Positions 1 to 64,000 of a DNA stretch of 64,000 nucleotides are shown here, one piece after another. The notes under the pieces are model-generated. The model saw nothing but the letters and a program-made list of their open reading frames with translations. It ran no database searches and was not told where the DNA came from. Position 1 is the stretch's first letter. Every line of letters starts with the position of its first letter. The position numbers and the translations under genes were made by a program. The DNA lies in contig OY759599.1 of assembly GCA_963662465.1 (NCBI GenBank), positions 1,856,001 to 1,920,000 of the forward strand. Reading direction: 5' to 3'. This DNA comes from Desulfatiglandales bacterium (GTDB lineage Bacteria > Desulfobacterota > DSM-4660 > Desulfatiglandales > Desulfatiglandaceae).

Positions 1-127
1 CAAAATCCGGTTTGCCTTTTCGCCACTTGGATTCAGCCAGGTTTATAGCGCCTTCGCAATAACTTTTTCCCAGCCACGACAATTCTTTAGAATCACTTAA
101 GTTGGGTTTTCTTTTTTTTAAAACCAT
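1..127 (-). CDS. 5' end of a gene running off the window (MVLKKRKPNLSDSKELSWLGKSYCEGAIN...), product unknown
   Basis: ATG at 125-127 on the minus strand, open to position 1, downstream of a good sigma70 promoter. Confidence 0.5.
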   Translation of the reverse strand, partial: MVLKKRKPNLSDSKELSWLGKSYCEGAINLAESKWRKGKPDF

Positions 128-227
128 CCCGGTCTCAGTGCTTTCAGTTTATCTTAAGTCAAAATTTTAGGGTCAGGGTAAAAAAGCGCGGCCTGAATGA
201 AAAATCTCCCCAACCATTCGATTTGCG

Positions 228-256
228 AGTATAAAGCACATCAAATTGTGCGTCAA
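228..256 (-). promoter_or_regulatory. sigma70-type promoter TTGACG-17bp-TATACT
   Basis: Reverse complements of cgtcaa (251-256) and agtata (228-233), with a 17-bp spacer. Confidence 0.65.
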
Positions 257-283
257 CCAAAAACACAACACAACATGTGGTCT
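236..283. promoter_or_regulatory. Two candidate NrdR boxes, 32 bp apart
   Basis: gCACATCAAATTGTGc (236-251) and aCACAACATGTGGTct (268-283) resemble acaCwAtATaTwGtg; the first lies in the promoter spacer. Confidence 0.55.
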
Positions 284-347
284 ATAAAATCACTACACGT
301 CCGAGCAAAACCAATGGATGCACAGATCGCTGTTCCGACTCAATAAA

Positions 348-1658
348 TCACCCGGCATTAAATTTTTTCAGTATCATCATCCGACTGCTCGCGATCACGT
401 AACCCAAAAAACATAAAAGCAGCAGCCCCCCCAGCATTTCCGAATCCCTGGCTTTTATAAGATAGGCGGTAATGAAAACCACCACAAAGCCGAACAGAAC
501 GATCAGGGTCCGCGGCAAGCGCTTCAGTATGACGCGACCAAAATGAACAAACCGAATATGGCTTATCAGCAAAAATGAGGTCAAACAAACAATGGTCATT
601 ATGGCCCAGGGCCTGTTGCAGAACAGGCAGGCGCCCAGGGCGGCCATGGCCCCCGCAGGACTGGGCAGTCCGTTAAAAACACCGGCAGGCAGGCTGTGAT
701 CATGTTTGTCCCGGATGAGGTATCGCCACAGCCGAAACCCTATGGCCAAAGAATAAAGGCTCCCGAAAACGAAAAATGGGAGCGTCATCTCTCCTTTGAG
801 GATGATCAACAATCCCGGGCAGACGCCAAAACTAACCAGATCGGCAATATCATCAAACCAGGGCCCGAATTTGGTGCCGCCATGTTTCTCCGCCATCCGG
901 CCATCAAACAGATCAAAAATCTGTCCCGCAAGGATTGCCATGGTCGCATAGGCATACCATCCCTGAAAAACAAAAATGGTCCCCATAATACCGCAAAAAA
1001 GGTTTAACATGGATAAGATATCGGCATAAAATCGATTCGCTATCAGCTTAAAGACAATGGATGAAACGGACAGGATAATGCACAAATAAAGCATTTGCGT
1101 CGAAAAATCGGGGATTGGGAAAGCATCATTAAGGAGGGTGCAGTAAATGATCAAGGAAAAGCACAGCACCGCCTTGATCTTTCCAAAATTATTTGCCGCC
1201 ACTGAGAATAGGGTGAAATGCTTGATGATATATCTGACCAGGAACTGCCCGCATATCTCAACGCTCACCAAGACCCATACTGCGGCTACACTTAAATACC
1301 CCTCGTATGCAAAAAACAGGAGGGGGGGCAAATAGGTCAATTTATCGCATAAGGGATCAATTTCCTCTCCAAAAGGGGTCGTCAGGTTACACTGTCTGGC
1401 AACAAGCCCATCAACACCGTCCAGGACCGCCGAAATAGAAAACAAGAGGATGCCCAAAGCATGCTGCTCGGCCAGAAAATACAACAGCGTGCCCGAAATG
1501 CCGATGATCACTCGCCAGAGACAGATAAGATTGGGGTGAAAAAACCAGTGTTGGCCTAGAAAATTCCGTCCTTTTTCGGTCTTTAAAAGCAGAACGAAAG
1601 CCAGATACATCAAAAAGGAAATGAGTGCGGATATACTAATGTAAATAATCCTGTCCAA
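348..1658 (-). CDS. Membrane protein with two CDP-alcohol phosphatidyltransferase domains (PgsA-like plus PssA-like)
   Basis: Two DxxDGxxA...GxxxDxxxD motifs (DGVDGLVAR...GEEIDPLCD; DLFDGRMAE...GPWFDDIAD) and GLPSPAG; likely TTG start at 1658 after AAGGAG. Confidence 0.85.
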   Translation of the reverse strand: MDRIIYISISALISFLMYLAFVLLLKTEKGRNFLGQHWFFHPNLICLWRVIIGISGTLLYFLAEQHALGILLFSISAVLDGVDGLVARQCNLTTPFGEEIDPLCDKLTYLPPLLFFAYEGYLSVAAVWVLVSVEICGQFLVRYIIKHFTLFSVAANNFGKIKAVLCFSLIIYCTLLNDAFPIPDFSTQMLYLCIILSVSSIVFKLIANRFYADILSMLNLFCGIMGTIFVFQGWYAYATMAILAGQIFDLFDGRMAEKHGGTKFGPWFDDIADLVSFGVCPGLLIILKGEMTLPFFVFGSLYSLAIGFRLWRYLIRDKHDHSLPAGVFNGLPSPAGAMAALGACLFCNRPWAIMTIVCLTSFLLISHIRFVHFGRVILKRLPRTLIVLFGFVVVFITAYLIKARDSEMLGGLLLLCFLGYVIASSRMMILKKFNAG

Positions 1659-1845
1659 TGAAGTCTCCTTATGGCAAATAAGCAAATTCAGGCTGTTTAT
1701 CAGTTTTTTGTATGACGCCCGCTTGAGGCGAAACTACAATTTTGTCATATTTTTTTTACATAAATACAATTGTGTTTGGCAAAGAAGTGGGTCATGATTT
1801 ATTCAAATTACTGTTTTTAAAGACTTAAGCAGGGAATACTTCAAA

Positions 1846-1861
1846 TGGCATATGGTTTGCA
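1846..1861 (+). promoter_or_regulatory. sigma54 (-24/-12) promoter of amtB/P-II
   Basis: TGGCATATGGTTTGCA has exact GG-N10-GC spacing and ends 36 bp before amtB. Confidence 0.85.
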
Positions 1862-1897
1862 ATCTCTTTTTAAAAAAAAACAGGAGGAGAAAAAATT

Positions 1898-3118
1898 ATG
1901 AATGCAGGAGATACCGTTTTCGTACTGATATCCGCTGCCCTGGTAATGCTGATGACCCCGGGTCTGGCCCTTTTTTATGGTGGAATGGTTAGGAGCAAAA
2001 ATATTCTAGGGACACTCATGCAGAGTTTCGTCATTCTGGGGATCATTACCGTTGAGTGGGTACTTTGGGGCTACACCATGAGTTTTGGTCCGGATCACGG
2101 TGGCCTGATCGGAGGGTTAACCATGTTGGGGCTGAATGGCGTCGGGATGACGCCTAGTCCCGACTATGGTTCCACCATCCCTCAACTGGCCTTTATGATT
2201 TTTCAATGCATGTTTGCCATCATCACCCCGGCCCTCATCGCGGGTGCTGTTGCCGAACGCATGAAATTCAGTGCTTTTATCCTTTTTACGCTTTTGTGGT
2301 CTACATTTGTGTACAACCCCCTATGCCACTGGGTATGGGCTATGGGCGGATGGATGGGTAAGCTCGGCGCCCTTGATTTTGCGGGCGGCACGGTGGTGCA
2401 TATCAGCTCGGGGATTTCAGCCCTGGCCGCGGCCCTCCTTGTCGGCAGAAGACTGGGATATGGCGCCACGGCCTTCATCCCCCACAACCTTCCCATGACC
2501 CTCACAGGTGCTGCCCTTCTCTGGTTCGGGTGGTTCGGATTCAATGCCGGGAGCGCCCTGGCCGCCGACGGACTTGCCGCCAGCGCGTTCGTGGTCACCC
2601 ATATTGCCTCGGCCGTGGCGGCCCTATCGTGGATTATTTTTGAATGGATTCATCGAGGCAAACCCACCACTCTCGGCGTTGCTTCGGGAGCTGTTGCGGG
2701 ACTGGTGGCCATTACGCCCGCATCCGGCTTTGTGGGACCCATGAGTTCCATTGCCATCGGTTTCCTGGCGGGCGCTTTCTGCTACGGCGGCGTACTGCTG
2801 AAAACGAGACTGGGGTATGACGACTCCCTGGACGTGGTTGGGATTCACGGCGTAGGCGGCACCTGGGGAGCGCTTGCCACGGGACTGTTTGCCAGTACCG
2901 AGATCAATCCGGCCGGCGCAAACGGGCTATTCTTCGGGAATCCCGGCCAGTTGTGGATTCAGTTCGTCTCCGTTATCGCAACCATGGCCTTTGCCTTTGT
3001 CATGACATTGATAATTCTGAAAATAGTCGACAAGTTGGTGGGCCTTAGAATCACCGAAGATGAAGAACGAATGGGTATGGATACCAGCATCCATAATGAA
3101 GCGGGATACACCTATTAA
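1898..3118 (+). CDS. amtB: Ammonium transporter
   Basis: LMTPGLALFYGG, DFAGGTVVH, WFGWFGFNAGS and DDSLDVVGIHG motifs. Confidence 0.97.
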   Translation: MNAGDTVFVLISAALVMLMTPGLALFYGGMVRSKNILGTLMQSFVILGIITVEWVLWGYTMSFGPDHGGLIGGLTMLGLNGVGMTPSPDYGSTIPQLAFMIFQCMFAIITPALIAGAVAERMKFSAFILFTLLWSTFVYNPLCHWVWAMGGWMGKLGALDFAGGTVVHISSGISALAAALLVGRRLGYGATAFIPHNLPMTLTGAALLWFGWFGFNAGSALAADGLAASAFVVTHIASAVAALSWIIFEWIHRGKPTTLGVASGAVAGLVAITPASGFVGPMSSIAIGFLAGAFCYGGVLLKTRLGYDDSLDVVGIHGVGGTWGALATGLFASTEINPAGANGLFFGNPGQLWIQFVSVIATMAFAFVMTLIILKIVDKLVGLRITEDEERMGMDTSIHNEAGYTY

Positions 3119-3123
3119 ATTAG

Positions 3124-3616
<493 letters not shown>

Positions 3617-3775
3617 TTGTAAACCGCAAACCAATTATAAGTTACAAAACCATTATAAGTTACAGGGTACCGGGAAAGATGTTGTGATTTTGCTGAAATA
3701 AGCCCCTTGACACAAGCCTTTTGGAAATGTAACACATGGGCCTTGATCAAACCAAGTCTCGACGGGGAGGGTTAA

Positions 3776-5257
3776 ATGAGACATAAAAGGCCCGAAACGA
3801 AAGGCGTTTATTTTTTACTGGCGTTGTGGTTCCTGTTCGTCGTTTGTCCGAATTCCCTGCCGGCTGCGGAGGGGGACAAAAAGTGGGAGATTTCTTTGGG
3901 GAGCAGTATTTATTCCTCCCCGGCCATCGGGTCCACCGGCGTCATCTATGTGGGTGGGCAGGACAGCAATCTCTATGCCGTAAATTCCGACGGAACCCTG
4001 AAATGGACCTTTGAAACGGCAGGCGAAATCAGTTCTTCACCCGCCGTTGGCTACGACGACATTGTCTACGTGGGTTCGGAAGACGGGAATTTCTATGCCG
4101 TCAAATCGGACGGCACTCAAAACTGGGTTTTTTCGGAGGCAACCGGCGGCATAACCTCCTCCCCGGCCATCGGGTCCACCGGCACGGTCTATTTTGGCTC
4201 AAAAGACATGAAGCTGTATGCCGTCAAATCAGACGGCACAACCGAGCAGGGGGAATGGCCCTTTACTGCTAACGGCGCCATAACCGCTTCTCCGGTTGTG
4301 GCCTCGGATGGAACCATTTATGTGGGTTCAGAAAGCGGCAAACTTTATGCCGTTAAATCAACCGGGAAAAAAAACTGGGAATTTCCCTCTAGTACCACCA
4401 TTGGCAGCATCCATTCCTCCCCAGCCATTGGCGCGGATGGAACCCTCTACGTGGGTTCCGATGACTTCAAGGTTTACGCCGTCAGTTCCGATGGAACTGA
4501 GAAATGGACCTTCACAACCAGCGGAAAAGTACTCTCATCCCCTTCGATTCGCGGAGACGGCGTCATCCTGGTGGGATCAAATGATGGAAAGCTCTATGCC
4601 ATCACAAAGGAAGGCACTTCATTCTGGGCTTTTTCAGCTGATAATAACCCGGTCCGTTCCTCTCCGGCGATAGGCCTTGATGAAACCCTCTATTTTGGCT
4701 CGGATGATCAGAAACTCTACGCCATAAATGCCAGTGGTGTGGAAAAGTGGCGTTTCCTGGCGGAGGGCAAGGTCTCTGCGTCTCCGGCCATCGGTTTCGG
4801 GGGAGATATCTACGTGGGAACGGAAGCCGGAAAACTGTATGCAATTGAAAGCAATTCCGTGCGGCTTGCCTCCGGCTTGTGGCCCTCTTTTCACCACGAC
4901 GTTCGACATACAGGTCGAAACTATACCAATTCAGGGCCGGCGGCCGACGCGGGTGCAGATCAAACCGTAAAATCCGGCAACACGGTCACCTTAAGCGGTT
5001 CTGATACATTGGATCCCGATTATGGCATTCCACTCTACAATTGGACCCAGACCGAGGGCGACACGGTCACGTTAAATGATTCCGCTTCCGTTACGCCGAG
5101 TTTTTCCGCTCCCAGTGTTGATGATGACAGTAAAACACTCACGTTTCAACTGGAAGTAACCGACAACGGCGGCTTGACAGATACGGATACGGTCCAGATT
5201 ACCGTCGAAAAAAATGACGATGACGGCGGTTGCTTTATCGGTGCAATCACAAATTAA
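3776..5257 (+). CDS. Secreted PQQ-like (BamB-type) beta-propeller protein with a PKD/Ig-like domain and C-terminal DDDGGCFI (CFI-box-like) motif
   Basis: Signal peptide; 8 SSPAIG-DGT-YVGS-D-KLYA-W-F repeats; PAADAGADQTV...LTFQLEVTD; C-terminus NDDDGGCFIGAITN. Confidence 0.85.
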   Translation: MRHKRPETKGVYFLLALWFLFVVCPNSLPAAEGDKKWEISLGSSIYSSPAIGSTGVIYVGGQDSNLYAVNSDGTLKWTFETAGEISSSPAVGYDDIVYVGSEDGNFYAVKSDGTQNWVFSEATGGITSSPAIGSTGTVYFGSKDMKLYAVKSDGTTEQGEWPFTANGAITASPVVASDGTIYVGSESGKLYAVKSTGKKNWEFPSSTTIGSIHSSPAIGADGTLYVGSDDFKVYAVSSDGTEKWTFTTSGKVLSSPSIRGDGVILVGSNDGKLYAITKEGTSFWAFSADNNPVRSSPAIGLDETLYFGSDDQKLYAINASGVEKWRFLAEGKVSASPAIGFGGDIYVGTEAGKLYAIESNSVRLASGLWPSFHHDVRHTGRNYTNSGPAADAGADQTVKSGNTVTLSGSDTLDPDYGIPLYNWTQTEGDTVTLNDSASVTPSFSAPSVDDDSKTLTFQLEVTDNGGLTDTDTVQITVEKNDDDGGCFIGAITN

Positions 5258-5297
5258 GAATGAAACCGGAACTGCCCTTTATTCAACTCCGGATGCT

Positions 5298-5960
5298 TCA
5301 AGTGCTGACAAAAGAAATGGTAAAAATGGCCATATTTCCCAGAGCATGAAGGGTGATGGGAACCATGAGATTTCTCTCTGCCTCATATGCCAGGGCAAAA
5401 ACAATTGCACCGACGAAGTGGGTGAAGCAAATCCCGGAAAAAGCCATATGGGCCGAAATAAATGCCAGCGAACTCAGAACAACCGCGATGACAGCTCCCC
5501 ACCGCCTCAGAAAACCATAAACAACCCCCCTGAAAAACAGTTCTTCCGCCACGGGGGAGAGGATGCCGCCCACAAGGAAAAATAGAATTACATCACCCGT
5601 TCTGACGGGTAAAGGGGTTTTGATGAAGGATAACGGATCAATCCTTACGACCAAAAGAAAACCGGAAACGAAGAAGACAATTCCTCCCACCCCCCCGGAC
5701 CAGACCAAACCTCTCCTGAGCCCTTGAAACACTGTCCCCTGTGACAATCCGACAGCCGAAATCCCTTTTTTCCCAATAAGGACAACTCCGACCATCAGGC
5801 CCGCTTCAATCAAACGCGATACGCTCAAGAGAACCAGCGGAGAAACGGTCTCATGCCATGCCACTGTTCTCAAGGACGTCTCCACCGCCATAATGCCAAA
5901 AAGAACCATGACCAGCGTTCCGATATCGATAGGGTCTATGGCGACTTTACCTGCGTCCAT
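5298..5960 (-). CDS. CPBP/Abi (CAAX-protease-like) intramembrane glutamic metalloprotease
   Basis: PVAEELFFRG, FISAH and HALGN motifs in a multi-TM protein. Confidence 0.9.
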   Translation of the reverse strand: MDAGKVAIDPIDIGTLVMVLFGIMAVETSLRTVAWHETVSPLVLLSVSRLIEAGLMVGVVLIGKKGISAVGLSQGTVFQGLRRGLVWSGGVGGIVFFVSGFLLVVRIDPLSFIKTPLPVRTGDVILFFLVGGILSPVAEELFFRGVVYGFLRRWGAVIAVVLSSLAFISAHMAFSGICFTHFVGAIVFALAYEAERNLMVPITLHALGNMAIFTISFVST

Positions 5961-5981
5961 GTAAAAGAAATGTAAAAAAAT

Positions 5982-6024
5982 AAAAAAAAGGCATGCCTTT
6001 TTTCAACACGGCATGCCTTTTTTT
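5982..6024 (-). terminator. Rho-independent terminator after the csp gene (possibly bidirectional)
   Basis: aaaaaaaaggcatgcc ... ggcatgccttttttt inverted repeat. Confidence 0.75.
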
Positions 6025-6047
6025 AAATCAAAAATAGATCGTTTTTA

Positions 6048-6248
6048 CTAAACAACAGTTACATTCACCGCCGCAGGACCCTTCTGTCCCTGCTCAACTT
6101 CAAACGTAACCTGATCGCCTTCGCTAAGATCCTTAAACCCGGAACCATTGATCCCCGTATGATGCACAAATACATCCGGACCATCTTCCTGCTCAATGAA
6201 CCCATACCCCTTGCTGCTGTTAAACCATTTTACAACGCCACTCGCCAT
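6048..6248 (-). CDS. Cold-shock protein, CspA family
   Basis: [15 protein letters not shown] and DVFVHH. Confidence 0.97.
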
Positions 6249-6515
6249 AATGACACCCTCCTTTCAAAAATTTCTCATAGTTCCAGACTTCAGGCGCCAC
6301 TTTAACAAATGGATCATTCCTTTAGCGCGAAACATGCCCGTAAAACAAAAGACGGACGCTTTATGATAGCCGCATAATAATCGCTTTTTCCCCGAAGTCA
6401 ACCCAAAACAGCAGCAATTCTCATTTCGAAAATATTTCTTCGGTCAGGCCTCTTTTCGAGTATGAAAAACCGTTTTGGGACTCGATTTGTACCATTGACC
6501 GGAAAGCATAAGATT

Positions 6516-7232
6516 TTACCAGCGGAAACTGACCTTCAAGCCTGAATCACAGGAGTCCAAAGAAATACGCATGTTTTCCCCGGAACGATCGGATACCATC
6601 CGTCGGTATTGTTCCCAGTCCTCTTTAGGGCCGCCCGGCTGGCCGAGGATATAGATTTCACCACCGATGAATCCGACGCCGGCGCTGATGGCGCCGCCGG
6701 CAACATCTCCCGCTTTCCCGGTTGCCACCCCTACCCCTGCGTTTAGCAACAGGTTACAGAGATGGAGAACCCAGTTTTCCCGCTCACATGCCCGTTTTGC
6801 ATTGTTTCTTAACAGGGTCTCCGCAGCTTCCAGTTTTTTCAGCTTTTGACCATGGGTTGCCTCCGGCAGGTTGCGGATCGGATCCGCGCCATAGCGCGCC
6901 TCAAGCGGTCTAAAAAGAAGATCCGCCACCCCCAGGGCAGCCAAACCCGCCTGGGACCCGAAATTCACGCGATCCGCAGTGTCGTCGGTGAGTCCCGCCG
7001 CCACACCCAGACCCACCATAGCCCCACTGTTAATGGCCATCCAGCTCCAATACCAGATTTCACCATGCCGTTTATGGGCCTCCAGTTTCGCTTCAATAAA
7101 CCGGATGCGATGGTCAATGACGGCATCAGAAAGCGCCGCATTATCCCAGGCAATCTGTTTGGGGTGCGGCCCGGCGCATGCCGAAATGCCAAAAATATAA
7201 AGCAGCATGAATACAACATTGAGATATTTCAT
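6516..7232 (-). CDS. Hypothetical membrane lipoprotein
   Basis: Lipobox-like ISAC after a hydrophobic N-terminus, Gly-rich helices, ends FRW; overlaps the upstream stop codon. Confidence 0.65.
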   Translation of the reverse strand: MKYLNVVFMLLYIFGISACAGPHPKQIAWDNAALSDAVIDHRIRFIEAKLEAHKRHGEIWYWSWMAINSGAMVGLGVAAGLTDDTADRVNFGSQAGLAALGVADLLFRPLEARYGADPIRNLPEATHGQKLKKLEAAETLLRNNAKRACERENWVLHLCNLLLNAGVGVATGKAGDVAGGAISAGVGFIGGEIYILGQPGGPKEDWEQYRRMVSDRSGENMRISLDSCDSGLKVSFRW

Positions 7233-8719
7233 TCCAAATCCAACCCTTTATGCCACTGTTTTACCATGGTATCGGCATTCATTTCACCCAAGCCCTTTAA
7301 TTCCAGAAATTGCCGCAGGTCATACTGGTTCCCCTCGGCCCACCAACCTTTCAGAATTCGTCCCGTTTCGGGTTCAAGCATCCATCGGGGTCCCAGTCGT
7401 TCCTTCAAATGGCTTTCCAAAACGGTTTCCCCCATCCATCCAAGAACGTAATCCAGGCAGTACAGCTCGGGAACCAGATCGAAAAGATGGCTTTCCGGCT
7501 GATAGTAAAAACCGGTATAACGTGCCATCATCCGGGCGTAAGGCGCCCCATTCGAAAGATCTCCCCGCATAAACATGTCATATTCCGCCATAAATTTGGC
7601 CGCATAGCGCCTGAACATGGAAAGGTCCTTCAGGGTTTTATGGTAGGACAGTTTTTTCGAATTCTCAGGGGAAAGCCCCAGGGATTCTTCCAGAAAAGGG
7701 ATTGAAAGCACCAGGCTCTGATTCAAAAAGGCAAAGGCTTCCGACAGAGCAAAGGAGGTCCCCATATCCCGCATCACCATGGAAATATCCGGCGAGGTAA
7801 AAGCCGCCGACAACCCGTGCCCCAATTCATGCCACAGCGTCTCCAGATCGCCCCACCCTCCTTCCGGGCGCATAAGAACATAAATCTCTTCCGGAACCTG
7901 CAACATGAGACAGATTGCCTGAGCGTTTTTGCCTGTCTCACGGCCCAGTTCCAATGTCAATCCGGGCGTGGCAGCCGGATTAATGGCCCAGTTCTTAAAA
8001 AACGGGGTTAGCGCATCCAAGGCCCTCCCGGGTAACAGGTCATCGAATTGCCGCAGGCTCAACAGGTTGATGGCGTCAAACCGGGTCAGATCGGAAAGGG
8101 GCCGATGGAATCGCTTTTGGCACCACCGTTTCATGGCCTCGAAATAGACTTCATCCGTCGCTTCAAGAAGTTTCTTCAAATAATCATAATAATAGGCATA
8201 ATCAATCCCCTTCTTTTTCCCGCAGTATGCCACGTAGTTCTCATAACCCAGGTCATCGGCAAGAATTTCCAGCAGAATCTTCCAATAATTCACGGCAAAG
8301 GGCTTTAGAAACTTACAGAGGGGACCGGTTTCTTTCTGAAGCGCCTGTCGCTTTTCATAGTTGCTGAATTTCTGACACCAGGGGATAATTTCCCCGAAGT
8401 AGATTTTTTCTCCATCCACATGCGCGGCAGCGCCCCTCATCCAGAGGCGCATTTCGTTTTCGTGGGGCAACAGACTCTGTTGCAGGTAGTGATCGATCAA
8501 TGCAAATCGCAACCGCTGTTTTTCAGGTTCCCTTGCAATATGCTCGATACGCGAAATTGTGTTCTGGTTGATAAAATCCTCATATCCTTTGTACAGTTCA
8601 TAGGCTTTAAAAGGAATTTTGTTTCCCTTCCAGAGGGCGAGGGCCTGAAGATTCCATCTGTAGTTCAGGTGATAAAGAATATTTTCGATTTCCGAAAGGT
8701 TAAGCTGGGATAATTTCAT
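7229..8719 (-). CDS. M3/oligoendopeptidase-F-like zincin metallopeptidase
   Basis: TLWHELGHGL with a downstream SEAFAF third-ligand motif. Confidence 0.7.
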   Translation of the reverse strand: MKLSQLNLSEIENILYHLNYRWNLQALALWKGNKIPFKAYELYKGYEDFINQNTISRIEHIAREPEKQRLRFALIDHYLQQSLLPHENEMRLWMRGAAAHVDGEKIYFGEIIPWCQKFSNYEKRQALQKETGPLCKFLKPFAVNYWKILLEILADDLGYENYVAYCGKKKGIDYAYYYDYLKKLLEATDEVYFEAMKRWCQKRFHRPLSDLTRFDAINLLSLRQFDDLLPGRALDALTPFFKNWAINPAATPGLTLELGRETGKNAQAICLMLQVPEEIYVLMRPEGGWGDLETLWHELGHGLSAAFTSPDISMVMRDMGTSFALSEAFAFLNQSLVLSIPFLEESLGLSPENSKKLSYHKTLKDLSMFRRYAAKFMAEYDMFMRGDLSNGAPYARMMARYTGFYYQPESHLFDLVPELYCLDYVLGWMGETVLESHLKERLGPRWMLEPETGRILKGWWAEGNQYDLRQFLELKGLGEMNADTMVKQWHKGLDLE

Positions 8720-8948
8720 AATGTCTCGGTCTTACGCTCTATACGGCAGTTTCTCTGACTCGAACGAAACTTTTAAATCAAACTATTTTTTGGGAAGGCA
8801 TTAACAATCGTTATCTTGACGAATCCATCAGGTTTGTAAAACTTTTGTAAAACATATCCAGAGGCCTTTAAGCTTTTCTTTTATTGTATTAGCATACGGA
8901 TACTATTTCAACCGACAAAAATCTATAACCGCGAATGGAGAGAAAAAA

Positions 8949-10721
8949 ATGATACCGACACAGCCTGTTCACAGGCTTGGAACCCGGGCCAAAATATTGT
9001 TGTCAAGCGTTTTTGGCCCCTATGCCCAGGACGATGCCTATGGCAGCCGCAAGATCAACCCCATGGAGCTTTACCAAAATCAGGTCACGCGAACACAAGG
9101 CGCCTTTTCCCTTCGCATGTTTCATCGGTCCTTTGGATTGATGCTGCTTCAGGCGAACATTGACGCTCCCTGCACCCTTTTGGACTTTCCCTCCCAGGAG
9201 CGATTTATCGAAGAACTCAAAAATTCTTCCTATGACATTGTGGGCATCAGCGGCATTATTCCGAATATCGGGAAGGTCAAGAGGATGTGCGACCTTGTGA
9301 GAACACACCAGCCCAATGCAACGCTTGTGGTGGGCGGACATGTGGTCAACAAGGAGAATATCCACGACATAATCAGTGCGGACCATATCGTCAGAGGAGA
9401 CGGGGTCAGATGGTTTAGGAAATTTCTGGGCCAGAACGAAGACGAGCCGGTCCGGCATCCGGTGACGTATTCGGGGAACGGCACCCGGATTATGGGCGTC
9501 CCCCTGAATGAGAAGGTTGGCGATACCGCCGCCATCCTGATCCCTTCCGTGGGGTGTCCCATGGGGTGTAATTTTTGTTCCACTTCCGCCATGTTCGGCG
9601 GGAAAGGCAAGTTTATCAATTTTTACGAGACAGGCGACGAACTGTTCGGCGTCATGCGGGGGATTGAAGAAAAACTCAAAGTCCGATCCTTTTTTATCCT
9701 GGATGAGAATTTCCTCCTGCATCGCAAAAGAGCCCTTCGACTCCTTGAACTGATGGAACAAAACCAAAAAAGCTGGTCTTTATACGTTTTCAGTTCCGCT
9801 CGTGTATTAAAAAGCTATCGCATTGAGCAACTGGTGGGGCTGGGGGTTTCCTGGGTCTGGACCGGACTGGAAGGGGAAGACAGCCGGTATCAGAAGCTCA
9901 AAAATGTGGACACCCGGTCATTTGTGGCCCATTTACAATCCCACGGCATTTGTGTTCTGGGGTCCTCCATTATCGGAATGGAAAACCACACCCCCGAAAA
10001 CATCGATCAGATCATCGATCATGCGATCAGCCACAATACGGATTTTCACCAATTCATGCTTTACACCCCGATTCCCGGCACACAACTGCATGCGCAGCAC
10101 AAGGCCGATGGAACCCTGCTCCCTGAATCGGAATTTCCGGCTTGCGATACCCACGGACAATACCGCTTCAATTACCGGCATCGACACATCCGCAACGGTC
10201 GGGAAGGAGAGTATCTTCTCAATGCTTTTCGCCGGGATTTCGAAGTCAACGGCCCCAGTCTCGCCCGATTGATCGGGACCACCCTCAAGGGCTGGCAAAA
10301 ATATAAAAATCATCCGGATCAAAGGATTCGCAGCCGTTTTATATTGAAGGCAAAATCCCTTCGAACCACCTACGCGGGTGCGGTCTGGGCCATGAAGAAA
10401 TGGTCGCGGGGCAACGAACCGATGGCGGCAAAAATGGACACGCTCCTGAGTAGGCTTTACCGGGAGTTTGGCTGGAAAACAAGGCTGGTTGCCCCAATGG
10501 CCGGAATGTATCTTTACCACAGTCTAAAAAAGGAAGAAGTTCGCCTTCAAAACGGATGGTCCTATGAACCGCAAGCCTTTTATGAAAAAAACGCGGCGGC
10601 CCTGGCCCTTGAGCATCAGCAAAAAAACGAAAGGCCCGTCAAGGCCACGGTTCCGTGGGTGACCGGAAATCTCACACCTGTTTTTGGCGGCATTCGAGCC
10701 GGCGTTTTGGCGTCAAAATGA
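8949..10721 (+). CDS. Cobalamin-binding radical SAM protein
   Basis: DIVGIS...VVGGH B12-binding domain and GCPMGCNFC. Confidence 0.9.
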   Translation: MIPTQPVHRLGTRAKILLSSVFGPYAQDDAYGSRKINPMELYQNQVTRTQGAFSLRMFHRSFGLMLLQANIDAPCTLLDFPSQERFIEELKNSSYDIVGISGIIPNIGKVKRMCDLVRTHQPNATLVVGGHVVNKENIHDIISADHIVRGDGVRWFRKFLGQNEDEPVRHPVTYSGNGTRIMGVPLNEKVGDTAAILIPSVGCPMGCNFCSTSAMFGGKGKFINFYETGDELFGVMRGIEEKLKVRSFFILDENFLLHRKRALRLLELMEQNQKSWSLYVFSSARVLKSYRIEQLVGLGVSWVWTGLEGEDSRYQKLKNVDTRSFVAHLQSHGICVLGSSIIGMENHTPENIDQIIDHAISHNTDFHQFMLYTPIPGTQLHAQHKADGTLLPESEFPACDTHGQYRFNYRHRHIRNGREGEYLLNAFRRDFEVNGPSLARLIGTTLKGWQKYKNHPDQRIRSRFILKAKSLRTTYAGAVWAMKKWSRGNEPMAAKMDTLLSRLYREFGWKTRLVAPMAGMYLYHSLKKEEVRLQNGWSYEPQAFYEKNAAALALEHQQKNERPVKATVPWVTGNLTPVFGGIRAGVLASK

Positions 10722-10860
10722 GGGGGTTTTTCTGACGCATTACACCGGTTGGCGGGGTAATGAGGAATGCTGCACAATAATATTTGCTTCTTGCATTGAC
10801 AGCCGGTTATTCATTGTGAATAATCGGAAAGTAATAATTCAAATCCCATAGGGGAAAATC

Positions 10861-11985
10861 ATGGTGAATCCCTTCGGCCTTGGAATCGCACGGGGCGACC
10901 GTTTCTGCAATCGTGAAACCGAAATACAGGATCTTCTCCGGCATGGAAGAAACGGAGACAATGTCCTGCTCTTTTCTCCCCGGCGATATGGAAAAACATC
11001 CCTGGTGCGAAAAACACTGGATCAGTTGGAAACGGAGGGGTTTCTCACCGTGTATGTCGATCTTTTCCCCATTGTCTCCGAGAGGGATCTCATAACACGT
11101 TTTTCCTCTGCTTTGCTGAAGGGCATCGGACGCGGAGTGGATGACCGTACATTCGCCGTGAGGCTGAAAGACCTCTTCAAACGGCTGATCCCCAGCATTG
11201 AATTAAAGCCGGACGGCTACAGCGTCTCCATGCGCTTCGACCAAACCTCGGAATCAGGCCCCCTGCTGGAGGATCTCATGGAAGGCCTCCATCGATACGT
11301 AACCCAAAGGGATGCACGCGCCTGCGTAGCACTGGATGAGTTTCAGGAAATCACGGAGTTGCCTGAATCCAAAAGGATCGAAGGGCTTCTCCGGTCGCAC
11401 ATTCAGTTGCACAGTGAAATATCCTACTTTTTCATCGGAAGCCGCAGGCGAATTCTGCAGGAGATGTTCTCCGACAAGAGCCGCGCCTTCTACAAAAGCG
11501 CTTTTGCATACCCCCTGAAGGAGATTCCCAGGAAAGAATTCGCCGACTACATAAATGAACATTTCTCAAAAACAGGAAAGGCCTGTCCGTCGGTCGTTTC
11601 AGAAGAAATCTACGACCGCGTCCGAGGATATCCTTACTACGTTCAAAAGCTTGCATCCATTTCGTGGGATCTAACAACGGAAAAATGCGATGGTCAGGTG
11701 GTTCAGGCTGCCTATGAGGCACTGGTTGAAATGGAAACGGCCGATTTCGAAGCCACCTGGAGCGCCCTGAGACTGTCCCAGCGTACAATCTTAAAAGCCC
11801 TGGCCCTGGAATCGACCGCTGTCCTGCCCTATTCAAGGGAGTTCCTCGAACGTTACCATCTCACCATCGGCGGCACCCAACGCGTGATCCGTACCCTCCT
11901 ATCCCTGGATTTGGTGGAGAAGCATGAGGCGGGAAAATGCCGTCTCACGGATCCGCTCATGGGCAACTGGCTGGCGCGGGGTTAG
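10861..11985 (+). CDS. AAA/archaeal-type ATPase with probable C-terminal winged helix
   Basis: SPRRYGKTS Walker A, ALDEFQ Walker B, GYPYYVQ. Confidence 0.85.
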   Translation: MVNPFGLGIARGDRFCNRETEIQDLLRHGRNGDNVLLFSPRRYGKTSLVRKTLDQLETEGFLTVYVDLFPIVSERDLITRFSSALLKGIGRGVDDRTFAVRLKDLFKRLIPSIELKPDGYSVSMRFDQTSESGPLLEDLMEGLHRYVTQRDARACVALDEFQEITELPESKRIEGLLRSHIQLHSEISYFFIGSRRRILQEMFSDKSRAFYKSAFAYPLKEIPRKEFADYINEHFSKTGKACPSVVSEEIYDRVRGYPYYVQKLASISWDLTTEKCDGQVVQAAYEALVEMETADFEATWSALRLSQRTILKALALESTAVLPYSREFLERYHLTIGGTQRVIRTLLSLDLVEKHEAGKCRLTDPLMGNWLARG

Positions 11986-12171
11986 CGCCCAATATAGCAT
12001 CACAAATATCCTCATGCTGTAGCCGAAGCCGAAAAGGATACCCTTTTTTCAAGCCATTTCTCCAATTTCTCCCCACCGAGGCATCTGCCTTGGAAGAAGA
12101 AAACCAAATCCAAAGAAAATAGATTTTATAAAATTTTTTGAAAAGTAAATCTACATCAACGGCTCCTTTAC

Positions 12172-14092
12172 CAGGGTGAATTTATTCTTCCGAATTATCC
12201 AAATAAAATATAAAAGTTGCGCTACATTATGGACAGAAACCCTCGGATGGTGTATATACTGTGACAGGCACCAAACCAATTCGGGGTTTAAATTCTTGAA
12301 CGTTAAGCAAGTCCGCATTCAAATAGTCCGCCCGCTTGAAGAACAACGCTTTCAGCATCTGATGCAGTCGCATCATTATTTGGGCGCTCTTCCCAAGATC
12401 AGCGAAACCCTCTGGTATACAGCTAGACTAAATAGTGAGTGGATTGCGCTTGTCAGTTTTTCTGCTCCCGCTTTGAAATGTACACCAAGGGACAGCTGGA
12501 TCGGATGGAATTTTCGCCATCAATACGATCGACTGAAACTGGTAACCAATAACAGTCGTTTTCTAATTTTGCCCGAATGGCATATTCCGAATCTCGCATC
12601 CCGTATCCTTTCATTATGTCGGAAGCGAATGCAGGCTGATTGGCAGGAGCGTTTCGGGCATCCGGTTGTACTCCTGGAAACCTTTGTGGACCCAAAGCAA
12701 TTCCACGGAACCGTATATCGAGCGTCTAATTGGATATATGTTGGTAAAACAAAGGGTTTTCATCGAACTCGCCAAGGCTACAGCGATAAAGCGGATTCAC
12801 CGAAAATGGTTTTTCTTAAACCATTGGTTTCCAATGTTCAAGCACTGTTATCCCGACCTGTTCTCAAAAAACCATATCTTACAGGAGGTTACAAAATCAT
12901 GCTCAGTGCGGAACATATGAAATCTCTACCCGACTTTTTTGCTCAAATTCCCGACCCGCGTCGATCCCAGGGACGACGTCACAGGCTCTCCACTGTTCTG
13001 GCCATTGCCACCGCCGCAACACTGTGCGGAATGCGCGGTTATCTGGCGATATCCGATTGGGTAAATGGTCTTGGACAAAAAGCCCTTGAGCGTTTCCGTT
13101 GCCGATATGAAAATAAGCGCTATGTAGCTCCCAGTCAGTCTACTATCCGTGATGTTCTGGTTCGCGTTGACCCCACAGAACTCGACAAAGCTCTCCAGCG
13201 TTGGAATCTGCTTTACGGTGAACAGGACGAAAGCTTGGCCATCGATGGAAAAACCATGTGTAATGCCATCGATGAACAAGGTTATCAGACTCACATCATG
13301 AGTGCTGTCGGCCATCAAACTAAGACCTGTTACACCCAAAAAAAGTCGGTTCTCTCCCTGTAGAAGGCAAAGACGAACTCAAGCGAACCAATGAAATCAA
13401 AACGGCTGCCCCTTTACTGGACGCGATCGATATCGAAGGCAAAGTCATTTCAGCTGACGCACTGCTAACCCAAAGGACTTTTGCTAAATATTTGGTCGAG
13501 CAACGCAACGCCCATTACCATTTCATCGCCAAAAACAACCAGCCCACATTACTTCAAGACATTTCCCTGTATTTTGAGGGCTGCAACGATCCTGATTTCA
13601 TACAACACGATGCTCCCGATCATGGTCGCATCGAAGTGCGCAAAATATGGACGACTACCGAACTTAACCTATACCTGGATTTCCCGTATGTCGGCCAGGC
13701 TTTTATGATCCAGAGAGAAGTTACAAACAAGAAAACCGGTAAATGCACAGTTGAGGTTGCTTACGGCATAACGAGTCAATCACCTGATCAGGCGAATCCC
13801 GAACGTGTACTTTCTATCAATCGCGGTCACTGGAGCATTGAAAACGAGTGCCATTACATCATCGACTGGAACTACGACGAAGATCGAAGCCGAATAAGAA
13901 CCGGCAATGGTCCTGAAAACATGACCAGGCTGCGTAGATTCGCGGTGGGCGTCATTAAGGCGAAAGGCGTTCGCAGTGTAGCCCAGAAAATGCGCCAGCT
14001 CACGCAGAACGTAAGGGGTGTCTTCGACTATCTCAAGATGACCAAAAATTCAGTGCCCCAAGCGTGATACCTGTTAGAACAAATTTACCGTG
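12172..14092 (+). mobile_element. Complete ISAs1-family insertion sequence (1921 bp)
   Basis: TIRs CAGGGTGAATTTATTC and revcomp CACGGTAAATTTGTTC (13/16); 10-bp TSD GCTCCTTTAC at 12162-12171 and 14093-14102. Confidence 0.92.
12296..14067 (+). CDS. DUF4338/DruA-like domain fused to ISAs1 DDE transposase, read through a -1 frameshift at about 13339-13345
   Basis: N-terminal HHYLG..RDSWIGW..NNSRFLIL..LETFVD..YRASNW; then DPRRSQGRRH, AIDGKT; the -1 frame gives TNEIK..ISADALLTQ..HGRIEVR..RGHWSIEN; start approximate. Confidence 0.85.
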
Positions 14093-14157
14093 GCTCCTTT
14101 ACCGCCCTACCTGGGTCCCTCACCGACCGCCCTGCTTGGGTCCTTTCTCTACCGGCG

Positions 14158-14682
14158 GTGACAAACTGGGCGCGGATGACATCCTCCTTCTTGGGAATTA
14201 AATATAAGTTATTGTTTACTTTTGTCTTGATGATTGCAAAGAATACCCGCTCCATTGAGCAACTGAAAAATCTTCACGGACGCGAAGCAGGTCTCATCCT
14301 TGGCATCCGGAATTTGCCAAGCAAAACAAAGGCGCGCGTATGGCTTTATGCTGCCTGCAAGTTGGATACAGCACACCAGATGCTGTCTCATATGGGCTGG
14401 GATCCCGATGATGAACAATATTACATCCAGCCAGCCACAAAATCAGGAGGTTATAGTAAAGGCGAATGTATCTTTCTAACCCCATCCGGCTGCCGGTTGC
14501 AGCTTAAAAACAGACCGTTTACCTGTAGAACCATGGTCCCGAAACAAAATATGGAATGTGAGGGCTTTCAGCTTAAACGGCGGCACGCCGCTCTAATGTG
14601 GGCAGACTATAATGACGCCATCGGCGCTATTGTTGCCTCCTTGAAAAAAAAACCTCATAACAAGAGGGTTCCCCGTAGATGA
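14158..14682 (+). pseudogene. Probable chimeric remnant: transposase-like fragment joined to a YkgJ-like Cys-cluster C-terminus
   Basis: RSIEQLK..EAGLILGIRNLPS resembles transposases; CIFLTPSGC..RPFTCR resembles YkgJ, but no N-terminal CxxCxxCC is present. Confidence 0.4.
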
Positions 14683-14749
14683 AAATGGCGATGTGAGAAC
14701 GGCGGGCTGAAAGCCTCTCTCACAGTCGGAGGTATGAATTCCCTTACAG

Positions 14750-17700
14750 CTATTTCAACAGGGCCTGATCGATGCAGGTCCTGATGGTTTCACCCACGAA
14801 TCGCACATGGGGCTCCCGGAGCATGCCCAGATGTCCGCTGGGCGCCTCAAAAACCTCAATGCCCGCCTTTGCCAGCTTGCCCCATCCCAGTTCCGGATCC
14901 ACCTCCACGCCCACGCCCAGAATTCTTTCATGACTTCGGAAAAGCACCACGCTTCCATCATATGGCCGTGGAACATAGCGCTCCATGGCATCCTTGTTGT
15001 AAGACCGGGCCCTGAAATCCCTCAGACCCGCATTTAAAGGACGTTCGGTCTTTTCATATAAATCCAGGTAGACCCTACGGATCCGGAATCCCACCAACTG
15101 AAAGGATCTTTGCAATCTTTTCATGCGCCATTTCAATTTGTTGAGGATATAGGCAGGGCCCTCATCCATAAGTGATTCCCAATGGGCTGATGCACGGCTG
15201 CCCGCGGAGGCGGATTTAACGGCGCCGGGCCCCACGGTGTCGAGTAACGTCAGAAAAGCCGTTTTTTCTCCTGATTCAAGGAGCTGTCGCGCCATTTCAT
15301 AAGCCACCATTCCTCCGAAGGAGATACCCGCCAACAGGTAAGGCCCCTCAGGCTGTATGAGACGCATCTCTTTCACATAGTGGGCGGCAAGATCTTCCAC
15401 CCGATTGGGCGTCGGCAAACGGCCTCCCAGGAGATGGACGGAAAGGCCATAAACCGGCTGGTTTTCACCCAGGTATTTGATCAGGGGCCGACAAAAATGA
15501 AGCCCGGCGCCCAGGACATGGATAAAGAACAGAGGAGGCTTCTCCCCTCCCGCCTGAATTTCGATGAGCGATTGAAAGTCTTCGGGGGTTTTGCCGCTTT
15601 CTATTTCTTGAGACAGTTTTTCAATGGTAGGCGCCTGAAAAAGGGTTTGCAGCGGAATTCTTTTGCCGATCTGATTTTCAATTTCCGAACAGAGACGAAC
15701 CGCCAGAAGAGAATGTCCGCCCAATTCAAAAAAATGATCCTGAATGCCGACCTTTGAAATTCCAAGCACGCTTTTCCATATTTCGGCCAGCTGTTTTTGA
15801 AGGGGTGTCGTCGGCGCCACAAAGGCGCTATCCATGGTTGTCGGCGCCATATGGGGGTCGGGAAGCGACCGTCGGTCCACCTTTCCATTGGGCAATCGGG
15901 GAAAAGAACCCAGCAGTACCACGTCCGATGGCACCAGATAGGAGGGGAGTTTTTGCTTTAAAAACTGCTTGAAAAAAGAAGGATCGGAAGCCGCGCCTTT
16001 TTTGGGAACCACATAGGCCGCCAAACACTTTTCTCCCCGTCGGTCCGCCCGAACGGCCACGGCGGCTTGTCCCACGGCCGGACAAAGGTGCAATGCCGCT
16101 TCAACCTCGCCCGGCTCCACGCGGAATCCCCGTATCTTGACCTGGCTGTCAAATCGGCCTATGAAATCAATTTGCCCATCCGGCAGATATCGCACACGAT
16201 CTCCGGTCCGGTAGACCCGACCGTCTTCCCTGAACGGATCCCGGATAAATTTCTTTGCGGTCAGATTGCCGCGATTGAGATAACCGCGGGCGACACCCAA
16301 CCCACCAATCAGCATTTCTCCACTCATCCCCACCGGAACCGGCTGCAGGTTTTGGTCCACCACATAGATCCGGGTATTGGCGATGGGTCGGCCGATGGAA
16401 ATTACCGCGGGCGGTTTTTCGGTGTTTTGAAGATCCGGTTCAAAGATCGTTGAAACAACGGTGGTCTCCGTGGGGCCATAGGTATTAAACCAGCGGATAC
16501 GCCCTCCCGTGTGCTTCATCCATGTGTTAAAGGCCGATTCCGAGGCTTTTTCACCGCCCACGATTACCGCACGGAGGGTCATGGGAAGCGGTTTTTGTGA
16601 ATCTGTGAGCCAATGCATCCATTCGTGCCAGAAAGCGCTGGGAAGATCCAGCACCGTAACACGGTCCTTTTCCAGCCATTCCATAAAAACATTCATTGAG
16701 GGGAGCGGATCAAAGGGCAGGAGGACCAGCGCGGCGCCCTGGGTCAAGGTCATGAAAATTTCCTCCACGGCCCCGTCAAAACTGATGGAAAAGAACTGCG
16801 CCACGCGGTCGCAAGATGCCATATTAAATCGTTCAGCCACGGCCAGTGCGTGATTCACAACTCCCTGATGCAGCACCATAACCCCCTTGGGCGTTCCCGT
16901 GGAGCCCGAAGTATAAATCACATAGGCCGTATTGCGGCCCGTCGTGCGGTGTGCGGGGTTTTCAAGGCTTTCATCATCAGCGGTTTCTCGTTCATCATTT
17001 AAAAAAATGATTTGACCGTTGAATTCACAAAGCGTCTCCTTCAAATGGGCCTGAGTTAGAACGATCGGAACATTTGAATCCTTCAGCATCGAGGCAATCC
17101 GTTCCAAAGGATATGTGGGATCCAATGGAACATAAGCGCCGCCGGCTTTCAAAATCCCCAGAATACCCGTTATCATATCAACGGACCGTTCCATGCAAAT
17201 GCCCACCAGCATTTCCGGGCCCACCCCCATTTTTTGAAGTTTCCATGCCAGCCGGTTGGCCCTAAGATTCAGTTCCCGGTAGGAAAAAGCCTTTTCACCA
17301 TGCATTACGGCAATAGCATCGGGCGTCCTGTCCGCCTTGGCCTCAAACAGGTGATGAACGCATAGATGTTCCGGAAATCCCCGGTCTGTATCGTTCCACG
17401 CCACTATCTGCCGGTGATACTCCGCATCCGTCAAGAGGGATATGTTTTTAATCGCTTGGCTTTTAGGCGCCATGAGTCGTTTCAAAAAATTGACAAATCG
17501 GTCCATCAATCCCTGTACATGGGATCGGTTGAAAACCCGGGGATCATAAGCCATACAGCATGTTTTTCCGTCTTTCGGAATTACCAACACCAGTCCCGGC
17601 CCGGGGACCGGTTCATAGCCTGAAAGATTCTCCACCCATTCAACCGCCGCGGCAAAGGGATGATTTTCCCGCCGCGGGGTTTTCCAGTCAAGGGCCGGAT

Positions 17701-20700
17701 ATCGCGCCGTCAGATCCCGTGCAAAGGTTTTCCTTCGGATGGTTTGATCGATTTCATATTGAAGGGTTTCCCTGAAATCCTTAAATGAAGCATCCCCGCC
17801 CACTTGGACGCGTAATGGGACATACGGCGCAAAAAATCCCTCCAGCCCGGACATGTTTTGAGAAAGGCCATGGTATCTGAAACCCAAATCAAAAGTCGAT
17901 ATTTGACAAAAACGGGCCAGAAAGGCTGAAAAAGCGGCGATAACCAGAAGGGGCGCCCTCCCAATATCCTTTTCCGGGGCCGGGTCTACAATCCGGGCGG
18001 TAATGGTTGTGAATTTCGGGTCTTGATCATCGTTTCGGCCAACGTCGATATTGCTTGCAGGGGCAGACCTGTGTGTCTGCCCAGTAAAGGACGAACACAC
18101 AGGTTCGCCCCTACATTGGCAGCCGAGCTGAAGCGGCCTCAGATCAGTCATTTTACCGACCCAATAAGCCTCATATGGGGATATTTCGGCATTCAATGTG
18201 CTCAGTGAAACCGCAATGGCCGGATCCAGGTTCGGCAATCGTTTCCCCACGGAAAGGCCGGAATCCGCAATCCATTGGGAAAGGGTCAGAGGGGCGCCAT
18301 CAATGGTTTTTAATGATTGTACCGCCAGATCGCCCAACCCCGTTGCCAGGACCAGGGACCTTTCATTGGCAGCAACGATGGTTCCGGCCTCTTTTCCGGA
18401 ATTGTCGTCGAGAAGGGCGGTTTTGGAAACGATGACAAAATCGTGGTTTAAGGCGATCTTGGCATATCCCAACGGGTTGTCATAATTCCCGAAATCAAGC
18501 GCCCTTACCAGCGCATCGATGTCGCTTGCATTGCCGCGCCAGGAGATGACGCCCCCGGCCGGAGGCCTTTGATAAAGGGCATAATAGGTCCGTCTGGCCA
18601 GGTCCTGGGGATAAAAGGCCGTTTTGTTTTCAAGAAAATTTTCCACAAGAACATCAAAGCACCGAACCGCCGCTTCATAGCATTTGGCGTTAAGGGTGAG
18701 CGATGTCTCATTGGAATCAATTTGAAACATCTCCTGCTGCAAAATGTCGCCCGTATCCACCCCTTCCGCTGCCACATGCCAGGTAATCCCATGGTTTTTT
18801 TCACCATTCATGATGGCCCAGGCCGTGGCATGAATGCCGGCATACCTGGGCAGGGGAGAATCATGATAGTTAACGGCGTATCGCCGCGGCAGATTCAGCA
18901 CTGACGGCGCGAGTACATGACTGTTGACAATACTGAAAAGGTAATCAAAAGAGCAGCCCTCCATATGGACGGCCATATTTTTGTCAGGTTTGAAAACGGG
19001 GATATCTCTTTTGAATGCCCATTGATGGTTTTCTTCATCCGGGGAAATCATGCCGCAAATGGTGCAGCCTTTTTTCAATAAGATTTCCCCGCATTGAAGC
19101 GGCAGAGACCCTTCCCCGATGATGAAACAACTGAAGCCTTCGTGTGGAATCCGAGGCTTGACGCCATCAGTCTTGTTGAAAAAGCGGGTCCGGATATGGG
19201 ACAAAGGAAGGTTCGGATTCTCCAGGATCCCTGCCGTAACCCATTTTAAATCTTCAGCCATTCCTTTTATGACATTCGCATCAAACAGGTCCCGGTTGTA
19301 TTCAAACCATCCTTCCAGCCGATTTCCTCGTTCTTCCAGGTTCAGTAAAATATCGACCTTGGCCGTGCCATTGCCCACCTCTTCATAAGTCCATGTTGTG
19401 TTCGATGATGTGATGGCGGCGGGAGGCGTATTCTGCAGGATGAACAGGATCTGAAAGATGGGATTTCGGCTGGTATCCCGCTCCAGGGCCAGGGCCTCCA
19501 GCAGTTTTTCAAATGACATATTCTGGTGGTCGTAAGCCTCGATAGCGGTTTGACGAACCCGTTTCAGTAAAGTTTTAAAACCGGGATCACCGGAGAGGTC
19601 CGTTCGCATGACCAGTGAATTGATGAAAACACCGATAATTTTTTCCAGTTGCGGGTGATTTCGGTTGGCAATTGTGGAACCGACAATAACATCCGTTTCA
19701 CGGGTGTATGTGAAAAGAAGGGCTTTAAATGCGGAAAGCATTACCATGAAAAGCGTGGCATTTTCGTTTCGCGCCAGCGCCTTCAGGGCCGCTGTTGTTT
19801 TTTCTGAAAAATCCAGGTGATGCCTGGCCCCCGCAAAGGTTTGAAATCGAGATCTCGAATGGGCCATGGGAAGATTCAGCTCGGCCCGCGGTCCTTTGAG
19901 TTTATTTTTCCAATACGCCGTCTGATTTCTGATTTCCGGACGTTCAAGCTGTTTTCTCTGCCACAGAACAACGTCGCCGTACTGAATGGGCGGCGTGCTT
20001 TCAGAAAGCACCCCTCCGCGAACGAGTGCATGGTAAGCGTCGTACAGTTCCGAAAAAAAAAGGCTTGCGCCCCAGCCGTCTATGAGGATGTGGTGTATGG
20101 TAAAGACCAATTGATGATCAAATGGATTTATACACACCAGGACCGCCTTCATCAACGGCGGTTTGGAAAGGTCAAATGGATAAGCGCCGACCTCCCTTAA
20201 GATGCCTGCCAATTTCTTTTCGCGCTGAGATATGGACATCGCCGACCCATCCACCAGCGGTATACGAAAAGAGGAATTTCCATGTACGTTCTGTAACAAT
20301 TGCGTGTCGGTCATGGAAAAGGAGGTGCGCAGGATCTCGTGTTTTTTTATCATGAAATGAAAGGCATCATGAAGCTTGCTCGGATTCAACGGACCTTTCA
20401 TATGAATGTTCAACGGGATATTGAAAAGGATTCCCTGCTCATCCATCTGATGTAGCAGCCAGATCCCTTTTTGCGCATAGGACACCGGAAATTTTCGACG
20501 AGAGCCCTGGAAATGAGAAATGGGATCACCAAAACCGGAATCCGTCGCCCGATGTCCCGCCATAAGACTTTCCGCCAACTCAGCAACAGTAGGGCCGTCA
20601 AAAAAGGTTTTCAGGGAAATTTCCACGTTCATGTTTTTTGAAATGGTCGAACAAACACGGGTCGCCAGGAGGGAATGACCGCCCAGGTCAAAAAAATTAT

Positions 20701-22408
20701 CGTTAATGCCGACGCGATGGATCCCCAGCACCTGTTGAAAGATTTCGGCCAGCGCTTTTTCAATTTGGGATTTCGGCGGTACATAGGGCGTATGGTTCAG
20801 CGTCATCAGATCATTGGGATCAGGCGCCGGCAAAATGTCCCGATCCGTCTTGCCGTTGGGCGTGGTGGGCATTTGATCCAACCGGACAAAAACCGACGGC
20901 GCCATGTATTCCGGCAGAAATTTTTTCGAAAAATCCCTGAGTTCCCCGAACGATGCAATATTGTTTTCCATAAAGACCACATACGCAACCAGTCGTTTGA
21001 AACCCGGATCATCTTCGCGCAACAGAACCGTTGCCTCCCGAACGGCTGGGTGGGAACGAAGCAGGGTCTCAATTTCACCCAGCTCAATGCGGTAGCCGTG
21101 AAATTTAACCTGAAAATCCCGTCGACCCATAAACATAAGATTCCCGTCCGGAAGCAACCGGGCCATGTCCCCTGTTTTGTAAACCCGCGCGCCGGAATCC
21201 TTTGAGAAAGGGTCAGGCCGAAACCGCTCGGCGGTCAATTGGGGCCGATTGAGATATCCGAGCGCCACACCGGTTCCGCCAATCCATATTTCGCCCGGAT
21301 CACCCTCGGAAACCGGTTGCCCATTGCTATCCACAAGGTAAACCCACATGTGACGCACCGGCTTTCCGATGGGGACATTTTCGTGCGGTTCATTTTCGGG
21401 ACCCACACCATAGAGGGTGGCGCAAACCGTGGTTTCCGTGGGCCCGTAGCCGTTTATGATTTGCAGGTCCCGGACGTTTTCGCTGATGCTGTCAAGCAGG
21501 ATTTCCTGAATCGGTTCCACCCCCACCAGCAAACGCCTGAGGGTACATTTATCAGGATTTTTCTTGATCCAGACATCCAAATCCGTCAGCATCATGGGGG
21601 GCAGGTAGGCACTGGTCACCCGCAGTCCATATAACCATTCCATAAGAGCCGGCGCATCGGTTCGAACCGGTTCGGGCGTCATGACCAAGGCGGCGCCCGC
21701 CGTCAGGGTTGAAAAAATTTCATAAACCGACACATCGAAATTGAGACTGGTCCACCAACTGCCTAGGTCCCCTTCTCCGATGGGTTTTCGATCTTGAAAA
21801 TCCATCAGCAGATTCATAACCCCTTTGTGATGGCAACAAACGCCCTTGGGTTGTCCGGTTGACCCGGACGTGTAGATTACGTAGGCAGGTTCGTCGGAGG
21901 CAACGGAAATATGGGGCATACTTGTGGGTTCCTGACCGATTTCCGCCACCCGGGTATCCAGAAACAGGCATTCAGTTTTTAACTCTTTGAAGTTGTCTGA
22001 AAAATCGGAATGGCTGAGAACCAGGGGCATCTTGCTGTCTTCCGCCAGGTAAGCAATGCGCTCGGCGGGATAGGTCGCATCCAGGGGAAGATAAGCGCCT
22101 CCCGACTTGAGAACGCCCAGGATGGCAACGATCAAGTCAGGCGTGCGCCCCATGCCGATGCCCACCGGACCCTGGGATTTAACAATACCCATATGCCGAA
22201 GATAATGTGCCAGTTGATTGGATCGGTGGTGAAGTTCTTGGTAAGTTAAGACGTCATTTTCAGATATGACGGCAATTTCATTGGAGAACTGACGTGCGCA
22301 TTTGGAGAAACATTCGTGAATAAGGTATTTTTCAGCGTCGGTTTCTTCATTTCCCATAGTTTGCTCCAGAGGATTGGGGCGGCCATCATTTCGAGGATCA
22401 CCTTTCAT
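14750..22408 (-). CDS. Nonribosomal peptide synthetase A-T-C-formyltransferase-(degenerate C-like)-A-T-TE
   Basis: Two YTSGSTG/YGPTE A domains, two LGGHSL carriers, HHILIDG C domain, NYHDSPLPRYAG/GITWH/DTGDI formyltransferase, GISFGG TE; the true start may be 22357 (GGAG RBS). Confidence 0.95.
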   Translation of the reverse strand: MKGDPRNDGRPNPLEQTMGNEETDAEKYLIHECFSKCARQFSNEIAVISENDVLTYQELHHRSNQLAHYLRHMGIVKSQGPVGIGMGRTPDLIVAILGVLKSGGAYLPLDATYPAERIAYLAEDSKMPLVLSHSDFSDNFKELKTECLFLDTRVAEIGQEPTSMPHISVASDEPAYVIYTSGSTGQPKGVCCHHKGVMNLLMDFQDRKPIGEGDLGSWWTSLNFDVSVYEIFSTLTAGAALVMTPEPVRTDAPALMEWLYGLRVTSAYLPPMMLTDLDVWIKKNPDKCTLRRLLVGVEPIQEILLDSISENVRDLQIINGYGPTETTVCATLYGVGPENEPHENVPIGKPVRHMWVYLVDSNGQPVSEGDPGEIWIGGTGVALGYLNRPQLTAERFRPDPFSKDSGARVYKTGDMARLLPDGNLMFMGRRDFQVKFHGYRIELGEIETLLRSHPAVREATVLLREDDPGFKRLVAYVVFMENNIASFGELRDFSKKFLPEYMAPSVFVRLDQMPTTPNGKTDRDILPAPDPNDLMTLNHTPYVPPKSQIEKALAEIFQQVLGIHRVGINDNFFDLGGHSLLATRVCSTISKNMNVEISLKTFFDGPTVAELAESLMAGHRATDSGFGDPISHFQGSRRKFPVSYAQKGIWLLHQMDEQGILFNIPLNIHMKGPLNPSKLHDAFHFMIKKHEILRTSFSMTDTQLLQNVHGNSSFRIPLVDGSAMSISQREKKLAGILREVGAYPFDLSKPPLMKAVLVCINPFDHQLVFTIHHILIDGWGASLFFSELYDAYHALVRGGVLSESTPPIQYGDVVLWQRKQLERPEIRNQTAYWKNKLKGPRAELNLPMAHSRSRFQTFAGARHHLDFSEKTTAALKALARNENATLFMVMLSAFKALLFTYTRETDVIVGSTIANRNHPQLEKIIGVFINSLVMRTDLSGDPGFKTLLKRVRQTAIEAYDHQNMSFEKLLEALALERDTSRNPIFQILFILQNTPPAAITSSNTTWTYEEVGNGTAKVDILLNLEERGNRLEGWFEYNRDLFDANVIKGMAEDLKWVTAGILENPNLPLSHIRTRFFNKTDGVKPRIPHEGFSCFIIGEGSLPLQCGEILLKKGCTICGMISPDEENHQWAFKRDIPVFKPDKNMAVHMEGCSFDYLFSIVNSHVLAPSVLNLPRRYAVNYHDSPLPRYAGIHATAWAIMNGEKNHGITWHVAAEGVDTGDILQQEMFQIDSNETSLTLNAKCYEAAVRCFDVLVENFLENKTAFYPQDLARRTYYALYQRPPAGGVISWRGNASDIDALVRALDFGNYDNPLGYAKIALNHDFVIVSKTALLDDNSGKEAGTIVAANERSLVLATGLGDLAVQSLKTIDGAPLTLSQWIADSGLSVGKRLPNLDPAIAVSLSTLNAEISPYEAYWVGKMTDLRPLQLGCQCRGEPVCSSFTGQTHRSAPASNIDVGRNDDQDPKFTTITARIVDPAPEKDIGRAPLLVIAAFSAFLARFCQISTFDLGFRYHGLSQNMSGLEGFFAPYVPLRVQVGGDASFKDFRETLQYEIDQTIRRKTFARDLTARYPALDWKTPRRENHPFAAAVEWVENLSGYEPVPGPGLVLVIPKDGKTCCMAYDPRVFNRSHVQGLMDRFVNFLKRLMAPKSQAIKNISLLTDAEYHRQIVAWNDTDRGFPEHLCVHHLFEAKADRTPDAIAVMHGEKAFSYRELNLRANRLAWKLQKMGVGPEMLVGICMERSVDMITGILGILKAGGAYVPLDPTYPLERIASMLKDSNVPIVLTQAHLKETLCEFNGQIIFLNDERETADDESLENPAHRTTGRNTAYVIYTSGSTGTPKGVMVLHQGVVNHALAVAERFNMASCDRVAQFFSISFDGAVEEIFMTLTQGAALVLLPFDPLPSMNVFMEWLEKDRVTVLDLPSAFWHEWMHWLTDSQKPLPMTLRAVIVGGEKASESAFNTWMKHTGGRIRWFNTYGPTETTVVSTIFEPDLQNTEKPPAVISIGRPIANTRIYVVDQNLQPVPVGMSGEMLIGGLGVARGYLNRGNLTAKKFIRDPFREDGRVYRTGDRVRYLPDGQIDFIGRFDSQVKIRGFRVEPGEVEAALHLCPAVGQAAVAVRADRRGEKCLAAYVVPKKGAASDPSFFKQFLKQKLPSYLVPSDVVLLGSFPRLPNGKVDRRSLPDPHMAPTTMDSAFVAPTTPLQKQLAEIWKSVLGISKVGIQDHFFELGGHSLLAVRLCSEIENQIGKRIPLQTLFQAPTIEKLSQEIESGKTPEDFQSLIEIQAGGEKPPLFFIHVLGAGLHFCRPLIKYLGENQPVYGLSVHLLGGRLPTPNRVEDLAAHYVKEMRLIQPEGPYLLAGISFGGMVAYEMARQLLESGEKTAFLTLLDTVGPGAVKSASAGSRASAHWESLMDEGPAYILNKLKWRMKRLQRSFQLVGFRIRRVYLDLYEKTERPLNAGLRDFRARSYNKDAMERYVPRPYDGSVVLFRSHERILGVGVEVDPELGWGKLAKAGIEVFEAPSGHLGMLREPHVRFVGETIRTCIDQALLK
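18056..18115. repeat. GTAG-type REP doublet lying inside the NRPS reading frame
   Basis: tgcaggggcagacctgtgtgtctgccc-agtaa-aggacgaacacacaggttcgcccctaca, two inverted hairpins. Confidence 0.8.
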
Positions 22409-22684
22409 TGGATCATAACGTGGTGCGGAACGCCGGGGACATCTAGTCGGACTAATCTTGGCATGGAACTTCTATTATCAGCATATTAACATCATGTCAA
22501 ATTAGTTGCTTAGTTGTGGACGTCCCCAACCTGTTCAACACATTTTTTGCACACGATTTGATGTTTTCTTCCTTTCACACTAAAGTTTTTCATCCGTTTG
22601 TCGATATTCCCACCAACAGGATGGGATCACGCACACGCCCGATTCCATAATTCAAATCCATTAATTTTTTTAGGGAGGATTCAC

Positions 22685-23176
22685 ATGAAGTATTTGGCAA
22701 TGGTTCTGGCAGTTTGTTTTTGCATTATTTCCGGTGGTACAATATGGGCTGAAGAGGACAAAGCCTCGGTTGAAGACGTTTATGACTTGGTGCTTAAAGC
22801 CCACAGCGTTGTCAGCAACCTGGGTGAAGAAGGGCTGGTCGCATTCAACGACCCCAAGGGGGAATTTGTATATAAAGACACCTACGTATTTGTTGAAAAA
22901 TGCCCCGAATATGTGGTGGCTCACCCTTTTGCTTTGGATAAACTGAAAGGAAAAGATTTGAGGCCCATTTATCCTCACCAGAATACCCTTTGCGAAGGAG
23001 CCAAGGATCCCAACGGCACCTGGGTGGAATACCAATGGCCCAAACCGGGGGAAACAAAACCTTCCCGGAAAATCGCTTTTATCATTCAGGTGGAGGGCAC
23101 ACCCTATGCCGTGATCGCCTCTATCTATAACGATGATATATCCATTGATGATCTGAACGCAAAAACAAAGAAATAA
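22685..23176 (+). CDS. Secreted stand-alone single Cache-domain protein
   Basis: Signal peptide; FNDPKGEFVYKDTYVF, AHP, WVEYQWPKPG...RK; GGAGG RBS. Confidence 0.85.
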   Translation: MKYLAMVLAVCFCIISGGTIWAEEDKASVEDVYDLVLKAHSVVSNLGEEGLVAFNDPKGEFVYKDTYVFVEKCPEYVVAHPFALDKLKGKDLRPIYPHQNTLCEGAKDPNGTWVEYQWPKPGETKPSRKIAFIIQVEGTPYAVIASIYNDDISIDDLNAKTKK

Positions 23177-23219
23177 CGGGCAGATAGTCGCTCATCGCAA
23201 TTTCATGCCTAAATTGGGG

Positions 23220-23254
23220 CAGGAGAGAAAAATTACGCATTCTCTCCTGTTTTC
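23220..23254 (+). terminator. Rho-independent terminator
   Basis: caggagagaa ... ttctctcctg followed by ttttt. Confidence 0.65.
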
Positions 23255-23257
23255 AGT

Positions 23258-23410
23258 CTTTGGGTTACTCGGTTGACCCGTACGTGTAGATTACGTAGGC
23301 CGGTTCGTCAGGGGCAGTGGAAAGCCCCCAGAGTCATAGAGGCGGAAGCCACCCCCACACCCGTAACTCCCAGGATCGCCACACGCCCTCCCATGGCGCC
23401 CACAAACCAC
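23258..23410 (-). pseudogene. Decayed fragment of an NRPS adenylation domain
   Basis: 23258-23323 aligns with 21843-21908 and reads PDEPAYVIYTYGSTE*PK; VAILGV is encoded nearby. Confidence 0.75.
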
Positions 23411-23500
23411 GGGACCCCGACCACACGACCTTTCATCGGGCACGCGTTGTTTCACGCAATTGGAGAATCTTGCAAAAAAGAGAAAGCGGTTTTTGTCGTC

Positions 23501-24154
23501 TTAGAAGTAAAATTGAACACCCAGTTGAACCGCATGGGTTTGGATGGCATCTCCGCGCAGGGGGATCCCCCCTGTCTCATAATCCTGTTCGCCCAGTCCC
23601 ATGAAACGGTAGCCCAGAGAAAACCGCCATGCGTCCGTCAAGGCGTAAGAAACACCGGTCATGACTTTATAGATGAAAAGCGTGTTATGACCATGGGTGG
23701 GAGGAAAACCGGCCAGCGTAATGTCGTTAGCCGTAAAACGGGCGCCGCCCAAACCTGCCCCCACATAGGGTCTGAATTTCGTTCCGGTGGGAATATCGTA
23801 ATAAAAATTGGCCGTACCCCCCCACATATCATAGTAACCCGAAACATCACCGCCGCCACCTGAAAAGCGTACATAATCCGCATTGCTGCGCCCGTACAGA
23901 ACTTCTCCCTCGATCCGAAAGTCACCATATCGGTAGCCCAGGCCGCCGGAAATGTCCCAGCCCGTTTCAGCTCTGGTACTTCCCGATGAAAGTACGGGGG
24001 AACTGGTATCCACGGAAAAAGGGAATACCACGGAAGGACTGAATGAGACATAGAAACCGGGTTTCGACGTTATCTCAGGGCCTTCATCAGCCCATAAAAC
24101 CCCTGCCATGAACAACCCAAAGACGCCCGAAATGACACATGCCAAGATTTTCAA
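23501..24154 (-). CDS. Outer-membrane beta-barrel protein (8-strand, OmpA/Opa-like)
   Basis: Signal peptide; GLGYRY, FRPYVGAGLG; terminal aromatic QFYF. Confidence 0.88.
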   Translation of the reverse strand: MKILACVISGVFGLFMAGVLWADEGPEITSKPGFYVSFSPSVVFPFSVDTSSPVLSSGSTRAETGWDISGGLGYRYGDFRIEGEVLYGRSNADYVRFSGGGGDVSGYYDMWGGTANFYYDIPTGTKFRPYVGAGLGGARFTANDITLAGFPPTHGHNTLFIYKVMTGVSYALTDAWRFSLGYRFMGLGEQDYETGGIPLRGDAIQTHAVQLGVQFYF

Positions 24155-24185
24155 AACTCACACCTCGATTTTTTACAATCGTTTA

Positions 24186-24250
24186 CAGGGTGCAGAGTGC
24201 GGGGTGCAGAAAAATCAGCTTCGATTTTCATCCTGCCCCCTGCCCCCTGT
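24186..24250. repeat. Heptamer-repeat inverted structure
   Basis: (GGGTGCA)-like units followed by (CCTGCCC)-like units. Confidence 0.5.
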
Positions 24251-24487
24251 GAAATCAATTCCAACCTGGATGTCGATAGCACAATTTCCATTTTTCATCA
24301 AGAATCAATGGTCGAAATCGGTTAAACCGCGGATTGATCGAAAAGATGTTTCGCAAACTATAATATAATTGATTAACAGGCTGATTTATAGTAGAAAAAG
24401 GGAATGTCAACCATTTATTCCGGGCTCAAATGCCATCAATGGCATACAAACCGGAAACCCTGAACCGGATTTGAACAGGAGACGGCA

Positions 24488-24805
24488 ATGGTAGAGAAAG
24501 ACCAACAGGAGTGGTACAAAAAATTTTACGAAGGAACGTTTCTGGTTCAAGGCTGGAAATCCCGCATCAAAGAGATCCTTAAGGGCCTGTCAACCGAAGA
24601 CAAAAAGGAAATGGGGGAACTGCTGGAAAACCTCGGGAAAAAAATCGGCATGGAATGGGCCAGGGACAATGACGTCCGAAAAATCAACACATCACAACTT
24701 CAACAGTGGGGAAAGGACCTTCAAAAGGCCGGAAAAACCGGGTCCGCGGCACTGGCCAAACAGATCCGGCAACTGGATGAAGAGGTGGATCGTCGGCTTG
24801 CGTGA
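24488..24805 (+). CDS. Hypothetical protein
   Basis: 105-aa ORF with AGGAG RBS. Confidence 0.7.
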   Translation: MVEKDQQEWYKKFYEGTFLVQGWKSRIKEILKGLSTEDKKEMGELLENLGKKIGMEWARDNDVRKINTSQLQQWGKDLQKAGKTGSAALAKQIRQLDEEVDRRLA

Positions 24806-24827
24806 TCCACGCGTTTTTTCCGATTGT

Positions 24828-24852
24828 GCAACCACGGGGGGTTGCCCCTACA
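24828..24852. repeat. Single REP-like unit
   Basis: gcaaccacggggggttgcccctaca, a hairpin ending in CTAC. Confidence 0.55.
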
Positions 24853-24867
24853 TACGGGGAAAGGCCA

Positions 24868-24895
24868 TTGACAAAATGACGCTGCGCGTTATATT
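24868..24895 (+). promoter_or_regulatory. sigma70 promoter with palindromic operator ATGACGC-N3-GCGTTAT
   Basis: TTGACAAAATGACGCTGCGCGTTATATT, 25/28 identical to 27570-27597. Confidence 0.8.
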
Positions 24896-24934
24896 CGAAG
24901 TATTACACAACCTGATAACTGGAAAACCTTATAC

Positions 24935-26599
24935 ATGATAAACAATGAAACCCTTATGGCGGCATTGATGGGGATCTTAAGACCTTCCAATGCCGGGAAA
25001 CCAACGCTTTCCACCATGCGCCGTCGGACATTGAAACTGCTTAAAGAAGCCAAGGCCTCGGGAATGTTGGAAGATTTGGTCCGCCAGGTAGTATTGACAA
25101 CGGGCATCGAATCGTTTCTGCCCCAGCGCTACGCTAAATATCAACCGGTGGTGCGGGAAGGGATGATTTTTATGATGTCAGCGCTGCCCCTTTCGCGACT
25201 GGCCGATAAAATCGTCGACCAATTGCGCCTTTCCGAAGACGCTCCTTTCGGATGTCGTCTTTTTACATTGATCAAAGACATGCCCACGCTTCAGAAACTG
25301 GGTCAGATTATCTGCCGGAGCCCAGGCCTAGCGCCGGCCATGAAAAATGCCCTCATCGATCTGGAGGACAACATTCAAACCCTGTCCTATTCCCAGATTC
25401 GCCCGGCCCTGTTCAAGGAAATTGAAAAGCGCACGCCCCGCAATCGGATCATCCCTGAAAAACGCATCCTGGCCGAAGCCTCGGTCTGCGCGGTGATCCC
25501 CGCGCAGATCGCTTCAGGCAATCAAAAGAGAACAAGCCGGGCGGTGTTAAAAATCGTCAAACCCAGGGTCAAAAAGGATATGGCCGCGGATCTGGCGCTT
25601 CTGGAACGTCTCATGGAATTTCTGGACCAAAACAAGGGGGACTGGGATTTAGGGGATTTCAATTTCAGCGCAACCCTGGCACAGGTGGGCGTCCTGCTGG
25701 CCAATGAGGTAAATCTGGCAAGCGAACAGAAAAACATCGATTGCGCAGGGTACCATTTCAGGGACAATGCCATGGTGGTGATCCCCGAAAGACTTTCCGT
25801 GTCCACCCCGGGCATGACCGCCATGACACGGGTGGAAGGAAAAAAAATAACGGACGTGGCGCACCTGACGAAAAAACAGCGGCGAAAACTGGCCGGCGCA
25901 CTGGCCGAAACCTGCATCCTGCATCCCATCCAGGACATTCGCGAGGGGGGGCTTTTTCACGGAGACCCCCACGCCGGCAATCTGGCCTATACCTTCGAAA
26001 AAGGACGTCCCCGTCTCATCTTTTACGACTGGGGAATGCTTGGACGCCTGAACAAACTGGAACGGTTCGCCATGATCCTGCTCACCCTGGGACTCATGGC
26101 AAAAAGCGCCAATCTCGTCTTCTACACAGCGGACATTATCACAAAGGGGCAGCTTTCCGCCAATCCCGTCATGCGTAAAACCATCAAGCGCATTATCGAA
26201 GAAGGCATTGACTTGCAAAGCCGGGGGACCAACGGGATACTGGGTTCCATCGAATTTTTATTTGAGAAATTCACCCATGAGGGGGTCGTCTTTTCAGCGA
26301 ATCTGATGATGTATGAAAAGGCCATGGTGACCCTCAAAGGCGTGCTGTCCGACGTGGATTCCACCTTCAACCGGGATGCCTACATGATCCGGGCGGCAGT
26401 CGTATCCCTGATGGATGATGCCATTCGCTTCCGGCTTCTCAAACTTTTCATGAAAGAGGCCTGGTCTCTGTATCGCCACAGCCTGGGCCTTTTCTTTGAT
26501 CTTCAAAAGGTAGTCTACTGGTTCATGATGGACCTGGCCCGAATCTCCCGAAAAATCCCGGATGTGTTTTCCAACACACCGGCGCCGGCGCCGGCTTAA
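24935..26599 (+). CDS. ABC1/AarF/UbiB-family atypical kinase
   Basis: PTLQKLGQ, AEASV, VLKIVKP, FHGDPHAGN, YDWGM. Confidence 0.9.
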   Translation: MINNETLMAALMGILRPSNAGKPTLSTMRRRTLKLLKEAKASGMLEDLVRQVVLTTGIESFLPQRYAKYQPVVREGMIFMMSALPLSRLADKIVDQLRLSEDAPFGCRLFTLIKDMPTLQKLGQIICRSPGLAPAMKNALIDLEDNIQTLSYSQIRPALFKEIEKRTPRNRIIPEKRILAEASVCAVIPAQIASGNQKRTSRAVLKIVKPRVKKDMAADLALLERLMEFLDQNKGDWDLGDFNFSATLAQVGVLLANEVNLASEQKNIDCAGYHFRDNAMVVIPERLSVSTPGMTAMTRVEGKKITDVAHLTKKQRRKLAGALAETCILHPIQDIREGGLFHGDPHAGNLAYTFEKGRPRLIFYDWGMLGRLNKLERFAMILLTLGLMAKSANLVFYTADIITKGQLSANPVMRKTIKRIIEEGIDLQSRGTNGILGSIEFLFEKFTHEGVVFSANLMMYEKAMVTLKGVLSDVDSTFNRDAYMIRAAVVSLMDDAIRFRLLKLFMKEAWSLYRHSLGLFFDLQKVVYWFMMDLARISRKIPDVFSNTPAPAPA

Positions 26600-26607
26600 A
26601 ACGCGCT

Positions 26608-27462
26608 TTACTTCCCTGGGGCATCATCCTCAATATAGGATAACACCCGATTAAAGGTCGGCCCATGATAAAGGGCGCCCATGTGACCCAGGGGAACTGT
26701 TTGTTCCCGAATCCATCCTTCGGGCGGCATCAAGGATTCCGGGGGAAGGACCATATTGTCCACCGGAGAATAGAAGGCAACGCATGGCAGGTTGGTAACG
26801 GGCTTAAAATTTTCCAATTCCCTGATCAAAGGACTCCGGTAGCGCAAACTGTCGGCCAGTAAGCCCAGGCCGAACACCACCATTTTGCTCCCCTTATAAG
26901 GCGATGCAAGGGTAATCACTCGCCGAATTCCGGAAGATGGAGATGCCTCCCGCTTGCCCGCATAGGTTTTAGCCAGAAGCCCACCCATGCTGTGGCCCAC
27001 CATCACAAGATCTTCTCCGGCGCAGTCCCGTTCCACCCGGGCCATCCATGTTTCCAGTTTTTCATAAATATCCCAAAAAGTATTGTTCCAACTGTTGTAA
27101 GTAAACGCATAGATTCGACCGTACCCCTTGCGCCTCAACCGCCATCGGTAAAAGACCCATGCGCCGGCATTGTGATATAGCCCGTGGATCAAAACCACCG
27201 GTGGACCTTTTTTGGGATCTTTGGGATTTGGCCACCATGGTTTTTTGATAAAACCCAGCGGAAAAAGACATACCGCCACAATATTACAGCAGATACTGGA
27301 TAAAAGGCCCCTCAACAGCCACCAAAACGGTTTTTCCTTTGATGCCCGCTCAAGCGTCCTTCCATAGGGAGAATTGGCCGCTTCATACCAGAAAATCAGG
27401 TAAGCAACCGTGGGTATGAGCAAAAAAACAACCATTAGAATAAGCAGAATGATACTTGACAT
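26608..27462 (-). CDS. Membrane-anchored alpha/beta-hydrolase (lipase/esterase-like)
   Basis: PVVLIHG, GHSMGG, DNMV, GH. Confidence 0.88.
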   Translation of the reverse strand: MSSIILLILMVVFLLIPTVAYLIFWYEAANSPYGRTLERASKEKPFWWLLRGLLSSICCNIVAVCLFPLGFIKKPWWPNPKDPKKGPPVVLIHGLYHNAGAWVFYRWRLRRKGYGRIYAFTYNSWNNTFWDIYEKLETWMARVERDCAGEDLVMVGHSMGGLLAKTYAGKREASPSSGIRRVITLASPYKGSKMVVFGLGLLADSLRYRSPLIRELENFKPVTNLPCVAFYSPVDNMVLPPESLMPPEGWIREQTVPLGHMGALYHGPTFNRVLSYIEDDAPGK

Positions 27463-27569
27463 AAAGGACCCCTTATAAAATAAAATTCATTTATTTCAAA
27501 AACTTAAATCCGTTAAAAAAACAAACGACCACAACGCGACAACCTCGCTGAAAAAAAACGACAAAGTTC

Positions 27570-27597
27570 TTGACAAAATGACGCACTGCGTTATATT
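27570..27597 (+). promoter_or_regulatory. sigma70 promoter with palindromic operator ATGACGC-N3-GCGTTAT
   Basis: TTGACAAAATGACGCACTGCGTTATATT in the divergent lipase/phasin intergenic region. Confidence 0.8.
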
Positions 27598-27669
27598 GAA
27601 GTCAACACCACGGCGAGACAAACCGATAATGGACACCCTATGACGATATTCTTCAGGAGGTATTTTAAA

Positions 27670-28278
27670 ATGACCGCAACTAAAGAGATTACCAAAAAAC
27701 AGCCAAAAAAAACAGAAAAAAAGGCGGAATCCCGCTTTCATGCAATCCGATCCCTACACAAAACCAGGGAAAACTGGATCGAAACGGTCAAAGGCTACAA
27801 TGAGAAATATATTACGAAACCTTTTGAAAACAGCAAGGACTTTGTTGTGGACATGAAAAATGATCCAAAAAAGGCCTTTGAGAGCCTTTTCGATAATGGA
27901 AAAGACTTTGTTCAGGATTTAAAGAAAGACCCAAAAAAGGCATGGAAAGACTTGGCGGACGGGAGCAAGAATCTGACCGGGGACGCCAGAAAAAGCTTTC
28001 TTAAAGCGGTGGACAATGTTCGGGACAGCGGCAAGGATTTTTACGCCGGCTTGGGCAAAGACGCGCAAAACATCCTGGATGACTTTGTTGACCGGGGGAA
28101 AAAAATCGCCGATCGGATCCCCGGCAAAAACACCCTGGAAAAAGGGCTGTCCAAGAGCCTTGAATCAATTCCTGATCGTTTGAATTTACCTAGCAAAAAG
28201 GACATGGAAAAACTCTCAAAAACCGTACGAACCCTGAATGCAAAGCTGAACACCCTGAGCAAAAAATGCGCTGCCTGA
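27670..28278 (+). CDS. Phasin-like amphipathic helical (granule-associated) protein
   Basis: Helical repeats and C-terminal RLNLPSKKDMEKLSKTV..L, typical of PhaF/PhaI-like proteins; AGGAGG RBS. Confidence 0.65.
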   Translation: MTATKEITKKQPKKTEKKAESRFHAIRSLHKTRENWIETVKGYNEKYITKPFENSKDFVVDMKNDPKKAFESLFDNGKDFVQDLKKDPKKAWKDLADGSKNLTGDARKSFLKAVDNVRDSGKDFYAGLGKDAQNILDDFVDRGKKIADRIPGKNTLEKGLSKSLESIPDRLNLPSKKDMEKLSKTVRTLNAKLNTLSKKCAA

Positions 28279-28383
28279 TGGTCCTCCGATCTTCAGACAG
28301 ACCCTCAAAAGGCTGCCCTGAAGAAAGGAAGGTCTCTGATTTCAAGAAAACCCCTAAATGCCAAGTGAACCTCGGAGGCAGTC

Positions 28384-29094
28384 ATGCACAAAATCAAACG
28401 ATATGCGAATCGCAAACTCTATGACACAACCAACAAGAAATATATTACCCTGGATAAAATCTCAAAACTGCTCAAGGCAGGCGAAGAGGTATCGGTTATG
28501 GATAATGAAACCGGTGAAGATATAACAGAGGCCACAATTTCCCAAATTCTCGCTCGGACCCAAAAAGGGCAAACAGACAATGCCGCGGCCAACGTCATGA
28601 TACAGCTCCTCCGGAAAGGTCCCGGCACGCTGGTGGACTACGGGAAGAAGTATGTCTCATTATGGGATCGGGCACTCACCATGGCCGATGAGGAAATCGA
28701 CAGGCTGGTTGAAAGGCTGGTGAAAGAAAAAGAGATTACGCCATCCGAGGGAAGCAAACTCAAAAAAGACATGCTGAGCCGTGCGGACGACCTGAAGAAA
28801 TGGATTGCGGAAAAAATAGATCAGAGGCTCAGCGAAGCCCTTGATCTCATGAATTTGGCCAGCAAGGACCAGGTTTCCCAACTCACTTCGAAAATAGACG
28901 CCTTGACCCTAAAAGTGCGGAAGCTGGAAAAAAAGCTGTCCCAAAAGGCCAAAGAAGAAAAAGCCCGGGAGGAGGCGGATCAGCTTAAACAAGAGGCCCA
29001 AATAAAAGTGATCCCCCTAAACAAGGAAGATCTCAAACCGGTAATGGCGCCTGAACTCCCCGAGCAGGAAGCAGCAAGTGATGTGCTTCTGTAG
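28384..29094 (+). CDS. PhaR-like PHA-regulator DNA-binding domain fused to a phasin-like region
   Basis: IKRYANRKLYDT...YITL...DNETGEDIT; C-terminal MNLASKDQVSQLTSKIDAL. Confidence 0.85.
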   Translation: MHKIKRYANRKLYDTTNKKYITLDKISKLLKAGEEVSVMDNETGEDITEATISQILARTQKGQTDNAAANVMIQLLRKGPGTLVDYGKKYVSLWDRALTMADEEIDRLVERLVKEKEITPSEGSKLKKDMLSRADDLKKWIAEKIDQRLSEALDLMNLASKDQVSQLTSKIDALTLKVRKLEKKLSQKAKEEKAREEADQLKQEAQIKVIPLNKEDLKPVMAPELPEQEAASDVLL

Positions 29095-29105
29095 GTAAAT
29101 TGACC

Positions 29106-30863
29106 TTAAAGATCCAGCAGCTCCTGCCCCAGCAGATAACCGGAGGTCGCATGCAATCCGGCGCCGGGCCAGGTAGCAGCCCCCACCATGTACAATCCCT
29201 TAACGGGCGTTTCATATCTTGACCATCCCGGAATGGGACGAAACATGTAAAACTGGTCCAGGTGGTGGCTTCCGGCAATGGAATCGCCGCCGCCTAGATT
29301 CGGGTTTTCATTTTCCAGATCAGCAGGGGAATAAACAACCCTTTTGAGAATTTTTCCTTTGACCCCGGGTGCGTAAATTTCCAGTTTATTCAGAATCCTG
29401 TCCGCATACTGCTCCTTAATTTGGGGCCACGGCGCAGGGGTAATGGCCCCTGCTCCGGATACCGCATCGGCCTTTGGAACGGCAGGCAAAACACGGACCT
29501 GAATCCAGAGCAATTGCTTGCCGGCGGGTACGCGCGTGGGATCGGTCACGGACAACTGCCCCACAATGAGCAACGGACTTTCAGGGAGCGCTCCGTTCAT
29601 GGCATCGGTATAGGTTTGACTGAGGTCCCGACTATACGGAGCGATATGGACATAATTAAATTTTCCGAATTCACTGCCTGCCGCCCATTCAACGGGACCG
29701 CTCAAGGCCAGATGAATCATCATGGTCCCAGGTCCGAACCGGTACTTCCTGAACCGTTTTACATAACCCCCGGGCAGTTGCGCGGGATCAATCAGCTGGT
29801 CCACCAATGTGTGGGGATTCACATTGGCGATAACCGCTTTTCGTGCATGAATCTTACGCCCGTCGGCGGTCTGAACACCAACCGCCCGCCCGTTATTGAT
29901 CAAAATATGGTCCACCTTTTGACCCGTTTCAATGGCGCCCCCATGCTTTTTAACCATATTCCCCATGCTTTTAATCAGGTTTCCGACCCCCCCTTCAGAC
30001 AGGGGCATCCCATAATTGAAATAGATGGGCGGTTCGACAAACGGAAACGCCGCGCCGCCGGAAACATCCGGACCAAAGTCAAGATGCATGGCCCAGGGTG
30101 TGAACAGCGCTCTGGTTTTGGGGTGATCAAACCAGTACCGGGTGTATTCCCGGGGCGATTTCAACAACATCTGAGCCAGTTCATAGCTGCCTTTGACGCC
30201 CAGTTTCCGCATGGCGCTAAATCCCATCCGGAATGCCGCAAATGAAGGCATCTCAACCTGAAAGAACGGCAAGAAGTGAGGGGACGTCTCCTTGAAATAG
30301 GCAAGCAGTTCTATCCAGGCGTCCGCATCATGCTGGGACACCTGTTTAAAGCTGTTGTACGTTTTATCCGCATCCTTATAGATGGCCATACCGGTATTAT
30401 CCGGGAAAACACTGGCCATGGGGGCATCGCTTACCACCGGCTTAAATCCCTCCTGGAAGAGATCCTTGCCAAATTCACTGAACGTGGCCGACCCCATGAA
30501 CAGACCGATATTGGCGGCGTACAGATCGTGTTTAAAACCGGGCAGGGTCACCTCTTTTGTTTTGGCACACCCCCCGATCTCCGATGCACTGTCCAGGATC
30601 AGGACCTTGTGTCCGGCCTTGGCCAGCAGCATGGCACAGCTGAGAGAGTTGTGGCCTGCGCCGATGAATAAAAAGTCGGTATCGCCGGAACCGGCGGCAT
30701 GGGCGAGTCCGGTCTTTCGGGTGGAAAACATTCCCTTCCCTAAGCCCAGGGAGGCGCCCAAAACCCCGGCCCCGATCAAGAATTTACGACGACTGACCCC
30801 GGTTTTCGGCGCCTCGGGCATCACGTCTGATGTTTCGTTTCGAGTCTCGTTCTGATTTTCCAT
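29106..30863 (-). CDS. Tat-signal FAD oxidoreductase, phytoene-dehydrogenase-like
   Basis: SRRKFL twin-arginine leader with AHA; IGAGHNSL; YETPVKGLYMVGAATWPG. Confidence 0.85.
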   Translation of the reverse strand: MENQNETRNETSDVMPEAPKTGVSRRKFLIGAGVLGASLGLGKGMFSTRKTGLAHAAGSGDTDFLFIGAGHNSLSCAMLLAKAGHKVLILDSASEIGGCAKTKEVTLPGFKHDLYAANIGLFMGSATFSEFGKDLFQEGFKPVVSDAPMASVFPDNTGMAIYKDADKTYNSFKQVSQHDADAWIELLAYFKETSPHFLPFFQVEMPSFAAFRMGFSAMRKLGVKGSYELAQMLLKSPREYTRYWFDHPKTRALFTPWAMHLDFGPDVSGGAAFPFVEPPIYFNYGMPLSEGGVGNLIKSMGNMVKKHGGAIETGQKVDHILINNGRAVGVQTADGRKIHARKAVIANVNPHTLVDQLIDPAQLPGGYVKRFRKYRFGPGTMMIHLALSGPVEWAAGSEFGKFNYVHIAPYSRDLSQTYTDAMNGALPESPLLIVGQLSVTDPTRVPAGKQLLWIQVRVLPAVPKADAVSGAGAITPAPWPQIKEQYADRILNKLEIYAPGVKGKILKRVVYSPADLENENPNLGGGDSIAGSHHLDQFYMFRPIPGWSRYETPVKGLYMVGAATWPGAGLHATSGYLLGQELLDL

Positions 30864-30967
30864 GTTGTCCTTTCTAAGCTTTGAACAGGATACATATTGA
30901 CATCCTTTATCATATTTGGTTAAAGTCCGCCATGGTTAAATTTGGTAACTGAAATCCGTGTCAGCCC

Positions 30968-32416
30968 TTGAAAAAAATGCCTGATTTTGACGCAAAATAC
31001 CGTATTGCCTTTGAATCCTCGGGGGATGCCCTCCTGTTCCTGGACCGGGGGGGATTCCTGGATTGCAATCAGGCGGCTCTGAACATTTACGGTCTTACCT
31101 CAAAAAAAGATATCATCGGAAAACATCCCGGAGAACTGGCCCCTTTGTTGCAGCCGGACGGCAGAAATTCACGGTCTGCCGCCTCTGAAATGATCGGTCG
31201 GGCCTTTAAGGAGGGAACCTGCGCCTTTGAATGGCTGCACAGTCGCGCCGATGGGATTCAGTTTCAAACGGAAGTACTGCTGAGCCGATTTGAGGTCAAG
31301 GGTGAACCCTTGTTGCAGGTCGTTGTTCGGGATATTACCGAGCGGAAATGGGCGGAACAGCGTCTCAGGGAATCGGAAGCCAACTACCGCTCCATATTTG
31401 AAGCAGCCAATGACGGCATTGCCATACACCATATGGAAACGGGCAAGATTATCGAAGTCAACCGAAAACATTCTGAGATGTTCGGGTTTACAGCTGAAGA
31501 AATCAGGTCCCGCGGCGATATGGATCTCATCAGCACCGGTGAATCGCCCTACACCCAGAAGGATGCCTTTTGCTGGATACGCAAAGCGGCACTGGGAGAG
31601 CCTCAGCTTTTTGAATGGAAAGCCAGGGACCGCCTGGGCCATGTATTCTGGTCGGAAGTCAATTTAAAGCGGATCATCATCGGCGGAAAGAATCGCGTCC
31701 TGGCCCTGGTTCGAGATATTACCCAGCGAAAAAAAGCAGAGGACGAACTGAAGAACTCCAGGGAACAACTCCGCAATCTCACGTCCCATCTGGAACTCAT
31801 TCGGGAGGAAGAACGAAAGCATATTTCTCGGGAAATCCATGATGAACTGGGTCAGGCCCTGACCGTCTTGAAAATGGATGTTTCCTGGCTGCGCAAGAGA
31901 CTCAGAAAGGAACAGGACAATCTGGATGCCAAGGTGCTGGAAATGTCCCAATTCATTGACGCAACCATCAGCACGGTGCAGCGAATCTGCATGGATCTGA
32001 GGCCCCGGTTGCTGGATGATGCGGGCCTGGTGGCAGCCATGGAATGGCATGTGAAAGATTTTCAGAACCGAACCGGTATTCGTTGCTTTTTGTATGCCGA
32101 TGGCATCGATGACGCACATTTGGGTCAAGCGCAGTCCACAACGCTTTTCCGCATCTTCCAGGAAGGCCTGACCAATGTTTTCAGACATGCCAATGCCCGA
32201 TGGGTTCGGATCACCTTAAGGGAGGACGGAGATTTCCTGCTCCTGGCAATAGCAGACGACGGTCGGGGCATCACCCGGGACCAGATCGATGATCCCAATT
32301 CATTTGGACTTCTCGGCATACGGGAGCGCGTTGCGTTTCTGGGGGGCGCCTTTGAAGTTCATGGGATTCCGGCAAACGGCACCATCATCCAGTCACGAAT
32401 CCCTCTGATGAAATAA
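30968..32416 (+). CDS. Cytoplasmic PAS-PAS sensor histidine kinase (HisKA_3)
   Basis: Two PAS/PAC domains; EERKHISREIHDELGQ; QEGLTNVFRHA; DDGRG. Confidence 0.93.
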   Translation: MKKMPDFDAKYRIAFESSGDALLFLDRGGFLDCNQAALNIYGLTSKKDIIGKHPGELAPLLQPDGRNSRSAASEMIGRAFKEGTCAFEWLHSRADGIQFQTEVLLSRFEVKGEPLLQVVVRDITERKWAEQRLRESEANYRSIFEAANDGIAIHHMETGKIIEVNRKHSEMFGFTAEEIRSRGDMDLISTGESPYTQKDAFCWIRKAALGEPQLFEWKARDRLGHVFWSEVNLKRIIIGGKNRVLALVRDITQRKKAEDELKNSREQLRNLTSHLELIREEERKHISREIHDELGQALTVLKMDVSWLRKRLRKEQDNLDAKVLEMSQFIDATISTVQRICMDLRPRLLDDAGLVAAMEWHVKDFQNRTGIRCFLYADGIDDAHLGQAQSTTLFRIFQEGLTNVFRHANARWVRITLREDGDFLLLAIADDGRGITRDQIDDPNSFGLLGIRERVAFLGGAFEVHGIPANGTIIQSRIPLMK

Positions 32417-32427
32417 GGAAATCTCTC

Positions 32428-33060
32428 ATGCTCAAAATACTCATCGCCGATGATCACCCCATTGTTCGAAAGGGACTCAAGCAAATTCTTGAGGACAGCC
32501 CGGAGAAAATTGTAACCCATGAGGCCGGAGACGGTCGGGAAGCCGTGGAAAAAGCGTTGCGGGGGGAATACGATCTGGTGGTCATGGATATTGCCATGCC
32601 CCATACCAACGGCCTGGACGCCCTTAAGGAATTGCGAAGTGCAAAACCCCATATGCCGATTCTCATGTTGAGCATGTACCCGGAGGATCAATATGCGGTC
32701 AGGGCCTTTAAAGCCGGCGCTTCAGGATATCTGACCAAGCAGAATGCGCCTGAAGAATTGCTCCAAGCCATCAAAAGGGTTTTGTCCGGCCGAAAATACG
32801 TCAGCACATCCATGGCCGAAAAGCTGGCAGACGACCTGTCGGCGGATGCCGAAGGACCCCTTCATGAAAAACTTTCCGACCGTGAATTCCAGGTGATGTG
32901 CCTCATCGCATCGGGCAGAAGCGTGTCGGAGATTGCCGACAAACTTTTCTTAAGCGTTAAAACCGTCAGCACCTACAGGAGCCGCATCCTCATCAAGATG
33001 GAAATGAAACATAATGCCGAACTGACCTATTACGCCGTCAAGAATGCGCTGGTGGATTAA
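32428..33060 (+). CDS. NarL/UvrY-family response regulator
   Basis: IADDH, MDIAMP, LSDREFQV...LSVKTVSTY. Confidence 0.95.
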   Translation: MLKILIADDHPIVRKGLKQILEDSPEKIVTHEAGDGREAVEKALRGEYDLVVMDIAMPHTNGLDALKELRSAKPHMPILMLSMYPEDQYAVRAFKAGASGYLTKQNAPEELLQAIKRVLSGRKYVSTSMAEKLADDLSADAEGPLHEKLSDREFQVMCLIASGRSVSEIADKLFLSVKTVSTYRSRILIKMEMKHNAELTYYAVKNALVD

Positions 33061-33063
33061 ACC

Positions 33064-33270
33064 ATGTACCCGGTGGGTAGGGAATTGGGTGTCGCTACAA
33101 GAACCACCCAGAAGGGATGCGAATCGCCACAAGGCTTTTCCTCACAACTTTCCTGGCCTCATTACAGAGCTTTAATGCGCGTCTCAAAACCTGATGCGAG
33201 GGAGTTTTACGAACAGGAAAGTATCGAATGCGGGTGGGACAAACGGACCCTTGAACGACATATTCATTAA
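33064..33270 (+). pseudogene. Fragment of a DUF1016/YhcG-family gene
   Basis: LSWPHYRALM...AREFY...WDKRTLER then a stop; both ends of the family protein are missing. Confidence 0.75.
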
Positions 33271-33323
33271 AGGGGAATCATGCTAAAAAAACCCGGAAAC
33301 CATAACGAAATGAAACTCGAGGC

Positions 33324-36300
33324 ATGTTGATGCAAGAATCTTATATTTACCACTCGAATCTCTTCAACTCCACATATTTTGAACGTGTTCTTACAAACGA
33401 GGCCTTTCCCCGTAAGCGGGAACTGCCGTCGGATGCACAGGATCGTTTGAAAAAACTGCTCGAACTCTGGCTTTCCGTTCGCCATGAGTTTGTAAAAGAT
33501 TTACCGGAAAGCAAATATAAGCCTATCCCAGGTGTTGGATTGCCGCCTTCTCTCGAAATGAAGTCAAAAGCCATTGAAGACAGCGTTGAAAACGAATTCT
33601 TACTGCCGCTTTACGAAAAAGTTTTAGGCTTCGCATGTAAAAAACAACAGTCCATGGAGTTGACGGGGCTTTCAAAAGAAATAAAAAATCGAACCAAAAA
33701 ACCTGATTTTGTCATTTTTTCAGATAAAAAGAAAAAAAAGGCTGCCTTGGACCTTGTTGGTAAAACCAAAAAAGCGGTTTGTGCGCTTTCATTTTGTTCC
33801 GGAGCGGATTTTATCGTTGACGCGAAAAAATTTCAAAAAGGGATTGGCGCGGACGAGGAGCGAGGCGCACCCAAAGAAGGCAGTGCCGCACAGGATATTG
33901 AACAGGTTTCCCGTTATCTCCAAGGCGGCGGAAAAAAATGGGGCGTGCTGACCAATGGCAGATGCTGGCGTCTGATGCGGGCGGGCGCCTCCCAGGACCA
34001 TCTTCGCTTTGACCTTGTGCTGTTTCTTGAGCATATGATTTGCAGGGAAAACCTTTCAGAAAAATCAAAAATCCAGAATCAGATGCTTCAAAATGAAGAC
34101 CTGGCGGTGTTCAATCTCTTTTGGCATCTATTTGGACCACCTGCTGTAAGCGGCGGTTATCTGGATCTCCTGCTTTCGGAAAGCGAGGCCAATACACGGA
34201 GGGTAAAGGACATTCTCCGGGAAAACGCCCATATTGCCGTTCAAAACATTGCACAGGGGTTTTGGCAACATCCCGAAAATATTTTCCCGGAAAAGCCGGG
34301 GCAGGCGCAGCTTGACCATCTTCGGGAACTCTCCTTAATTTTTCTGTATCGTCTTCTATTTGTCCTCAAGGCGGAAGCTCAGGGGCTGTTAAAATTAAGA
34401 GATGATAAAGGAATCGTCACGCTGTATTCGAAAGTCCTTGGCACCAAAGCTGTTTTTGAAGGCATCCATGGGTTTTCCGTAAGCGACCGATCTCAAATCA
34501 GCACCGGGTTTGATGCGCTAAAAAAACTCTTTGATGCCGTGAATACCGGAAGCAAACAATATGATGTTCCCGCATACAACGGCGGCCTGTTCGACCCGGA
34601 TAACAACCCGGAGCTGGATAAAATGAAGCTCACCGATGACGTGGTGTATTCGGTATTGAAACGGTTGATTTACCTGGATGAATCCGAGCCGGTTCCCTAT
34701 GCCGATCTGGATGTGCGGGATTTCGGGGATATTTATGAAGGGCTCTTGGAACAGCGCCTTGTTCTGGAAAAAGTGGGGCAGTCTTATATGCTTTCCCTGC
34801 GGAACAAAAAAGGGGAGCGCAAGGCCAGCGGGTCTTATTTTACACCCGACAGCCTTGTGGATCATGTGGTACGCGCCACGATTTTGCCTTTGCTGGATCA
34901 ATGCGGAAACAATGCCGAAAAAATCCTTGCCCTGAAAGTACTCGATCCGTCCATGGGAAGCGGCCATTTTCTGGTTAAGATGGTGGATGTGATGGCATGG
35001 CGTCTCACCTTGAACTGTAAACCTTTGGATAATACGGTTTTAGATGATAACGGCCCCGAAGAATACGCCTACTGGAAGCGCCAGGTGGTTGAAAACTGCA
35101 TTTACGGGATCGACTTTAACCCCATGGCCGTGGAACTGGCCAAGGTGGCGCTCTGGCTCCATACGGCAAGCTACGAGCAACCCCTTTCCTTTCTGGATCA
35201 TCACCTGAAATGTGGGAACAGCCTTGTGGGAGCGTCCCTGACCCGCATTGCCCGACCGGCCCTGGCGGCAAAAACAACAAGGAAGGGCTCTGCCTGGGTG
35301 GTTCTGAAAAACGAAGACGCCAATGATGTTCCGGCCGGAAATACAAAAAATAAAGCCGCCAAAAGAACCAACCAGCAGCTCTTGCTGCCTTTTCCAATTG
35401 ATACGTCTCTTTTTTCCGGCATTCTGGAAAGCGTCCATGACATTTTGAAGAGATCAAGCAGAACGTCGAGCGATGTAAAGGCCAAACGCACACAATATCT
35501 TAACGAGGTGAATGTCCGCCTGAAAGCCCACCGCATCCTGTGTGATTTATGGTGTACACAGTGGTTTATCCCAGAACCGGATGATGAAAGCATTGCCGTC
35601 TATGAAAGCGCCAAGGGACTCTATACCCACGTCAAAAAAATCTGCGGTATCACGGATCATGAGCAAAGAAGCGAAGCGTTGGACAAGGCGATTCAACATC
35701 CCTTCCTGAAACGGGTGATTGCAGCCCGAAAGGAAGGTTATGGGCCGAAACCGATGCGGTTTTTCCACTGGCAGCTGGAATTTCCGGAAGTGGCCTTCAC
35801 AGAGCAGGGAGAGCTGAAGAAACATTTCGGGTTTGATGCCATTGTGGGCAATCCGCCCTGGGACAAGATCAAGCCCGCAAAGCGTGATTTTTACGGCCCA
35901 TTCAACGATGAGGTGGCCAGCCGCCAGGGTCTTAGCCTTGATGCCCTGATCCGGGACATGGAAACCGAGCAACCGGGACTCGCCGAAGGGTGGCGAGCCT
36001 ATGAAACCATGATAAAACAATTAAACTGGTTTCTTGTAAACGCCGGCATTTATAAACATCAAACGGCCTTTGTGGAAGGCAAAAAAACGGGCGGGGATCC
36101 GGATCTGTTTAAATATTTTGTGGAGCGATCGTGGCAGGGGGTATCTGAAAAGGGGCGTATTGGTCTGGTGCTTCCGGCCACCATCTGGCAGGGACAGGGC
36201 TGTACCGGTCTGCGCCGCCTTCTGTTTGAAGGGGCGCGTGTGGAAAGCCTTTACACCTTTGAAAATTATCGTAAATGGGCATTTGACATTCATTCCAGCT

Positions 36301-37907
36301 TCAAATTTACCGCCGTGGTGTTTTCCCACAAAAAACCGAAAAAAAGGGATTCCTTCCCTGCGGCCTTCATGCTTCGGGATACCCAGGTACTGGAAGGAAA
36401 AATGCAGGATCGGGTGCTGTCTTTGAACCGGGATTTCATTGCCTCCATCAGCCCGGAGAGTCTGGCCCTAATCGACAACCGTTCCGACATGGAAGTGCGG
36501 TTGATTGAGCGACTTCATCAAAACTTCCCCACCCTTGGCAGTGCGGACAACGGTTGGAACATAACCTATCGCACCGATTTGCATATGAGCAATGACGCCT
36601 GGCTGTTCAAAACACGAGAGTGGATGGAGTCAAGAGGATTTACCCGCTTTTGGCCGGAAAGAAATGAGGAGGGGCTGTGGGTTCAGAAGAAGTATCCGGA
36701 TTCCAAGATCGTTGTATTACCGAAGAATTTGCCCAAGGGCGGTGAATACTGGGTTTCGGGGGATGAGAACTGGTATCGGACACGTGGGTATGCGGAACAG
36801 CGACAGCATTTCAACAGCAAGGAACGGAGTGTTTTCTATCATCCGGAAGACAGAGCAGAAAAAGACCGGAAGGGCAATGATCCCAACCGGATTCTGCCTG
36901 GTGAAATTTATTCTCCGCTTTATGAGGGCCGGATGGTATATATTTTTGACCATTCGCAAAAAAAATATTTATATGGTGAAGGCAGGAAAGCGATTTGGAG
37001 CGACTTATCTGTTGTAGAAAAAATTATTCAACCAAGGGTCTTCATTTCGAAAAAAGAAGTGGAGAAAGATAGCCAGATTCGGATTGGTCTTTGCGATATC
37101 ACTGGGGCAACAAACGAGCGCAGCCTCCTATCATCATTTTTGACTCAAGATGTCTTAGCCGGTCATACTGTACCATGTTTGCTCACCAAAGGAATAAATC
37201 AAACCATATTATTGCTTTGTTTCTTGAATTCATTTTGTGTCGATTATCTGATTCGTTTTCGAATAAGTACTCACGCAACCTGGAATTTTCTCTCAGTTCT
37301 GCCCCTTCCTGAATCTGGTATTATCTCTTCCGATGTAGCCACAAAGTTTTGCGAGTGTGTTACAAAACTCAGTTGCACCACCCCGGAACTTGCGGAAATA
37401 TGGAATACCGTGCATCCCGAAGAACCTTGGACGTATGAGAGCGCAGAGCGTGATTTATGGAAAAGGGCCGAACTCCGAGCTGAGATTGATGCCATGGTAG
37501 CTGAGTTGTATGGGTTGTCCGTGGAAGAATATGCCATGGTCCTGACCGGTTTTCCCCTTCTGGATCGGAGTCAACCCGCCCTGCCCGGAGATGCCTTTCT
37601 CACGGAGGGGGATGAAAAGTCGAAGAAAGGGGTGGAAGGCGAAAGCTGGCTGGAAAGGGAGTGGGGCATTTTTGAAATCAAACCGAGAAGCTTCATCACC
37701 CGTGATTTTGCCCTGCTCACCTACATAAAGCGAAAAGCCTGTCCTCTGCCCCAGGATCTGGGCGCATGGTTCCGTGACAAGGTCGGCTTAGATCCAGAAG
37801 GTCCCCTTTCCCGTTTTATGGTCGGGACTGTCGTGGATCTGGAGGAACGGGTTGCAACCGCCAAAGAAAAGGGGGCGATTCCCTATCTGCCCACCAGCCG
37901 TGGTTAA
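33324..37907 (+). CDS. Fused restriction-modification enzyme (Type IIG/Eco57I-like: PD-(D/E)xK nuclease, N6-adenine MTase, TRD)
   Basis: KPDF...DAKK, VLTNG, YNGGLF, GSYFTP, DPSMGSGHF, FHWQLEFPEV, GNPPW. Confidence 0.88.
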   Translation: MLMQESYIYHSNLFNSTYFERVLTNEAFPRKRELPSDAQDRLKKLLELWLSVRHEFVKDLPESKYKPIPGVGLPPSLEMKSKAIEDSVENEFLLPLYEKVLGFACKKQQSMELTGLSKEIKNRTKKPDFVIFSDKKKKKAALDLVGKTKKAVCALSFCSGADFIVDAKKFQKGIGADEERGAPKEGSAAQDIEQVSRYLQGGGKKWGVLTNGRCWRLMRAGASQDHLRFDLVLFLEHMICRENLSEKSKIQNQMLQNEDLAVFNLFWHLFGPPAVSGGYLDLLLSESEANTRRVKDILRENAHIAVQNIAQGFWQHPENIFPEKPGQAQLDHLRELSLIFLYRLLFVLKAEAQGLLKLRDDKGIVTLYSKVLGTKAVFEGIHGFSVSDRSQISTGFDALKKLFDAVNTGSKQYDVPAYNGGLFDPDNNPELDKMKLTDDVVYSVLKRLIYLDESEPVPYADLDVRDFGDIYEGLLEQRLVLEKVGQSYMLSLRNKKGERKASGSYFTPDSLVDHVVRATILPLLDQCGNNAEKILALKVLDPSMGSGHFLVKMVDVMAWRLTLNCKPLDNTVLDDNGPEEYAYWKRQVVENCIYGIDFNPMAVELAKVALWLHTASYEQPLSFLDHHLKCGNSLVGASLTRIARPALAAKTTRKGSAWVVLKNEDANDVPAGNTKNKAAKRTNQQLLLPFPIDTSLFSGILESVHDILKRSSRTSSDVKAKRTQYLNEVNVRLKAHRILCDLWCTQWFIPEPDDESIAVYESAKGLYTHVKKICGITDHEQRSEALDKAIQHPFLKRVIAARKEGYGPKPMRFFHWQLEFPEVAFTEQGELKKHFGFDAIVGNPPWDKIKPAKRDFYGPFNDEVASRQGLSLDALIRDMETEQPGLAEGWRAYETMIKQLNWFLVNAGIYKHQTAFVEGKKTGGDPDLFKYFVERSWQGVSEKGRIGLVLPATIWQGQGCTGLRRLLFEGARVESLYTFENYRKWAFDIHSSFKFTAVVFSHKKPKKRDSFPAAFMLRDTQVLEGKMQDRVLSLNRDFIASISPESLALIDNRSDMEVRLIERLHQNFPTLGSADNGWNITYRTDLHMSNDAWLFKTREWMESRGFTRFWPERNEEGLWVQKKYPDSKIVVLPKNLPKGGEYWVSGDENWYRTRGYAEQRQHFNSKERSVFYHPEDRAEKDRKGNDPNRILPGEIYSPLYEGRMVYIFDHSQKKYLYGEGRKAIWSDLSVVEKIIQPRVFISKKEVEKDSQIRIGLCDITGATNERSLLSSFLTQDVLAGHTVPCLLTKGINQTILLLCFLNSFCVDYLIRFRISTHATWNFLSVLPLPESGIISSDVATKFCECVTKLSCTTPELAEIWNTVHPEEPWTYESAERDLWKRAELRAEIDAMVAELYGLSVEEYAMVLTGFPLLDRSQPALPGDAFLTEGDEKSKKGVEGESWLEREWGIFEIKPRSFITRDFALLTYIKRKACPLPQDLGAWFRDKVGLDPEGPLSRFMVGTVVDLEERVATAKEKGAIPYLPTSRG

Positions 37908-37921
37908 AAAGGAGCAGGATA

Positions 37922-38992
37922 TTGGATTGGGAATATTTTTTGGATAAACAGTGCGGACATCCGGAAAAAACACTTTTTCATTACACCACTGTTCCGGGTT
38001 TTAACGGAATTCTGGGTGATAACTGCCTTTGGGTCACGGATACCCGCTATTTGAACGACTTGGAAGAATACAGGCATATGGATCTTGATTATGATGAAAT
38101 GGAAGAATCTGGGATAAAACCAGAAGATTTCGAAATAGCTATTCGAAATGGAGAAACAGATTTCATTGCCTATGCGGTGAATATGTTTAACTGGGACCCT
38201 GGCGTATTCCCGGATGGTGGCCACCCGCTTTCTACGGCATGTGAAGCTGGATTTCTGGATGTGGCAAAAGAATTGGTTGCATGGGGGGCTGACATTCACG
38301 ACAAGGGTGAAGAACTGCCGACTCCGTTGATTTTTGCAGCGCAGAACGGGCATTCTCATATTGTTTCCTGGTTGGTGGAAAACGGAGTGGATCTCAATTA
38401 TCACCATGAAGAGATCGATACAAACGGGGACTGGGAATGGAGCGGATCCGCACTGGGAGAGGCCATCAGATATGGACATCTGGATATTGCCGAATACCTA
38501 GTGGACAAAGGTGCGGATATAAGTGCCCGGATGATAACAACATTTCAGGACCAATACGGCCTTCCGGGCCGTATGATTTGCAAGGCTTCATATCCCATCG
38601 TCGAATTTATGAAGCAGGAGAATTGCTATCTGTTTAATAAGGCTGTCAAACTGAATGCTCTGGAAAATTTGCTGGAAGAGGATCAGAAATCTTTATTGGA
38701 AATATGCATCTGCAAAGGAAGGCTCGATGAAGTTCGCTTGATATCTGAAAATCTACCAAAGCTTTTGAATCAGTACATAGAAACAGAAGACCAAGGCTGT
38801 CTGTTTCCGCTGGAACTTGCCGCAATTCATAAAAACAACGAAATATTCGCTCTCCTTCTGCAAGCAGGCGCAAGCCTGGGCATTCGAAATGAGGATGGAA
38901 CTTTCATATATGCGTTGGTAGCCGAAATCTGGCCTGAAAAGGCTGTAGAAATTCTTTCAGCCCTTGCCAAAGAAAATGCGGCTGAGACCTGA
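37922..38992 (+). CDS. Ankyrin-repeat protein with a short DUF2971-like N-terminus
   Basis: LFHYTT..GILG..LW..YLND.EE followed by TPLIFAAQNGH and AIRYGHLDIAEYLVDKGAD repeats. Confidence 0.8.
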   Translation: MDWEYFLDKQCGHPEKTLFHYTTVPGFNGILGDNCLWVTDTRYLNDLEEYRHMDLDYDEMEESGIKPEDFEIAIRNGETDFIAYAVNMFNWDPGVFPDGGHPLSTACEAGFLDVAKELVAWGADIHDKGEELPTPLIFAAQNGHSHIVSWLVENGVDLNYHHEEIDTNGDWEWSGSALGEAIRYGHLDIAEYLVDKGADISARMITTFQDQYGLPGRMICKASYPIVEFMKQENCYLFNKAVKLNALENLLEEDQKSLLEICICKGRLDEVRLISENLPKLLNQYIETEDQGCLFPLELAAIHKNNEIFALLLQAGASLGIRNEDGTFIYALVAEIWPEKAVEILSALAKENAAET

Positions 38993-39251
38993 TTATTGCC
39001 CTTTATGGAACGGCGTGGCAGTAGCATCCGTCGTATGTACTTGGCTATGGCTAATCACGGTCTGGGTGTGCCGGGGCGCTCGTTCCGGGATATGGATACT
39101 TTAAAGTGGTGTTGAGAGACCCAGGTGATGATGTAGGAGGTTGTAGACAGGAAGCACAAATATTACAAGCCGCTGAGATACCCGGAAAATTAAAACCGGA
39201 AATCATTGCCATTCTAAAGGACGCCGGTGCCATAATCGATGGAGATAATTC

Positions 39252-40292
39252 ATGACAGGATTCAACCCCAGATTCACCATAACCAACCGCATGACATCAG
39301 CCATCACCCAAATTGAACGTGCCCGGGGATTTCTGGAAGCCGCAAGATTATCCGATGACTGGGTGAGGGATATGGGAAATCAAGCCCTTATTAAAGAGGC
39401 CCATCATACAACCCACATCGAAGGGACGCGGTTGACCCTGGATCAGGCCGAACGTTTATGGAAAGGCGAAGCTGTACCTGAGGCCGATCCGGATGATACC
39501 CGCGAGCTGTTAAATTACCGTTCAGCCTTTGAGTTTGTTTCCACATGTCTGGATAGTGGAGATCCCATTACCGAAGGAATGATTCGAGGAATTCATCGAA
39601 AACTGGTAGAGGGCGTTCGTGGCGGAAAAGCTGATCCCGGTGCTTACCGACGGATACAAAATTATGTGGCAAATTCCAAAACAGGAGAGGTGATTTATAC
39701 CCCTCCATCCGCGGTTGACATACCTATCATGATGTCTGAAATGGTAAAATGGTTTAATTCGAATCTTGAAATCCATCCGGTTTTAATCAGTGGTATTGCT
39801 CAGTTCCAACTGGTCCATATTCATCCGTTTCTTGACGGTAATGGACGGACTTCAAGGCTATTATCGACCCTCTGTCTTTACAAGGCCGGATATGATTTTA
39901 AACGTCTGTTCACCATCAGTGAATATTATGATCGTGACAGGCCCACCTTCTATAAAAAAATCCAAAGCGTTCGTGAAAACGACATGGATATGACCGGATG
40001 GCTCGAATACTTCATTACCGGCCTTCAAACTCAGATGGTTGAGGTTAAGGAACGCGGGGAACAGGTGATTCAACGGGATGTTTTAAAGCAGAAACACAAC
40101 CTGAATGGGAGGCAAACAAAAGCAATTGAATACCTCCTCCAGTATGGCAGACTGACCATCCAGGATTATGAGGTGATGTGCCCAGAGGTCAACCGACGCA
40201 GTTTGCAACGTGATCTGAAAATAATGATTGAAAAAGAATTGCTTGCTGCTGAAGGCGCAACAAATCAGTTGGCCTATCTTTTAAGGATTTGA
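39252..40292 (+). CDS. Fic-family protein with C-terminal HTH
   Basis: [19 protein letters not shown] inhibitory-helix-like motif; RRSLQRDL. Confidence 0.95.
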
Positions 40293-40347
40293 ACTTGCGA
40301 CAACTTATGACAAAAACTTGCGACAAACTCATGACGGAACTCGCGAC
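40292..40347 (+). repeat. Five direct repeats of AACTYRYGAC
   Basis: Units start at 40292, 40302, 40315, 40326 and 40338. Confidence 0.85.
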
Positions 40348-40413
40348 ATTAGTATAATGGCTCATCGCGGATTGACGTGAAAACATTCCCGGAGGGGAAA
40401 AGTTGTATAGTCC

Positions 40414-40685
40414 GTAGGTCAGGTTGTCCCGCGTTCACATTTTTACCTCGAAATTTCGATTTTCATGCCAACCCCCATGAACGTACAAAATTCCACATGT
40501 CCACACGCGGGATTACCTGACATTGATTCGGCATAAACCGATAATCCCATTGGCGACGTTGGGGTGGTCGTAAGAATGTCAGGGAACGGCGCGTTGGGGG
40601 TTTTTCGGTCGTTTGATGGATTTCAACCCATTTGGGATTCAACAACGTCAGAGGAAAAAACTGGACGCGCCGCACCCTGACCTAC
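40414..40685. repeat. GTAG...CTAC-bounded REP/MITE-like structured element
   Basis: Ends gtaggtcaggttgtcccgcg and cgcgccgcaccctgacctac; internal complements cgcgggattacctgaca and tgtcagggaacggcgcg. Confidence 0.7.
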
Positions 40686-40773
40686 CGCGTGGGAAAAATA
40701 ACCATGGGATCGTCGGGTTCCGAATAAAAGAACGTGGTGGGTTCCTGTTCCGCTTTTCACGGTTTCACGGGAA

Positions 40774-41901
40774 TCAAATCAGCAGCGATTTCAAATAGTC
40801 CAATCCCCTGCGAATTTCCACTCCTTTCTTCTGTCTTTCTCTTTTCAGGCGGAGTACCAACTGCACGCCGGGAATGGCATATTTGTTGGTGAAGTAAATC
40901 AGGGCTTCAGTCGGTTCAGGATCGGATCGCTTAACTTCTATGAGCATTTCAGGGTTATCGTCATTTACAATGCAAAAATCCACTTCCTTCTTTTCTTTGG
41001 TCTTCATGTAATGTAAAGCGTAGGGGCGACCCTGAAAATCGATCAGGCCATATACATGCTTCAAGAGACATAGCGCCGTCATGTTCTCAAATTTTGACCC
41101 TTCATCTCCTTTCACCAGACCGGTATCAAAAAAATAAATTTTGGGTTCCTTCAAAAGGGATCGTGCAATATTTCGGGAAAATGGCTGAACCCGGAAGGTG
41201 ATGTATAAAGATTCCAGAATCCGCAGGTATTTTTTTACGGTATTGGGAGCAATCTGAATGTCCTCCGCAATGGACTGGTTCGAAATGGGAGAGCCGGTTC
41301 TTGCGCGCAACAAATCCAGAAGCAATTGCATCGCTCGAAAATCGTGAATTCTTTCAAAATCGAGAATATCCGTCCGAATCAGACCATCAATATACTGCAT
41401 CCTCCATCGGTCCGCATCCACCGGATTTTCCGCCAGAAACGGCTCCGGAAATCCTCCCCGAATGAGAAGATTTCCCGGGTCGACGGACCCGCCCACATGG
41501 GAGAGTTCAGCCGGGGAAAAAGGGAGCATGCGGTGCCTGAAAAATCTTCCTGCCAGGGAGTCACCGCCTTGTCGGAATGCCTCGAGTCTTGCGCTTCCGG
41601 TTACCAGAATCATCAGATGTTCCGGCTTGGTATCGTAAATACCCTTGAGATAGTTTTTCCACTCCGGCATTTTGTGCAGTTCATCCAGGACTAAGAGTTT
41701 CGTGGTATCCAGCCAGGCCTCGTGTCTTATGATTTCCCGGTCCTCGGCACTGTCATAATTTAGATAGACGTTCTCAGGAAAAGCTTTGGCAACGTCCTTT
41801 GCCAGCCAGGTTTTCCCCACCTGTCGGGGTCCTGTGAGGAAAACCATCTTTTTGGGCAAATCATTTAAAATGTAGTGCTTGTACTGTCGTTTCATTGGCA
41901 T
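40774..41901 (-). CDS. AAA_14-type ATPase with DUF4143 and C-terminal nuclease-like motif
   Basis: GPRQVGKT, LDELH, TGSA, GGFPE, KIYFFDTG, EVDF...IEVK. Confidence 0.9.
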   Translation of the reverse strand: MPMKRQYKHYILNDLPKKMVFLTGPRQVGKTWLAKDVAKAFPENVYLNYDSAEDREIIRHEAWLDTTKLLVLDELHKMPEWKNYLKGIYDTKPEHLMILVTGSARLEAFRQGGDSLAGRFFRHRMLPFSPAELSHVGGSVDPGNLLIRGGFPEPFLAENPVDADRWRMQYIDGLIRTDILDFERIHDFRAMQLLLDLLRARTGSPISNQSIAEDIQIAPNTVKKYLRILESLYITFRVQPFSRNIARSLLKEPKIYFFDTGLVKGDEGSKFENMTALCLLKHVYGLIDFQGRPYALHYMKTKEKKEVDFCIVNDDNPEMLIEVKRSDPEPTEALIYFTNKYAIPGVQLVLRLKRERQKKGVEIRRGLDYLKSLLI

Positions 41902-41919
41902 TTTCTCCGGAAGCGTTTA

Positions 41920-41983
41920 CGACCATTCTGCATCACTTTGCAAAAAAGTCAAGACTATCCCGCAAAGTAATGCAGAATGGTCG
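41920..41983. promoter_or_regulatory. 22-bp inverted repeat over the ATPase promoter
   Basis: cgaccattctgcatcactttgc ... gcaaagtaatgcagaatggtcg (1 mismatch), spanning a minus-strand TTGACT. Confidence 0.65.
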
Positions 41984-42170
41984 GAATTATCCGGATCGAA
42001 ATACAAACGCTTGCACCTGATCTTTCACACGAAATCCATAAATCATTGAAGTTGTGCCGGTCAAGAATCCCATTCTTCCGTCAAAACATGCTGACGGACA
42101 AGCTGCGGATGTTTATATTGTGCCCCAAAAAATATGAGGTAGAAAATGCTTATCGGCACCGTTATAGCCG

Positions 42171-42242
42171 GCATAACCATGCCTTCCACTCGGACGGGAA
42201 CACCGCTAGGCTCCGTTCCCACCGGTGAAAGCCACGTTAACT
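42171..42242 (+). other. attC-like integron recombination site
   Basis: GCATAAC...ttccactcggacgggaac / gttcccaccggtgaa...GTTAACT, a 72-bp imperfect palindrome. Confidence 0.75.
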
Positions 42243-42395
42243 GGCAAAAAATAAAAATCTTTCCTTCCATAATCAAACTTCCATGATTAGAATGAGGGAA
42301 AATCGCGTCAGGATAATCTCTGTGCGTCGCTCAAAAAAAGGTGAAAAGGATCTTTAAGCGGGTGATGCTGCTGTTGGCCAAGAAGAAATGCTGAG

Positions 42396-42454
42396 ATATA
42401 ACCCGCAAGGTTGAAAATATCGCGTATGGATATGGCAACAATGCTGTGTTATAA
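42396..42454 (+). other. Possible degenerate attC site
   Basis: ATATAAC ccgca..gttg / caac..tgc GTTATAA, 59 bp, just before the antitoxin RBS. Confidence 0.4.
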
Positions 42455-42475
42455 AGTAGTGGGGGAGGAAACATT

Positions 42476-42676
42476 ATGAGCCTTGAAGAGAAGATCATTC
42501 GGCATGTTCAGGAACTGTCCGAGTCAAAAAAGGCTGAAGTCCTGGATTTCGTCGAGCACTTAAGAAACAAGACTGAAGAAAGAGAGTGGTCCGAATTTTC
42601 ACTCTCATCAGCCATGAGTGGAATGGAAAATGAGGCGTTGCCCTATTCTCTCGAAGATATCAAGGAATCGTTTTAA
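42476..42676 (+). CDS. Probable antitoxin (DUF2281-like)
   Basis: KKAEVLDFVEHL; acidic 66 aa; TAATG-coupled to the toxin. Confidence 0.75.
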   Translation: MSLEEKIIRHVQELSESKKAEVLDFVEHLRNKTEEREWSEFSLSSAMSGMENEALPYSLEDIKESF

Positions 42677-43023
42677 TGATTTCAGAAGGCCAAATAGTTC
42701 TCTTTCGTTTTCCCCAAACAGATCAGCAGTCTGGAAAACTCCGCCCAGCACTTGTGGTTCGAAAACTGCCAGGCCGTTACGAAGACTGGCTTATTTCCAT
42801 GATATCGTCCCAGCTAAATCAGGAAGTAACCGGTTTCGATGAGATTATCTCTCCAGAAGATCCGGATTTTCAAGATTCTGGCCTAAAAATGGCCAGCCTT
42901 ATAAGAGTCGGAAGGCTTGCCGTGGCAACTACCAACATTCTTATGGGAAATATCGGGCGAATAAGCGAAGTTCGGTTGACAAGGATAAGACATAAGCTTT
43001 CCCAATGGCTCCAATCCACATAA
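42676..43023 (+). CDS. PemK/MazF-family toxin
   Basis: GQIVLFRFPQTD..GKLRPALVV, MISSQ, SGLKMASLIR. Confidence 0.88.
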   Translation: MISEGQIVLFRFPQTDQQSGKLRPALVVRKLPGRYEDWLISMISSQLNQEVTGFDEIISPEDPDFQDSGLKMASLIRVGRLAVATTNILMGNIGRISEVRLTRIRHKLSQWLQST

Positions 43024-43254
43024 CTCATGCGCCGGACGCGGCAGGATATCAGGCTGATAGTTCCAGCGAATTGTAGTGTGTAAGCGCAAGTAATGGAATT
43101 AAATATCCTGTTTATTTCCGATCCATTGCTCTCATATTTCTTGTTGCATTATTCTTGTAGATATTTGAAAATACAGCAAAAGACCAAAGGCGAATATTTA
43201 CAGGTGCTGCTATATTTTCCATGAAATTCCATGCAATTAACAGGATCAGAGGGC

Positions 43255-43340
43255 GGCCAACCAAACACTCCACCAGACGCCTGATAGTCCCGCGGTCCTA
43301 GCAGGGACCGGTGGAGGCGATGGCGAGCTTAACGTTAGAC
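43255..43340 (+). other. attC-like integron recombination site
   Basis: GGCCAAC...ctccaccagacgcc / ggcgatggcgag cttaac GTTAGAC with inner hairpin cggtcc/ggaccg. Confidence 0.7.
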
Positions 43341-43557
43341 TTAAAACGAACTGACCTATTCCGCCATTAAAAACGCCGACCAGGTCCTGAAACCTTAACC
43401 TTTCCCTCACCCCGTAAGAGAAACACCTACAAGCCCTTTTCAAAATTCCTACAAAAGAATCAGCAATTCGCCGATATTTTTCTGTTTTTGTTCAGGTTAG
43501 TCTCTACCCTGCCGTTTCGAAGAAATATTTTCAAACATCAGATTCCAGGAGAAAGCC

Positions 43558-44772
43558 ATGATCGATTTCAGCCTCACTGAGGAACAAAAACAGCTTCAGG
43601 AAACCGTTCGGCGGTTTGCCGTAAACGACGTACGTCCACTGGCCGTTGAAATCGACGGCATGGAAAATTCGGAAAGCCATTTCCCTCTGGAGCTGGTCAG
43701 AAAAGGGATGAAGTTGGGTCTGGGGAATGTGCTGATCGATGAGGCGTACGGCGGCTACGGGGGCAATCTTATGGATTATGCGCTGGTGGTTGAAGAACTG
43801 GGATACGGGGATGCGGGCATCGCCGATCTTTTCCTCGTAAACATCTCCCTGTCCCGTGTTCTGATCAAGGGGTGCAATGAACTTCAGAAAAAGAAGTGGC
43901 TCACGGCCATCTGCGAAGACGATTCCGGCGACTTCATCCTGGGGGGCGCCATGACCGAACCCTCGGGGGGTTCCGAAATCTTTTGTCCTCTTCCGGACCC
44001 CAAACTGGGTGTTCGAACCACGGCCGTCAGGAAAGGAAACGAATACGTCCTCAACGGGACCAAATGTTTCATTTCCAACGGGGGAGTTGCGAAAATCTAT
44101 CTGGTTCTGGCCAGAACGGACAAGGACGTCCCCAACAGCCAGGGTTGCAGCATATTCATTGTGCCCGATAAAACGCCGGGGCTCTCTTTCGGAACGCTGG
44201 AATCCAAAATGGGGCACCGTCTTTCTTCGGTCAGGGAAGTTATTTTTGAAGATGTTCATATTCCGGAAAGCAATCGGATCGGGGATGAAGGGCAAGGCGC
44301 TCAAATCCTTTTTGAGTGTTACGAGGGGAACGGGGTAGGCGTTGGGTCGAGCGCCGTGGGATTGTCTCGTGCCGCCTATGACGCCGCCCTCGGATATTCA
44401 AAGGAAAGGGTCATCTGGGGGCAACCCATTGCCCAATATGAATCCGTGGCATCACGACTGGTGGACATGCGAATGAAAATTGAAGCCTCCCGGGCATTGA
44501 TCTGGAAGCTGGCATGGGCCGCGGATCATCCGGAATTAAGCCGGGGATTGAGTCGACTGGGGGCCATGGCCAAGGTTTTTCCTTCCGGTTTTGTACGGGA
44601 AATTACCACCGGCGCCATGGATATCCTCGGGGGATACGGATACAGCCGGGAATACCCGGTAGAGAAGTATGTGCGCGATGCCATGCTCTTTCCCATTTAT
44701 GATGGCACCAATGATTTGTTGAAGCGGTTTATGGGGCAAATACTGCCGGAGGTTCCTTCGACAATTATTTAA
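43558..44772 (+). CDS. Acyl-CoA dehydrogenase
   Basis: AMTEPSGGS, LNGTKCFISN, GGYGYSREYPVEKYVRDA, IYDGTN. Confidence 0.93.
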   Translation: MIDFSLTEEQKQLQETVRRFAVNDVRPLAVEIDGMENSESHFPLELVRKGMKLGLGNVLIDEAYGGYGGNLMDYALVVEELGYGDAGIADLFLVNISLSRVLIKGCNELQKKKWLTAICEDDSGDFILGGAMTEPSGGSEIFCPLPDPKLGVRTTAVRKGNEYVLNGTKCFISNGGVAKIYLVLARTDKDVPNSQGCSIFIVPDKTPGLSFGTLESKMGHRLSSVREVIFEDVHIPESNRIGDEGQGAQILFECYEGNGVGVGSSAVGLSRAAYDAALGYSKERVIWGQPIAQYESVASRLVDMRMKIEASRALIWKLAWAADHPELSRGLSRLGAMAKVFPSGFVREITTGAMDILGGYGYSREYPVEKYVRDAMLFPIYDGTNDLLKRFMGQILPEVPSTII

Positions 44773-44820
44773 CAATAAACAATAAAGTCTGTTTTTTAAC
44801 CCAAAAAAGGAGAAGAAAAA

Positions 44821-45228
44821 ATGATTTCCATGAAAGATGCCAAAACCGGACAAGAGATGTTGGACTCATGGCAAAACCTGGTGGGAGATGGCGATATTGA
44901 AGACATCAAGGAGGTCTTCAATGTCTTTGCCGAAAAAATGCCCGAAATTCTCATGAACTTCACCCAGAGGCCCCTTGTGGAATCCCTGGAGAGAGGAACC
45001 CTGGAGCCCAAAACAAGAGAACTGGTGCTGGTGGGAATACTGGCTGCCATGGAATGCGGCCCCGGTCTCATCTTCCATATTCAGGGCGCCGTCAATGCGG
45101 GGGCCACGGAAAAAGAGATCCTGGAGGTCATTTTCCTTTCGGCGTATCAACATTGCAAGGTGAACGTCGCAGCCATCGGCCAGGGGGTGGCGGAAGGTTT
45201 TCGCCGCGCGGCCCTGATGAAAAAATAG
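44821..45228 (+). CDS. Carboxymuconolactone decarboxylase/AhpD-family protein
   Basis: LEPKTRELV...HIQGAVNAGATEKEILEV. Confidence 0.85.
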   Translation: MISMKDAKTGQEMLDSWQNLVGDGDIEDIKEVFNVFAEKMPEILMNFTQRPLVESLERGTLEPKTRELVLVGILAAMECGPGLIFHIQGAVNAGATEKEILEVIFLSAYQHCKVNVAAIGQGVAEGFRRAALMKK

Positions 45229-45296
45229 GCATATCCATGTGACCGAGCCGCCGCGGCGGTAAACGGGTTAATACCTACCGATAAAAGGAGGAAAAT

Positions 45297-46178
45297 ATGC
45301 TGTTTAGAAAATTGCATCCTTTTGATTACCACGAACCGGACACCCTGTCGGAGGCCGGGGAAATCCTGGCATCTCCGAACGTCACGGCGGCCATTCTTGC
45401 CGGCGGCGTCAGTCTGATCGACCAGATGAAACGCGGAATGCAACACCCGGACGTCATTTTAAGCCTTCATCGAATTAAGGACCTGAGGTTCGTGGAAACC
45501 TCCGATGGGACGCTCGGGATCGGCGCCCTTGCCACCCTGAAAGACGGCGAACGATCTTCGCTGGTCCGGGAACAATATGGATCTCTCTGGGATGCCATCC
45601 GCCAGATCGGATCGGTACAGGTCAAAACCATGGGCACCATTGTGGGCAACGTGGCCGCCTGTAATCCCGCATCCGACGTGGCCACGGCCCTGACCGCCCT
45701 GGGCGCCGAGATCAAGGTAGCGGGCCGGGGGGGAGAACGATCCATCCCCATCCAATTCTTTGCTGTCGACGTACGGAAAAACAGCCTTGAATCCGACGAA
45801 ATTGTTACCGAAATCAGAATCCCGGCCCCGGAAACCGGTTCGACCTGCGCCTTCCTGAACCTGGCGCGCACAAAGGAGGATATCGCCAAGGTGGCCGTAA
45901 GCGTCCATGCAGTCATCAAGGGCGGCATCATGGAAAATGTGCGTATCGCCCTGGGGGCCGTGGCGCCAATCATTCTGCGGGCATCCGCGGCCGAAGAAAT
46001 CCTCAAGGGAGAAAGACCCTCATTAACGGTAATTCAGGCGGCAGCGAGAGCCGCAGCCGAAAACGAGGGGGTCATTCCCATTACGGACTTGCGGTCAACG
46101 GCCCAATACCGTCGCGAGATGGTGGCGGTATTGACGGAAAGAGCCCTCTCAAAGGCTTTCAAAATCAATCTTAACTGA
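45297..46178 (+). CDS. Mo-hydroxylase (xanthine oxidase family) FAD subunit
   Basis: ILAGG, IGSVQVKTMGTIVGN, DLRSTAQYR. Confidence 0.92.
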   Translation: MLFRKLHPFDYHEPDTLSEAGEILASPNVTAAILAGGVSLIDQMKRGMQHPDVILSLHRIKDLRFVETSDGTLGIGALATLKDGERSSLVREQYGSLWDAIRQIGSVQVKTMGTIVGNVAACNPASDVATALTALGAEIKVAGRGGERSIPIQFFAVDVRKNSLESDEIVTEIRIPAPETGSTCAFLNLARTKEDIAKVAVSVHAVIKGGIMENVRIALGAVAPIILRASAAEEILKGERPSLTVIQAAARAAAENEGVIPITDLRSTAQYRREMVAVLTERALSKAFKINLN

Positions 46179-46197
46179 GCATAGGGAGGTTTCAGTC

Positions 46198-46674
46198 ATG
46201 AAAAAGATAAATGCCACATTCATTGTAAACAAAATTCCCTATGAAATACGCGTCGATGTCCATGCGCTGCTCATTGAAGTCCTGAGGGATGAATTGGGAT
46301 ATGGATTCAAAGGGGTTCATGAAAGTTGCGGTTCCGGCGATTGCGGGGCCTGTACGGTTCTCCTGGACGGCGAACCGATTCTGTCATGCGTGACCCTGGC
46401 CGTCACGGCAAGGGACCGGGAAATTACCACCATTGAAGGCCTTGCCAGGGGCGGGGTGCTGGATCCCCTGCAAAAGGCCTTTGTGGATCACGGCGCCCTC
46501 CAGTGCGGGTATTGCACCCCCGGCATGATCCTCTCCGCCAAGGCCCTGTTGGGCGAAAATCCAGACCCAACGGAATACGAAGTCAAAAAAGCCCTTGCCG
46601 GGAATCTATGCAGGTGTACCGGTTATAACAAGATCATTGAGGCGGTACAGAGCGTGGCGAAAGGGGGAGCATAA
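46198..46674 (+). CDS. Mo-hydroxylase 2x[2Fe-2S] subunit
   Basis: CGSGDCGAC, QCGYC, NLCRCTGY. Confidence 0.95.
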   Translation: MKKINATFIVNKIPYEIRVDVHALLIEVLRDELGYGFKGVHESCGSGDCGACTVLLDGEPILSCVTLAVTARDREITTIEGLARGGVLDPLQKAFVDHGALQCGYCTPGMILSAKALLGENPDPTEYEVKKALAGNLCRCTGYNKIIEAVQSVAKGGA

Positions 46675-46675
46675 C

Positions 46676-48967
46676 ATGGGCGATGAATTAAGGGTTGTGG
46701 GTAAAAATATACCCCTGAAAGAGAGTTACGACAAGGTCACCGGCAGGGCCGAGTACTGCACCACGGTTTCCATGGGGGGCATGCTGGTGGGAAAAATATT
46801 GAGAAGCCCCCACGCACATGCCAGGGTTCTGAGCGTGGATGCGTCCAAAGCGGAGGCGATTCCAGGGGTCATGGCGGTGATCACCCGTGATGACGTTCCC
46901 CAAAAAGTCTATACCACCAACGTGATGACCTACCAGCTCCCCGATGGAGAGCCACACGATATGGTCATGTTCGACAAGGTGGTGCGTTGCGTGGGCGACC
47001 CCGTGGCAGCGGTGGCGGCCGTCAATGAACCGGCGGCAAAGGCCGCTCTTGACGCCATCGAGGTGAAATATGAGGTCCTCCCGGCCGTATTCAACATCGA
47101 TGACGCCGTCAAGGAAGGGGCGCCCAGGGTTCATGAGAATGTGCCCGGCAACATCGGGGTCCCCCCGACGCCGGTATTTTGTTACGGCGATGTGGAAAAA
47201 GGATTTCAAGAGTCCGATGCCATCGTGGAAGGAACTTACGCCACCAGCAAGCAGATCCAGGCCGGCCTTGAGAATGCCTGCAGCGTGGCGGATTATCACA
47301 ATGGCAGACTGACGATCTGGAGCCAGACCCAGCTCCCGCACATGACAAAGCGAATGCTGGCCTATATTTTTGACTTGCCTGAATCCAGGGTCAGGATCAT
47401 CCAGCCCTATGCGGGATGCGGTTTTGGCGCGGGCACGGACCTTAACAATGAGCACATGGCCGCGGCCCTTTCCATGAAGGCGGGCGCCCCGGTAAAGATT
47501 AAATATGATCGGCAAGAGGACTTCACCAATCACTTTCCCCGGGAACACCTGGCGAAAATCGAAATGAAACTTGGCCTCACAAAGGACGGTGTTCCCAAGG
47601 CCCTTAAAGCCAAATATATTGGAGATGCCGGCGCTTATCTCTGTAAAACCGCCTCCGGTTGCGGGGTGGCCCTTGCCAGCAACATTACCGAATATGGGTT
47701 TGAAAGCATGTACCAGGAGATTGAAGCGCGCTACACCCATCACCTGGCGTCCGGCGCCATGCGTGGTTTCGGCGGCATGCAGTCCAGCTTTGTCCGTGAA
47801 ACCCTCATCGATGAGGCCTGCGAAAAAATCGGCATGGACCCCATTGTTTTCAGAAAGAAATATCACCGGGATGTGGGGGGCCTGGGCTGGTTTCCCATGA
47901 CGGAGATCTCCAGTTGCGGTCTGGAAGAATGTCTGGAAAAGGGCGCCGAGATGATCGGGTGGGAAGAAAGGCGGGGAAAAATGGCGCCTGAGGGTCCCAT
48001 TCGTCGGGGCCTGGGCGTTGCCGCCATGGGGTGGCTCAGCGGAGCACAACCCATGCTCATGGAACATTCAAATGCCATCCTCAAATTTAACGAAGACGGG
48101 GGATGCTCACTCATCGTTTCTCCCGGTAATTTGGGACAGGGCATTATCGGGGCATTGACCCAGATTGCGGCCGAAACCCTGGGACTCGATTATGAGGATG
48201 TCACAGTGGTCCTGGGAGATACCGACGTCACCGGCTTTGACATCGGCACCCATGCCTCAAGGGGATGCTATGTCATTGGGCGGGCCGTTCAAAAGGCCGC
48301 GGGAATAGCCAGGGGGAGGTTTCTGGAACGGGCGGCGAAACGCCTGGAAGTACCCCCTGATTCACTGGACATGAAGGACAAACGGATTTTCGTAAAGGAT
48401 GATCCCACCAAGGGCATAGGGTACGTAGAAATTGCCAGGGACCTGATTTACAACTATGAAAAAAATTGCGACCAGTTGGTGATCAAGGCCACCGTCGATC
48501 CCACCGAGTTTGCCCCTCCCTGGCAGGCCGGTTTCGCCGAAGTGGCGGTGGATACGCAAACGGGCGTAATTGAACTGGTCCGGTGGATAACGGTTCACGA
48601 CATCGGAAAAGCCATCAATCCCATGGTGGTGGAAGGCCAATTGGAGGGCGGCGCGGCCCAGGGGATCGGCTTTGCCCTTTACGAAGATACCATCATCAGC
48701 CAAGAAAACGGCGCCATGCTGACCGATGGGTTTGACAAATACAAAATCCCCACCACCCTGGATATGCCTGATCATGAGGCGGTTCTAGTAGAACTGGGGG
48801 ATCCGACCGGCCCCTTCGGCGCCAAGAGCGTCGGGGAATCGGGCATTTTCCTTCCGGCGCCGGCCATTGCCAACGCCATTTATGATGCAGTGGGCATCCG
48901 CATGCGGGAGGTCCCCATGACGCCTGAAAAACTGCTGGCCGCCATTCAGGAAAAAGAAAAGAACTAA
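46676..48967 (+). CDS. Mo-hydroxylase molybdopterin-binding subunit
   Basis: RSPHAHA, GCGFGAG, GAMRGFG, EGQLEGG, GPFGAKSVGE; ATG at 46676. Confidence 0.93.
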   Translation: MGDELRVVGKNIPLKESYDKVTGRAEYCTTVSMGGMLVGKILRSPHAHARVLSVDASKAEAIPGVMAVITRDDVPQKVYTTNVMTYQLPDGEPHDMVMFDKVVRCVGDPVAAVAAVNEPAAKAALDAIEVKYEVLPAVFNIDDAVKEGAPRVHENVPGNIGVPPTPVFCYGDVEKGFQESDAIVEGTYATSKQIQAGLENACSVADYHNGRLTIWSQTQLPHMTKRMLAYIFDLPESRVRIIQPYAGCGFGAGTDLNNEHMAAALSMKAGAPVKIKYDRQEDFTNHFPREHLAKIEMKLGLTKDGVPKALKAKYIGDAGAYLCKTASGCGVALASNITEYGFESMYQEIEARYTHHLASGAMRGFGGMQSSFVRETLIDEACEKIGMDPIVFRKKYHRDVGGLGWFPMTEISSCGLEECLEKGAEMIGWEERRGKMAPEGPIRRGLGVAAMGWLSGAQPMLMEHSNAILKFNEDGGCSLIVSPGNLGQGIIGALTQIAAETLGLDYEDVTVVLGDTDVTGFDIGTHASRGCYVIGRAVQKAAGIARGRFLERAAKRLEVPPDSLDMKDKRIFVKDDPTKGIGYVEIARDLIYNYEKNCDQLVIKATVDPTEFAPPWQAGFAEVAVDTQTGVIELVRWITVHDIGKAINPMVVEGQLEGGAAQGIGFALYEDTIISQENGAMLTDGFDKYKIPTTLDMPDHEAVLVELGDPTGPFGAKSVGESGIFLPAPAIANAIYDAVGIRMREVPMTPEKLLAAIQEKEKN

Positions 48968-49005
48968 AGCCGGCGGCAATTCTCATTTTGGAATGATAAC
49001 CTTGA

Positions 49006-49035
49006 GGTAGAGACAAGGCATGCCTTGTCTCTACC
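49006..49035. repeat. Perfect 30-bp palindrome (GTAG-type REP) between convergent genes
   Basis: ggtagagacaaggca|tgccttgtctctacc. Confidence 0.85.
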
Positions 49036-49071
49036 ACAACATTTTGAAATAAGCAGCGGCCATCATGAGAA

Positions 49072-49926
49072 TTACGGGAGCGCTTCCGGAAGGGGAATCA
49101 AGGTTTTTTTACGTTTCTTGATTCTGAAGTACTGAGTATATCCCGCATCCCGAGCCAACTGAAGGGCGGCCGAAAAATCCTTACCCACCTCCCCGGGGCT
49201 GTGGGCATCCGACCCGAAACAGATGGGAATATCTCGTTCCCGCGCCAGGGATACGATCAGGGGCGACGGATAGATTTCTCCGACAAATTTTCGAAGCCCC
49301 GACGTGTTCAACTCCATCCCCATTCCCACTTCGGCCGCCCGATCCAACACCGGCTGCACCATCTCTTTCAGGTCTTCATCGGAAGGACGGTGCCCAAATT
49401 TTTTGGGAATATCCAGATGGCTGAGGGCATCAAAGAGGCGGGTATCCACCAGTTTTCCCACCAGCTCGAAATAACTGCGCCAGGTATCGGCAATGTCCAC
49501 CGAATCCCACACCTGCTTTACAGCAGGATTGTCAAAGCCCCAGTCGTCGATAAAATGCACGGATCCAAGCACAAAATCAAAATCCTGGAGATCAAGCCAT
49601 TTTTCAAGGAACGTCTCACACCCCTTATAATAATCCGCTTCAAGGCCAAACAGCACATTCGGCGATCTCCCGTCCATCTCGGCGCTGACCATCTCCCGAT
49701 AGATGGAAAACTCGTCAAGCTTCATCCGATGATCCCGGTCGTAACCGTCCGGGTTGGGGGCGTGATCTACGAAGCAAATCTCGGGAATTCCCAGGCGTTT
49801 TGCCGCCAGTCGATATTCAGTGGGCTCCCCGTTTGCGTGTTTACACAAAGCCGTGTGCATATGATAATCGGGCAATCGGTTTTCGGACATGCCCTCTTTA
49901 TCAATTTGTTTTTCCCTATCGTTCAT
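49072..49926 (-). CDS. PHP-domain histidinol-phosphatase, HisJ family
   Basis: DYHMHT..C.HA, GSVH, HLD..KKFG, ELNTSG, GSDAH. Confidence 0.88.
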   Translation of the reverse strand: MNDREKQIDKEGMSENRLPDYHMHTALCKHANGEPTEYRLAAKRLGIPEICFVDHAPNPDGYDRDHRMKLDEFSIYREMVSAEMDGRSPNVLFGLEADYYKGCETFLEKWLDLQDFDFVLGSVHFIDDWGFDNPAVKQVWDSVDIADTWRSYFELVGKLVDTRLFDALSHLDIPKKFGHRPSDEDLKEMVQPVLDRAAEVGMGMELNTSGLRKFVGEIYPSPLIVSLARERDIPICFGSDAHSPGEVGKDFSAALQLARDAGYTQYFRIKKRKKTLIPLPEALP

Positions 49927-50036
49927 CCTGGTTATTACTCCCCGTGGTTCTTATTGTATTTCGAGATAGGCTCGTATAGCACGATTGAACCGCAATGGGA
50001 ATCTTGATTTGAAGGAAACGTCTCAACAATTAGAAA

Positions 50037-50074
50037 AAAAACGGAATTCCAAAAGATACTGGAATTCCGTTTTT
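50037..50074 (-). terminator. Rho-independent terminator of the second Mo-hydroxylase operon
   Basis: aaaaacggaattcca ... tggaattccgttttt. Confidence 0.8.
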
Positions 50075-50137
50075 ACTGATCTTCACAAGGCTAATAAAGA
50101 AAACAACCCATCATAGCCTTTGGACAACCCTATAGAC

Positions 50138-52498
50138 TTAATTAAGCCCCTTCTCCTTAATGCCCCTGAGAATTCTTTCGGGCGTGATGGGACCTTTCTT
50201 AAACTGAATGCCGGTAGCATGGTAAATGGCATTGGCCGTAGCGCCCACCGGATTGACCAACCCCGGCTCACCGCAGCTCTTGGCGCCGAAGGGGCCTTCC
50301 GGATCTCCCTCTTCAATCAGCATAATCTTCATGGGAGGCATATCCGAGGGACCCAGCATCTTATAATCCGTAAAACTGGCGTTCATAATTTTACAATCTT
50401 CGTCGTAGACCATGTCCTCGGTGAGTACATGGCCCAATCCTTGCTGAGCGCCGCCCTCAAGCTGCCCTTCAACATGGCCCGGATGAATGGCTTTTCCAAT
50501 ATCGTATGCATTTAGAAAATCAATCAGTTCCACCTGACCGGTCTCCGTGTCCACCTCTACTTCCACGAACACAGCTGAAAACGGCGGTGAATTGTGTTTT
50601 GGAAAATAACTGGAGTAAGCAACAATTTGTCCGGGGATGCCCATCCTGTTGCCGGTAGCGGGATCCACAAAATTATAGACGCCGTCATAGGCAATGGAAT
50701 TGGCGGAAACGGACTTTTCGGGATGATCCTTCACAAAAAGATTTTTTCCTTCCATGACAATATCATCGGGGCCACCGACTTCAAGGAGTTTGGCTGCCCT
50801 TTCTTTCAGCTGCCCTATGACCTCCTCGCATACGGAAACGACAGCGCCGCCCCCCACATAGATGGTACGGCTGGCATGTGCCGCAATATCAAAGCCGTTG
50901 GCATCAGAATCACCCGTAAGCAGATGGACATCCTCGCGTGGCCACCCCAGGGTTTCCGCTGCCATGGTTCGGAGTACTGAATGAGCGCCGGTTCCCAGGT
51001 CGGAGCAACCCAACATAATTTCCAGTGTGGCGTCTTCATTGAGCCTCGCCACCACAAGGGTATGCTCCAGAAGCATCGGCATGGCGCCGGAGGTATGGGT
51101 CATGCACGCAACACCCACCCCACGGCGCTTGATCCCCGTTTGATTGGCGTATTTTTCGCGTTTCTCCTTCCAGCCGAAAGCTTCCGCTCCCTCTTTGAGA
51201 CAGGTATCCAGCGCACAGGACGCATATTGAAAACCAAGAACCCATCCATCGTCGCCCACGTCCTTATGCCATTTCGTGCGCCATTCCACGGGATCAATGC
51301 CCAATTCCTTGCAGCCTCTGTCCACCAATTGCTCCATAACGAAATTGGTCTGAGGGTTGCCGTAACCCCGGTATGCCCCACAAGGCGCATGGTTGGTAAA
51401 ATACCGCTCGCCCTTATAACGGCAGGTTCCCCACTTATACATGCCCACCAGCCATGCGCCGGTGGTAAACGGCACGCCGTTGGCGTGGGTGTAGTATCCA
51501 CCCCCGTCTCCCATGAAACGTGCGTCCACGCCAACCGGGGTTCCGTCCTTTTTAAATCCGATTTTCATCCAGTAATCCCCGGGAAGTCGGCTTTCAGAGG
51601 CCACCCAGTCCTCTTCCCGCGTGTACATGATTTTCACATGATATCCGGGAACCGCCATGGCCATAGCGCAGGCATAAGGCTCGCCGATCATTCCCAAACG
51701 ACCACCAAATGCGCCGCCGATGGTGGTTTGCATAATCTTCACCTGGGTCATGGGAAGCGCAAACAATTTGGCAATCTTCATGTGTACGCACTTGGGCATC
51801 TGGGAGGTGGTCCAACAATTCAACCGGCCCATATCATCATAATGGCCGATATACCCGTGGGGTTCCATCTGGGCCTGTTTCTGCTTGGACACGTAAAAAG
51901 TGTCCTCCACAATGAGGTCGGCCTCTTTCATGGCATCATCCACATCGCCCCATCCATAGGCATTGTCCGGAAACATCTGTTCCGGCAGCTGAAAGGCCAG
52001 ATTGCCGGGCTTATCCGGGTGAAACTGCATGGCATCGGGCTTGTTGGCTTCCTTTGCATTATGATAGAGGGGCAGAAGCTCATATTCTACTTTGATGAGC
52101 TTGGCCGCCCTTTCAGCATCCTTCTCGGTTTTCGCAATAATGCCGCATATGGCATCGCCCTGGTGTTTTACATGGTCCGTAAAGATCGATTCATCTTCAA
52201 GATCTCCAAAAAAATCCCGACTTACCGGAATCGGCGCCATGAGATCAAACAGATTGCAACAGTACTGTTGTTGCGTCACATCCTCCGGGGCCAGGACTTT
52301 TACCACTCCCGGCGCTTTTGCCGCCTCGCTCAAATCCAGGCTTTTCACCTTTGCGTGGGCATGTTCCCAGCACCTCACCACTTTGCCGTAAAGCATACCG
52401 GGGAACCGCATATCATCCATGTAAACCGCACGTCCAGTGGCCTTGGCCCGGGCATCTTCCTTTGGGATCGACTTTCCCACATATTTAAAATCCGTCAT
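50138..52498 (-). CDS. Mo-hydroxylase molybdopterin-binding subunit (paralog 2)
   Basis: GGAFGGR, GAYRGYG, EGQLEGG, GPFGAKSCGE; ATG 8 nt after AGGAGG. Confidence 0.93.
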   Translation of the reverse strand: MTDFKYVGKSIPKEDARAKATGRAVYMDDMRFPGMLYGKVVRCWEHAHAKVKSLDLSEAAKAPGVVKVLAPEDVTQQQYCCNLFDLMAPIPVSRDFFGDLEDESIFTDHVKHQGDAICGIIAKTEKDAERAAKLIKVEYELLPLYHNAKEANKPDAMQFHPDKPGNLAFQLPEQMFPDNAYGWGDVDDAMKEADLIVEDTFYVSKQKQAQMEPHGYIGHYDDMGRLNCWTTSQMPKCVHMKIAKLFALPMTQVKIMQTTIGGAFGGRLGMIGEPYACAMAMAVPGYHVKIMYTREEDWVASESRLPGDYWMKIGFKKDGTPVGVDARFMGDGGGYYTHANGVPFTTGAWLVGMYKWGTCRYKGERYFTNHAPCGAYRGYGNPQTNFVMEQLVDRGCKELGIDPVEWRTKWHKDVGDDGWVLGFQYASCALDTCLKEGAEAFGWKEKREKYANQTGIKRRGVGVACMTHTSGAMPMLLEHTLVVARLNEDATLEIMLGCSDLGTGAHSVLRTMAAETLGWPREDVHLLTGDSDANGFDIAAHASRTIYVGGGAVVSVCEEVIGQLKERAAKLLEVGGPDDIVMEGKNLFVKDHPEKSVSANSIAYDGVYNFVDPATGNRMGIPGQIVAYSSYFPKHNSPPFSAVFVEVEVDTETGQVELIDFLNAYDIGKAIHPGHVEGQLEGGAQQGLGHVLTEDMVYDEDCKIMNASFTDYKMLGPSDMPPMKIMLIEEGDPEGPFGAKSCGEPGLVNPVGATANAIYHATGIQFKKGPITPERILRGIKEKGLN

Positions 52499-52520
52499 AT
52501 GCATTGCCTCCTTTCTCTGT

Positions 52521-53000
52521 TTACTTGCCCGACAGGTTGTCACTGACCTTCTGAACCGCATCGATAATCTTTACATAACCAGTGCAACGGCAGATATTCC
52601 CCTCAAGCTGCGTTCTGATCTCTTTCTCCGTAGGCTTGGGGTTTTTTGCCAAGAGGCTTTTGCTCTTCAGGATCATGCCCGAGGTGCAATAACCGCATTG
52701 TATGGCGTCGGTTTCAATGAAGGCTTCCTGGATAGGATCCAGTTTGCCATCTTTTTCAAGGCCTTCGATCGTCGTAATATGTTTACCGTCCATGGTGGCG
52801 GCAAGGGTCAAACAGGAAAGCATGGTATCGGAATCATCCAGCAATACGGTACAAGCGCCGCATTCCCCAGTCCCGCACCCATATTTGGTTCCCACCAAAT
52901 CCAGGTCTTCCCTGAGTACCTGGAGCAGTGTGCGGTTGACCTGGACGTTCAAATGGTACGCCTCACCATTTACATACAGTGTAATTTCACGCGTCTTCAT
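52521..53000 (-). CDS. Mo-hydroxylase 2x[2Fe-2S] subunit (paralog 2)
   Basis: CGTGECGAC, QCGYC, NICRCTGY. Confidence 0.95.
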   Translation of the reverse strand: MKTREITLYVNGEAYHLNVQVNRTLLQVLREDLDLVGTKYGCGTGECGACTVLLDDSDTMLSCLTLAATMDGKHITTIEGLEKDGKLDPIQEAFIETDAIQCGYCTSGMILKSKSLLAKNPKPTEKEIRTQLEGNICRCTGYVKIIDAVQKVSDNLSGK

Positions 53001-53026
53001 CAGCAACTCCTTTCACCATCATACCT

Positions 53027-53899
53027 TTAATTCAACGCGCCCAAGGCATCCTGAATTGTTCTTCTCATCAAAACGCTGGACACCTCTCTACGATATTCCG
53101 CGGTGGAACGTACATCATCAATGGGGCTAATCTCTTTCGGCAACATTTTTTGAATTTCTTTTAAGAGGGCATCCGTTATTTCTTTTCCCTTCAAAACCTT
53201 TTCAGCTCTTCTAAGTCGAATCGGGGTACGTGCCACAGCGCCCATGGCAAGCCTTGCATCCTCGCAGGACTTTCCATTCATCTTCAGATAAACGGCGGCG
53301 TTGATTTTGGAAAGGTCTTTCTTTGTACGGGTAATGGCTGAAAAAACAGCAGCAGTCCCCGGTGCAGGCGCGGGAATCTTGAGTTCCACTGCAATTTCAT
53401 TGGATTCTCTGGCGGTAATGCGGTAATCAATCCAGAAATCATCAATAGAAACTTCCCGTTTTCCATTGGGCCCCTGCAACACCACACTCCCACCATAAGC
53501 CAGGACGGCGCAGCAGCAGTCGCCGGCGGGGGAGGCCCTGAGAATATTTCCAACCACCGTCGCCGCATTCTTAGTTTGAGGGGTACCGTTTGCCAAGACT
53601 GAATCGTATAAAGCAGGGTATTTTTCTTTGACAATGGGCGAATCCAGAACCTTCGCAAGCGTCGCCCTGGCCCCGATCCTGAGTCCAGCGTCGGCACTGT
53701 AATCAACGTAGCGAAGTCCGGTAATTTCATTCAGTGCGAGTACATATTCAGGCGAAAAGCCCGACTTCATCTGCACCATGATATCCGTACCGCCCGCCAT
53801 AATAGCAACCTTGTCCCCATATTTTTCGAGAAGGCTTACCGCCTCATCTATGCTTTGGGGTGCCAGCAACTCAAATTCCGGCAAAATCCGACTGCTCAT
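53027..53899 (-). CDS. Mo-hydroxylase FAD subunit (paralog 2)
   Basis: MAGGTD, ATVVGN, DDVRSTAEYR. Confidence 0.92.
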   Translation of the reverse strand: MSSRILPEFELLAPQSIDEAVSLLEKYGDKVAIMAGGTDIMVQMKSGFSPEYVLALNEITGLRYVDYSADAGLRIGARATLAKVLDSPIVKEKYPALYDSVLANGTPQTKNAATVVGNILRASPAGDCCCAVLAYGGSVVLQGPNGKREVSIDDFWIDYRITARESNEIAVELKIPAPAPGTAAVFSAITRTKKDLSKINAAVYLKMNGKSCEDARLAMGAVARTPIRLRRAEKVLKGKEITDALLKEIQKMLPKEISPIDDVRSTAEYRREVSSVLMRRTIQDALGALN

Positions 53900-53987
53900 C
53901 CGCAACCTCCTTCTACTTTAAAAAATTTTTTCCATTCCTAAAAGAGTTCACCTGGAACCCCATAGGGCAAAACTGCCATGAAGAGAC

Positions 53988-54003
53988 TGCAATATCCACA
54001 CCA
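53988..54003 (-). promoter_or_regulatory. sigma54 promoter of the second Mo-hydroxylase operon
   Basis: Minus strand TGGTGTGGATATTGCA, GG-N10-GC, about 90 bp before the ATG. Confidence 0.7.
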
Positions 54004-54258
54004 TTAGTCCCCGATCAGCAAATAACCCTGCGGAAATATGCATTCCCCCCTTCTACCCCCCCATGAAATAAGGGACTTATGGATTTAAATTTTTTAAGGA
54101 TGTTCAATACCCACGGAGCTACTTCGGCATACGATCATTAGTACGCATCCCCATTGCATCACATAAACGGTTATGTTCTTTTGTTTTTTGTTTTCTATTT
54201 CTTACACTTATCGTTTTACAGCGTTTTACAATTTTACATTAACCTGTGCAAAGCGGGG

Positions 54259-54999
54259 TTATTCCCCCTTGGCGATTGGTTTAACCCGCCGCTTATCCCT
54301 GACGTACATCTGGTCTCCACCCACCAATTTTGTTTCAAAGATATCGATGGCCCTTATCAAATCGCCGAGTTTTTTGTACCCGTAATTTCTGGAGTCAAAG
54401 GATGCCTGATTGGAAATATGGGCGCCGATGCGTCCCAGGTAGGCCCAACCGTCGTCATCCTGCTCCGAATCGATGGCGTTGCGCAACAGATTCAACAGCT
54501 TGGTATCCGATTTCAGCGCCTTGCCCATCTGCTTCACTCCCTGTATACCATTTAATTCCGGTTTAGGGGGCTCATCCAGGTACAGAAACCGAGAACAGGC
54601 ATTGACAAAGGGGGACGGCGCCTTTCGCTCGCCGAAACCGATGACCGATTTGCCTTCTGAAAGGACTCTCAACACCAGGGGTGTAAAATCGCAATCCGAC
54701 GATACAATACAAAAAGCATCGATATTCTTTGTGTAAAGGATATCCATAATATCAATGGTCATAGCCATATCCGTGGCATTTTTGCCTTTAACGATGTCAA
54801 ACTGCTGAACCGGCTGAATGGAATATTCATGAAGCACATCCTCCCAGCCTTTAATGGAAGGCTTCTTCCAGTTGCCGTAAGCCTTCCGGATACTGACCAC
54901 ACCATATTTTGCCAATTCAGACACAATCATATCGATTTTTTTTGCCGGTGCATTGTCCGCATCGATAAAGACCGCAATTCTTTCCTTTTTAACTTCCAT
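54259..54999 (-). CDS. NYN-domain (LabA/DUF88) protein with OST-HTH/LOTUS domain
   Basis: IDADN, AYGNW, GKNATD, SSDCDF, FDSRNYGYKKL. Confidence 0.92.
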   Translation of the reverse strand: MEVKKERIAVFIDADNAPAKKIDMIVSELAKYGVVSIRKAYGNWKKPSIKGWEDVLHEYSIQPVQQFDIVKGKNATDMAMTIDIMDILYTKNIDAFCIVSSDCDFTPLVLRVLSEGKSVIGFGERKAPSPFVNACSRFLYLDEPPKPELNGIQGVKQMGKALKSDTKLLNLLRNAIDSEQDDDGWAYLGRIGAHISNQASFDSRNYGYKKLGDLIRAIDIFETKLVGGDQMYVRDKRRVKPIAKGE

Positions 55000-55011
55000 A
55001 ACCACTCCTTA

Positions 55012-56079
55012 TTAGACCCAGGAACCTGTCTGGGGTTGGGGCAATTGACAGGCCATCATGGCGCGAATATACCGGTCGAAACCGTCCGCGGTACCGGTTT
55101 CCAGTTCTTCGATTTTTTTGTAGAGCTGTGCCATGAGATCCCGGTTTCCGAGCATCTCCACCGGGTGCAGGCCGTAATGCCCGGACCGTTGAAGCAGAAC
55201 ATAGGCCTCTTGATCCCGCTTCGGAAGGGACAGAAATGAATCCAGATCTCCAAGCATGCGGACCCGGTCCCGGTCCAGATGTCCATCCACATGCATCAAC
55301 AGATTCAGACTGAAGTCCCCACAACGGAAATGTGTCGGCGCCTCCTCCAGATGGAACAACAGATGCCGAATCTCGGCAACAATTTCAAGATCATTCATGG
55401 GTGTAAAGCGGCCCTCATGGGCCATTTTTTCCATGGGGGACGAAGGGGGCAGTGCAAAGGTACGAACCCGAATGAAATCCGGTCGGATCAGGTTCAATAC
55501 CTTCGCCGTTTCCAGGGCATTCTCCAGGCTCAAATCCCGTCCGCCCACACCGGGCATGATATATTCCGAAAGTTCCATACCGGCCGCCATGACCCTTTGG
55601 CCCCCTTGCACCATATCTTCGGGGCTCTCTCCTTTTTTTATCATTTTCAAGACGTTCACGGACCCGCTTTCAAGTCCCGTATGAATTCGCGTCAATCCCG
55701 CCGCCCTGAGTACTTTCAGAGATTCAACACTTTTCCGCTTCATGCTTTTGGCACGGGCATAGGACGTCACACGGGTCAGTGAGGGAAAAGCCTTCCCGAG
55801 ATGTTCAAGGATTTCCAGAAGCTCCTCCGTGGGAAGAATCAGGGAATCGGCATCCTGAAAGAACGCCGTGGTGACACGTGCCTTATGGGGACCGTGATAA
55901 CGCGCCATTTCATCAATATCTTCTTTAATTTCCGCCACGCTTCGCCTGGAAAAGGAGGTTCCCTTATAGGCCGGACAAAACAGACAGCGATTCCAGGGAC
56001 AGTTCCTTGTCACGCGAACCAGAAGACTGCCGGCTTCGCTGGGCGGTCTGATAACACCCTGTTCAAACATAAGATACAT
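55012..56079 (-). CDS. Radical SAM protein
   Basis: RPPSEA..CPWNRCLFC, GLESG. Confidence 0.9.
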   Translation of the reverse strand: MYLMFEQGVIRPPSEAGSLLVRVTRNCPWNRCLFCPAYKGTSFSRRSVAEIKEDIDEMARYHGPHKARVTTAFFQDADSLILPTEELLEILEHLGKAFPSLTRVTSYARAKSMKRKSVESLKVLRAAGLTRIHTGLESGSVNVLKMIKKGESPEDMVQGGQRVMAAGMELSEYIMPGVGGRDLSLENALETAKVLNLIRPDFIRVRTFALPPSSPMEKMAHEGRFTPMNDLEIVAEIRHLLFHLEEAPTHFRCGDFSLNLLMHVDGHLDRDRVRMLGDLDSFLSLPKRDQEAYVLLQRSGHYGLHPVEMLGNRDLMAQLYKKIEELETGTADGFDRYIRAMMACQLPQPQTGSWV

Positions 56080-56141
56080 TCTCCATTATCATTGGAAGAC
56101 TAGCGGTACGATAGAGCAATTTGAATTTTTCGTCAATGTTT

Positions 56142-56621
56142 TCAAGCTCTATCACGATACCTGACCAGATTCAAAGCCATCATTGTCGCCACAACTTCGT
56201 TCCCTTGATTCAGCATCTCACAGAAGGAGAACAACATCCCCCGATCAGGCTTGCCGCGGGAAGGGTTCACTTTGTGTACAGTGATGCGCAGGGATAGTTC
56301 ATCGCCGGGGCGAACCGGTTTAAGCCAGCGCAGCTCATCCACCCCCGGACTTGCCAGACTTGCCGGGCCCGGCAGGTAATGTTCGGCAAACAGCCGCATA
56401 AACAAACTGCAAGTGTGCCAGCCACTGGCGATAAGACCGCCGAAAACCGTTTCCCGGGCGCCTTCAGGGTCCGTATGAAAAAGCTGTGGATCAAACTTTT
56501 TGCCGAACTGAACGATCTCATCTTCCGTAATGGTAATCGGGCCAAACTCATGTATAGCGCCCACCACGTAGTCTTCCAGATATCGCTCTTGGGGTGGGGT
56601 GTTGAAATTGCTTTTACTCAT
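56142..56621 (-). CDS. MaoC-family dehydratase
   Basis: DPQLFHTD...FGGLIASGWHT, LRWLKPVRPGD. Confidence 0.92.
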   Translation of the reverse strand: MSKSNFNTPPQERYLEDYVVGAIHEFGPITITEDEIVQFGKKFDPQLFHTDPEGARETVFGGLIASGWHTCSLFMRLFAEHYLPGPASLASPGVDELRWLKPVRPGDELSLRITVHKVNPSRGKPDRGMLFSFCEMLNQGNEVVATMMALNLVRYRDRA

Positions 56622-56941
56622 TTCTGTTATTTCCTTTAATGGGACAAGCTGCGGTTTTAAGTTTTTGGTTTCTTGTACGCTTCACCTTTCCCACCAGGAA
56701 ATACAAGGAAAGGCATCACCCACGCTGTTGCCAAGGACAGGAAAGTTTAAGGGAAGCGCGGAGAATTCCCACGAGAATGATGAGGATGACAAGGGCTTTT
56801 TGTCACCCCCGTGGATGAAAATGGCGGTATGAACCCATCGCCTATTTTCCTGCTAAAAATGAAAACTGTTTTTTGCGGTTTTTCGAAAAACATCGAAAAC
56901 ATTAAAAAATATTTGCGATACACCTGCTTTTTCGCTTTAGA

Positions 56942-57421
56942 TCAATACATCATCCCACCGACATACACGCCTGCACCGACAAGAAGGTTTTTTGTTGGAA
57001 CCTTATAAATATAAGTGACCTTCTTGGAAGGTGATTTTTTCCCTGGTTTAGGCCACATGTAATCTACCCACCCCTGACCGGGATTCTTGGCAATGTTGAC
57101 AAAATGGACGAAGATCGCTTTGTCCGCGGCATCGGTTTGAAGAAATACATGTTCATGTTGGGTAAGTTCCGGCCGCATGGGATGCGCCAGCATTTTTCCA
57201 TTCAGATCCATTAAAAAGACGTAAGAATCTTTCCAAACAAAAGGGCCTTTAGGATCACCAATCATTTTAATGGATTCGTCCAATCCTCTGGCATTTATCA
57301 TTGCGGCTGCTTCACGGGCTTTTTGCACACATTCTTCGGTTGTTGCTTTTTCCCCGGCAAATGCCTGCGAGGAAAAAAGAAGTGAAATTGATATGGCGAA
57401 AACAATAAGAAATTTTTGCAT
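56942..57421 (-). CDS. Secreted stand-alone single Cache-domain protein
   Basis: Signal peptide AFA; DPKGPFVWKDSYVF, AHP, WVDYMWPKPG; AGGAG RBS. Confidence 0.87.
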   Translation of the reverse strand: MQKFLIVFAISISLLFSSQAFAGEKATTEECVQKAREAAAMINARGLDESIKMIGDPKGPFVWKDSYVFLMDLNGKMLAHPMRPELTQHEHVFLQTDAADKAIFVHFVNIAKNPGQGWVDYMWPKPGKKSPSKKVTYIYKVPTKNLLVGAGVYVGGMMY

Positions 57422-57474
57422 GGCATCTCCTTTTTTTATTAAGTTTCCTGTAAGTACACACCGTAACAAAAGGC

Positions 57475-58044
57475 TTATTTGATCCATGGTTTTCCCACTG
57501 GCAGAACATCTCTGCCAAAGACTTGGGCATAAATGACATGAGCCATCACATACCACGCGGAGGCGGCGCATAACATCAGCTCATATCCCGCAAGCTTCGT
57601 CAATTCAGGGAAACCGAAATGTGCCAGGTCAAGGAGGATAAAGCCGATGAGGAGCAACGTAAAGATCGTAGCCATTGCGCTACTAATTTTCATGGCAGGA
57701 ATCCACATGATAAAGGTGTAAAGGGTCCAACCCACCAGAAACCATCCCACATCGGTTGTACTGGAATGATAAATATTAAAATGATTGAGAATAAAAATTA
57801 TCCCAAGCGCTATCCAGAAAGACCCATAAGACACAAAAGCGCTGTAGCCGAAGTTATTGCCGCCTTTAAATTCTTGGAAACCGGCAAACATTTGGGCTAT
57901 TCCGCCGAATATAAAACCAAGCGCCACAACAGGCCCAAGATCACACCATCCTACATTGTGTACTTGCAAAAGCAGGGTTGTGAGACCAAACCCCGCAAGA
58001 CCGACAACCGCTGGATTCCCCTGAACTGTTTTACCATCAGACAT
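57475..58044 (-). CDS. satP: Acetate/succinate transporter, GPR1/FUN34/YaaH family
   Basis: NPAVVGLAGFGLTT, GGIAQ, SYGSFW. Confidence 0.85.
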   Translation of the reverse strand: MSDGKTVQGNPAVVGLAGFGLTTLLLQVHNVGWCDLGPVVALGFIFGGIAQMFAGFQEFKGGNNFGYSAFVSYGSFWIALGIIFILNHFNIYHSSTTDVGWFLVGWTLYTFIMWIPAMKISSAMATIFTLLLIGFILLDLAHFGFPELTKLAGYELMLCAASAWYVMAHVIYAQVFGRDVLPVGKPWIK

Positions 58045-58239
58045 AACCTGTCCTCCCGGCTTAAAAAAGATCTTTAAAAATATTTCATGGGCCACTTTTT
58101 GTTCTGAAATTCCAATTATACCGATTTTAATACTACACAACCTTACACGGTGAGGTCAATTCATTTTTTTTGGCAACAGGGGTTACGAAATTTTAATGTT
58201 CGGGAAAAACAAACTGTGTCAGGAGCATTCAGGTTGGCG

Positions 58240-58758
58240 TTACAAAACGGAATGGCGCCTCAGGGGTATCATCTTTCCCACCAGAATGCGCACCAGAATG
58301 TACAGGGGAATGAAGATAAATGCATAACCCACGCTGTTGCCTAAACCCGGAAGATTTAAGGGAAGCGGGAACAAAACGCCTGAAAAGCGCAGTTGCAGCC
58401 AGCCAAGGGCCAGGGGAACCGGCCACAGAGAGGCCGCCGCCATGGCCACTTGCAGAAAAAAGGTTTTGCCGTAAGCCTCGTTGGCCAGCTTATTAATCGC
58501 CTTGTAGGCTTCCTTGTCCCCGGCCTTTAAGGCATTCATGGACTGGTTGTGCCGCATGTCGGTTTCCGCCAACCCGTCCTTTACATGGGAAAGGTTCACG
58601 CGCATCACCAGGGCCATGGTCAATTTTCCAAACAGGGTCGACCATACCGCCAGCATAAAAGTCCCCAACCACCAGCCGCCCATCGGACTATTCGGCCACC
58701 GATAAGGAACAATCAGGAATTGATCAATATTGTTCAGGAGACCGGAAACAAAATCCAT
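58240..58758 (-). CDS. Hypothetical membrane protein downstream of the TauE gene
   Basis: Hydrophobic ORF; start uncertain. Confidence 0.65.
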   Translation of the reverse strand: MDFVSGLLNNIDQFLIVPYRWPNSPMGGWWLGTFMLAVWSTLFGKLTMALVMRVNLSHVKDGLAETDMRHNQSMNALKAGDKEAYKAINKLANEAYGKTFFLQVAMAAASLWPVPLALGWLQLRFSGVLFPLPLNLPGLGNSVGYAFIFIPLYILVRILVGKMIPLRRHSVL

Positions 58759-58826
58759 GTTACAAGGCCAAAAAGTGAGGGACTCCGGCCCCAATGAGCC
58801 GGAGCATGACAAAACGGATCAGAGCA

Positions 58827-60089
58827 TCAGAAGGGAGGGACGATACTGTACCCCAGGAATCCTTTGGTAATGTACCTGAGGCCCACGTAAAAAGCGAGCA
58901 CCACAAAAAGGCGTTTGAGCCAGATGTCCGGGATATATTTGGAGGTACGGGGGCCGATCATGCTGCCGATAAAAATGCCCACCAGTTCAGCGCCGATAAA
59001 ACCCCATTGAACGGGAACGCCTTTTCCCACCATATAGCTGAAAATGGAGACAATCATCCCCACCAGAACCACCAGGCCGCTGGTGCCAGCCACCAGGAAC
59101 ATGGGCAAACCGGCTACCGAGGTGAGAAAGGGTACGTACAGAAAACCGCCGCCCACACCCAGAAAAGACGCCAGGGCCGCAATAAAGACGCCGCCCAGCA
59201 TGGGAATAAAGGCTTTGAAATCAAACTCGACACCATAAAAAGAGAATCGAATGGTTCCCACAAAAAATGTCAGCGCCCAACCCGCAAGGGCCAGGATATA
59301 GGCCACCCATTTGGCGCCGTCGGCCAGGTTGGCCCAGAGGGCGCTGGCCACCACCACGCCCAGCGCCACAAACATCATGACCCAACTACCCTGAAGCACC
59401 TTGACGCCCTGCCTGCTGTCACCGCCCTTTTTGGCCTCTTTTTCAAAAGCAGCGGCTGCCTCCTTGGCCTTTTTACGCTTGGCCTGGCCGGATTTGGTGG
59501 TTTCACGGAAAAGGATAACGCCGAGGACCAAAACCGCGATGCCGAAATAACCGATGTAGGCTTTCAGACTGATTTTGCCGGCGGTTAAATCTGGAATGAG
59601 CCAGGATCCCCCCACCCCGCCAATGGCCAGACACATACCCAAAGGCGCCACAAGACGACCCATTTTGTAATAGTTAAAGCTGGAAATTAAGCCGCTTAAG
59701 CCCACCAGCCACTGGTTGGAGACACGAATGGAATCGGTCACCAGCTTGTTCATGGGATACCCCTTGCCGAAATCCTTGGCATAGTCCCCCAAACCGAAGA
59801 TGGTGATATGCCCCACACCCGCCATGATACCGCCGAAGGCGCCCACGGTTGAAAAAATCCAGCCCACCCATATGGCCCACAGGAAGCCCAGGATATAATT
59901 GACTTTTGGCGCACCGGGAATCCCCAGGAATCCGGGTTCCGCATCCTTGGCGATTTTCCCGTCGTTAATCCCCGCTGAAATGGCGTCGGAAAGGCTGTCC
60001 GCCGAAACAGACGTAGCCGTGAGCAATGGAACGGCAAAGATACTGATCACCATCAGAATACATAAAATCCATTTCACATTCCCTTTCAT
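58827..60089 (-). CDS. Sulfite exporter TauE/SafE (TSUP) family protein
   Basis: GAFGGIMAGVG and LGVGGGFLYVP...AGTS. Confidence 0.88.
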   Translation of the reverse strand: MKGNVKWILCILMVISIFAVPLLTATSVSADSLSDAISAGINDGKIAKDAEPGFLGIPGAPKVNYILGFLWAIWVGWIFSTVGAFGGIMAGVGHITIFGLGDYAKDFGKGYPMNKLVTDSIRVSNQWLVGLSGLISSFNYYKMGRLVAPLGMCLAIGGVGGSWLIPDLTAGKISLKAYIGYFGIAVLVLGVILFRETTKSGQAKRKKAKEAAAAFEKEAKKGGDSRQGVKVLQGSWVMMFVALGVVVASALWANLADGAKWVAYILALAGWALTFFVGTIRFSFYGVEFDFKAFIPMLGGVFIAALASFLGVGGGFLYVPFLTSVAGLPMFLVAGTSGLVVLVGMIVSIFSYMVGKGVPVQWGFIGAELVGIFIGSMIGPRTSKYIPDIWLKRLFVVLAFYVGLRYITKGFLGYSIVPPF

Positions 60090-60278
60090 ACCCTTCCCTC
60101 CATGCAAGTGTTTCGATTTTAAAGTAAACGGTCAATTAATTTAGAGCATCAGGATTTATGCATCAAGGAAAAAAACAAAAACCCGGGCAGCCTGCCTGTT
60201 TATTCTTGACCTATGTTGACGCCGCGGATATTTTTTACGGGCATAATAGGCATCCCCGAATCAATTAAGGAGATTTTC

Positions 60279-61694
60279 ATGATCCCACCCAGAACCAAAA
60301 TCGTCTGTACCCTTGGACCGGCAACCAGTTCCCAAAAGGTACTCAAAGAACTTATCCTGGCAGGCATGAATGTGGCAAGGCTCAATTTTTCACATGGCAC
60401 CCATAAAGACCATAAAAAAGTTGCCGATTCCGTGAAATCCCTGTCACGATCACTTCATCGACCCGTGGCCATCATGCTGGATCTCCAAGGACCCAAAATT
60501 CGTACGGGCCTGATCAAAGGGGGTTCCCTGACCGTAAAGGACCATGATCATTTTACCATCACAACCCGTGCTGTAAAAGGTGAACCGGGGATCATTTCGA
60601 CGACCTATCGAGGCATTACCAAAGACCTTGAGGCGGGTGATAAAATTCTCATGGATGATGGTTTAATTGAATTGAAGGTGCTATCCAAAGATAAGGCAAA
60701 TCTTTTCTGTGAGGTGGTTACCGGCGGGATGATCGGCGAACACAAGGGGATCAATCTCCCCGGAATCACAACCGGCATCCCCGCGGTTACGGAAAAGGAT
60801 AAAAAAGATCTGGAGTTCGGCTTGGATATGGGAATCGATTTTATAGCGGCCTCGTTTGTCCGCAGCGCCGGAGACGTCCGGGTCCTAAAACGCATTCTCA
60901 AAAGAAAAGGCGTCGACATTCCGGTGATTTCGAAAATTGAAAAACCCCAGGCCCTGGAAAAGCTGGAGGAAATCCTGGATGCATGCGAGGGCATCATGGT
61001 GGCTCGGGGGGACCTGGGCGTGGAACTTTCGCCTGAAAAAGTGCCGGTAGCCCAGAAAAAAATGATCACGCTTGCAAATCAGAAGCGAAAAATGGTCATT
61101 ACCGCCACCCAGATGCTGGAGTCCATGACGGAGCATCCCCTGCCCACTCGCGCCGAGGCATCGGACGTGGCCAATGCCATTCTGGACGGAACGGACGCCA
61201 TCATGCTGAGCGGAGAAACATCCGTTGGGAAATATCCCGTCCAGGCTGTGAAAATGATGGCCAGAATCGCCCGGGTAACTGAAAGTAATTTTCCCCCGGC
61301 TTCGCCTTTTACGCGAAAAGCATCTAACTTTCCCGATGCCATTTCTGAAGCCGCCTGCCTGGCGGCGGAGAACCTGGGGTTAAAAGCTATTGTGGCGTTT
61401 TCCCAATCCGGTTTTACGGCCCGGCTGATTTCAAAATACAGACCATCGGTTCCCATCATCGCCTTTACGCCCATTGAATCAGTTCAACGCTCCCTTGCCC
61501 TCAGTTGGGGCGTAGACGCCATGGTGATGCCCCTCATGGACAATACGGACATCATGATCAAGGCCATGGAAGAACAGCTGCGAAAAAGAAAACTGGTCCG
61601 GAAAAATGATCGTATCGTCATCCTTGGCGGAGCGCCTCTTAAGACACAGGGGAAAACCAACATGATGAAACTGCATGTGGTCGGAGAGGAATGA
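60279..61694 (+). CDS. pyk: Pyruvate kinase
   Basis: RTKIVCTLGP, RLNFSHG, MVARGDLGVE, ATQMLESM, MLSGET. Confidence 0.97.
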   Translation: MIPPRTKIVCTLGPATSSQKVLKELILAGMNVARLNFSHGTHKDHKKVADSVKSLSRSLHRPVAIMLDLQGPKIRTGLIKGGSLTVKDHDHFTITTRAVKGEPGIISTTYRGITKDLEAGDKILMDDGLIELKVLSKDKANLFCEVVTGGMIGEHKGINLPGITTGIPAVTEKDKKDLEFGLDMGIDFIAASFVRSAGDVRVLKRILKRKGVDIPVISKIEKPQALEKLEEILDACEGIMVARGDLGVELSPEKVPVAQKKMITLANQKRKMVITATQMLESMTEHPLPTRAEASDVANAILDGTDAIMLSGETSVGKYPVQAVKMMARIARVTESNFPPASPFTRKASNFPDAISEAACLAAENLGLKAIVAFSQSGFTARLISKYRPSVPIIAFTPIESVQRSLALSWGVDAMVMPLMDNTDIMIKAMEEQLRKRKLVRKNDRIVILGGAPLKTQGKTNMMKLHVVGEE

Positions 61695-61698
61695 CAAT

Positions 61699-61726
61699 TG
61701 CGGATTTCGGATTTCGGATTTCGGAA
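61699..61726 (+). repeat. Heptamer tandem repeat (TTTCGGA)n after pyk
   Basis: ttgcgga tttcgga tttcgga tttcgga. Confidence 0.8.
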
Positions 61727-61860
61727 TGGGAAAAGAACCGCGAGCTTCGAAATACTTGCAATTTTGAAGCGTTGTTTGGTATGTTTGGACACGGGAAGCG
61801 TGAAACATCTCCCACGAACGGTTGCGAAAAATAAATAAAACCCAATGGAATTAATATAAA

Positions 61861-63039
61861 ATGATCGGTATATCAAAACTATATTGCGGTACGGTGGAGC
61901 CCTCCGACGCCCTTCGATACGGACGGCGCTCAAAGGACCTCCCCAGCCATCTCCTTCAGTTTTCCGAAGACAAACGACCCGTGGTAGTCTGGAACATCAC
62001 CAAGGCCTGCAACCTCAAGTGCGTCCATTGCTACGCCAGGGCGGTTGAAGAAAAATCCAAGGGGGAACTCACCCATGAGCAAGGCTTGCGCTTGATCGAT
62101 GACCTGGCGGACTTCGGTTCGCCGGTGATGCTGTTCTCGGGGGGCGAACCCCTTATGCGGCCCGATCTGGTGGACCTGGCCAATTATGCGGTAAGTAAAG
62201 GAATGCGTGCGGTCATCTCCACCAACGGCACCCTCATTACACCGCAAAAAGCCAGGGAATTAAAACAGGTGGGACTTTCCTATGTGGGGGTTAGCATCGA
62301 CGGCATGGAACCGGTAAATGATCGGTTCCGCGGCAAAAAAGGCGCATTTAAAGCCGCCATGGAAGGCATCCGCAACTGCCAGGCGGTGGGCCTGAAAGTG
62401 GGACTCAGGTTCACCATCAACCGAATGAATGCAGCGGAGATTCCCCGCATCTTTGACGTGGTTGAAGAAATGGAGATTCCCCGCATCTGTTTTTATCACC
62501 TGGTATATGCGGGGCGGGGGTCCGAGCTGGTGGAAGAGGACCTGGATCATTCCCAAACCAGAGCCGCAGTAAACCTCATCATGGACCGCACCCGGGACCT
62601 TCATGATCGCGGAAAACCCAAAGAGGTGCTTACCGTGGACAACCATGCGGACGGCCCTTATGTATACCTTCGCATGCTGAAAGAAAAGGACCCAAGGGCG
62701 GAAGACGTTCTCCAATTGCTCCGAATGAATGAAGGGAACAGTTCGGGATTGGGCATCGGTTGCGTCAGCTGGGACGGTGAGGTACATGCGGACCAGTTCT
62801 GGCGCCACACCAGTTTCGGCAATGTTCTGAAACGCCCTTTCAGCGAAATCTGGTCAGATCTTTCCAATCCGTTGATGGCAAAACTCAAAGAAAAAAAGAA
62901 ACATGTCAAGGGACGTTGCGCCGTATGTCGGTGGCTGGACGTGTGCGCCGGGAATTTCAGGGTCAGGGCCGAAGCGGTGACAGGCGATATCTGGGCCGCC
63001 GAGCCGGCGTGTTACCTGACCGATGAGGAAATATCATGA
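61861..63039 (+). CDS. ahbC: 12,18-didecarboxysiroheme deacetylase (radical SAM/SPASM, alternative heme pathway)
   Basis: [10 protein letters not shown]...[23 protein letters not shown]-terminal CAVC..C..C; upstream of hemB. Confidence 0.88.
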
Positions 63040-63064
63040 AAATTCAATTGGGAGAAATCAACCC

Positions 63065-64000
63065 ATGATCATACGACCGAGACGACTGAGACGGACCAAG
63101 GCCATCCGCGAAATGGTTCGAGAGACCCGGCTTTCCACAAAGGATTTTATTGCACCCCTGTTTGTGAAACACGGGAAAAACGTCAAGGACCCCATCCCCT
63201 CCATGCCCGGCCAGTTTCAATTTTCCCCTGATACCCTTGTGGGAGAGGCCGAAGAACTCTGGGCCTTAGGCGTTCCCGCTTTGATCCTTTTTGGCCTGCC
63301 GGACAAAAAAGACCCCACGGGAAGCCGCTCCTGGGCGGAAGACGGCATTGTGCAAACAGGCGTCAAGGCCGTCAAAGACCGTTTACCGGACATGGTGGTC
63401 ATAACGGATGTGTGCCTTTGCGAATACACAGATCACGGGCATTGCGGCGTCATTTTAAACGGCGTCGTGGATAATGATGCCACGTTGGATCTACTGGCCC
63501 GACAGGCCGTCAGCCATTGCGAAGCAGGCGCTGACTTCGTTGCCCCTTCCGATATGATGGACGGCCGTGTCGGCCATATTCGACGCGCCCTGGATGAAGC
63601 CGACTATGCGGACCGGGGCATTCTTTCCTATGCCGTCAAATACGCTTCCGCATTTTACGGTCCCTTTCGGGATGCCGCGGACTCGGCGCCCCAGTTTGGT
63701 GATCGCACCGGCTACCAGATGGACCCGGCCAATGCTCTTGAAGCCCTTAAGGAGGCGGAGCTGGACATTGCGGAGGGCGCAGACATGATCATGGTCAAAC
63801 CCGCCCTGCCCTATCTGGATATTATATCCCGGGTTCGCGATATCAGTCTGCTTCCCCTGGCGGCTTACAATGTGAGCGGCGAATACGCCATGGTCAAGGC
63901 GGCAGCGGAAAAAGGATGGCTGGATGGGGAACGGACCATGATGGAAATGCTGGTGGCCATTAAGCGGGCGGGCGCCGACCTGATTCTGACCTATTTTGCA
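63065..64000 (+). CDS. hemB: Porphobilinogen synthase (3'-partial)
   Basis: Translates [48 protein letters not shown]. Confidence 0.97.

Follow-up and report, generated by a model that had tools for sequence, protein, structure and literature searches.

Passages of two reviews (PMC10510592, PMC8949500) place formylation (F) domains that act in cis in initiation modules only, and one of the two relates this position to the fact that formylation blocks the amine. F-initiated systems named in the passages seen are anabaenopeptilide and kolossin (PMC8949500), with discodermin and calyxamide as products with formyl starters (PMC12858407); we liken these to the present locus by description. The F domain of the two-module NRPS described here resembles that of the LgrA initiation module (F-A-T; PDB 5ES5-5ES9, 6MFZ) in its formyltransferase fold and its Asn-x-His...Asp (N-H-D) motif in cis with A-T (sequence match E 2e-10; fold matches), and in its predicted donor, N10-formyl-THF, as given for LgrA in a review passage. 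The two differ in position and surroundings: F of LgrA is N-terminal, about 190 aa long and directly before A, whereas here F comes after A1-T1 and an intact C domain, is followed by an Fmt/ArnA-like C-terminal subdomain (Fc) and a half-C remnant (Cx), and stands before a Lys-type A domain. Homologues that start with F share this F-Fc-Cx-A-T unit (33-46% identity across the module among the matches listed), but in them it initiates the chain and its substrates, as predicted from the codes, are varied.

Formyl groups are also placed on internal Orn or Lys residues by PvdF, TerH and their relatives (TerH: PMC7497119), but these are trans-acting enzymes that modify an N-hydroxylated amino acid ahead of its loading, whereas F here is part of the synthetase itself and the genome search gave no full-length N-hydroxylase. 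The Lys modules of myxochelin MxcG and amonabactin AmoF are close to A2 in their code, and a passage of PMC8949500 describes attachment of Gly to the side chain of Lys in amonabactins, which gives a precedent for an NRPS acylating a Lys side chain; unlike the present NRPS, these systems are described in the passages seen with aryl or Gly donors, with siderophore products and with no formyltransferase domain. In the open literature we found neither an internal F domain nor a formyl-Lys installed by an NRPS, including in the available parts of PMC10212144, PMC3207962, PMC12858407, PMC12426817, PMC10628113 and PMC6689883; subscription papers, cluster databases and supplements could hold one. Matches to 'formyl-Lys' were set aside as anabaenopeptin-type entries, CO-monomer annotation cases or nocobactin trans-formylation. 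We take the CO monomer of such entries to be a ureido CO.

We tentatively propose C-F-Fc-Cx-A(Lys)-T as an undescribed class of NRPS branching module that recurs, having been put together on at least two independent occasions (in anaerobes, and in cyanobacteria and others), and in which on-line N-alpha-formylation would serve as a built-in protecting group redirecting an ordinary C domain to the epsilon-amine of Lys; such a module would be a potential portable isopeptide part. The C-F family breaks the positional rule for F yet would obey the chemical one, the exception being predicted only where the substrate has two amines. NRPS logic would gain from it either a formyl-directed isopeptide step or the first in-cis side-chain formylation. 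The predicted products of some 30 clusters would have to be corrected, and anaerobes, of whose products we found no report, would offer a small single-gene test system.

Domain organization and substrate codes

The window (the whole stretch of 64,000 nucleotides analysed) contains the NRPS gene as a stop-free ORF of 2552 aa, called in the database as P0002 from Met18 (2535 aa). Pfam and motif mapping gave the order A1-T1-C-F-Fc-Cx-A2-T2-TE with intact catalytic motifs. The preliminary description had read this order from the sequence, with F and Fc as one domain and Cx as a degenerate C-like stretch, and had given the C motif HHILIDG and an F domain at about 18250-19140 (F plus Fc occupy 19135-18239). 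The Pfam matches were two AMP-binding, two PP-binding, Condensation (638-1073), Thioesterase, Formyl_trans_N (1162-1248, E 3.5e-19) and Formyl_trans_C (1286-1381). The protein thus has the features of a C-A-T-TE unit, namely an intact HHxxxDG C domain, a T serine and a TE triad, but C does not directly adjoin A2: about 600 aa of F-Fc-Cx lie between them, with the half-C remnant before A2. In ureido-forming NRPS of the SylC/AptA type the C-domain motif is EHHxxHDG; IHHILIDG is found here instead, and a ureido-forming reading was rejected on this ground.

Table 1. Features of the NRPS gene, with positions in the window and residues of the 2552-aa ORF.
Feature	Window position	Strand	Residues (aa)	Details
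Two-module NRPS gene	14750..22408	-		Pfam + ORF
A1 adenylation domain	20849..22321	-	30-520	predicted Met code DVYYLGGVCK; position 302 is Val
T1 carrier domain	20564..20776	-		Ser579
Condensation domain, intact	19184..20497	-	638-1075	HHILIDGWG at aa 772
Formyltransferase core (F)	18554..19135	-	1092-1285	N1180-H1182-D1218
Fc, formyltransferase C-terminal subdomain	18239..18553	-	1286-1390	PF02911, Fmt/ArnA-like
Cx, C-terminal lobe remnant of C domain	17429..18211	-	~1400-1660	without HHxxxDG
A2 adenylation domain	15869..17356	-	1685-2180	code DGEDIGTVVK, Lys predicted
T2 carrier domain	15593..15811	-		Ser2233
Thioesterase	14774..15547	-		Ser2363-Asp2390-His2526
Palindromic genomic repeat in Fc-Cx linker	18022..18117			in frame with NRPS gene

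F-Fc matched ArnA, sugar N-formyltransferases, Fmt and the F domain of LgrA among PDB sequences. The N-H-D triad, whose catalytic role we assume from GART/Fmt enzymology, was retained in 15/15 C-F proteins aligned. In close pairs dN of the F core was 0.04-0.10, which ranks it with the best-conserved domains, and that of Cx, the least conserved, was 0.16-0.25. The dN/dS ratio of the F core, about 0.04-0.2 in family pairs with measurable dS, was as low as that of the A domains, so that purifying selection acts on F and on the A domains with equal strength. Cx segments matched the C profile only at positions ~190-437 (156 of the 204 such segments with a match), HHxxxDG lying at 134; in this NRPS itself the profile match is weak (E 0.002 and 0.016). 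Cx is also present in N-terminal F-Fc-Cx-A starters. The 'degenerate C-like stretch' of the preliminary description is thus C-like as stated but, judged from these alignments, corresponds to the C-terminal lobe alone and belongs to an ancestral F-Fc-Cx-A starter unit. An alignment-based model of F-Fc-Cx-A2-T2, which leaves out the C domain, had pLDDT 89.8 and pTM 0.84, with C-A containing NRPS fragments and LgrA as best fold matches; a single-sequence prediction (pLDDT 35) was not used. At the linker repeat the protein exceeds its orthologues by about 21 aa, and the loop there is disordered in the model; the repeat, which we take to be REP-like, has 32 short blastn matches in the genome and two near-full copies at 94-96%.

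Our code extraction reproduced known codes in other modules (e.g. DILQLGMIWK, DLYNLSLIWK, DAWFLGNVVK) and returned for A2 the code that had been aligned by eye, including its likeness to Lys (9/10), Orn (8/10) and Arg (6/10) types. The Lys matches at 9/10, as listed in the supplement of PMC12283262, were Lys(4)/Lys(12), i.e. DAEDIGTVVK of MxcG and AmoF and DGEDHGTVVK of pyoverdine Lys modules; Orn(7) DGEDHGTVTK is two changes away and Arg(3) DAEDIGAITK four. The best single-domain PDB match of A2 was ApnA A1. The A1 code is 9/10 identical to the Met(2) code of ZmaQ (DVFYLGGVCK), in a reference list with three Met codes only. A1 is thus predicted to load Met and A2 to load Lys.

A misassembly at the C-F junction, which the preliminary description would have taken as refuting its reading, was rejected, since orthologues that are 42-50% identical to the protein across aa 980-1680 share its layout and junction. 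In run X1 a contig of identical sequence spans the junction (18028-24500), X1 possibly being the source sample and hence not independent; the contigs of X3, X4 and X6 did not bridge it among the pieces listed.

Lysine codes and origins of C-F modules

A search with aa 980-1680 gave 762 matches, of which the best 120 were used, together with two locus scans (best 80 of 551 and best 80 of 154 confirmed matches); the sample is drawn by similarity to this NRPS, and distant exceptions may be missing from it. Removal of near-duplicates left 247 of 284 F modules. The code tally leaves uncounted three proteins with F after A, two open-ended ORFs and one other, as well as 54 modules whose code was not readable (52 N-terminal, 2 C-F). 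Among the matches listed, all 31 non-redundant readable C-F modules have a Lys/Orn-type code, against 3/156 N-terminal F modules with a narrow code pattern, fitted after the C-F codes had been seen, or 15/156 with a broad one (acidic-239, acidic-or-Asn-278). Codes behind N-terminal F are varied: Gly, Ala, Cys, Ser, Asn, Pro and others. A Fisher p-value on these counts ignores kinship and was not used; an independent-pairs test gave four pairs on well-supported branches, three concordant and one uninformative (p 0.25, not significant).

A single C-F clade was rejected by AU tests on 46 and 41 hand-picked rows, run without a mixture model, in the F tree (p-AU 0.0009) and the C tree (p-AU 1.5e-61), respectively. 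In the A tree C-F modules fall in at least two groups, with the anaerobe family apart from cyanobacterial-type modules. Because domain shuffling inflates origin counts, we limit the claim to this: by these trees, C-F modules appear to have arisen at least two times. N-terminal F-A(Lys) starters exist (L065, P0048, P0053), L065 being sister to the internal P0089 (support 96), which fits an origin in which A-T-C was fused onto a starter of this kind. The internal F of L010 is close to the starter F of L022 (branch lengths 0.14 each), and the C domains before F in cyanobacterial modules are related to those of ordinary elongation modules (P0014 pairs with L018 at support 100, and P0089 with a paralogue of its own at 99), with no sign in the tree of adaptation to an epsilon-amine. 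The residue comparison found no universal new signature in internal F or C domains, which is consistent with unchanged F chemistry. Partial substitutions are nevertheless shared: P at 1195 in 13/30 internal against 5/205 starter F domains (this NRPS has T1195) and S at 1236 in 15/30 against 7/205, which could mean a changed F acceptor.

The complete layout with Met-type A1 and Lys-type A2 was found in at least 12 other proteins (P0004, P0005, P0065, L004, L005, L020, L030, L031, L047, L086, L088, L089), so that the layout is that of a conserved family. The named records are Desulfobacterium, Desulfocicer vacuolatum, Kiritimatiellales, Pontiellaceae and Verrucomicrobiota; the layout is shared between Desulfobacterota and Kiritimatiellota/Verrucomicrobiota. 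L006 and P0026 are incomplete, cut-off members, and L084/P0003 and P0009 have an extra Gly module. The C domains of the family form one 17-row clade (support 100), and in the tree that of the present NRPS lies outside the DCL group. At L110:5405-19475, two tandem paralogues with non-Met A1 codes and deviating T2 motifs (DIDSLS, GVDSLS) adjoin a periplasmic binding protein (PF01497) and an ABC ATPase.

The gene is sporadic in its class: genome surveys (E<=1e-30) gave matches in at least 2 of 209 genomes of the class and at least 1 of 41 relatives, its own genome included, and the sole other match has an N-terminal F. A profile search of C-F-Cx against 50% representatives returned mostly giant multi-C proteins, with F in 2/150 (P0003, P0139), and a search for longer proteins gave two matches among 197 candidates, covering the 4467-5000 aa range only. 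In P0092, P0119 and P0100 an internal F is arranged differently, in that it follows an A domain immediately and without an intervening T; in P0092 and P0119 the A domain before F has a Dab- or Orn-like code, the Dab label being our own assumption. A large set of single-module F-Fc-Cx-A-T-TE proteins (P0023-P0121, many loci), whose codes include Gly, Ala and Cys types, would yield N-formylated amino acids as products; the one at L096 adjoins glycosyltransferase and WbqC genes.

Candidate products and their rivals

The product is likely to be a formylated Met-Lys, and F probably modifies a Lys amine on T2, either N-alpha or N-epsilon. The gene may well encode a stand-alone dipeptide synthetase that makes N-alpha-formyl-Lys with Met on N-epsilon, although this reading is a tentative one. 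It would have been born by fusing A-T-C ahead of an F-Fc-Cx-A(Lys)-T starter. The single Sfp-type PPTase of the genome would prime the T domains in trans, A1 and A2 would load T1 and T2 with the predicted Met and Lys, and F, keeping its ancestral job, would formylate the alpha-amine of Lys-S-T2 with N10-formyl-THF. C would then move Met onto the remaining epsilon-amine to give an isopeptide, and TE would release N-alpha-formyl-N-epsilon-methionyl-lysine (C12H23N3O4S, [M+H]+ 306.148). MxcG, for its part, reportedly performs a double acylation of Lys. The three main candidate products are isomers with the same computed [M+H]+ of 306.148. T2 follows F-Fc-Cx-A2 exactly as in N-terminal starters, so the species bound to it would be the inherited substrates of F, and the N-alpha-formyl reading, which we favour over its rivals, needs no change in F. 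A C-F fusion with a one-amine substrate would be a dead end, which would explain why Lys-type modules alone are found behind C-F; the second amine is the likely reason for the persistence of such fusions. The suggestion that a diamino acid on T2 is formylated on one amine and acylated on the other is supported by the comparison, A2 being one change from Lys codes and 31/31 C-F modules among the matches listed being Lys/Orn-type. The fusion of an A-T-C unit to an F-A-T starter, originally offered as its alternative, is the likely origin and is compatible with it. The Met-type A1, which opens the route to fMet-Lys, the ancestral Cx, the conserved family and the PPTase in trans go beyond the preliminary description. 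We count against the N-alpha-formyl reading that T2 must reach a C domain displaced by about 600 aa, that the cyanobacterial C domains before F are ordinary, that some internal F domains share substitutions, that the independent pairs number only four and that the sample is biased by similarity.

The same Lys link would be accounted for equally well if a normal alpha-peptide Met-Lys were built on T2 and F served as in-cis side-chain tailoring, giving Met-Lys(N-epsilon-formyl). The ordinary-looking elongation C domains of C-F modules outside the anaerobes and the partial substitutions of some internal F domains speak for this reading, as do stand-alone lysine formyltransferases such as TerH, which acts on hydroxy-Lys (PMC7497119, passage). 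F would, however, have to gain epsilon and lose alpha activity at each origin, despite the closeness of L010 and L022 and without a universal internal-F signature, and we consider this reading unlikely, though a serious contender. The Met-type A1 code conserved across the family and the resemblance of F to methionyl-tRNA formyltransferase would rather suit formylation of the free Met amine, on Met-Lys-S-T2 or Met-S-T1, giving fMet-Lys as a formyl-peptide mimic. That product is improbable: it leaves the constant Lys-type A2 unexplained, it is inapplicable to the acyl-started cyanobacterial clusters, two L110 members of the same C clade have non-Met A1 codes, and likeness to Fmt is general to NRPS F domains according to a review passage.

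It is quite improbable that the substrate of A2 is Orn, Arg or modified Lys, or that TE hands the formylated dipeptide over to a sugar or to an acceptor on the cell surface rather than to water. The Orn(7) and Arg(3) codes cited above and the ApnA A1 match leave room for another substrate, but a modified Lys finds no full-length Lys/Orn monooxygenase in the genome, where the one match is partial and non-specific. Transfer would agree with the Cys-TE and the PPTase, GT2 and GT4-like genes of four Kiritimatiellota/Verrucomicrobiota loci and with the glycosyltransferase or DegT genes beside several cyanobacterial clusters; the TE of the present protein, however, is a Ser-TE, its gene has no glycosyltransferase next to it among the neighbours scanned, and the neighbours of the Desulfobacterota orthologues differ. 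Finally, the retention of the adjacent, catalytically dead Cx would allow F to be an inactive fusion relic kept as a scaffold, with plain Met-Lys or a cyclic form as product. This is very improbable indeed, as the triad is intact in all aligned members, the F core ranks near the top in conservation and Cx at the bottom, and a relic would not require Lys.

Gene neighbourhoods

In the cyanobacterial C-F clusters (L007, L009, L010, L011, L018, L019, L032, L039, with L043 added) the chain starter is mostly an acyl-CoA-ligase-like A-T, as in each of the first eight. The acyl-started clusters often adjoin an isocitrate-lyase-family gene, replaced at L007 by an oxalyl-CoA-decarboxylase-like gene, and several C-F clusters adjoin glycosyltransferase or DegT genes. 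As an acyl starter has no N-terminal amine, F there should act on Lys. Judged by its motif the starter is possibly oxalyl, and the products may be oxalyl-capped, formyl-Lys peptides.

Neighbours differ among the Desulfobacterota orthologues, and no conserved neighbour pointing to a biological role was found across the family loci scanned. In L020, L047, L086 and L088 (Kiritimatiellota/Verrucomicrobiota), Cys replaces the TE Ser, Fc-Cx is shortened, and a divergent PPTase lies in an operon with GT2 and GT4-like genes (Pfam run on L020 only).

The present gene is flanked by an ISAs1-like element, an unannotated 174-aa ORF, a Cache protein, a porin-like protein, an ABC1 kinase and PHA-regulator-like genes; among the neighbours scanned there is indeed no PPTase, MbtH, tailoring or exporter gene. 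The genome has one Sfp-size PPTase, away from this locus, and a search of the whole genome for MbtH found none. A formyl-hydroxamate siderophore pathway was rejected because neither Lys/Orn N-monooxygenase nor iron uptake genes occur among the neighbours and the one genome match is partial (E 1.3e-5), to a monooxygenase family that scores in 12/14 control genomes.

Promoter and terminator scans around the gene were at chance level; TTGACA-N15-GATAAT lies upstream at 22500-22474 (-), with a spacer shorter than the promoter scan permits. ABC1 kinase and PHA-regulator-like genes are located upstream of the NRPS gene both in the window (24935-29094) and in the Desulfobacterium orthologue (L004:2923-6769), in a different arrangement. 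The ISAs1-like element (12172-14092) consists of a DruA-like + DDE_Tnp_1_assoc ORF and a second ORF, and has 11 other full-length copies in the genome at >=99%.
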